Translations under genes and position numbers: made by a program
Shown: positions 1 through 32,000 of the stretch, piece after piece
How positions within the stretch are numbered: position 1 is the first letter of the stretch
How the letters are laid out: each line of letters starts with the position of its first letter
Assembly: GCF_000400465.1 (NCBI RefSeq)
Contig: NW_008806282.1
Location: 1-32,000, forward strand
Origin: Wallemia ichthyophaga EXF-994
Taxonomy: Eukaryota > Fungi > Basidiomycota
DNA: 32,000 bases
Direction of reading: 5' to 3'
Notes under the pieces: generated by a model
The model's database searches: none
What the model was told of the DNA's origin: nothing
What the model saw: only the letters and a program-made list of their open reading frames with translations

Positions 1-299
1 AAGCCCAAACCTTAACAAAACGGATTTTGTATCATAAATATTACAATTATTTCTTAGTCTCTAAAAGTCTATCTTGGATTCATAGTACGGATCCGCCTCC
101 CAACACCGGCTCGTCCTTAGGATAGATGGATGGTATCAAAGGATAATCCTGTTTGTAAATCCTCATGCATCTTTAATGTACAACCAAAAATTGTGAAATC
201 GGGTTAGGTCTATAAATTAGTTCAAATAACCAAGTTGCCAGTGAGTAGAAATATTAGCGTAAGAGGAGAAAGTATGTGGAACAAGTAAAGTAGCCGCGC

Positions 300-2636
300 C
301 TACGTTTTAGAATGATGGAGTAATTTCGGCTTGAAGATGGTGGCAGAATGAGCATCACCTTCAAGCGGAGCGTCATGCGAATATGCTCTGTCTCTCTGTA
401 AAACATGCATTCTCTCCTTAAACACCTCATCGCTGAAATCAGCATCTTTAGCAGGGATAGTGGTAGCGTCGCTCCCACTAGACACAGCCGAGTCGTTGTT
501 CTGCTCCGTCAACTCACTACTGTGTGTGATAATGGGGAAGGGGTACCCATCGATCTCATGTGTTTGGTCTTTCTGCCTGTTCACCTTTTCAGCGGTGCCG
601 TTCAACTCGTGCTCCTTTTCGTTTTCGACTTGGCTTTCATGTCGCTTTTGGTGGCCATATTGGTCGAACTCAGCTTGGTGGTAGTCGATAAGGCCGTGGG
701 GAACGTGCTGCTGGTAATGTGGATATGTTAAATTGTAGACGGGCGGGAACATCGGATTGAAACTAGCACCGGGCGTGCCAGCGGGTGCAGAGGGGCCGTA
801 GTATATCGGTGCTCCTGGCGCTGGGTTTAAGTAAGGGTTGTAGTGAGTACTAGGCGAGGAAACTACCCCTGGACTGAACGGACCTATACCAGGACTCATC
901 ATCTCTGGGACATAGCCGGGTGTTGGCGCTGCGAATGGTCCCAGGTAGAAGCCAGGCATAGAGGGTGTCATCGGTGGCGGGGCAGCCGCTCCTCTCGATG
1001 GTGGCTGGTGTGATAGAGGTTGGAATGAATTGTTGGAGAAGGTCGCAGGTGGAAGAGATATTTTTCCAGGATGTGCTACGCTCTTTGGTGATCTGGCTTC
1101 CGTTTTATTGAATCCATCTTCAAGGCTCAAGTGATCTATCTTTTTAGCTGCTGCCAAGGCAGCATCTGCGTAATCGTTTTGCGCCATTCTAGGTAATGGA
1201 TAGCTGGGTGATGGCTGCGCCCCGGCTGGTGGAGACAACGGCGTTGTGAACGGGGATGACTTGGATACCTCTGATGTATTCGATCCACCTGAGAAACCAT
1301 GCGAGGAAGCTGCCGTGGCTGGCACAATACCTAGTCCTGAACTAGGTGTTGACTGTGCACTGCTATGATTGAAAGAATCTGAGAAGGCATTGCTGCTGAT
1401 TGAAGATGGGGCTGGTGGTCGGGAACTAGTTGAATTGGTGAGAGTGCTCTCCAGATGAACCTTGAGTAGGCGTCCAGCTATCTCAAATCCATCGAACAAC
1501 TGCACAGCTTTGATTGCTTCAGTCTCAACTGCGAACGTCAGCACTGCGTAACCTTTGCTAGAGCCATCTTGGTTGGCAGCAACATCTGATCTAACGACAT
1601 TTCCTGCCGCTCTGAATATATCTTTGAGCTCTTGCCATTGTAGGTTGTAGGCTGGAGATAGGAATCAGAGAGACTGGTGGATCGACAATGGATACTCACG
1701 CAAATTGCAGACAAAGACTGTCCTGCTTGAGTGCGAGGGTGCAGAAGATGGAGTGAGATTAATCTAAAATTGTGAGTTGGACTGCCGGCATTCAAGAGGG
1801 TAAAAAAACGCACCGGAGGAGACAAACCAAGTACCTGCATTGCATGAGCACTAGGAGCAGATATGCCTCTGTTTAAGAGAGGCTCGATGACAGTGCTGGT
1901 ATTGTTATCGGGAAACTGTTGCGCAATGTTTGAATAATTGGAGGATCTATCGATGGTGATACTATCGGAGAGCATCCTCGGTGGAGCCCCAGGATGAGGG
2001 GGGTGAACAGAACCAGGAGCATGCACATGGTTAAATAGCGGCTGGTTCCAGTGGTGTAGCAGATGAGGTGGAATAGCAGCCATCGCGGGACGGATAGACT
2101 GGTTGTGTGGTTGAGATTGAGGGCCAGGTAAATCATATTCAGGTGGCAAGCGATCAGGCCTGACTTCAAGGGTTCTCGTCTGCCAGACGTAGCCGTTGTA
2201 AAGGTCAATAGCTTTAGCGGCGTCGATCTCGGAGCCCATGAGTACGTTGCCGTAGCCTTTACTCCTGTTGTCCAAACCGAGAGCGACATCTGCGCGGAGG
2301 ACGGTACCGGCCTTTCTAAAGAGATCTTTCAAGTCCTGCCAACGAACTCTGTAAGGTAGCTTCGAGGAGATTAGATAACGAGGTGCATCGAGTGATCGAT
2401 GCTCACATTTCCAACGAAAAGATGCGTACGGCCATCTCTTCCAGAAGCGCCAACGCCTGCACCGGGAGTATTCAGTGGAGAATTCCTCAACAAGGCGGCA
2501 GCAGTTTCAGTGGAGGAAGTGGCGCTGCTGATAACTTGATCGATTTCGACGTCCGTAATACCCCTCTATAAAATGAATAAGCGTGTAAATTACTCTGCTT
2601 TAAATTACAAACCTTCAACCCAAATTTATTTGACAT
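300..2636 (-). CDS. Two-RRM RNA-binding protein (Gbp2/Hrb1/hnRNP M-like RRMs) with long Pro/Ser-rich low-complexity regions; 5 exons
   Basis: Spliced read: MSNKFGLK | intron 2612-2566 (47 nt) | RGITDVEID...GRTHLFVGN | LPYRVRWQDLKDLFRKAGTVLRADV...SKGYGNV (RRM1). RRM2 reads RTVFVCNL | PYNLQWQELKDIFRAAGNVVRSDV...SKGYAVLTF...AVQLFDGFEIAGRLLKV. TAG stop at 302-300. Confidence 0.85.
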
Positions 2637-2721
2637 TCGTCGCGGTGTGGAATAACGTAGATCATCAAGCTCGATCTGTAACGCCCACGAGAAATTTAAA
2701 TTATAAATATTAAATAGAATC

Positions 2722-3350
2722 ATGCCACGTAACTCACGCTCTTCTGGTGGTAGTAGACCTTCCGCCTCATCCTCTGCACCAAGAAGCTCTCCATTCGGCT
2801 CTCAGCAAACCAGATCCGCCAGCACAGCAGCTCCAGCATACGGTGCACAACGTTCGAGTGGGTGGTTATTGCTCAACCACGTGCATTATCTCACATGCCC
2901 TAGATTACGCTCAACAGCAATCACACCCACAGCCTCAACAACAAGCTCAGCCAGCAGCAGCTCCTAGTGCCGGTGGCTCAATGATGGGCAATATCGCTTC
3001 AACTGCTGCCGGTGTAAGTTGCCGCAGCTCTTCTCATGAAAATCCACTGATTAGTAATCTGTTTTTAGGTTGCCGCCGGACATGGTCTGTCTAATATGCT
3101 TTTCGGCGGTTCTTCCAGCCAGCCAGCTCCTGTTGAGCAGCAAGCCCAGCCTCAACAACAGCCACAGCAACAGCAGCAACCACCTGTGTGTGAGACTCAA
3201 GCCAAGGACTTTGTTACTTGCTTGAACGCCACAGGCGACGTAAACAGCTGCTCTACGCTGTTAGACTTACTCAAGGTGAGAATTCTGGCTAATTAATTAC
3301 CTTTCTAATCTGTCAAATAGTCTTGTCAAGCAGCTGCGGCACCTTATTAG
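2722..3350 (+). CDS. MIX17: Mitochondrial intermembrane-space CHCH protein, Mix17/CHCHD2/CHCHD10 family; 4 exons
   Basis: MPRNSRSSGGSRP... presequence-like N-terminus; hydrophobic GSMMGNIASTAAGVAAGHGLSNMLFGG segment across an intron; twin CX9C (CETQAKDFVTC...CSTLLDLLK|SC); ends SCQAAAAPY-TAG at 3350. Confidence 0.9.
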
Positions 3351-3746
3351 ACTTGATTACTGCTGAAATATAGACAACGACATGTAACACACCACTACTC
3401 ATTTATCCATGACGTATATATTGATTGAATTTCTCATAATTCACACTGTGCTTTAACTGGAATGTCGCTGACTTATGTCACATCACCATTGATTTCTGTT
3501 TGTGGCGGTTTGAGCCGGGTTTTTGGAGCAGCAAAGCCACAGCAATATACATACACCCAGAATTACCCCTAAATTCCTAACTAATCATCGTATAAATATA
3601 AATCTGCAGCTTACCAACTAAGGTTCGAGTGACACAGCCAGCTGTCAGACACATTCCAATCCCCAAACTCTGGAATGTGACAACAGAGCGCTTAAATTGG
3701 TCCTACCCTTCTCTTGTTCTTTTATTTTCTTCCCTTCCGACCAAAA

Positions 3747-4734
3747 ATGTCAAACAACTTAAGATCGTCGAGTCCCTCTGATAGATTCATCAAGCCACAC
3801 TTGCCACCACTACAGCACAAAAGACCTTCGCCACCTGAATCTGATGATTCTGATGATGATCACTTCACCTTCAGTCCCGTCAACTCCCCTGCACTTAATT
3901 CTGGCACTTTTACAAACGGCAACAGGAAATTTGTTTTGACTCCAGCGCATGAATTCTACTACAGACAGAAGCTACTATCATTGGCTAGAGTGGGTTGTTC
4001 ACTCATAACACACTCCCTTGCTAACATCACCCAAGACACAATTCAAAACTGTCAACGACTACAGTACGCACGTCACAGCAATTGTACAAAAATTAATGGC
4101 TGCCGGTGTACGCCTCACTGAAACAGAAGCTACACACGCCTACATACGTGGACTACCCAATGTCACTGCTCAAGCTGTACTCTCTTCACTAGAAAATGGA
4201 ACCTCTTTTACAGGTGTACAGATACTGACGCAGTCAGTCGAAGAGGCACGATCATCTGCTGTTATGGCTGGTCAGTACGCAGCTGAGCAAGCCACCGAGC
4301 CTTCAGCCGAGCCAGTCGAGACACGCGCAAAGAAACCATCGACGAGCTCTAATCGCAGAGTTAGATACAGATCACACTCAGTTACTACGCAACCAACTTC
4401 CAATCACCTTATGACATCCCTCACTTCCACGCCTCAGACTTCCACCATGTCTAGACCTCGCTCTATTGCATTCCCTAAAACTCACAGACCGAGTATGTCG
4501 AATACGAACGATATATACGACTCAGATAGGACGCCGGTGTCTGACTCGCTGCCCAAGTTCACTCCACTTAGCCCTCCTTCACAATCTTTGCTAAGCCAGA
4601 CTGAAAATTTGTCTATTTGCTCGCCATCGAGACATCCAAGGCCTGTCGCACGAAGATCGCCGTACGCTTCCCCCACTAAGTCCTCACCAGTCAAGGCAGA
4701 AGGCACGTTTGGATTGGGTTTGGGGTTGCAATGA
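3747..4734 (+). CDS. Hypothetical protein with a Ty1/Copia gag capsid-like (Retrotran_gag_2/UBN2-like) segment and S/P-rich flanks; 2 exons
   Basis: ATG 3747; phase-0 intron 3990-4035 (GTGGGT...GCTAAC...CAAG) joins KLLSLAR to TQFKTVNDYSTHVTAIVQKLMAAGVRLTETEATHAYIRGLP; stop at 4734. Confidence 0.7.
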
Positions 4735-4904
4735 GCATAATATCAACATATTGGATGTAAATATAGTTAGGAATTACGGACAATTTGGATATCTGCAAAC
4801 TTAGCTCTATATTCCACTCTCACTTTTACTCTTCACGACCTATTTTCACTTTATTTTCACTCTATTTTGTAACAACAAATGAATATAGAATCAATTAAAA
4901 AAGT

Positions 4905-5546
4905 TTAGAGTATAGAAAGTGCAGCACTCATAGCGAGAGCAGCAGTCAAGGCAGAGATTGTAGCTGTGCTTGCGTTAGAATCGTCATCATCAGTGCTAGC
5001 ATTGTTGCTGGAAGCTGATGGACTGGCAGACGCAGGAACGGTAGCTGATGCATCTGGATATGCGCTGCCTTCAGGTTTGATTTCGAACTCTTCGGATTTC
5101 GCAAACTCCTTGTTCTGGTCTGTTGGGTCGGCGAAAACAAGAACATAACCCTTGCCTGGGCTGAGATTAACGCCTGCGTTGCTATCGATTTGGTATGAAC
5201 CGCGGTCTGATTCTATAATGCCGGTTACTGCCGCTTGTCTGGAGATTTTGTAAGTTGAAAAGGTGGTGTACGAGCATTACATTAAACTCACTTGGATGGC
5301 AAGACATCCTCGTCATCGTTCTTGATGATAGTGATGAACTGTTCGGGATCCTTTGAGAGTATATTTAGCGCTCTCAGTATTTCAGACACCTCTTTAACTC
5401 ACCGATTCACTCGATGTCGTCCACGCGAACGTCTGAGAATCTGAGTCAATCCACCAGTTCTTTGAATTTGGGACGGTGATAGTGATCTTTGCGAGTGTAG
5501 TGTACACGAGTGACAGAATAGTAAGTGTGAAAAGTGTTAATTGCAT
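4905..5546 (-). CDS. Secreted, probably GPI-anchored Ser/Thr-rich cell-surface protein (Kre9/Knh1-N-like Ig-type domain); 3 exons
   Basis: Signal peptide MQLTLFTLTILSLVYTTLA, then KITITVPNSKNWW...FAWTT, GKGYVLVFADP, an S/A/D-rich stalk and a hydrophobic tail ATISALTAALAMSAALSIL; TAA at 4907-4905. Confidence 0.75.
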
Positions 5547-5813
5547 CTTAAGTGATCTTTGTGATTAATGCAAGCGTTATCTGAGAAAGGAGTGTGAAAA
5601 TTTGGCTGATTATATAGTTCTGAACGTTGATTTAAAAGGCGTAAACTCAGTCTCAGCCTGTGGATATTAAATTTTGGATTCACACTAGTCTCATCTTCAA
5701 ACAGCATTCCGATCATTCAAACGGCCTCGAATTATTACTAGCACATGATAACGACAATAACACAGCTATTAATATAAACAATGCATATGATAGAAATATA
5801 AAAGCGCTGTCAT

Positions 5814-6626
5814 CTACATAGCTAATTGGGCTTGTAACTGTCTGAGTTCCTCGTCCTCGTCGTCTTCCTGGTCTTGAGAGTGCGGAGGAGCAGCGTTCGA
5901 AGGGGCTGGTGGTATATAGCCGCTCGAGCTGGCTTGTGCTGGTTGAGCGGGTGTCTGAGCAGCAGCGGGTGTGTGCATAGGCGCCCTTTCCGCGCCCAAG
6001 AGCCTATTATTCAGCTCATCCTGCTCGAGCTGCTCGAGCTCAACATTCAACTCATCCTCATCAACAGGGTCGTGATGCACGGGGTTCGATATCGCGTCAG
6101 AGATCTCATTGGTCAAATCCATTTGTTCGCGAATGCTGTCCATCGTGTTGTCCACCTTGTCTATATTGAGATTACCGTGTATTGATTTCAAAGCATCCGA
6201 GCCCTTCTTCATAGCGTTGATCGTCTCGAGGTTCATATTGGCAGATTCGAGTGCATTGACTTGCGACTCAAGCGTCAGTCTCGTTCCTGCGATTCTATCC
6301 AACTCCCCTTCGAATGCTTTCTTCTGGCGCAAGGCAGCCGTCGCGACTGTTAAAAGCATTCGTCAGCAAGATACGTCGATTGAGATGGGCAATTGACGTA
6401 CGGCGTTTGTTAGTCGTGGCATTTGACTTGGCCTTCTTTAATTCTTCGTCTATTTTCTTATTCAAGTGCTCCTCCTTCTTGTCGAGCATCAATAGCTGCG
6501 ATCTCAGCCCCACTATCGCATCTCGAGCACTTCCCCTATTATCCTTCTTGCCTGCAATTTGATTTAATTTGAATCTCCTGCGTATCTCCCTCACATACCA
6601 ACTATCCATGACATCCACGAGCTCAT
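5814..6626 (-). CDS. SNF7: ESCRT-III subunit Snf7/Vps32; 3 exons
   Basis: MSSWMSWIVG|KKDNRGSARDAIVGLRSQLLMLDKKEEHL...ALRQKKAFEGELDRI...LESANMNLETINAMKKG...; acidic C-terminus ending EELRQLQAQLAM. Confidence 0.95.
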
Positions 6627-6692
6627 TTTAGTTTTTTTTGGTTCTTGGTCGTTTATCAAAAGCGTGCGTCCCGCTTCTTATTTCTTATCACT

Positions 6693-6716
6693 GAGCGACG
6701 CGAGGCTGCGACGCGT
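6693..6716. promoter_or_regulatory. Two MCB-like (ACGCGA/ACGCGT) boxes in the 118-nt SNF7/SMC3 divergent promoter
   Basis: GAGCGACGCGAGGCTGCGACGCGT directly upstream of SMC3. Cohesin genes are established MBF/G1-S targets in ascomycete yeasts; function here is inferred. Confidence 0.55.
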
Positions 6717-6744
6717 GCCCAATTAATTTATAATTATACCAGAG

Positions 6745-10504
<3,760 letters not shown>

Positions 10505-10574
10505 ATGGCACTTGTATGTCTTGAAAATGAAAATGTATTAAAAGCCTTGCAGTTGAGACAAAAGCCTTAGTCGC

Positions 10575-10941
10575 CTAAACCTTATCGCCTAAACCTCTAT
10601 CCTTCAACTTCCTATGGAGTACTGATTCTATTGGGCAGCTATCAATCTTCTGTTGTGTTTTGTTGTAATGACGTCCACAGCAAATGTATAATTCGTCGAT
10701 TATCTGTCGGCGATGTAAGTTGTTAAGAGCATTGCCAATGACTCAGGCTCACGTTCTCGCACCTCGATTGCTGATAGTCATTCTTCATAAGGCAGCCTTG
10801 CAGCTTGCAAGCTTCGAGCTCGTCAGCGTTGGCGAGGACATGGAGGGAAGCGACGCACCAAGACGATGACAAGCGTCCGGTTTCTATAAAACAGGTTATT
10901 TTGTATTCTATTTGGCATAAATTTGTGCGTACATCGCCCAT
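10575..10941 (-). CDS. CMC4: Twin CX9C mitochondrial protein Cmc4 (MTCP1/p8 family), 73 aa, 4 exons
   Basis: Splicing three GT-AG introns gives MGD|KPDACHRLA|CKLQGCLMKNDYQQSRCEN|IIDELYICCGRHYNKTQQKIDSCPIESVLHRKLKDRGLGDKV*, with C8-x9-C18 and C29-x9-C39 plus the extra C13/C40/C54 typical of Cmc4. Confidence 0.9.
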
Positions 10942-10979
10942 TTTTAAAGGTTATTTTCTTAACTGCAACAGCGAAGAAG

Positions 10980-12926
10980 ATGTCAGGTTAGCCAAGGCGT
11001 GTGTAAAATGAATCAAATTAACAAATGCTGCCAGGACATCCAGTCTACGTAGACGAATTGGCAACAGTGGAGCAGCCATCTGGCACGCCTGTCCAGCCAT
11101 ACAAGTCGGTGGTGGAGATACTCACACAGACACCTGATGCTGCCATCTTCACAGTCAAGAAGCCTGAAGAGGGCGAGCCATCTCTTAAACCTCTGTCTCA
11201 GCGTACAGAAGCCGACTATGCTCCCATCTCTGGTGCTGCTTTGAAGAAAGCGAAGAAGACAGTTGAAGTTAACGCTAAGAATGCTGCAAAGAAGGCTCAA
11301 AACAAGGACAGACTTGACAAGGAGGAGTCTGACAGAGCTCAGAGAGAGCAAAAGCGCATCGAAGAAGCCAAAAAGGTTGTGCTCACATTAGACGACTCAC
11401 TGCCAAAACCAACAAAGGCAAAGGTTTATCAATTGGAATCAAAACGTGATCAACGTATCAAGATTTCAGGTTGGGTGCACAGACTTAGAGCTCAAAAGGG
11501 TATGACTTTCATCATTCTTCGTGACGGTACCGGCTACCTTCAAGTAGTTTTGTCTGGAAAGTGCACAGAGACTTTCGATGCTCTCACACTTTCTATTGAA
11601 TCATCTATCGAAGTCGTCGGTACACTCAAAGCTGTCAAGGAAGGCCAGTCAGCTCCAGGCAACCATGAATTGGTAGCTGACTTCTGGAAAGTCCTCGGTA
11701 AAGCTCCAGCTGGTGATGAAGCATTCACCAACAAAGTCAACAAAGACTCTGACCCTTCAATTCAAGCTGATTTGAGACACTTGATGTTGCGTGGTGAGAC
11801 TGCTTCAAATGTTATGAAAGCTAGATCTGCAGTACTTAGTGCATTTAGAGACGTCTTTAAGGATATGCGTGTTCTTGAAGTCACCCCTCCATGCATGGTT
11901 CAAACTCAAGTCGAGGGTGGTGCAACCTTGTTCAAATTTGATTACTACGGTACACCAGCATTCTTGACACAGTCCTCACAACTTTATTTGGAAACATGTT
12001 TGGCTAGTTTAGGTGATGTCTTCTGTGTTCAAGAATCATTCAGAGCTGAGAAGTCACTCACCCGTCGTCATTTGTCTGAGTACACGCACTTGGAAGCTGA
12101 ATTAGCATTCATCGACTTCTCAGACCTCCTTGACCACATCGAAGAGGCTATCTGTGGTGTTATTGATATTGTTCTCGCTGACCCAGCCATCTCTGCTATT
12201 ATCAACGAGCTTAACCCAGGCTTCCAAAAACCAAGCCGTCCATTCATGAGATTGGACTACAAAGATGCAATCAAGTGGTTGCGAGACCATAACATTCAAA
12301 AGCAGGATGAAGATGCAAACGGTGACAAGATCTTCTTGGCTGACGGCTCACCACAAATGTCAGATCATCAAGTCGGCGATGATATCGCTGAAGCTGCTGA
12401 AAGAAAGATGGTTGACACACTCAACGTTCCTGTCTTCCTTACTGGTTTCCCCAAGGACATTAAGGCATTCTATATGAAGAAGGTACCGGGTGATGAGAAC
12501 TTTACTGAGGCTGTCGATTTGCTTATGCCTAACGTTGGTGAGATTGTTGGTGGATCTATGCGTATCAGCGACTATGATGAGCTTATGGCTGCGTACAAAC
12601 ACGAAGGCATTGATCCTGCTCCTTACTACTGGTGGGTTAAAAGTGATTATTGTTCATCACTTTGCTAATAATTTTTGAAGGTACACTGATCAACGTCGAT
12701 TCGGAACTCCTAACTCAGGTGGGTTGAGGTGTTTTAAGTGAGATTGAGAATGAAACTGATAAACTTGTAGGAGGTTATGGTCTTGGTTGTGAGAGATTGC
12801 TTGCATGGCTGCTCAACAGATTCACTGTTAGAGACTGCAGTCTGTATCCAAGGTATGTATTGTCATTGTCTCTTTTCAAAACTCACGCTCCGTTTCAACA
12901 GATACACTGGTCGCTGCACACCTTAA
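10980..12926 (+). CDS. DED81: Cytosolic asparaginyl-tRNA synthetase
   Basis: OB fold (ISGWVHRLRAQKGMTFIILRDGTG), QSSQLYLE, FRAEKSLTRRHLSEYTH, GGYGLGCER, ending YPRYTGRCTP-TAA at 12926. Start is probably MSG at 10980 via an intron (alternative ATG at 11025). Confidence 0.93.
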
Positions 12927-12972
12927 AGCACACCTTTTTGAAAATTATACATTTCTACTATTGCATCATAAG

Positions 12973-14887
12973 CTACTTTTTGGGTACAATCTCTATCATT
13001 CTCATTGGAATACCATGGGTCTTGAGCACATCAATCACAATTCTTATCTTGTCACCTTGAACAATCACCTCTAATTCCTTTGGATTGTTCTGCATTGGAC
13101 TAGTCGTTGTACTACTGGCGCAAATAACTTTGAGTGAGTTAGCAAGATGATCCATTTTCAACTCGAACTCCTTGAAAGGTCCGCTGAGATGTGTTGTGAC
13201 TTTTTTGCCTTGACGTTGTTTAATCTGTAGCTTGAAGTGTGCTAGCTGACCCTTGATCACTCTACTACTACCGTCTTGTTGAGTCAATCTGGTGAATGGC
13301 TGCATATGCTGAATGATGCGTCCGTTAATTTCTTGACGTGGTATAAAGTCACTGTCGTCGAATGACACTTTGCTCTTCTTGTTTTGATTACTTGGTTTAG
13401 CGTATAGCATATTTGCAAAGTCCTCATTGTTCTTCCCAAGGACATACGCATGATCAGCTGGGTGAATGAGGTTGTTTGATTCTATAAAAGAGTTTGCGAT
13501 GCTTCTGATTTGGCTTGCGGTCAAATAATCATCAGATTTGACGCCTGCGGTAGTGAGCCACTCCCTCACAACCCCTTTAGGAGCCAAGTAGACATCCTCG
13601 ACAATGTAACCGACATTCTTAGTGTGGTTGTTGGTGCAGGGTTCCTCCTCAAACTGCTTTGTGCGCTTTTCATTCTGCTTCTCGGCAGCTGCTACTGTTT
13701 TGTGTCCTCTCCATTGTTTCACTAGTGGGTGTAAGCTATTGATTCGCGTTATGGTGATATTCGATTTATGCTCTTTGAAGGATAGGAGATCTTCCTTCTC
13801 CATTGCTTTCAGGAATTTTGTGGCTTTCTTGTAGCTGCTGTTCTTCAGCTCTGTGAGATTGGGATGTATCCTTGAAGAGCGATTGGGGAGGATATGTGCG
13901 GAGAGCAAGGTGGAGACTTGCATTGGTAGCTCTGCATTCTGTAACGAGGATGAGATGGCGTGGACGAGAGCGTTTCTAAGCATTTCGTCAACATCTGAAA
14001 ATGTGTGGTATGTTAGGCTTTATGAAGGCGTGGATTAAGTCAACGCACCAATGGCTGACAGATCAACGTGCTGGAAATCGCGTTCATCTCTTACATCCAG
14101 CTGCTCGACTTGAGCTGGCAGACTATCACTTTGATCTGCGTTAGTGTCGACGTCTTGAACATCTTCAATCTCGCTATCGCTGTCGCTATCGAATAGAACA
14201 TCTTGTCTATGCCCGTCGGGAATTTGCTTTGGCTGTGTACCTACGAGCCACAGCGAATCATTAATAGAGTGGGTGATAAGCACCGCTTTGCCTGTGGCTT
14301 CTAGGTTCATTTGGGAAGTTGGCATGGCAGTTCTGCCTACGCAGACAGGTGCTGCATTTGCGCCGTGGTCTGCTACAGCAACCAGAGCGCCTTCTTGGAC
14401 ATGAGGAAGGCTATTGGGGTCATTTTTGAGCGCCACGCCCGGTGCCATGAGATCAGCGCCAGTTGATATCTTATCAATCACGAAAGACCACGTCGTAATC
14501 ACAGGAAGGAGAGTAGGCTTTTTGAAGAGAGTGTACACTGTGGAGCGAGTTAGTGCGGGCTATCCTAAGAAGTGCGCCCACTCACCACTCGGTATGAACT
14601 CGTCTTCTGCCTTCCCAATCGCTATCCATAGTGGATCGTTGCTGGTAGCGCTGTATATAAGCTTGTAAGAGGAGTGAGTGGTGTTTAGGAATCGGAGAAG
14701 GTTCCAAACACACCGCATTTTCACCGTTGTAGGTTTTTATGCGCATCACTGAAACTACATCCGGGAGGAGCAGCTTGGCATCGTCGTCACTGAGCTTGTA
14801 TTGCTCCTGTAGCTTGTTACGCAGCTTCTTGCGGTCCGAGTTCTTCAGCGTCGTCTGAGGTTTGGCAGTGAAAGGTTTTTTGAACAT
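12973..14887 (-). CDS. TMA64: Translation factor eIF2D/Tma64 (ligatin): pre-PUA, PUA, SWIB-like and SUI1 domains
   Basis: MFKKPFTAKPQTTLKNSDRKKLR start; GADLMAPGV PUA motif; C-terminal SUI1 (RQGKKVTT...CASSTT...EVIVQGD); stop at 12973. Confidence 0.9.
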
Positions 14888-14981
14888 GAGTGAGAGGTTA
14901 CATCATAATCAATACATAACTTTGCTTACAAAAAGAAGATAAAAAGAATAAAGACGTAAAACACAGCCCAAGACGCGTATT

Positions 14982-15430
<449 letters not shown>

Positions 15431-15546
15431 CTAGCCTCATTTATAATATCGGGAGGCGGCTGAGTGACGTGGAGAATTGATTATGCTGGGACCACCGTTG
15501 AACAGGTACACTCAGTTATATATCAAGTTATATACATAGAACACAA

Positions 15547-18438
15547 ATGATGGATCCTTTCTCACTTGGTGTAAACCTGTCGCCGGTAAGTGTCCTGCTG
15601 CGCCTCCCGCGACTCCCCACTTAGTCACACAAAGGTCGTGCTTAAGACACTTGTACGGCATCTAATAAAGAAGCGCAATAACAATACAAACAAATCTGAA
15701 ACTCCCAGTACACCCAACGACGAGTACGCGTTTGATCAGGTTGGTTGTTATCCCGGTGGCTGCGTCTCAATCTAACACCCGCAGACATTCAAACTTACAA
15801 GAGCTTTTCTCGATATCGCGATGAATGTTGGTTGTTTATATTCCATGAACCCCGCTGATTTCAAATCCAGCACCCCGTCGAGGATCTTCAAAGCCTAGGA
15901 TCGACATATATCCCCCCGCCTTTCTGGGTTCATAACGTTGCTGTCACTGTCCCCATGTCCATTATAAACAACGCCGCTGAGTATCTCATCAAGGCTTTCG
16001 GCGGTGAGCAGCCGATGCGCGCCGCCGTTGGCGGTACTAGGTGGTGGCAGGTGAGACCAACTCCTGGATTACCTTCTGAATGGATTTGCAGTGAGTCCAT
16101 CTGTTGCTTATAGTACTCCTCTCACTCCACTCCACTCAGTGAAAAGCGATGTAAAGCTGGCTACCAGGAACAACAAACCAAATAAACCACGTGAACAACC
16201 TAAAGACTCCTTCACTCCTCAATTCTTCAAAGACATTGAAGGCCTCCCACGTACCATTCTCTTTGTTCACGGTGGTGCCTACTATTGGGGCTCCATTAAT
16301 ACCCACCGCTATCTAATTTGGCGCATGGCACGAAAAATGCGAGGTAAGGCATTTGCTGTCAGCTACAGACTTTCTCCTCAATACGGATTCCCTTGCGCAC
16401 TGCAAGACGTACTTAGCGCCTACCTATACCTTCTCTATCCACCAGAGGGTGCTCCACACAAAGCAGTAGATCCATCCAACCTTATTTTCGCAGGCGATAG
16501 TGCAGGAGGTGGTCTATTGCTCTCACTTTTACTAATTATTCGTGATCTCGGCCTGCCCTTACCCGCAGGCTCTATCCATATCTCGCCCTGGTGCGACCTC
16601 TCACATTCATTCCCATCAGTACTGAGCAACTATGAAACTGACGTCATACCAAAGTACGGTTTCGTACACAAACCATCCACTCTCTGGCCACCACCTAGCG
16701 AAGAGCTTCTTCAAAGAACACGCCAACATATCAAATCGTCAACACAAAGATCCAAATCTCCACTTCGGGGGGTGGGATCAGCTGCATCTCGCAAAGCAGA
16801 GGAAGGCAGGATAGAAGAAGATGCGATAAACGAGGCAGCGGGAATGACTAATGAACGCGGACACGAGAAGCTTGAGCCACCTCGCGATGTCCCTACTGTT
16901 GATCTAGATGGCAGGACGGTAGAGCTCAAAGGACAGATACAGATGTATGCAACCAATGAGCAAGTAGGACATCCATATGTTTCACCTGTGCTGGCACACT
17001 TGGGTGGTTTGTGTCCTTTATTCATCATGGCTAGTGACGGAGAGCTGCTGCGGGATGAGGGTATTTACATCGCTCACAAGGCTGCTCGTCCTGACGACTT
17101 TGAGTATAAAGAAGACGCAAAGAGACGTCTACCGAGCATGAACGGAATTGAGGGTAGATTTGGACCTACCAAGGTGCATTTGCAGGTGAGTGTTGGGTGT
17201 TTGGTGGTGGTATACTCAGACTTATAACTGACAACTCAACCAAAAATGAACAGGTTTACGACAAAATGTGTCACGATCTGCCCCTGTTTAGCATGGTCAC
17301 ACCTGCTAAATATGCTTATAGGGCTATGGCGGCATTCTGCTTCCAGGTGACGAAAGATACTACAGTTCAACCATCACCTGCATTACAAGGCTCAGATATT
17401 CCAAACACTATGTCTGATCTCGAGCTTGATAGTGCTGCTGAATCGCCCTCACCACTTAGGAAACTCGACAGCCCAGCTGAAGCACCATCACCTTCTACGA
17501 AACTCGACAGTCCTGCTGACGTACCTTCACCTTCTAGGAAGATCGACAATCCAGCTATAGCACTCTTGCCACCACCACCATCACCAGGTAAACCAAAGAG
17601 AAAGTTCTCCTTACTCGGACTGAAAAACAATGAAGGTGCAGGTGCTACATCAATTGACATGGAAAAAGCAGCAACAGTGAGCTCACAAACAGGTACGCCA
17701 GCAAGTGATGCAGAGAGACCAATAAAGTCAGGACCAGGAACAGCTGGGAACATGGCTGTTTACGATGAATCAATGGCATTCAAAGAGAGAAATATGATCA
17801 GAGAAAGAGTATCGCTCGTTGGACAAATCAGACCAATGGAATCATCTGAGAATATGGATATTCTACGCATGCCCGCTGATGAAGTGGGAGTATTTAAACC
17901 AGCCGCAGTTAAAAGATATTTAGAAGGAAAAAACAAATGGATGCATAAATTCAAACATACCGCCAAGAATGTCGAAAGGCAGCGCGAGAAAAGCCTGAAA
18001 GAATCGAATATACATGCAGAGAAGAAGATTAAAGATAGTGACAATATATTCGACACACCGCAAGTGACATGGCGGTGGCAGTGGGCGTTGGAGAATGAGA
18101 GACCACCACCTGCAAGTATTGTAGCAAGAAGAGATACGCAAGAAGCACGCAAACTGGTACAAATAGTAGATAACGCTGATAGTAAGCAAAATAGCAGAAC
18201 ATTAAGTCTATGGACGCTAGTAATGCACTTGATGAGTCCACAAAAGAGCAAAGCTAGCACGAATGACGACGGGGATGATGTCGCGCCTTGGACGAAAGAC
18301 ATTGAGAAACTCAAAAGAAAAGATGGCAAGAAAGATGAGGGACAGACAGTATCAGAGAGTGATTCGCCTGAAGAGGAGGAAATCAATATCGATAAACGGA
18401 AAGAGCAGTGGCTGAAAAATCACGTCAAAGATGAGTAG
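15547..18438 (+). CDS. Alpha/beta-hydrolase, hormone-sensitive-lipase (Abhydrolase_3) family esterase; multi-exon
   Basis: HGGAY oxyanion motif, GDSAGG nucleophile, SDGELLRDE acid region and MCHDL histidine region. The exact 5' exons are less certain. Confidence 0.85.
17425..17556 (+). repeat. Degenerate 39-nt coding tandem repeat, about 3.4 copies
   Basis: Encodes LDSAAESPSPLRK / LDSPAEAPSPSTK / LDSPADVPSPSRK / IDNPA; the DNA units share AAACTCGACAG. Confidence 0.85.
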
Positions 18439-18675
18439 TTAAGTGTACTTGTAGCTTTTGTGTATTTTATCAAAGGATTTCAGAATAACTTGGCTGTCTA
18501 AGATTCCTTTAGCTGGCTTTGGCTGTCAGATGATACATTAGACAAAAGAAGTGGGAAATGGATTGTAGAGAGTGTTTGTACTGCTAATCAGCACCTAATC
18601 ACCAAAACAAATCGAACAAAAAGATTAATTTGTAAAAATATTGCATTTCTAGGCCTTTCATATCTACCATCACGA

Positions 18676-20319
18676 ATGGCTTCAACTTCGCAAACGTAGG
18701 CGACAGGAGATATCGAATACAGCGCACAAAGCTCACCCAAAAACCAGTGCAGAATCTGAATGGAAGAATCAATTAAGAGTGCCGCAAAAAGATTTACGTC
18801 CACAAACTGAAGTGAGCAGCCAATCAGAGAGATATATTCGTTGGCTGACAAAAGCACAACAAGGATGTCACAAAAACGAAGGGAGGTGAATGGGAGGATT
18901 TTGGATTAAGGAGGGAGCTGCTTATGGGTATATTTGAAGCCGGTGTGAGTCGACTCGGTTCACAATGAGCTGCATTTCTCACGATGAAATTTAAAGTTTG
19001 AAAAGCCATCACCAATTCAAGAAGAAGCGATTCCATCTGCTATTGCAGGCAGGGATATTTTAGCAAGGGCTAAGAATGGTACAGGTAAAACTGCATCATT
19101 CGTTATTCCAAGTTTAGAGAAAATCAACGTACAGAAACCAAAGATACAAGCTTTGCTCTTGGTTCCAACTAGAGAATTGGCTTTACAAACTTCCCAGGTT
19201 TGCAAATCACTCGGTAAACATTTAGGTATACAGGTTATGGTCACAACAGGTGGTACAACGTTAAGGGATGATATTATGAGATTATCAGACCCAGTTCATA
19301 TTCTAGTTGGTACTCCTGGTAGAATATTGGATTTGGCTGGTAAAGGCGTTGCAAATCTCAATGAATGTCCAACATTCGTTATGGACGAAGCAGATAAACT
19401 TTTATCTCCAGAGTTCACACCAGTTATGGAACAGTTGCTATCACACCTTCCTTCTTCTAGACAAGTTATGCTCTTCTCTGCAACCTTCCCACTAATTGTG
19501 AAGGACTTTAAAGAGAAGCATATGAAAGACCCACATGAAATCAATCTTATGGATGAATTGACACTCAGAGGTATCACTCAGTATTACGCTTTCGTCGATG
19601 AAAGGCAGAAAGTTCACTGCTTGAATACACTCTTTTCAAAATTACAAATCAATCAATCAATTATATTTTGTAATTCAACTAATAGAGTTGAATTACTTGC
19701 AAAGAAAGTTACAGAGCTTGGCTACTCTTGCTTCTTTTCTCATGCAAAAATGTTACAAAGTCATAGAAACAGAGTTTTCCATGATTTCAGATCAGGTGTT
19801 TGTCGTAATTTAGTTTGCTCAGATTTACTGACAAGAGGTATCGATATTCAAGCTGTCAACGTTGTCATAAACTTTGATTTCCCTAAAAACAGTGAAACGT
19901 ATTTACACAGAATTGGTAGATCTGGTCGTTACGGTCATTTGGGTTTGGCTATCAATTTAATCACTTATGAGGATAGATTTAACTTATACAAGATTGAACA
20001 GGAATTGGGTACTGAGATTCAACCAATTCCTTCACAAATTGATAGATCGTTATACGTTGCACCAAACGCTAGTGATGACGATGGTCAAATTCAGCAATCT
20101 CAACAACAACAAAAGGGTTTACCTACTTTACCACCAACTCAACAAGTCATGAACGCTTATTCACAACCACCACCTCAACCAACATTCAATCAATCGAATC
20201 AAAATCACCAGTATCAACAACGTAGTAATCGTGGTGGATACAATAGTGGATATTATGGAGGATCTGGTTTTCGTGGCAGAGGTGGTGGACCACCACGTGG
20301 AGGAGTTCCTAGAGCTTAG
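18676..20319 (+). CDS. DHH1: DEAD-box RNA helicase Dhh1/DDX6; 4 exons
   Basis: [14 protein letters not shown]|DVTKTKG...FEAG|[10 protein letters not shown]; [29 protein letters not shown]; Q/N-rich and RGG tail. Confidence 0.97.
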
Positions 20320-21048
20320 AACTTTCATTTTACAGTTAATCAGTTTATCTTTCCTTTATCTTTTCCTTATGTGAAATAGTTTACTCTTTCATTTCCTCCT
20401 CATTTCTTACGTTTCAATTCACTTTATTGCTTATACTACTTGAAGCACTCAAATCGTAGTATAATCGATGGCTCACTACTTGACAAATATTATTGCCATT
20501 TCCTCAAATCCACAATTCCTCAGTGTTGAATTAGTTTCTACCTTAAACTAAACACTAAATTAAGCACTTAACCAACCATCAAACCTTGAATAAATCTAAG
20601 AAGCTTAAACGCAAAGAGTACATTATTAAGACGTTCAACTTTCCACCTCACCTCATTCCATTTACAAGCCGTCAGGACGGGATACTTTACACTTTCACAG
20701 AATATTCTGAATTATCGTTAAGTTTAGATATCCTCAATAACTTAGGTGATGTGTTCAACAGACATCATGCGCATATCCAACACACCTCTACCTACACTCT
20801 GTAAACGACTAACAAACTAACAAAAGGCCTTCCGTATACACACAATCAGCCGAGAAAAGTTTTTTTTTGTTCAATTTGATTTTGTAAGTTAAATGCACAA
20901 ATCACATTGAAATAATGCGTTATGCTGGAAGTATTGGGGAATTATCAATATAATATCAAGTATACAATGAGAAGTAACTGAAGTGACTGTGAACTTGTTA
21001 GAAAATCGTATGTACTGTGTTATAAGACAACTAATACAGCTGATACGT

Positions 21049-21137
21049 GATCAGACGTTTAAGATATATTATCAGCATAGAGACGGTTCAAGTGAACCAA
21101 GTCAGAAAGCCATGCATATGAATCTTAATCATCATCT
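21049..21137 (-). ncRNA. Box C/D snoRNA B (predicted 18S C49 2'-O-methylation guide, yeast numbering)
   Basis: C AUGAUGA (21135-21129), D' CUGA (21105-21102), GGUUC/GAACC hairpin, C' AUGCUGA (21078-21072), D CUGA (21054-21051). Guide AUAUGCAUGGCUU pairs 13 nt (one G-U) with 18S AAGCCAUGCAUGU. Flanking arms UUAUAAG...AGCUAUAC and GUAUCAGCU...CUUAUAA form an external stem. Confidence 0.8.
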
Positions 21138-21228
21138 TGTATAGCTAGTAGCAATTACTTATAATCTATACTCACCTAGAGCTAATTGTCAGTGTATTCA
21201 ATTATGATGAGACCATGGCAAGACAGAG

Positions 21229-21315
21229 AATCAGTCTATCATTTAAGGACAGCAGTCCATCCACATAAGCCATGGAAAGGCGTTGGATAATACATGCGTT
21301 TAAAGCATCATTTTG
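21229..21315 (-). ncRNA. Box C/D snoRNA A (SNORD45/U45-like 5' guide; predicted target is the 18S U equivalent to human Um172)
   Basis: C box AUGAUGC (21311-21305) and D box CUGA (21234-21231). Guide GCAUGUAUUA (21297-21288) is complementary to conserved 18S UAAUACAUGC, followed by U and a degenerate D' (CCAA). Flanking intron arms GAGAGGCUGUGGCAG and UUGCCAUGGUCUC can pair as an external stem. Confidence 0.65.
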
Positions 21316-21585
21316 ACACGCTGCCACAGCCTCTCAAGTAATTCTACTCACAACGTAGTGGTTCAGGTTGAAGAGTTGAGGAATAAAATTTGGAAATCTC
21401 ATTTAAATAATAAAAAACATAAATTTATTACATCATTTGATTTTAATCACAATACTTGTTTCAAGAGGTAATTCTGCTTACTTGATGACTTTGTACTTTA
21501 GCTATTTGATTGAGTTATTTGGAGTTATACCTTAAAATTGAACTTGAGTTGGGGAAAAAGAACTACAGCATTTGAATTGAACCGC

Positions 21586-22952
21586 TTAGTCTGCTTTGTT
21601 TTGAGTGTAATCCTATTCAATACCATCATCAGACACCGAGAAAACCAACTTAAAACAAACTAACCTCCATCTCAGCGTCCAAGTCTTCAGCTGATTTGGC
21701 AACTCTCTTCTCTTGCTTTGGCTGATCGCTGCGCTTTTTGGTTGGTTTCCTAGTGAAACCGTGTTAATTGATCTGCTCCAACGACTGCCGGTATAATTGG
21801 ATTTATTAAAGAATTGAACATTAATGACAACCCCAACGTATCCAAATATAACAGTGCAACAACGTGAAAGACGAAACTCACTTGATAGCCTTCTTGGTCT
21901 TTGGCTTAACAGTGGTGACTGCCTCAGCAGGCTTTGGAGCTAATCTTTGAATTAATCCGCTCTTATCTGATGATTCAACGACTATTTCAATCTTGATTGG
22001 TCTGTCTGTTGATTTTATATTGAAGAAAAAGCGCTCGTCAGTCATTTTGTTCTAAATCAATGCAAGCACACATTATTTAGATAGTGTGGGGTGTGTTTTT
22101 CCCAGCAATGCATTGTAGACTCTAGCTGACTAACTGAAGCTTGAATCCCTTTCAACTAAGCTACTCAAAGTGGGCGTGATTAGGGTCATTGGCGAAGTAT
22201 CAAATGGGTTTGTCTCAACTGCCTATCCAATTGAGCTGACTGTCAGCCAATACCTGTCGCGCGTGATACTGAAGATCAAGTCGGTTAGCTAGACATTTGC
22301 GAGCTGAGTGTGGGATGATTCCGTCACTATACGCGTCACTCTGAGTCGCGTCGCGTCGCTCCAACCAGTCTAAGCGTCAGCGAGTCTGCTCAGTATGAGC
22401 TTATGACGAGTAATGCTAGAAACATGCTCAGTCATTGCAAGTATCGTACATACTCACACAACTATCTAAATAATGTGTACTATGAAAAGGTAAGACTAAC
22501 TGTTGTCAATGACGCGACCATTAAACTCCTTAAAAGCCTTGTTGCCATCACCTTTTCTCTTAAATCTAACTTGACCAAAGCCCTTCGAGGTTCCTCTTTG
22601 GTCGTAGCTGATGCTGCACTCAGCTACTGGTCCCACAGTTTCAGTCATCAATTCCTAAAGCGGTGTGAGTAACAAATATAAGTTATTGAATCTTGCTCAC
22701 CTTAAGCGCGTGGTCATTAACGTCTGGTGGGAGGTTGGAGATGATGATCTTCTTAGCCTCCTCATTGAGTGCAGCACCATCCTTGGTCCTTGGAATGACA
22801 CGATCAGCAACAGGCTTAGCGCCTTGAGCCATACGCTTCGATTCACCCTGTTTAGCGCCGCTGAGACGCTTGCGCTGAGTGGTTTTGCGATGGCTTTTGC
22901 GTTCTTGACGCTTAGCCTTAATAACGTCTTCGAGTGGCTGGTCAATGTTCAT
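21586..22952 (-). CDS. YRA1: mRNA export adaptor Yra1/ALYREF (THO complex subunit 4); 5 exons
   Basis: N-terminal UBM MNIDQPLEDVIK; RRM KIIISNLPPDVNDHALK|ELM...RGTSKGFGQVRF...FNGRVIDN|RPIKIE; C-terminal UBM KSAEDLDAEME|DY. Introns 22700-22655, 22500-22006, 21881-21750, 21664-21613; TAA at 21588-21586. Confidence 0.9.
22068..22478. repeat. 18-bp perfect inverted repeat bracketing YRA1 intron 2
   Basis: ACACATTATTTAGATAGT (22068-22085) is the exact reverse complement of ACTATCTAAATAATGTGT (22461-22478). Confidence 0.95.
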
Positions 22953-23083
22953 AGAGGACTTGGTGGAGTGAGAATTGAGTGAGAAATTTAATTTAATTTG
23001 CTCACCATATTTATTGATAAATCGTGGTGGTTGTGGATCAAGATGTAAATTTATTTTAAATTTAATCTTTAACGCGAACGACA

Positions 23084-23413
23084 ATGATTGCGATGAACGA
23101 AAATCTATTTGAAATGGCTAAATTTGATAAACTTGAATTATTACGGGAGATAGACGATGCTGAATATCTCGACTCCCTGCACGATTCAAGTTGAGATGCA
23201 GCACTCTTGTGTTGCGCGCTGACGCTGACGGATATTCTCATGATAGATATCTCGCTAAGATTGCAAAAAATCTGCTTGCTGTTTAATTGCTGGTTAAATA
23301 CTCGTAAGAAGTTTGAAACAGCGAGATTTCATCAGGAGATAAACGACGGCATCAAGGATATTGAGCTTGAGCATCTTAAGCAGGGTGATACAAATACTAA
23401 TATATATTTATAA
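23084..23413 (+). CDS. Putative 90-aa orphan protein, 2 exons
   Basis: ATG 23084; intron 23190-23246 (GTTGAG...GCTGAC...TAG) restores one frame: MIAMNENLFEMAKFDKLELLREIDDAEYLDSLHDSN|ISLRLQKICLLFNCWLNTRKKFETARFHQEINDGIKDIELEHLKQGDTNTNIYL*. Confidence 0.55.
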
Positions 23414-23512
23414 TTACAACTAACTCTTAACTCCCTTTTCAGAGCGCGAGATGAACAGACTAGCCATCTTTGCCAGTCAAATCGAATCCGCTACAAACAG
23501 CGATTAATTTGT

Positions 23513-24908
23513 TTACGCAAATAAATGATGTGGCGCCGATGGCACTGTCTTTTGCTCCCTAGACTGTGTCGTTGAAATATCCGCAAGTAATGATCCTCCC
23601 TTGCCTTTACGCTTACCACGCCTCATCACTCCTCGTCTAGTAAACGAAAGTCCTTTGAATCTATAATGCTGTATTTATTCGTTAGTTGATGTATTTCCAA
23701 CTTTATTATCCCTTCTCACCTTCTTGTTCATATAGTAAAACAACACGCAATCTTGTACCGTTTTTCCAGGGATTTTTTCGGCTATCTCCGCGAATGATTT
23801 GGGTGTATCGACGTATGCTTTTAAGAAAACCTCCTTTTCCTCCTCACTCCAGGCTAGTGATTCGTAACTACGCTCATAATACCTTGTTGGGTCAAATATC
23901 CGCGCATTAGCGTCATTGTATGAGCAAGCCCATCTATCAATTGAAGTGACTTCTTGATTGGGTATATTAGCTTGAGTTCTGACTGCTCTGATCTTTGGAT
24001 CTCTCTTGTTCACTGTTTGTAGTCTTTGCAACATCTGATTCAAAAATTTTTCATTCTCCATTTCCTCCATATCGTTTTCATTGACGAGATGCATTGGCTC
24101 AGCATCTTGTGTCGCTTTCTCTATTATCGAACTTGAATCTGTTGCTTCCATGTCGGTGGATTCAACCGGTGGTGTTGCTTCTGCAACTACATGTTGAGGT
24201 ACAGCCGAAACAGGCTTACGGGACATATTTGCATTACGTCTATTTGTTAATTCAACATGCTCAACAGCTTCACCTCTTCTAGAACGCTTCTTCATTATAT
24301 GCTGTTGTTCTGCCTTTACTTTTACACCTCTCTCACAACTAGCTTCCCAATCAACTTGTAATGCTGCGTAATCATCGTTCAATCCCTCAATCTTTTGACT
24401 TCTGGCCTGATTTCTAAATATCATATACTCTCTCACCTTATCCTTGATTTGATCGTGCTGTTGCAAGACTTGAGATGTAAGCGAGTGAAACGTTTCAAGA
24501 TTACTATCTGTGTACTGTAATTCAAGCATTTCAACTGGCCTATCATTGACTTGCTCATTATTGAATTCCAAAGTCGGGTCTGGTGGATCGAATGATATCC
24601 CCTTGAGCTGCCTATCTTTCACCGTGTAGTTGACGAGTTGATCCAGATCATATAAAGGTGTTCCATCCGGTGCATCGGCTTCTACTCGTGCGCTTTGCCT
24701 CAATCCTGACACTGTGTGTGGATTTAACAGCGTCGGGTTTCGCATCATGATCGTCTTGTCTGAAGTTGCAATCGACGAGCAGGATTGGTACAATTGAAAA
24801 ATGAAAATTATATTTCGTGTTCGTAGCATAGTGTCCGGTAAGAAATGGTATTGACACACGCCATCTACCCCGTAATCTAATTACCGTGGGGCTAGACGGT
24901 AATGGCAT
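23513..24908 (-). CDS. SANT/Myb-domain protein, Snt1/NCoR-like (HDAC complex subunit); 5' end uncertain
   Basis: SANT domain WSEEEKEVFLKAYVDTPKSFAEIAEKIPGKTVQDCVLFYYMNKK; after an intron HYRFKGL...RKGKGGSLLADI; upstream coiled coil; stop at 23515-23513. Confidence 0.75.
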
Positions 24909-25245
24909 GGAGACAAACTTGGAATTAAATAGGTATGGGGGTTTTTTGGCAGTGGCGGTTTAGCTATTAGCTATTTAAACTGCTTTTAATCCCCTTGTAG
25001 AGGAGAGGGAAAAATTTAACCCAAGTGTGAAACGAGCAATTAAGAAAGGAGGATGTAAGAAACGATAGCCAGATTGATCATAACAAGCGATAGATCATCT
25101 AAGAAAGCTTATATTACGTGTTATTTATCTACAATGCCAAAGTACGCCAAATGTATATTTATCCCTGCACAAGGATAACAAACATGTTTCAAACATCAAT
25201 GAAAGCAGCACTGAATTACTTCAGTTGATATATGTTACTTGCTAG

Positions 25246-25268
25246 GATTGGCCGTGTGGCAGCCAATC
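25246..25268. promoter_or_regulatory. Inverted pair of CCAAT boxes in the SANT/UBC4 divergent intergenic region
   Basis: GATTGGC-CGTGTGGCA-GCCAATC. Confidence 0.4.
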
Positions 25269-25545
25269 ACATAAGCATGTAGAGAGAGGAGAGAGTGAGG
25301 TTGAAGCGAGTGTATTTATAGTTCCGCGTTTATTCTAAACTCTACTAGCGTCTAATATCTCTATTCCCCCTCAGACATAAATTTCGGTAGCAAACCAGGC
25401 CAGTTGAAAAGTGTGCAGACTTTGAATATAGTGATGGTACAAAAATTAGCTAACTTGTAATCCACTTAAACGCAATATCGGTCTTTTCGAGCGGTTGGAC
25501 TCCGCATCGCTCCTCTCAACTCCTTGCTAATTACCATCATCACCA

Positions 25546-26426
<881 letters not shown>

Positions 26427-26649
26427 GGTCGAAAAGGTTTAGCAAGTGGCTATATTTCATAAAGATAATCTTAAGCATTCTTCTCCCATCCATACACACT
26501 CTTATAAACTGATTGCTTATTTGACTTTTTCATCGTGAGGTGATGTGTGTGTGGAGTTTGTGTGAGCGTGTCGTTTAAAATCCCACTTAGGGTGCACTTA
26601 AATCAATTTTGTACCGACTAAAGCCATGCCTTCAAGGCTTCACGCCTTC

Positions 26650-26692
26650 ACGCGTCCACTTGTACACTTACAGCCAAAGTCAATACGCGAAA
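26650..26692. promoter_or_regulatory. MCB-like boxes upstream of EXO1
   Basis: ACGCGT at 26650-26655 and ACGCGAAA at 26685-26692. EXO1 is a G1/S (MBF) gene in budding yeast; function here is inferred. Confidence 0.5.
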
Positions 26693-26736
26693 TCTAAATA
26701 AATCAAAAACATCTTCTTGTTTAACGTGGTTATGAC

Positions 26737-28976
26737 AGTGAGCTTGCTAGCACGTGAATATCTGTTTATTCGCTGACGAAATCAAGTGGGAATTTCAGGT
26801 CTAATCCCAACACTCAAGGATGCCTCAAAGCCCAAGCATATCTCAGAATACAAAGGTCAGACTTTGGCTATAGACGCTTATGTTCTGTTACATCGTGGCG
26901 CGTTCAGCTGTCCAGCTGAAATTGTCAAAGCTGGTCTAATTACCGATATCAATCAGCGTAATCTTGAATTATCAAAGTTATCAACCAAATTTCTCAATTA
27001 TTCCATTTTCCAGATAAAAGCAATGATTGCTATCAAGGTTAAACCCTACGTTGTCTTTGATGGTGGTCCACTTGGTGCTAAACTCTACACTGAATCCAGC
27101 AGGGACAAGTGAGTGGGGCAAGTACTTTGAAGCACCTCTTCTGACACTATGAAAGCTCTCGTGCAAAGAACCTCGATATTGCACTCAGGTTAGAGGCTCA
27201 GGGTAAAAAAACACAAGCTAGACAAGCGTTTAGCAAATGTGTAGATATTACGCCTCGTATGGCATACGAGTTAATTAAAGTGTGTCAGCCTTTTTCCCCT
27301 TCTCTCAATTAACCCACGACCTAAGGTGCTTCGTTCATTGAGAGTCGACTATGTTGTGGCTCCTTATGAAGCAGATGCGCAAATGTATCACCTAGAGAGA
27401 ATCAGCTTAGTAGATGGAATCATTACGGAGGATTCTGATTTGCTCGTTTTTGGTGCCAGAAAAGTTGGTTTTCTACCTCGCTTATTTTCCTTCATCTCAA
27501 AGTCACTTCTCAGGTCATCTTCAAGCTCAAGCAGGACGGCAGCTGTGACGAGATTTCTAGAGATAGATTTGGCTTGGTTCGTCTCGATGGTATCCCGCTT
27601 TGTTCAGGACAATGGACGGATGTCCACTTCCGTCGTATGGCCATGTTGAGTGGATGTGATTATCGTTAGTTGTTGCTCATCCTCTCTAATGCAATCATGC
27701 TCACGCAATACAGTCAAAAGTCTACCAGGTGTAGGATTAAAGAAGGCTTTTGATGCCGTTAGACGCGGCGGTGAAACTTTTGATATGTTGACACTCTACT
27801 TTCATCATCATTATGAAAATAAAGGAAAGAAGATACCCACTGACTACTGGTATAAGTTCAGGCTTGCAGATCTTGCCTTCATGCATCAAAGAATTTGGTG
27901 TCCGATTGAACGGAAAATCAAGCCACTAAATCCACTCCCTGTTGACTTTGCTCATAATGAAGAAATTAATGATTGGATTGGTTGTGATATGCCTGATGAA
28001 GTTGCTGAAGCTATTGCAAATGGCAACTTATGTCCAATCACCAATGAAGAGTTTGCAAATGAAGCCATTGCAACAAGACCTAAAGCTATGACAGCTAGAA
28101 ATACAATCAACGATAAAGTAGCACCTCAGAAATCATTATTTGATTTTTTTAACAAGAGTAGGTAGATATCATCAATAAGCGATCTCAATTGATTTGATAG
28201 AACCGACAGGTACCGGTAACAATAGTGGAAGAAAGTCGTTTGCGGGGGTCATTAGTGAGCGTAAAACTCCAAAGCACAATACATCAGCAGGTAGTAACCA
28301 TACGAAACAAAATCAGAAGGAAAATGTCTCCTCACCCTACTTTAGTGCCATAGCTAGCACATCTCAGCCAATAAAGAGGAAGTCTAATAAAGTAGAGATC
28401 CCACGCACTTTGAAACATGTATCGCCTGAACAACCACAACCAACCAACAACATCAGCTTCAGTTCGCCAACAGCAGCGTCTGATGAGCTGATATCATCTC
28501 CTGTCTCAGTTGACGTTTGTAAGGACGAAAAAAAAATATCGATTGAGGATGAGGAGGAAGAGGTCTTTGAGGAGTTTGATACGCCATCAAGAAAGGAAAA
28601 CATCAAGAAGGCTAAATTATCAATAGAAGCAACTCCAAGCCCAACTCAAAGACTGAAGCAACAGATCGAAATGAATGACAATATCAAGACTGGAGATGAT
28701 TGTCTTGATTCAGATGATGATTGTCAAATAATAACAGATAGCTCAATGAGGTCGAATGATACAATCACCAAAAGTTGGTGGGAGAGATTCTCATATAAAA
28801 CTACGCAATCACAATCAACTACAACTTCAACATCGATACCTTCTTCCCCACCAGCTGAAGAAAGAACACAATCAACACCATTCTCATCATTTTCTGTTGA
28901 TTCTCAACCTGAAAATGCTCCAGTTAAGTCAAAGTCGTCAATCAAGTTACTCAACTTTGCATACACTCGTCAATGA
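26737..28976 (+). CDS. EXO1: Exonuclease 1 (XPG/Rad2 family)
   Basis: (A|TG) [10 protein letters not shown]...[45 protein letters not shown]|[11 protein letters not shown] (H3TH); S/T-rich tail; stop at 28976. Confidence 0.95.
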
Positions 28977-29505
28977 ATTATATTATATTTAAGCATAAGG
29001 ACAATTGTATCACATTATACGTTAAATTACTCAGCACTGTTTTGATTTTGACGTCATTATGTCTCTTTGAATTGAATTTTAAATTATATGGGCCGTTGAA
29101 CTGCTGCTATTTTAATGAAGCTGTGACCTTTTTAAATTTCTGTAATTTAAGTTGTTATACTGTGTGCACTCCTTTACTACCAACAGAGTATTGTGTGCGC
29201 CTGGTCTTCATCCGAAGCGTTTCTCCCGGTAGCCGTATTTCTTCACAGAAGTCGAACAGAGGCATAAACTAGTGTATATCTGTGTATTATCTACATTCTG
29301 CATTCATGCTTGTTCTCCTTTCTTCCTTGAATTCTCTTGTAGAACTTCCTAGAGTTTTGTAGCTTCGTCAAAGATTTTAACCTCGCGTAATATAAAAGGT
29401 GAGCTCGTTTGTCCCGCTTTAATTGATACATTAAAATTTTCACCCATCCCGGAACCCATCTTAAGAGTTTCGCTGAATTAGGTTTACGCTTCACTACCAA
29501 CAACC

Positions 29506-31845
29506 ATGATAAACAAATTAAACTCAATATTTACGATCGTTATACTTCTAGCGCTCTGTCCAGCATCCATGTGCTTCGGCTCTGGTGATATTTCCGAAAT
29601 ATCCGGTCTAGAGGTAAGGTTCAGTTTGTTTGACATTGGTTCAGAATGCTAAAACAGAGCGTAGGACCGCGCCTACAGACATGGAGATATCGATAATACG
29701 CTACTTGAATTGCTTTTTACCGTAGGCTCAAGCAGCGTGATCAAATCATTCCTCAAGAAAGCTTTCACTGGTTCATCTGGGAAAAAGTTTGACGTAAAGA
29801 ATGTCAAAAGAGTCTACTTTGGTAACTGGACAAGGGACCTCAGTCAAGCAATGGACGTATCTACCTTGACCAAGTTCAGTCCATCTACAATCACCTCCAT
29901 TGTTGCGGTCCTTGGCTTTCTTTCGTTCGGCTATGGCTCAAGAGAATTTGAAGTAAATGAGGAAATCTTGGGATGCTACAGACCTGAAGAGCATATTGAC
30001 AATCCAAAGAACTACGCAGATGCACCAGAAGGCTCTCCAAGAGAGATAACCGGCTATGATAAATTGCGTGGCGGGCTCGTTGACGGTGAATTAGACTTTG
30101 ACGAAAGGACAGGAATGAAAAACTACATAGCTAATGAAGACGGTGATTGGGACACTAGTTCAGAATATATCCGCAAAAATCTAATCGAATCCATCGAGCT
30201 CGGCAGAGAGGCGAGAAACGGTGGTACTGATGAGCAAATGTGGCATGCTTTGTATTTGCTTGGCAGAGCACTTCATTGCGTCGAAGACTGGCCAGCACAT
30301 TCAAACACAATCGAAGTCACCCTGCAATCACTGGGCTACTCAGATGTTTTCACTCACGTCGGAAGCAATGTAAGGGTTGAAGCACCCGACGGAAGAATGG
30401 TATCGCCAATCGTCACAGGAACATTTGGAGGTGCAGACTTCCTCCATTCCCTCCTTGGTGAGGCTACCGACAAGCTAAGCAGTCAAGGAATAGGTGATTT
30501 GAGTACGACTCTGTCTCAAAACAGGGAAAGCAATAACTCAGACCGGTTCAGAAAACTATTAGCTATGCTGCTCAAGTCCAAAGATAAGGGGGAAGCTGAT
30601 AATGACGATGAGGAAGGCCACCCTAGTGCTGATGACACAGTCAACAAACTGGATGACATCAGTCGTCACACGCATGAGGACTCTATTGATGAGAGTGAAG
30701 TTCGCGATATAATTAGGCAACTAATTAACATTCACGACGATATTGCAAGAACCATTGATGCAGTTATCGAGAAAGTACCCTTCATAAGCGATATACTGGA
30801 TGAGGCTTCTAATACACTGCAAGTTTTTATATTTTCCACTTTAGAACCTGTTCTCTCGCCTATTTTAAAGGATTTAAAGGACGTGATGTTCGAAGCCTCA
30901 GCTTGCGTAGTCGATGACGACTCTCAGCGTGAGGTCTTTGATGATCCCGACGCAAGCGACCCAACTCACTCGATGCTTGCAAAGGACCACTTTGGAAACG
31001 TACTTAACGCGCCTGCTGGTAGACTGGCGAAGTTGATGATCACCCACATTGTCAATGCTGTAGTTAAGGATGGCTGGGATGGGGAAGCGTAAGTGTCGCT
31101 GCAATTTTCACACCAGTGCTGACGCGCTATGCATAGGGACCCTAGCTCAATCGCCGATGAAGCTCTTCAAGCTCTCCATCATCCAGATTTTCAAAATGGT
31201 TCTGCTATTCAGGAAGATATGATGCAATTCGTCAAAGATTGGATTGAGTCTCAAGGAGAAGAAAAAGATGAAGTCCTGCGTAGATTGGAGAGAGACAGCG
31301 TTCTCGAACATCGCAATACAACTGATGGACTAAGTGGTGGGTCAATGAACCCAACTGATCAGGAGAAATACGGCAAATACTATGGTGCCAGTCAGGGTCT
31401 TCAAGGTCTTGCTGCGTCTGGGGCCCTGGATGGACTTCCTGGAGGCGAGCAGCTGAGTGAAGGTCTTACCGCCTTGCAACTTGGTGGTGGTGACACGAAT
31501 GAGTCTGTCGAACGCTCAAGATACGGCAGTAACAACCCAGCTCAGTACCGATCAAGCCACGAGGATAGTGGTGAGTATGCTAACGAGAGCTATGGCTCTG
31601 GCTTCAACTCAGGAAATGAATATCGTTCTGGAAACCATTATCAATATACTGGCTATGGAGGTCAGCAATCTCCTTACGGTGGTGGCGGATTACAGCCTAA
31701 CTACGGCAACAGCGGCTACGGTGGTCCACAAGCTTATGGTAACCCTGCTTACCCGGCATACCCAAACCAGCAATATGGCTACGGTTATACTGGTCAAGAG
31801 TACGGTAATGCGTACGGACAAGATTCAAACTATTACACTCAATAA
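29506..31845 (+). CDS. HET-C domain protein (heterokaryon incompatibility Het-C family) with signal peptide and Gly/Tyr-rich tail; 3 exons
   Basis: MINKLNSIFTIVILLALCPASMCFGSG signal peptide; YRHGDI, VYFGNWTRDLSQ, EEHIDNPKNY, LGRALHCVEDWPAHSN, DPTHSMLAKDHF motifs; G/Y/Q-rich C-terminus; TATAAAAG at about 29390. Confidence 0.88.
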
Positions 31846-32000
31846 TACCTGCTGAATTGACAAATATATCTTGATGACGTCTACGATTTACTTTCTTCGA
31901 CAGATGAATGATTTGCTTTTACAATTCTCCTTATCAGTGTTGTCATATTGCACTTTAATGTCGGCTTTAAAGGCTATATAAAGCCAGTATCATCTCACAT

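Follow-up and report, generated by a model that had tools for sequence, protein, structure and literature searches.

In the halophilic basidiomycete Wallemia ichthyophaga EXF-994, J056_004646 is a genuine host gene rather than the relic of a mobile element, and the core of its product likely has its ancestry in retrotransposon gag. Overall, we find the observations best explained, with moderate confidence, by a host gene whose core derives from the capsid C-terminal domain (CTD) of a Copia element and works as a regulated adaptor. We describe the gag derivation as probable rather than proven, since every match to gag is sub-threshold and no gag was found in 1.84 billion proteins. An initial annotation, made from the DNA sequence of this region, had proposed a domesticated Ty1/Copia gag. 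Its host-gene component stands, and Copia/Ty1 capsids are the only family indicated by our searches, but all of the matches that indicate this family remain below threshold.

The DNA analyzed here (hereafter, the window) is a stretch of 32,000 nucleotides from one end of contig NW_008806282.1. Within it, J056_004646 is a two-exon gene on the forward strand at 3747-4734 (Table 1), and its spliced product of 313 aa is identical, letter for letter, to EOR00834.1 / XP_009268111.1. Read without splicing, the frame shifts and the product ends after 135 aa. The 46-nt intron proposed in the initial annotation was confirmed at its full extent, and the spliced product contains the exact protein string quoted there; the evidence for splicing consists of the reference gene model, which equals the spliced model, and of conservation. 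The database name of the product is hypothetical protein, and a name or domain was absent in every source matched. We likewise found no mention of its locus tags in the literature searched, nor in those supplements of PMC3849046 that our search covered.

In NCBI models from several W. ichthyophaga strains (441 aa, E3P* tags; P0001, P0009, P0010, P0012), the upstream MIX17/DUF2076 gene is fused to J056_004646. The fusion model joins about 2700-3296 of the window (forward strand) to 3817 onward and drops the first 24 codons of J056_004646. Because these codons are kept in three Wallemia lineages, and because MIX17/DUF2076 and J056_004646 are two separate genes in the annotations of both EXF-994 and W. 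mellicola, we rejected the 441-aa model; the fusion is probably an annotation error.

Table 1. Features of J056_004646 and of its product, with positions in the window.
Feature	Position	Strand	Basis or remark
Exon 1, codons 1-81	3747..3989	+	ATG at 3747; model identical to J056_004646
Spliceosomal intron, 46 nt, phase 0	3990..4035	+	Donor GTGGGT, branch site GCTAAC, acceptor AG; inside the capsid-like core
Exon 2, codons 82-313 and stop at 4732-4734	4036..4734	+	Gene model
N-terminal arm, residues 1-59	3747..3923	+	AF2 disordered; S/P/D/N-rich; orthologue alignment
Helical core, residues 60-170 (spans intron)	3924..4302	+	AF2, PF14223, Copia VLP match, hhalign, Foldseek
Stretch aligned to Retrotran_gag_2, residues 66-124 = profile 78-136 (spans intron)	3942..4164	+	Pfam
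C-terminal arm, residues 171-313	4303..4731	+	AF2 disordered; S/P/T/R-rich; no Pfam match
RRVRYRSHSV, residues 188-197	4354..4383	+	Orthologue alignment, consensus motifs

The orthologue in W. mellicola (P0002) is 81-82% identical to the J056_004646 product, a value within the range of the housekeeping neighbors. In ENA metagenome data we recovered a third Wallemia lineage, AT-rich and about 69-70% identical to each of the two named species, whose sequence combines two short contigs from different samples. In this lineage (L002, L004-L006, ENA KERN20-1 contigs), the GC3 of the gene is 0.21, compared to 0.42-0.43 in the other two. The intron occupies the same codon boundary in all three lineages, after ...LSL(A/S)R, with a length of 46 nt in W. 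ichthyophaga, 43 nt in W. mellicola and 50 nt in the third lineage, and the three intron sequences are mutually unrelated. The intron is genuine and ancient, in line with the earlier suggestion that its presence reflects long residence as a cellular gene.

Comparison of W. ichthyophaga with W. mellicola gave a pN of 0.14 and a pS of 0.72 (saturated); Nei-Gojobori dN/dS was 0.06 for the whole gene, 0.047 over core residues 60-170 and 0.092 over the tail. Comparisons with the third lineage showed a like pattern (pS 0.82, pN 0.23). J056_004646 is under strong purifying selection in every segment, and its frame is intact in three lineages. A lack of purifying selection had been named at the outset as grounds for abandoning the domestication reading, and the overall dN/dS shows that selection is present.

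No homologues outside Wallemia were found in word-indexed protein searches, run with the full protein and then with the core profile, and a scan of JGI metagenome contigs gave no match. Run exhaustively with HMMER over 1.84 billion representative proteins, the core profile returned only Wallemia proteins and no gag at E 0.001 or better, apart from a sole non-Wallemia match (P0005) to a tandem-repeat protein whose score was summed over six repeats and which we treated as spurious.

The surroundings of the gene are those of an ordinary cellular locus. In protein database searches, J056_004646 forms one cluster per species, with no paralogues detected. Window positions 300-14900 correspond to 6734-20925 of W. 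mellicola contig L001 with order and orientation preserved, and the collinear block holds an RRM protein, MIX17/DUF2076, J056_004646, KNH/Snf7, SMC, AsnRS and eIF2D. A syntenic orthologue outside any element is thereby documented in W. mellicola, while the third lineage is known only on short contigs. The larger open reading frames scanned elsewhere in the window matched alpha/beta hydrolase, DEAD-box helicase, Myb/SANT or Het-C families, or had no match, and no transposon domains were detected in the large frames scanned. No direct or inverted repeats of at least 40 nt occur within the whole window, and thus we find no LTRs in it. Translation of the flanking intergenic DNA in three forward frames matched no Pfam family, and the 313-aa product has no CCHC motif of the zinc-knuckle type and a single Cys. 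These scans bear out the initial description of ordinary, single-copy surroundings with no zinc knuckle, protease, integrase, RT or LTR nearby, and the synteny comparison proposed with it found the locus collinear. Dispersed copies with LTR or pol remnants, which would have pointed to a decayed element, were not observed; we found one copy and no remnants.

Several other features of the window are worth recording. Downstream of the J056_004646 orthologue, a W. mellicola gene model (L001 11148-12803, minus strand) carries Snf7 and Kre9_KNH Pfam matches in one 421-aa product. In the window counterpart (4908-6627, minus strand), a separate ATG opens the KNH part, whose beginning resembles a signal peptide (ORF 5394-5546, minus strand); the 421-aa model is probably two adjoining genes merged. 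The interval 19000-22000 has a GC content of 0.36-0.37, compared to 0.39-0.50 across the remaining window, and takes in a gene for a Dhh1-like DEAD-box helicase (19153-20319), whose C-terminal tail is rich in Q and G, together with the sequence that follows. At 29710-31845 (forward strand) lies a Het-C homologue (Pfam E 3.5e-147) with a long C-terminal tail of low complexity, rich in G, Y, Q and N.

Having established J056_004646 as a host gene, we turn to the evidence that links its core to Copia gag. The full protein has a single Pfam match, PF14223 (Retrotran_gag_2), at E 0.03 and 14.2 bits. This alignment covers 59 positions on each side, consistent with the ungapped gag alignment of the initial annotation. 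With the cores isolated, PF14223 came first for every orthologue: W. ichthyophaga scored E 0.0053, W. mellicola 0.015 and the third lineage 0.0012 (18.8 bits); in the latter two, the alignment reaches profile position 165-167 of 172. The second Pfam match of the third-lineage core was the Ty3/Gypsy-type family PF03732 (Retrotrans_gag; E 0.081). A Pfam search had been proposed as a check on the domestication reading, and it returned the expected family as best match throughout, though at sub-threshold scores. The orthologues, at 14.2-18.8 bits, do not reach the gathering cut-off of 27, so we do not file J056_004646 as a PF14223 member and instead call it a probable remote derivative. Among 19 reversed, globally shuffled or block-shuffled controls, the best match had an E of 0.023 (DUF1659), and none matched a capsid family.

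A phmmer search of 177,635 PDB sequences with the third-lineage core (reporting limit E 10) returned a single match, the Copia VLP protein 8s41_A (E 1.2), with query positions 10-75 aligned to positions 96-160 of the 187-residue chain. PDB sequence searches with the full protein and with two profiles gave nothing relevant, Copia being found only by the third-lineage sequence. When aligned directly by hhalign, the three-lineage Wallemia core and a Copia CTD alignment scored 23.8 (P 0.0016, probability 16%, 77 columns), in a profile-profile comparison that is shallow because the Copia side holds only three close sequences, namely the 8s41_A stretch and two short PF14223-bearing fragments. This score was reached by none of 300 column-shuffled Wallemia profiles (mean 10.7, maximum 20.3) and by none of 73 natural 111-residue segments from other Wallemia proteins (mean 9.7, maximum 15.0). 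The Copia stretch equals PF14223 positions 82-145, and the register obtained by way of Copia is that of the three direct Pfam alignments (profile position = core position + 71). The affinity to PF14223 is thus a reproducible best match, in a consistent register and above controls. The PF14223-like signal is sub-threshold but reproducible, all gag matches lie below accepted thresholds, and the lines of the gag link are interdependent, drawing as they all do on one short motif signal (LLSL...AxG...LP). Divergence is too great for a tree to place the sequence in a gag lineage.

Structure prediction gave a compatible ranking. AF2 models were built from three-sequence alignments and are of low confidence, with a mean pLDDT of 49.8 in the full-length model and 56.5 in the core model (67-79 at residues 60-120). 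They contain five helices (66-78, 87-103, 110-118, 125-132 and 139-167), and the remainder is disordered. For the full model, Foldseek ranked the Drosophila Copia capsid first (8vvw_A; E 0.85, not significant), followed by several HIV-1 CA entries, with Ty1' CA-CTD at rank 34. For the core model, the first rank went to Ty1 p22 CA-CTD (7nlh_B; E 2.5, not significant; 87/91 columns, TM 0.44 on target) and the ninth to Drt2. The best matches had an rmsd of 7-9 Å (7 Å for 7nlh_B), for models with a pLDDT of 50-57. In a viral library, caulimovirid coat proteins and polyproteins led the higher-probability matches; caulimovirid coat proteins share the retroelement capsid fold. Since the models are low-confidence and derive from three sequences, the Foldseek E-values are not significant and the fold evidence is one of ranking. 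In the AlphaFold and Foldseek comparison suggested initially, Copia capsid and Ty1 CA-CTD rank first, but at non-significant E values of 0.85-2.5.

How much of the capsid was kept can be read from the same alignments. The aligned gag part consists of PF14223 positions 78-167 of 172 and Copia chain positions 96-160, with nothing for profile positions 1-77. By sequence, the part kept is the C-terminal domain half of the capsid only, because the aligned part is the half adjoining the place where the zinc knuckle would come, and because the best structural match is a CA-CTD too. Of a full two-lobed capsid with CCHC knuckle there is no sign, residues 1-59 being modelled as disordered and the product having one Cys. 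With the CTD half only, Arc/PNMA-like capsid formation is unlikely. Arc and PNMA are also domesticated gag genes, but both of their capsid lobes are retained and they assemble into capsids. The analogy to Arc/PNMA drawn in the initial annotation accordingly had to be given up, since the N-terminal lobe (PF14223 1-77) is absent; the CTD-only Ty1 p22, Drt2, SCAN and RTL8 fit instead.

The core is flanked by two arms that had been described from the outset as disordered and rich in SP/TP sites, and this description was accurate: they are S/P/T-rich and modelled as disordered. The 313-aa product contains 13 S/T-P sites, SPTK and SPVK among them, and 12 of the 13 do not vary among the three lineages. 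The N-terminal arm contributes four invariant S-P sites and also bears an acidic SDDSDDD cluster. Invariant columns across the three lineages make up 75% of the N-terminal arm, 68% of the helical core and 50% of the tail. That the N-terminal arm is disordered yet more invariant than the helical core suggests that motifs for binding or modification are densely packed in it. In the C-terminal arm, 7 of 8 S/T-P sites are conserved across all three lineages, and the invariant motifs are RRVRYxSHSVTTxPTSNHLM, SIAFP, FTP(L/I)SP, CSPxRH, SPYxSPTK and a terminal FGLGLG. Nine of the ten residues of RRVRYRSHSV are invariant, with R193 replaced by H in the third lineage, and this segment contains putative RxRxxS and RxxS sites of the basophilic-kinase type. 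The SPTK in the arm is a full CDK-type consensus. These kinase classes are predicted solely from consensus motifs.

We compared J056_004646 to known gag derivatives. The Copia-type Gag CTD (PF14223; 8VVW/8S41) gives the best or only sequence match, in a consistent register, is helical as well and is the top Foldseek match. Unlike it, J056_004646 scores below the family cut-off, lacks the N-terminal lobe, zinc knuckle, pol and LTRs, and has an intron, a single copy, synteny and long conserved disordered arms. The Saccharomyces proteins Ty1 p22/p18 and Drt2 resemble J056_004646 in consisting of the capsid CTD half only and are the top structural matches of the core model. Drt2 is, in addition, an endogenized fungal Pseudoviridae gag (PMC12530519), as J056_004646 probably is. 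Through the dimer interfaces of their CTD, both p22/p18 and Drt2 bind Gag and prevent particles from assembling (PMC10951436, PMC12530519). Drt2 and p22 are nevertheless near-identical to their target Gag and are found within or next to Ty relics, whereas J056_004646 has no detectable resident counterpart, no gag having appeared at E 0.001 in the exhaustive search. It also differs from them in predating the three-lineage Wallemia split, at synonymous saturation, in being strongly constrained and in having extra arms.

Crtg12 and Crtg13 of the Dothideomycetes are, like J056_004646, single-copy, syntenic and constrained fungal genes, and they derive from Copia gag (PMC8321522). As they belong to a different phylum (Ascomycota), J056_004646 would be an independent event. 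The screen of Wang and Han (2021) required presence in at least two families and detectable gag similarity, and Wallemia has no mention in that paper (PMC8321522). Two properties that it asks of co-opted gags, syntenic orthologues outside elements and purifying selection on an intact frame, are found in J056_004646. In vertebrates, SCAN and RTL8 likewise represent a capsid fragment re-used in or as a cellular protein (PMC8321522, PMC12530519). They differ from J056_004646 in their Ty3/Gypsy rather than Copia derivation, in their occurrence in animals and in their partner domains. SCAN is a dimerization module, and its dimerization is a model for the mechanism that we propose.

In this mechanism, the helical core of about 110 residues would descend from the CTD of a Ty1/Copia-type Gag capsid, a piece captured before at least three Wallemia lineages diverged. 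The N-terminal capsid lobe, zinc knuckle, pol and LTRs would have been lost since capture or never included, and a spliceosomal intron would have been gained inside the capsid-like core. By analogy with Gag lattices, Ty1 p22/Drt2 and SCAN, the capsid CTD fold may be a self-association (dimer or oligomer) module, and the arms, judging from their motifs, may be docking and regulatory regions controlled by basophilic and proline-directed kinases. In that case the protein would be a regulated dimeric adaptor in ordinary cell physiology, neither a capsid nor an arms-race factor. We infer self-association, phospho-regulation and a role that is cellular rather than antiviral. The cellular adaptor is favored over transposon restriction because evolution is very slow in all segments, no similar resident gag was detected, the genome is repeat-poor and long arms are not noted for p22 or Drt2. 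The W. ichthyophaga genome measures 9.6 Mb, repeats make up 1.67% of it and introns average 61 bp; its repeat table holds tandem repeats and DNA transposons only, with no LTR class (PMC3849046).

The core could instead act as an anti-retrotransposon restriction factor of the Ty1 p22/Drt2 type, in which a CTD-only fragment co-assembles with the Gag of an invading Copia element and poisons its particles. The capsid half that was kept and the ranks of p22 CA-CTD (1) and Drt2 (9) for the core model agree with such a function, as do the precedent of p22 and Drt2 themselves (PMC10951436, PMC12530519) and the low repeat content and missing LTR class of the genome (PMC3849046). However, the specificity of p22 and Drt2 depends on Dimer-1 residues matched to the Gag of the target subfamily (PMC12530519), and the 1.84 billion proteins contained no gag at E 0.001, assuming that any Wallemia elements are included there. 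Purifying selection is, moreover, strong in every segment of J056_004646. Had the gene been locked in an arms race with an element, one would expect it to evolve faster. Large conserved phosphosite arms, again, are not noted for p22 or Drt2, and we consider restriction of this type quite improbable.

A different objection concerns ancestry: J056_004646 may be an orphan Wallemia protein whose core resembles Copia gag by chance or convergence, with no transposon in its past. We think this unlikely. It would accommodate the sub-threshold level of every gag match, the scrambled control that reached E 0.023 on an unrelated family, the want of homologues found outside Wallemia and the low confidence of the structure models. 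Yet Copia/Ty1 capsids came out on top in the strongest searches (24,736 Pfam families, 177,635 PDB sequences and 350,542 PDB chains), three orthologues match PF14223 in one register, and the hhalign score exceeds 300/300 shuffles and 73/73 natural decoys. That J056_004646 is a pseudogene or the decaying relic of a retrotransposon, or else forms capsids like Arc or PNMA, is scarcely credible, although gag similarity as weak as that observed might suggest either. A relic would not be expected to keep its frame intact in three lineages, with synonymous change saturated and non-synonymous change low, or to be syntenic and single-copy with no LTR or pol, and we rejected the decayed element on the selection and synteny results. 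The Arc-like capsid former was rejected because the N-terminal lobe (PF14223 1-77) and zinc knuckle are absent.

Co-option of Copia gag is already known in fungi, from Crtg12/Crtg13 in Dothideomycetes (PMC8321522) and Drt2 in Saccharomyces. Gag co-option in general is well documented in animals and rare in fungi, where one systematic screen found three deep events (PMC8321522) and Drt2 was described separately. The distinctive features of J056_004646 are an intron gained in the capsid domain, retention of the CTD alone, phosphosite-rich arms and divergence beyond annotation thresholds. If our reading of a Copia-derived adaptor is true, the Wallemia case would place an independent co-option in a basidiomycete class that branches early. 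It would mean that capsid CTD-only derivatives can turn into slowly evolving cellular genes, beyond transposon restriction factors, and that along the way an intron may arise in the capsid domain and conserved regulatory arms may be joined to it. Genes like J056_004646 can sit below standard annotation thresholds; in this case, every source says "hypothetical."

At its most far-reaching, the finding could represent an ancient, Wallemiomycete-specific capture of a Copia CTD in a heavily phospho-regulated protein, with either a core cellular role or that of a long-lived genome guardian, a scenario we offer as a long shot. As a cellular protein, J056_004646 might be, for example, a cell-cycle or stress adaptor acting via its conserved CDK-type and basophilic sites. 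A restriction factor, if that reading were true, could help to keep Wallemia genomes almost free of LTR elements, and capsid poisoning by a long-lived guardian would help to explain the near-absence of LTR retrotransposons in these genomes.

What the first reader, a model, noticed from the sequence alone, without database searches (positions are those of the whole stretch)
20987..21351. Unannotated snoRNA host gene with two intronic C/D snoRNAs targeting the 5' domain of 18S rRNA
Seen: the largest gene-free gap in the window (1.27 kb between DHH1 and YRA1) holds two minus-strand introns about four times the normal length. Each has a C...D module of 81-85 nt enclosed by complementary intron arms. 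Established: fungal C/D snoRNAs are often carried in introns of non-coding hosts, and external intronic stems aid their processing. Inference, from remembered rRNA sequence: B guides methylation of 18S C49 (13-nt duplex, D'+5 rule), a site I do not recall from the S. cerevisiae map. A resembles the human SNORD45 Um172 guide, also absent from budding yeast as far as I recall. The D-box guide of B (UAAUAUAUCUUAAACGU) has no target I recognise and may be an orphan guide.
Basis: partly seen in the sequence, partly recalled or inferred. Interest (0 to 1): 0.8.

Follow-up and report, generated by a model that had tools for sequence, protein, structure and literature searches.

The report
Two intronic snoRNAs in Wallemia
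The gap between DHH1 and YRA1 in this Wallemia ichthyophaga window holds two back-to-back introns, each carrying a conserved box C/D snoRNA that pairs with the 5' part of 18S rRNA; it is real and unannotated, but both guides and the abutting-intron layout are already known from other fungi.

Summary
On the minus strand, intron 1 (21351-21176, 176 nt) and intron 2 (21175-20987, 189 nt) each enclose a C...D module (81 and 85 nt) flanked by long complementary arms. The window is Wallemia ichthyophaga. The same two modules sit between YRA1 and DHH1 in four other Wallemia lineages. The snoRNA bodies are 83-84% identical and the splice signals 93-100%, against 25-49% for the intron flanks.

SnoRNA B pairs over 13 bp with 18S A46-U58 and points to C49. 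This is the same predicted duplex and site as Neurospora crassa Nc CD4. SnoRNA A pairs over 13 bp with 18S 166-178 in a W. sebi-complex 18S. That is the segment targeted by human U45, plant snoR122 and N. crassa Nc CD32. Its D' box is degenerate (CCAA), so the modified base is U169 or A170.

The D-box guides of both snoRNAs have no target above chance, and B's varies between species at the critical positions.

This is a recursive-splice layout already described in Candida, Debaryomyces and S. pombe snoRNA hosts.

No RNA-level data could be obtained. Whether the host has its own promoter or is YRA1 read-through is unresolved. Verdict: new member of a known kind.

The parts
21407..21440 (-). Conserved block TCAAATGATGTAATAAATTTATGTTTTTTATTAT, with AATAAA at 21429-21424. 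It is either the YRA1 poly(A) signal, a TATA-like promoter element of the snoRNA host, or both.
   Evidence: Nearly invariant in four lineages while the surroundings diverge (alignment A2). Its function is inferred from sequence only.
21352..21400 (-). Exon 1 of the host transcript. The 3' end at 21352 is defined by the splice site. The 5' end is unknown, and 21400 is only a guess. Pyrimidine-rich, with no conserved ORF.
   Evidence: The segment 21440-21352, which includes exon 1, shows 50% mean pairwise identity. The 29-codon ORF starting at the ATG near 21401 is absent in L001 (read directly from alignment A1).
21176..21351 (-). Intron 1 (176 nt): 5' splice site GTGAGTA, branch-point motif ACTGAC 21193-21188, 3' splice site TAG 21178-21176.
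   Evidence: The 5' splice site is 100% conserved and the branch point 93% across five lineages.
21320..21344 (-). 5' arm of the external stem of intron 1.
   Evidence: 21-bp duplex with 21222-21199, z = -3.3. W. hederae has a 34-bp equivalent built from different sequence.
21229..21315 (-). snoRNA A, box C/D. C box UGAUGC 21310-21305. Guide AACGCAUGUAUUA 21300-21288. D'-like CCAA 21286-21283. Small covarying hairpin 21281-21279 with 21271-21269. Invariant hairpin GGAC/GUCC 21258-21255 with 21250-21247. D box CUGA 21234-21231. The ends of the mature RNA are estimated.
   Evidence: 83% identity in five lineages. 13 Watson-Crick bp to 18S 166-178 of a W. sebi-complex 18S. Hairpin covariation GC/UA and CG/UA.
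21199..21222 (-). 3' arm of the external stem of intron 1.
21170..21178 (-). Junction TAG|GTGAGT: the 3' splice site of intron 1 directly followed by the 5' splice site of intron 2. This is a zero-length exon, a putative recursive splice site.
   Evidence: 96% identity across five lineages. W. mellicola has TAG-T-GTGAGT.
20987..21175 (-). Intron 2 (189 nt): 5' splice site GTGAGTA, branch-point motif CTAAC 21001-20997, 3' splice site CAG 20989-20987.
21138..21165 (-). 5' arm of the external stem of intron 2.
   Evidence: 24-bp duplex with 21047-21019, z = -4.0, 0 of 500 shuffles as low.
21049..21137 (-). snoRNA B, box C/D. C box AUGAUGA 21135-21129. D' guide AUAUGCAUGGCUU 21119-21107, whose 5th nucleotide before D' is G21110, opposite 18S C49. 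D' CUGA 21105-21102. Hairpin GGUUC/GAACC 21098-21094 with 21089-21085. C'-like UGCUGA 21077-21072. Orphan D guide 21071-21055. D box CUGA 21054-21051.
   Evidence: 84% identity in five lineages. 13-bp duplex (12 Watson-Crick plus 1 G-U) with 18S A46-U58 on real Wallemia and Lentinula 18S. Same predicted site as Nc CD4.
21019..21047 (-). 3' arm of the external stem of intron 2.
20900..20986 (-). Start of the last exon of the host. Its 3' end is unknown, and 20900 is arbitrary. Poorly conserved.
   Evidence: 33% mean pairwise identity over 20986-20940; alignment A5.

Best explanation
A short RNA polymerase II transcript on the minus strand, just downstream of YRA1, serves as a snoRNA host. It carries two directly abutting spliceosomal introns, each holding one box C/D snoRNA.

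Proposed processing (inferred): the introns are removed one after the other. Removing either one leaves or recreates the splice site the other needs at the TAG|GTGAGT junction. This yields two separate lariats. Each lariat is debranched and trimmed by exonucleases down to the snoRNP core assembled on the C/D kink-turn. The long complementary intron arms bring the C and D boxes together, standing in for the weak terminal stems.

Proposed function (inferred): mature snoRNA B (about 85-90 nt) uses its D' guide to direct fibrillarin to 2'-O-methylate 18S C49. Mature snoRNA A (about 81-87 nt) pairs with 18S 166-178 and methylates U169 (human U172) if CCAA acts as its D' box, or A170 if the box is read one base earlier. 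The D-box guides of both appear to have no conserved rRNA target.

Shown here: the sequence anatomy, conservation across five lineages, the arm duplexes, and complementarity to real 18S sequences. Inferred: expression, the order of splicing, snoRNP assembly, and the methylations themselves.
For: - Anatomy and coordinates.
- Organism: the SANT-domain ORF at 23678-24859 is 99% identical to a W. ichthyophaga protein.
- Synteny: orthologous loci lying between YRA1 and DHH1 were found in L001, W. hederae, W. mellicola and L010.
- Conservation by segment: snoA 83%, snoB 84%, first 5' splice site 100%, first branch point 93%, junction 96%, intron flanks 25-49%, last exon 33%.
- External arms are significant and are built from different sequences in different species.
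- The internal hairpin of A covaries.
- A real W. sebi-complex 18S was recovered as L014.
- On L014, B's D' guide pairs over 13 bp at guide positions 2-14, placing C49 opposite position 5. A's guide gives 13 Watson-Crick bp. Both are the best hits across the partial 5' ETS, 18S, ITS1 and 5.8S, and both sites recur in Lentinula 18S.
- Shuffled guides reach these scores in only 7 of 300 (B) and 4 of 300 (A) trials.
- N. crassa Nc CD4 is an 81-nt intronic snoRNA, cloned and seen on a Northern blot, predicted to guide 18S-Cm49 through a 13/0 D' duplex. Nc CD32 is predicted to guide 18S-Um167, with homologs listed as snoR122 and U45A/B (PMC2780460).
- Zero-length and one-base exons between snoRNA introns, removed by recursive splicing, are documented in the Candida parapsilosis group and D. 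hansenii (PMC5033589) and in S. pombe SPNCRNA.445 (bioRxiv 10.1101/226894).
Against: - There is no RNA-level evidence for small RNAs, splice junctions, lariats or methylation.
- No Rfam family reaches its gathering score anywhere in the window. In E-value mode only a chance-level match overlaps B.
- A has a non-consensus C box (UGAUGC, or UGAUGU in W. hederae), a degenerate D' box (CCAA) and no clear C' box. The spacing between its conserved 3' half and the D box varies between species.
- The 18S tested is from a congener of the W. sebi complex, not from W. ichthyophaga itself.
- L014 was assigned to Wallemia through three qPCR oligonucleotides recalled from memory, although all three match exactly within 75 nt.
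- L010 lacks an arm duplex around B.
- The guide shuffle test gives p of about 0.01-0.02 per guide, which is significant but not overwhelming on its own.
Confidence: 0.82

Rival explanations
1. The host is not an independent non-coding gene. The two introns lie in an extended 3' UTR or read-through form of the YRA1 transcript, so snoRNA output is coupled to YRA1 transcription. The spliced product would probably be degraded, for example by nonsense-mediated decay. The snoRNAs and their targets are as in the best explanation.
For: - The first 5' splice site is on the same strand as YRA1 and only 234 nt after its stop codon (21588-21586).
- The conserved block at 21440-21407 reads like a poly(A) signal: UGUA, AAUAAA, then a U-rich tract. 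That leaves only about 55 nt for a separate promoter and first exon.
Against: - The same block is A/T-rich and could act as a TATA-like element.
- It is followed by a pyrimidine-rich stretch, as at the starts of known snoRNA host genes.
- A strong conserved poly(A) signal upstream would terminate most YRA1 transcripts before the introns.
- Nothing here can decide between the two.
Confidence: 0.3
2. There is one 365-nt intron (21351-20987) holding both snoRNAs. The internal TAG/GTGAGT and first branch point are not used, and the two snoRNAs are separated by endonuclease cleavage, as in plant intronic snoRNA clusters.
For: The outer splice sites alone would suffice to remove the whole segment. 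Intronic snoRNA clusters exist in rice and Drosophila, as cited in PMC2780460.
Against: The internal branch point (93%), TAG and GTGAGT (96%) are conserved in five lineages while the neighbouring bases are 25-49% identical. The same junction type is shown experimentally to be used in S. pombe and Candida snoRNA hosts.
Confidence: 0.08
3. SnoRNA A is a genuine C/D-box RNA but not a methylation guide. It pairs with 18S 166-178 as a folding or processing chaperone, or is otherwise an orphan. Its conserved 3' half (UGUGGAYGGACUGCU(U)GUCCUUAAAYGA) would then carry a different function.
For: - The D' box is degenerate (CCAA) and there is no recognisable C' box.
- The 3' half is invariant, yet its distance to the D box changes by one or two bases between species.
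- That half has no rRNA complement above chance.
Against: Degenerate D' boxes are common in eukaryotic snoRNAs (established knowledge). Nc CD22 in the N. crassa supplement is drawn with a CCAA D' box. The same 18S segment is a known methylation target in human, plant and N. crassa.
Confidence: 0.15
4. The conserved blocks are not snoRNAs. They are cis-acting elements of the convergent YRA1 and DHH1 3' ends, such as terminators or 3' UTR structures.
For: The region lies between two convergent genes. A further conserved block of unknown nature lies at 20665-20790.
Against: Each block has C and D boxes in the correct order and spacing, and sits inside a complete intron with conserved splice signals. 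Each carries an invariant 13-nt complement to 18S at the canonical distance from a D' position.
Confidence: 0.03

Closest known systems
Neurospora crassa Nc CD4 (box C/D snoRNA, predicted guide for 18S-Cm49; Liu et al. 2009, PMC2780460)
   Same: For snoRNA B: intronic, 81 against 85 nt, a D' guide with the same 13-bp duplex on 18S A46-U58, and the same predicted site C49. The order of elements also matches: C box, guide, D', short hairpin, C'-like UGYUGA, a 3' guide without an assigned target, D box.
   Different: Outside the boxes and the guide, sequence similarity is no better than in cross-controls, so common descent cannot be shown. Position 13 of the duplex is a G-U pair in Wallemia and Watson-Crick in N. 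crassa. The phylum differs (Basidiomycota against Ascomycota). The supplement text garbles some box letters.
Human SNORD45A/B (U45), Arabidopsis snoR122 and N. crassa Nc CD32 (guides for 18S-Um172 in human, Um167 in N. crassa)
   Same: For snoRNA A: a guide directly after the C box that pairs with GCUAAUACAUGC of 18S. It is intron-encoded and of similar size (Nc CD32 is 82 nt).
   Different: A has CCAA where these have a CUGA D' box. It lacks the second guide (Am161/A166 or A159) of Nc CD32 and U45. Its complementarity extends 3' of the core (GCGUU in Wallemia 18S). There is no Rfam match to any family. The register allows either U169 or A170.
Recursive splicing at zero-length or one-base exons in fungal snoRNA host genes: the snR57-55-61 and snR41-70 clusters of the Candida parapsilosis group and D. 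hansenii, and S. pombe SPNCRNA.445
   Same: A 3' splice site directly abuts a 5' splice site (TAG|GTGAGT), with one snoRNA per intron in a non-coding polycistronic host. A one-base exon variant occurs in a related species. The junction is conserved between species.
   Different: Here the evidence is sequence and conservation only; use of the junction is not shown. The lineage is Wallemiomycetes (Basidiomycota), and the snoRNAs carried are different.
Vertebrate and fungal non-coding snoRNA host genes (UHG, GAS5; N. crassa clusters I-V)
   Same: Short, poorly conserved exons without a conserved ORF, and conserved introns that carry the functional products.
   Different: The transcript start is not defined. 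It may instead be a read-through extension of the protein-coding YRA1 gene.

Membership tests
Box C/D snoRNA | C box (RUGAUGA) near the 5' end and D box (CUGA) near the 3' end | tested here: met
   B has AUGAUGA and CUGA, invariant except that L010 has GUGAUGA. A has (A/G)UGAUG(C/U) and CUGA; the last C-box base deviates but the UGAUG core is invariant.
Box C/D snoRNA | A terminal or external stem that brings the C and D boxes together | tested here: met
   Arm duplexes of 8-34 bp abut the boxes in 9 of 10 cases. They are built from different sequences and are significant against shuffles in most cases.
Box C/D snoRNA | A guide of at least 10 bp complementary to rRNA ending next to a D or D' box, with the target opposite the 5th nucleotide | tested here: met
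   B's D' guide gives 13 bp at positions 2-14, pointing to C49. A gives 13 bp at positions 2-14 if CCAA is the D' box. The D-box guides do not meet this criterion.
Box C/D snoRNA | Internal C' and D' boxes | tested here: inconclusive
   B has D' CUGA and C'-like UGCUGA (ACUGA in L010). A has only a degenerate CCAA and no clear C' box.
Box C/D snoRNA | Accumulates as a stable 70-120-nt RNA bound by fibrillarin, Nop56, Nop58 and Snu13 | not testable with these tools
   No expression data could be reached.
Nc CD4-type 18S-Cm49 guide family | A D' guide forming the A46-U58 duplex that places C49 at the 5th position | tested here: met
   compared with Table 1 and Additional file 1 of PMC2780460.
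Nc CD4-type 18S-Cm49 guide family | Sequence homology beyond the boxes and the guide | tested here: inconclusive
   The global alignment of B with Nc CD4 (57 of 88 identical) is about the same as the control alignment of B with Nc CD32 (55 of 92).
Nc CD4-type 18S-Cm49 guide family | 2'-O-methylation at 18S C49 | not testable with these tools
   The site is only predicted in N. crassa as well. The primer-extension mapping described in the passages read covers CD11 and CD29.
U45 / snoR122 / Nc CD32 (18S-Um172 guides) | A guide complementary to 18S UAAUACAUGC next to a D' box | tested here: inconclusive
   The complementarity is met (13 bp). The D' box is CCAA, and the register gives U169 or A170.
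U45 / snoR122 / Nc CD32 (18S-Um172 guides) | A second guide for the neighbouring A159/A166 (N. crassa A161) | tested here: not met
   No complement to GGUAAUUCUAGAGC exists in A. The D-side region has no rRNA target above chance.
U45 / snoR122 / Nc CD32 (18S-Um172 guides) | A match to an Rfam covariance model | tested here: not met
   No family reaches its gathering score. No match overlaps A even at E-values up to 10.
Recursive splice site (zero-length exon) in a snoRNA host | A 3' splice site AG immediately followed by a consensus 5' splice site, with an upstream branch point | tested here: met
   ACTGAC, then 9 nt, then TAG|GTGAGTA. Conserved in five lineages, with one extra base in W. mellicola.
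Recursive splice site (zero-length exon) in a snoRNA host | Stepwise removal demonstrated by intermediates or two lariats | not testable with these tools
   No RNA data.
Non-coding snoRNA host gene (UHG/GAS5-like) | Its own transcription start, and exons without a conserved ORF | tested here: inconclusive
   The exons are poorly conserved (33-50%) and the only short ORF is not conserved. The start is unknown, and YRA1 read-through is not excluded.

The most novel reading that the evidence does not exclude
The two snoRNA introns belong to an extended YRA1 transcript rather than to a separate host gene. Production of two 18S-modifying snoRNAs would then be coupled to read-through past the poly(A) site of the mRNA-export adaptor gene. 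That gene also carries a 495-nt intron with near-invariant blocks, which may be autoregulatory. In the same reading, snoRNA A's invariant 3' half and snoRNA B's species-variable D guide act on targets outside mature rRNA, such as spacers or other RNAs. This would make the locus a regulatory link between mRNA export and ribosome biogenesis.
Probability: 0.08. Interest if true: 0.6.

Novelty: new member of a known kind. Interest (0 to 1): 0.3.

Why it matters
- It adds two snoRNA genes and a host locus to Wallemia genomes. No gene is called at this site in the NCBI assemblies examined. The one published homology survey reported that W. sebi appeared to have lost many snoRNAs (PMC5824354), so divergence rather than loss may explain part of that gap.
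- It places an 18S-C49 guide, so far described only from N. crassa, in an early-branching basidiomycete lineage. This suggests the guide is either old in Dikarya or arose twice.
- It extends the abutting-intron (recursive splice) layout of snoRNA hosts from Ascomycota to Basidiomycota. This supports the idea that the 'one snoRNA per lariat' constraint shapes these genes.

None of this changes current understanding of snoRNA biology.

Tried and rejected
- Rfam at gathering thresholds on the whole window gave nothing. In E-value mode on 20300-22100 only chance-level matches appeared, the one overlapping B being plasmodium_snoR20 at E = 6.
- I tested whether B's D guide targets the 18S region equivalent to human Um116. 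A metagenome scan for that pattern found nothing, and the real Wallemia 18S has no such sequence. Rejected.
- I tested whether B's D guide pairs with the invariant UUAAGAU after its own C box. The variable positions do not covary with it (read from alignment A4). Rejected.
- A 10-12-bp match of several guide pieces to GCGUUUAAGG in the W. sebi-type 5' ETS, 461 nt before 18S, fits the W. ichthyophaga guide but not the W. mellicola one. I treat it as chance.
- A 12-bp match of L001's A 3' region to the 18S 3' end (UUGGUCAUUUAG) is not kept in register in other species. Treated as chance.
- I tried to obtain Wallemia 25S through spurious ORFs in rDNA. The protein search returned only other fungi. 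The Gloeophyllum contig held only part of the 18S. Lentinula rDNA (L017, L018) was used for 25S and 5S instead.
- A viral-contig scan for 18S returned one chimeric contig with about 80 nt of 18S.
- L002 and L003 are plant and fish DDX6 genes, and L015 is a random match. All are irrelevant.
Full report
**What is there.** On the minus strand, GTGAGTA at 21351 opens an intron. Its branch-point motif is ACTGAC (21193-21188) and its 3' splice site is TAG (21178-21176). The next base, 21175, starts a second GTGAGTA, which opens a second intron with CTAAC (21001-20997) and CAG (20989-20987). The introns are 176 and 189 nt, and there is no exon between them.

Intron 1 holds a module with C box UGAUGC (21310-21305) and D box CUGA (21234-21231), 81 nt in all. 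Intron 2 holds one with AUGAUGA (21135-21129), D' CUGA (21105-21102), a C'-like UGCUGA (21077-21072) and D CUGA (21054-21051), 85 nt in all.

The DHH1 ORF ends at 20319. The true YRA1 stop codon is 21588-21586, after a C-terminal SAEDLDAEMEDY motif.

**Organism and relatives.** The SANT-domain ORF at 23678-24859 is 99% identical to a Wallemia ichthyophaga protein. Through that protein and the DHH1 exon I fetched syntenic loci from four other lineages:
- L001, an unnamed Wallemia from a Logan assembly
- W. hederae (L005)
- four W. mellicola strains (L006-L009)
- L010, another unnamed Wallemia

Every one carries both modules between YRA1 and DHH1.

**Conservation.** Mean pairwise identity over five lineages (alignment A2):

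| Segment | Identity |
|---|---|
| snoRNA A | 83% |
| snoRNA B | 84% |
| First 5' splice site | 100% |
| First branch point | 93% |
| TAG\|GTGAGT junction | 96% |
| Intron flanks | 25-49% |
| Last exon | 33% |
| 21440-21352 (exon 1 and upstream) | 50% |

This is the signature of intron-encoded functional RNAs in a host whose exons do not matter.

**Complementary arms.** RNAduplex between the 5' and 3' intron flanks gives the following:
- Around A in the window: 21 bp (z = -3.3; 2 of 500 shuffles as low).
- Around B in the window: 24 bp (z = -4.0; 0 of 500).
- In W. hederae: 34 bp and 27 bp, made of different sequences.

Nine of ten species-by-intron combinations have such a duplex abutting the boxes. 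L010's B does not. Pairing, not sequence, is what has been kept.

Inside A, a small hairpin between the D' position and the 3' half covaries: GC/UA and CG/UA, with 100% of cells paired. With five sequences this is only modest support.

**Targets: getting a real 18S.** I needed real rRNA sequences. One metagenome scan testing a specific idea for B's D guide found nothing. A second scan used a W. sebi qPCR primer recalled from memory and returned L014. L014 contains that primer, the matching probe and the reverse primer exactly, all within 75 nt. Rfam finds a complete 18S and a 5.8S on it. I take L014 to be W. sebi-complex rDNA.

**Targets: the D' guides.** On L014:
- B's D' guide forms 13 bp (12 Watson-Crick plus 1 G-U) with 18S A46-U58, at guide positions 2-14, putting C49 opposite position 5.
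- A's guide forms 13 Watson-Crick bp with 18S 166-178 (UAAUACAUGCGUU).

Both are the best matches across the partial 5' ETS, 18S, ITS1 and 5.8S. The same sites are found in Lentinula 18S, where A's duplex is 10 bp. Shuffled guides reach these scores in 7 of 300 and 4 of 300 trials. Both guide stretches are invariant in all five lineages.

**Targets: the D guides.** The D-box guides score at or below chance against Wallemia 18S and 5.8S and Lentinula 25S and 5S. B's D guide reads UAUAUCU-NNN-ACGU|CUGA. The three variable bases fall at positions 5-7, exactly where a methylation guide cannot vary unless its target does. In A, the distance between the invariant 3' half and the D box changes between species. 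I therefore call both D guides orphans. Two caveats apply: the organism's own 25S and its full spacers were not available.

**Which base A modifies.** The bases after the guide, UCCAA, are invariant, and what follows them varies. If CCAA is the D' box, the target is U169, equivalent to human U172. If the box is read one base earlier, the target is A170. The printed N. crassa Nc CD32 sequence does not settle this.

**Comparison with what is known.**
- N. crassa Nc CD4 is an 81-nt intronic snoRNA, cloned and seen on a Northern blot. Its D' guide is predicted to direct 18S-Cm49 through a 13/0 duplex. No homolog is listed in S. pombe, S. cerevisiae, Arabidopsis or human (PMC2780460). Its sequence shows the same guide and the same order of elements as B.
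- Nc CD32 is predicted to guide 18S-Um167, with snoR122 and U45A/B listed as homologs.
- Sequence similarity outside boxes and guides is no better than in cross-controls. I therefore claim functional equivalence, not proven homology.
- Zero-length and one-base exons between snoRNA introns, removed by recursive or nested splicing, are described for the Candida parapsilosis group and D. hansenii (PMC5033589).
- A zero-length exon was shown by spliceosome profiling in the S. pombe snoRNA61 host (bioRxiv 10.1101/226894).
- The only paper in the library that mentions both Wallemia and snoRNAs is the fungal survey that reported apparent snoRNA loss in W. sebi.

**How it most likely works.** Each intron is excised as its own lariat. 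The arms juxtapose the C and D boxes so that the core proteins can assemble. Debranching and exonucleolytic trimming then release one snoRNA per lariat. The abutting junction lets two snoRNAs share a minimal host while keeping the one-snoRNA-per-intron rule. These steps follow from established knowledge of intronic snoRNA processing and were not shown here.

**What remains open.**
- *Where the host starts.* A conserved block at 21440-21407 (UGUA, AAUAAA, U-rich) lies 146-179 nt after the YRA1 stop and 55-90 nt before the first 5' splice site. It could be the YRA1 poly(A) signal, a TATA-like promoter, or both.
- *Expression, splicing and methylation.* These could not be tested.

**Verdict.** This is a real, well-supported pair of intron-encoded box C/D snoRNAs. 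No gene is called at this site in the Wallemia assemblies examined. Their guides and gene layout each have published precedents in other fungi, so this is a new member of a known kind. Interest 0.3.

Noticed in passing
window 20665-20790 (either strand): A second strongly conserved block lies between the snoRNA host introns and the DHH1 stop, in four Wallemia lineages. On the minus strand it has invariant AAAGTATCCCGTCCTGACGG, AGGATATCT, TGTTGGATATGC and a hairpin GATGT-CTGTTGAAC-ACATC. On the plus strand it forms a conserved stem GGGATACT/AGATATCC and ends in ...ATCCAACA, after which conservation stops. It could be an H/ACA-like RNA, a DHH1 3' UTR element, or part of the host's last exon. It has no Rfam match and no covariation.
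   Followed up: partly
window 22500-22006 (minus strand): YRA1 contains a 495-nt intron, about ten times the usual length. In four lineages it has near-invariant blocks: the first ~60 nt including GTTAGT and a second GTGAGTAT, then TTGGATAGGCAGTTGA, TTCGCCAATGACC, and about 50 nt around the branch point. This recalls the long autoregulatory intron of S. cerevisiae YRA1 (that comparison is from memory).
   Followed up: partly
L005 7796-9204; L006-L009 about 7752-8315: The gene calls for W. hederae and W. mellicola truncate YRA1 inside its long intron. In W. hederae the C-terminal exons are called as a separate 74-residue gene. The true C-terminus carries the SAEDLDAEMEDY motif.
   Followed up: partly
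window about 23006-22955 (minus strand): The YRA1 start may be ATG immediately followed by a GTGAGC intron of about 47 nt, with a second in-frame ATG (MNIDQ...) in the next exon. Which start is used is unclear.
   Followed up: no
L014 (JGI Ga0207869_1005096), 18S 166-182: This W. sebi-complex 18S reads UAAUACAUGCGUUAAAA where Lentinula has UAAUACAUGCAUUCAAG. SnoRNA A's guide matches the Wallemia-specific GCGUU extension, giving 13 bp against 10 bp. The guide thus fits the lineage's own rRNA.
   Followed up: yes
L014 5' ETS, about 461 nt before 18S: GCGUUUAAGG is complementary, over 10-12 bp with G-U pairs, to three pieces: the UUAAACG-containing part of A's guide, A's CCUUAAAUG, and W. ichthyophaga's version of B's D guide. 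It is not complementary to W. mellicola's version. Probably chance.
   Followed up: partly
L011 (IMGVR_UViG_3300007534_000105) 3265-3343: A contig in the viral collection ends in about 80 nt of eukaryotic 18S 5' sequence joined to unrelated GC-rich sequence. It is probably an assembly chimera.
   Followed up: no
L004 (ENA metagenome scaffold) and P0127: An ENA metagenome holds a more distant Wallemia-like relative: its DHH1 exon is 90% identical and its SANT protein 53% identical. Its contigs end before the snoRNA region, so it could not be used.
   Followed up: no

What the first reader, a model, noticed from the sequence alone, without database searches (positions are those of the whole stretch)
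22006..22500. YRA1 homologue has a ten-fold oversized intron clamped by a long-range stem
Seen: intron 2 is 495 nt. An 18-bp perfect inverted repeat, extendable to 21 bp with a G-U pair, starts about 19 nt after the 5' splice site and closes about 59 nt before the 3' splice site. This loops out about 375 nt and leaves an effective intron of roughly 80 nt. The best branch point (GACUGAC) is 32 nt from the AG, far beyond the local 9-14 nt norm. Established: S. cerevisiae YRA1 autoregulates through a long, poorly spliced intron with a non-consensus branch point and Edc3-dependent decay. Inference: a conserved or convergent structure-based autoregulatory intron in a distant fungus, where Yra1 binding or stem opening would switch splicing.
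Basis: partly seen in the sequence, partly recalled or inferred. Interest (0 to 1): 0.78.

Follow-up and report, generated by a model that had tools for sequence, protein, structure and literature searches.

The report
Clamped giant intron in Wallemia YRA1
The mRNA-export-factor gene (ALY/Yra1/Mlo3) of the salt-loving fungus Wallemia ichthyophaga has one intron about eight times the usual length, held together by a 21-base-pair RNA stem that has not changed in four Wallemia lineages; it is most likely a structure-assisted version of the known self-regulating YRA1 intron.

Summary
The window is Wallemia ichthyophaga EXF-994. The minus-strand gene 22952-21586 encodes a 213-aa ALY/REF/Yra1/Mlo3 homologue. 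Its intron 2 (22500-22006) is 495 nt; the gene's other introns are 46, 132 and 52 nt.

An 18-bp perfect stem, 21 bp with one G-U pair, joins intron positions 20-40 and 416-436. No shuffle reaches it, and it is the best inverted repeat in the 32 kb.

New findings:
- Both arms are invariant (42 of 42 nt) in four Wallemia lineages, whereas 34% of loop columns and 42% of third codon positions are invariant. There is strong conservation but no covariation.
- An oversized phase-1 intron sits at this exact codon in every other basidiomycete examined (155-915 nt). The same-position intron of Cryptococcus YRA1 is published as retained and NMD-sensitive.
- The long YRA1 intron of Saccharomyces and two filamentous ascomycetes lies elsewhere, at the position of Wallemia's short intron 1. 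The two long introns are therefore not orthologous.
- The stem is specific to Wallemia. It meets the yeast "zipper stem" geometry and reduces 5'ss-to-branch-point spacing to about 45 nt.

Most likely this is a regulatory retention/NMD intron whose splicing depends on the clamp. Control by Yra1 itself is untested. It is a new variant of a known kind.

The parts
21586..22952 (-). ALY/REF/Yra1/Mlo3 homologue, CDS span. Exons are 22952-22701, 22654-22501, 22005-21882, 21749-21665 and 21612-21586; 213 aa.
   Evidence: RRM E=1.6e-15. N-terminal LDxxLxDVI and C-terminal LDAEMEDY motifs are invariant in the family alignment. Exons 1-2 are 100% identical to the W. ichthyophaga 'mRNA export protein mlo3'.
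22006..22500 (-). Intron 2: 495 nt, phase 1, between IDN and NRPIKIE near the end of the RRM.
   Evidence: The same position and phase carry an oversized intron in all basidiomycete orthologues examined.
22495..22500 (-). 5' splice site GUUAGU, preceded by exon end ...ACA. If the intron is retained, the frame reads AGU UAG, with the stop at 22498-22496.
   Evidence: read-through translation ...IDNS*. It lies in an invariant 22-nt run, 22510-22489.
22461..22481 (-). 5' arm of the clamp, AGUACACAUUAUUUAGAUAGU (intron positions 20-40). It lies inside a 27-nt invariant run, 22482-22456.
22086..22460 (-). 375-nt looped-out segment. 34% of its columns are invariant and it has large indels between lineages.
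22325..22359 (-). Conserved GACGCG-rich block: GCGACGCGACGCGAC ... GUGACGCGUAUAGUG. It is the best alternative pairing partner of the 5' arm in all four lineages (-16 to -21 kcal/mol).
   Evidence: Its function is unknown.
22215..22228 (-). Invariant 14-mer GGAUAG|GCAGUUGA, a candidate internal 3' splice site followed by an in-frame UGA.
   Evidence: A branch-point-like pentamer lies 9-12 nt upstream in every lineage.
22186..22197 (-). Invariant 12-mer CUUCGCCAAUGA inside the candidate internal exon.
   Evidence: Its function is unknown.
22126..22136 (-). CA|GU(U/C)AGUCAG, a near copy of the real 5' splice site and the reverse complement of the branch-point motif. The candidate internal exon is 22222-22135.
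22065..22085 (-). 3' arm of the clamp, ACUAUCUAAAUAAUGUGUGCU (intron positions 416-436).
22037..22043 (-). Branch-point motif GACUGAC. UGACUGAC is invariant. The branch A is 32 nt from the 3' splice site and 26 nt after the stem.
22006..22015 (-). 3' splice site region AAAUCAACAG. It is invariant and part of a 23-nt invariant run, 22015-21993.

Best explanation
Intron 2 is the basidiomycete version of the dosage-controlling long intron of YRA1-family genes. It is a deliberately hard-to-splice intron, and failure to remove it gives a premature stop and decay of the transcript.

Retention puts UAG in frame two codons into the intron, with two further introns downstream, so the transcript is a classic NMD substrate.

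In Wallemia, whose splicing machinery normally handles introns of about 55-61 nt, removal depends on a 21-bp zipper stem. [quoted passage not shown] The balance between clamp formation and failure sets the fraction of productive mRNA.

Shown: the anatomy, the thermodynamic dominance of the stem, its invariance, the conservation of an oversized intron at this codon across Basidiomycota, and published retention plus NMD sensitivity of the same-position intron in Cryptococcus.

Inferred: that the stem promotes splicing, that retention occurs in Wallemia, and that the Yra1 protein itself is the regulator.
For: - Stem statistics and folding.
- Strand: the stem is stronger on the sense strand (-27.8 kcal/mol) than on the antisense strand (-23.1). 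The single non-Watson-Crick pair is G-U in the sense strand and A-C in the antisense strand.
- Conservation: the four longest invariant runs of the whole gene, exons included, are the 5' arm with flank (27 nt), the 3' splice site (23 nt), the 5' splice site (22 nt) and the 3' arm (20 nt). The arms are 42/42 invariant, against 34% of loop columns and 42% of third codon positions.
- Geometry: linkers of 19 + 26 nt meet the published zipper-stem definition of at least 10 nt, at least 20 nt and 42-85 nt in total (PMC12350175).
- Breadth: the same-position phase-1 intron measures 474, 794, 155, 915/1022 and 366 nt in five other basidiomycete lineages, whose other introns are 36-170 nt.
- Cryptococcus YRA1 intron 4 is 243 nt and its forward primer ends in ...HNRMIDN. 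Retention is 10.7 and 8.3% in wild type and 23.9 and 21.5% in upf1-delta.
- Long, inefficiently spliced YRA1 introns and autoregulation are established in Saccharomyces, and a long, inefficiently spliced, NMD-targeted YRA1 intron in Yarrowia (PMC2864733, PMC2911113).
Against: - No covariation: the arms never vary, so pairing itself is not proven. Invariance could reflect a sequence-specific constraint on each arm.
- No RNA-seq or structure probing for Wallemia was available, so retention, the branch point and stem formation in vivo are unverified.
- Other basidiomycetes keep the long intron without a significant clamp (z from -0.7 to +1.9). A predicted 21-bp helix in Cutaneotrichosporon is not kept in a sister species. 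The clamp is therefore not essential to the system.
- In the W. mellicola clade the total linker is 41 nt, 1 nt below the yeast-derived steric minimum. The stem could hinder rather than help there.
- Regulation by Yra1 itself rests only on analogy.
Confidence: 0.6

Rival explanations
1. The stem is a constitutive splicing aid only. It lets a long intron be spliced in a short-intron genome, the intron is removed efficiently, and it has no regulatory role. The length would then be tolerated baggage or would serve another purpose.
For: The geometry is exactly that of yeast zipper stems, which enhance splicing. The stem has pairing probability near 1.
Against: An oversized intron has been kept at this codon across Basidiomycota, and another is kept in Ascomycota YRA1 genes, which argues for a selected function of the length. 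The same-position Cryptococcus intron is retained and NMD-sensitive. The splice signals are weak and the stop codon is immediately in frame.
Confidence: 0.2
2. The clamp loops out a poison or decoy exon. The loop would contain a small unproductive exon (window 22222-22135). Pairing of the arms, which lie in the two flanking half-introns, forces skipping and productive mRNA. Failure of pairing leads to inclusion or stalled splicing, a stop codon and decay.
For: The invariant GGAUAG|GCAGUUGA has a branch-point-like pentamer 9-12 nt upstream in all four lineages, although that pentamer differs between them (CUCAA, CUAAC, CUCAC). The frame reads AGC AGU UGA. A near copy of the authentic 5' splice site lies 88-106 nt downstream. 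This reading would explain three of the four conserved loop blocks.
Against: There is no transcript evidence. Only one exon-skipping event was reported for the whole W. ichthyophaga transcriptome. Splice-site-like strings and stop codons are common in intronic sequence. No matching signals were established outside Wallemia.
Confidence: 0.2
3. The inverted repeat is the pair of terminal repeats of a miniature transposon that landed in the intron and has no function.
For: The layout is formally similar: 21-nt terminal inverted repeats around about 375 bp.
Against: There is no target-site duplication at the arm ends. There is no other copy of the arms or the interior in the 32-kb window or in about 30 kb of orthologous loci. 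The arms are invariant in four lineages while the interior diverges to 40% identity, the opposite of neutral decay. The mismatch is a G-U pair only on the gene's sense strand. The genome is 1.67% repeats.
Confidence: 0.03
4. The intron hosts a separate functional element: a non-coding RNA whose terminal stem is the clamp, or DNA-level regulatory sites such as CCAAT- and ACGCG-type motifs. Alternatively, the long duplex is a target for a double-strand-specific nuclease.
For: Invariant loop blocks exist (GGAUAGGCAGUUGA, CUUCGCCAAUGA, GACGCG repeats). Similar short motifs occur in the Cutaneotrichosporon intron, all on the sense strand.
Against: No Rfam family matches the intron in the window or in three orthologous loci, and no tRNA was found. 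C/D-box-like strings are not conserved between clades. The loop has large indels and no supported internal structure. The motif sharing with Cutaneotrichosporon is within chance expectation (about 0.2-0.8 matches expected).
Confidence: 0.07

Closest known systems
S. cerevisiae YRA1 autoregulatory intron (Preker & Guthrie; Dong et al., PMC2864733) and the long YRA1 introns of other hemiascomycetes (PMC2911113)
   Same: It is the same gene family. It has one exceptionally long intron inside the RRM-coding region, with weak or atypical splice signals. Its branch-point motif begins with G (GACUGAC here, GACUAAC in Saccharomyces). The unspliced transcript cannot make full-length protein.
   Different: The intron position and phase differ: yeast and filamentous ascomycetes have it at ...K/R|E(F/Y)F, phase 0, whereas Wallemia and other basidiomycetes have it at ID(N/G)|x(R/K)P, phase 1. 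No zipper stem was found in the three ascomycete introns. Decay is likely by NMD rather than Edc3.
Cryptococcus neoformans YRA1 (CNG03240) intron 4, retention regulated by NMD (PMC5006051)
   Same: The intron position is the same (after ...RMIDN). It is oversized (243 nt), and it has experimentally demonstrated retention that rises in upf1-delta.
   Different: It is shorter. Autoregulation was not tested there either.
Zipper stems of S. cerevisiae introns (RPS17B, RPL7A/B; PMC12350175; bioRxiv 10.1101/2025.03.14.643126)
   Same: It is a long-range helix starting at least 10 nt after the 5' splice site and ending at least 20 nt before the branch point. The total linker is about 45 nt. It shortens the effective 5' splice site to branch point distance.
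   Different: Yeast zipper stems are poorly conserved in sequence (20-30%), whereas this one is 100% invariant over deep divergence. It is also longer than the 6-bp minimum of that definition and occurs in a genome whose normal introns are about 60 nt. In RPL7B a competing structure mediates autoregulation. A comparable competitor here is only hinted at (block at 22359-22325).
Decoy or poison exons within retained introns of RNA-processing genes, and exon looping-out by complementary flanking introns (own knowledge: Parra et al. 2018; Howe & Ares 1997)
   Same: There are candidate internal 3' and 5' splice sites with an immediate in-frame stop, and the complementary arms lie in the two flanking half-introns.
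   Different: The resemblance is entirely computational here. Cassette exons are very rare in this fungus.

Membership tests
ALY/REF/Yra1/Mlo3 mRNA export adaptor proteins | A single central RRM. | tested here: met
   PF00076 covers residues 69-137, E=1.6e-15. The closest solved relatives by name are REF2 and ALYREF (THO complex subunit 4); one PABP chain has a better E-value.
ALY/REF/Yra1/Mlo3 mRNA export adaptor proteins | Short conserved N- and C-terminal UAP56/Sub2-binding motifs flanking RG- or basic-rich linkers. | tested here: met
   D4, L7 and L200, D201, E203, M204, Y207 are invariant in an alignment that includes S. cerevisiae Yra1. The C-terminal LDAEMEDY aligns with the Yra1 peptide crystallised with Sub2 (5SUP). 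There is a weak FoP_duplication hit.
ALY/REF/Yra1/Mlo3 mRNA export adaptor proteins | Orthology to proteins named mlo3, YRA1 or ALYREF. | tested here: met
   The best hits are 'mRNA export protein mlo3' of W. ichthyophaga (100% over exons 1-2) and mlo3/ALYREF of Agaricomycetes.
YRA1-type autoregulatory intron | An exceptionally long intron relative to the genome. | tested here: met
   The intron is 495 nt, against 46, 52 and 132 nt in the same gene and a genome mean of 61 nt.
YRA1-type autoregulatory intron | The same (orthologous) intron position as in Saccharomyces. | tested here: not met
   The S. uvarum intron lies between codons 95 and 96. This aligns with Wallemia intron 1, not intron 2. 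Two filamentous ascomycetes have their long intron at the yeast position.
YRA1-type autoregulatory intron | Suboptimal splice signals that cause inefficient splicing. | tested here: inconclusive
   The 5' splice site ACA|GUUAGU pairs with U1 at only 5 of 9 positions, assuming the canonical U1 5' end. The branch A is 32 nt from the AG, against about 11-14 nt in the sister introns. However, GUUAGU is a common 5' splice site in these fungi, and splicing efficiency was not measured.
YRA1-type autoregulatory intron | Intron retention with decay of the unspliced RNA. | not testable with these tools
   No Wallemia RNA-seq was available. The same-position intron in Cryptococcus is retained and NMD-sensitive.
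YRA1-type autoregulatory intron | Negative feedback by the Yra1 protein; Edc3 and Mex67 dependence. | not testable with these tools
   This needs over-expression and mutants. The literature suggests that Edc3 dependence is not conserved outside Saccharomyces.
Zipper stem (Rangan et al. 2025 definition) | [quoted passage not shown] | tested here: met
   19 nt and 26 nt in W. ichthyophaga and L002; 20 nt and 21 nt in the W. mellicola clade.
Zipper stem (Rangan et al. 2025 definition) | Total linker of 42-85 nt and at least 6 bp. | tested here: met
   45 nt and 21 bp in the window sequence. The W. mellicola clade has 41 nt, 1 nt under the limit.
Zipper stem (Rangan et al. 2025 definition) | Forms in vivo and enhances splicing. 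| not testable with these tools
   There is only a thermodynamic prediction (inner 18 pairs p=0.98-1.0 except the innermost, 0.69; outer three 0.64-0.86) and conservation.
Structured RNA supported by covariation | Compensatory base changes that preserve the pairs. | tested here: not met
   0 of 41 pairs show a change on both sides. There are only 4 one-sided wobble-compatible changes, 3 of them in the linker helix. With invariant arms the test has no power.
MITE / transposon relic | Target-site duplication and multiple genomic copies. | tested here: not met
   There is no duplication at the arm ends and no other copy in the window or in the orthologous loci. Whole-genome copy number was not testable.
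Intron-hosted snoRNA or other known RNA family | A match to a curated RNA family, or box motifs conserved between lineages. | tested here: not met
   Rfam gave no hit in the intron in the window or in three orthologous loci. A UGAUGA string occurs in one clade only.

The most novel reading that the evidence does not exclude
The clamp may be the gate of a three-way splicing switch. Pairing of the two invariant arms would loop out a conserved poison or decoy exon (22222-22135: 3' splice site plus in-frame UGA, and a duplicate 5' splice site) and give productive mRNA. An unpaired state, set for example by Yra1's own RNA-binding or annealing activity or by co-transcriptional capture of the 5' arm by the GACGCG block, would give inclusion or retention and decay.

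More broadly, the nine Dikarya ALY/Yra1 genes examined here (plus the published Y. lipolytica and C. neoformans genes) each keep exactly one giant regulatory intron, but its position moved between Ascomycota and Basidiomycota. That would mean the regulatory function moved from one intron to another.
Probability: 0.2. Interest if true: 0.75.

Novelty: new variant of a known kind. Interest (0 to 1): 0.52.

Why it matters
YRA1 autoregulation through a long, badly spliced intron is a textbook case, but it has been tied to budding yeasts. This finding adds two things.

- A long intron in this gene family occurs in both phyla of the Dikarya, yet it sits at different codons in Ascomycota and Basidiomycota. 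The property "one giant intron" appears to be selected, not a particular intron.
- Wallemia supplies a very clean natural example of a long-range RNA clamp: 21 bp, invariant, in a genome of about 60-nt introns. It is a simple system for testing how RNA structure makes long introns spliceable and whether that structure can be used as a regulatory switch.

There is also a practical point. The intron defeats gene callers: nearly all public Wallemia models of this essential gene are truncated or mis-spliced.

Tried and rejected
- Transposon origin: no target-site duplication and no other copies, while the arms are conserved and the interior decays.
- Known RNA families and tRNA: nothing in the intron, either in the window or in three orthologous loci. 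A SNORD57-like hit in exon 1 on the other strand (E=0.94) is noise.
- Covariation: RNAalifold and pair counting on five Wallemia sequences found no compensatory change in the clamp. The 'compensatory' pairs reported inside the loop lie in poorly aligned, indel-rich columns and were not trusted.
- 5' splice site to branch point helix: GUUAGUC pairs with GACUGAC over 7 bp in the isolated intron in all lineages. With the flanking exons included its probability is 0.02, so it was dropped as a mechanism.
- Clamp in other basidiomycetes: duplex energies are not better than shuffles. The 21-bp helix predicted in Cutaneotrichosporon sp. HIS471 has four uncompensated changes in C. cavernicola.
- Zipper stems in ascomycete YRA1 introns (S. 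uvarum, Jackrogersella, Sporormia): none in the MFE structures.
- Shared motifs with the Cutaneotrichosporon intron (CGCCAATG, GGATAGG, GCGACGTGAC): judged compatible with chance after counting the expected k-mer matches.
- Conserved GUUAGU as a special 5' splice site: it occurs in 4 of 15 other introns of the same genes, so this is weak evidence.
- More distant relatives: the metagenome scan gave one locus only. The profile search listed no Ustilaginomycotina or Pucciniomycotina among its top 120 hits. The supplements of the W. ichthyophaga transcriptome paper do not mention this gene. Preker & Guthrie 2006 is not held.
Full report
**Identity and gene model.** The region lies in a minus-strand gene. 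Splicing at GT-AG sites gives five exons: 22952-22701, 22654-22501, 22005-21882, 21749-21665 and 21612-21586. Together they form a 642-nt ORF of 213 aa.
- The protein has one RRM (PF00076, E=1.6e-15) and a weak FoP/C-terminal match.
- In an alignment with fungal relatives and S. cerevisiae Yra1, the N-terminal LDxSLDDII-type motif and the C-terminal LDAEMEDY motif are invariant. The latter matches the Yra1 peptide solved with Sub2.
- The database search identifies the source as Wallemia ichthyophaga EXF-994, 'mRNA export protein mlo3', 100% identical over exons 1-2.
- The deposited model (151 aa) leaves the true frame inside intron 2. The W. mellicola CBS 633.66 model (P0028, 212 aa) has exactly the exon structure derived here.

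**Checking the observation.**
- Intron 2 is 495 nt (22500-22006). Its neighbours are 46, 132 and 52 nt, and the published genome mean is 61 nt.
- The inverted repeat has arms at 22461-22481 and 22065-22085, with 375 nt between them.
- In the sense RNA the stem is 18 perfect pairs, then a U-G wobble, then two more pairs. It starts 19 nt after the 5' end of the intron and closes 59 nt before its 3' end.
- UGACUGAC lies at 22044-22037, with the branch A 32 nt from the AG.
- Chance is excluded. The longest perfect inverted repeat in 300 dinucleotide shuffles averages 8.3 and never exceeds 14. The arm sequence is expected 0.03 times in the window and occurs only at the two arms. This is the best inverted repeat within 1.5 kb anywhere in the 32 kb.
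- The stem is in the MFE structure of the intron (z=-3.3). With both flanking exons included, its inner 18 pairs (positions 23-40) have probability 0.98-1.0 except the innermost (0.69), and the three outer pairs 0.64-0.86.
- The duplex energy is -27.8 kcal/mol on the sense strand and -23.1 on the antisense strand, because the wobble becomes an A-C mismatch. This points to an RNA element of the gene's own transcript.

**Conservation within Wallemia.** Orthologous loci were recovered for W. mellicola (L001) and three unnamed Logan assemblies. L002 is a relative of W. ichthyophaga. L003-L005 are relatives of W. mellicola.
- All have the intron at the same place, 490-551 nt long, with identical arms.
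- Across four lineages, 34% of loop columns and 42% of third codon positions are invariant. Loop identity between the two clades is only 40-47%. The arms are 42/42 invariant (one apparent change is an alignment artefact).
- The four longest invariant runs of the whole gene, exons included, are:
  - the 5' arm with its flanks (27 nt);
  - the 3' splice site (23 nt);
  - the 5' splice site (22 nt);
  - the 3' arm (20 nt).
- Because nothing varies, there is no covariation: 0 of 41 pairs show a double change and 97% of cells are paired. Three wobble-compatible single changes occur in a short helix formed by the linkers, and a fourth at one pair of the stem extension.
- The structure is therefore supported by energy, strand asymmetry and extreme purifying selection, but not by compensatory evolution.

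**The long intron is older than the stem.** Exon-intron structures were mapped for orthologues from other basidiomycetes.
- The intron at the same codon (phase 1, between ID[N/G/A] and x[R/K]P[I/M]K[I/V]E) is the outlier in every case:

| Source | Same-position intron (nt) |
|---|---|
| Hypsizygus | 794 |
| Cutaneotrichosporon | 915 and 1022 |
| Tulasnella | 366 |
| Hydnum | 155 |
| Soil metagenome contig | 474 |

- The other introns of these genes are 36-170 nt.
- In five of six lineages the 5' splice site is GUUAGU. In phase 1 this places UAG in frame as the second intronic codon. GUUAGU is common in these fungi, though.
- Gonzalez-Hilarion et al. 2016 list C. neoformans YRA1 (CNG03240) intron 915185-915427 (243 nt) as retained in 10.7 and 8.3% of wild-type transcripts and in 23.9 and 21.5% in upf1-delta. 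Their 'i4' forward primer encodes HNRMIDN, the exon end that precedes this very intron. Retention coupled to NMD is therefore experimentally established for the position-homologous intron in another basidiomycete.

**Relation to the yeast intron.**
- The literature gives exon 1 of S. cerevisiae YRA1 as 285 nt.
- In genomic DNA of S. uvarum the 812-nt intron lies between codons 95 and 96, DAVR|EFFASQ, phase 0, with branch point GACUAAC.
- In the protein alignment this is the position of Wallemia's 46-nt intron 1, HALK|ELMTET.
- Two filamentous ascomycetes also have their long intron at the yeast position: 836 nt in Jackrogersella and 645 nt in Sporormia.
- Both phyla therefore keep one giant intron in this gene, but not the same one. 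The resemblance to yeast YRA1 is functional or convergent, not orthologous.
- Yarrowia's long YRA1 intron is NMD-targeted rather than Edc3-dependent, as in Cryptococcus. NMD is therefore the likelier decay route in Wallemia.

**What the stem does.** The clamp is specific to Wallemia.
- Duplex energies between the 5' part and the pre-branch-point part of the intron are 3.4-4.7 SD better than shuffles in the four Wallemia sequences. They are no better than shuffles in the other basidiomycetes.
- A predicted 21-bp helix in one Cutaneotrichosporon species is not kept in a sister species.
- The three ascomycete YRA1 introns have no zipper stem in their MFE structures.
[quoted passage not shown] The W. 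mellicola clade has 41 nt, just under the yeast-derived limit.
- With the stem formed, the 5' splice site to branch point spacing is close to the roughly 35 nt of the gene's own short introns.
- The best-supported reading is that the stem makes an otherwise unspliceable intron spliceable, and that the intron as a whole is a retention/NMD dosage valve. Whether Yra1 itself acts on it is inference by analogy.
[quoted passage not shown] It has probability 0.02 in the pre-mRNA context and was set aside.

**The loop.** Four conserved islands stand out in an otherwise fast-evolving loop.
- The first is a GACGCG-rich block (22359-22325). It is the best alternative partner of the 5' arm in all four lineages, at -16 to -21 kcal/mol.
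- The second is the invariant GGAUAGGCAGUUGA (22228-22215).
- The third is the invariant CUUCGCCAAUGA (22197-22186).
- The fourth is CAGU(U/C)AGUCAG (22136-22126).
- The second block reads as a 3' splice site (AUAG|G). A branch-point-like pentamer lies 9-12 nt upstream in every lineage, and the frame gives AGC AGU UGA.
- The fourth block is a near copy of the true 5' splice site, 88-106 nt downstream of the second.
- Together they look like a small poison or decoy exon, with the clamp arms in the flanking half-introns. That arrangement would favour skipping when the arms pair.
- This is a hypothesis only. There is no transcript evidence, and exon skipping is very rare in this fungus.
- Alternatives were checked and found wanting: snoRNA or another known RNA, tRNA, and DNA-level sites shared with Cutaneotrichosporon (within chance).

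**Transposon origin.** This is rejected as an explanation for the present state.
- There is no target-site duplication and no other copies were found.
- The conservation pattern is the reverse of decay.

**Verdict.** The feature is real and strongly selected. It is a new, structure-assisted variant of a known regulatory principle (the long YRA1 intron; zipper stems; retention plus NMD). It comes with an interesting evolutionary twist, namely the phylum-specific position of the long intron, and an untested possibility of a looped-out poison exon.

Noticed in passing
window 21586-22952 (minus strand); proteins P0001, P0021, P0002, P0024-P0027: Public gene models of this essential gene are mostly wrong because of intron 2. 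The EXF-994 model (151 aa) uses a CAG inside the intron and ends in ...NSLTLRLVGATRRDSE. The W. ichthyophaga population models (200 aa) skip RPIKIEIVVESSD. Most W. mellicola strain models stop at IDNS* (138-156 aa). Only the CBS 633.66 model (212 aa) is complete.
   Followed up: yes
loci L011 (1316-2151), L012 (1310-1954), L013 (786-1597), compared with window 22655-22700: Ascomycete ALY/Yra1 genes carry their giant intron (645-836 nt) at the K/R|E(F/Y)F codon boundary. Wallemia and other basidiomycetes have only a 46-67-nt intron there. The giant intron has a different position in each of the two phyla.
   Followed up: partly
window 22222-22135 with 22228-22215 and 22136-22126: Exon-like signals lie inside the looped-out segment: a conserved 3' splice site with an in-frame UGA, and a duplicate of the 5' splice site 88-106 nt downstream. 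This may be a poison or decoy exon.
   Followed up: partly
window 21750-21881 (intron 3): Intron 3 is 132 nt, also more than twice the genome mean. 50% of its columns are invariant across Wallemia lineages, against 28-30% for introns 1 and 4. Conserved strings include CUYAAUAAAUCCA and GAUCAAUURACA.
   Followed up: no
window 22494-22488 (intron +7 to +13): The invariant CUUACCU just after the 5' splice site is identical to the 5' end of canonical U1 snRNA (own knowledge), so it is complementary to a consensus 5' splice site. In W. ichthyophaga it can pair with GAAAAGGUGA in exon 2, but that exon sequence is not kept in W. mellicola.
   Followed up: partly
loci L009 (2152-3066) and L014: The Cutaneotrichosporon same-position intron shares CGCCAATG, GGATAGG and GCGACGTGAC with the Wallemia conserved blocks, all on the sense strand, and GGAUAG|GG UAA again gives an in-frame stop. 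The k-mer expectation says this could be chance. L014 also has a tandem expansion of about 106 nt relative to L009.
   Followed up: partly
locus L006 (589-1062), JGI contig Ga0247732_10079617: An unidentified soil fungus (53% identical in the RRM) has the same two intron positions, a 474-nt intron at the basidiomycete position, 5' splice site GUUAGU and branch point UGACUGAC, but no clamp.
   Followed up: partly
window 16037-16055 / 16680-16698 and 10797-10818: These are the two other inverted repeats found in the window: 19 nt at 84% with a 624-nt spacer, and a 17-nt palindrome. Both are weaker than the clamp and were not examined.
   Followed up: no
PMC5006051 Table S7: In Cryptococcus, SUB2 (CNA07200), the helicase partner of Yra1, also has an NMD-sensitive retained intron, in its 3' UTR (5.9-fold up in upf1-delta). 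Several TREX components may be controlled in this way.
   Followed up: no
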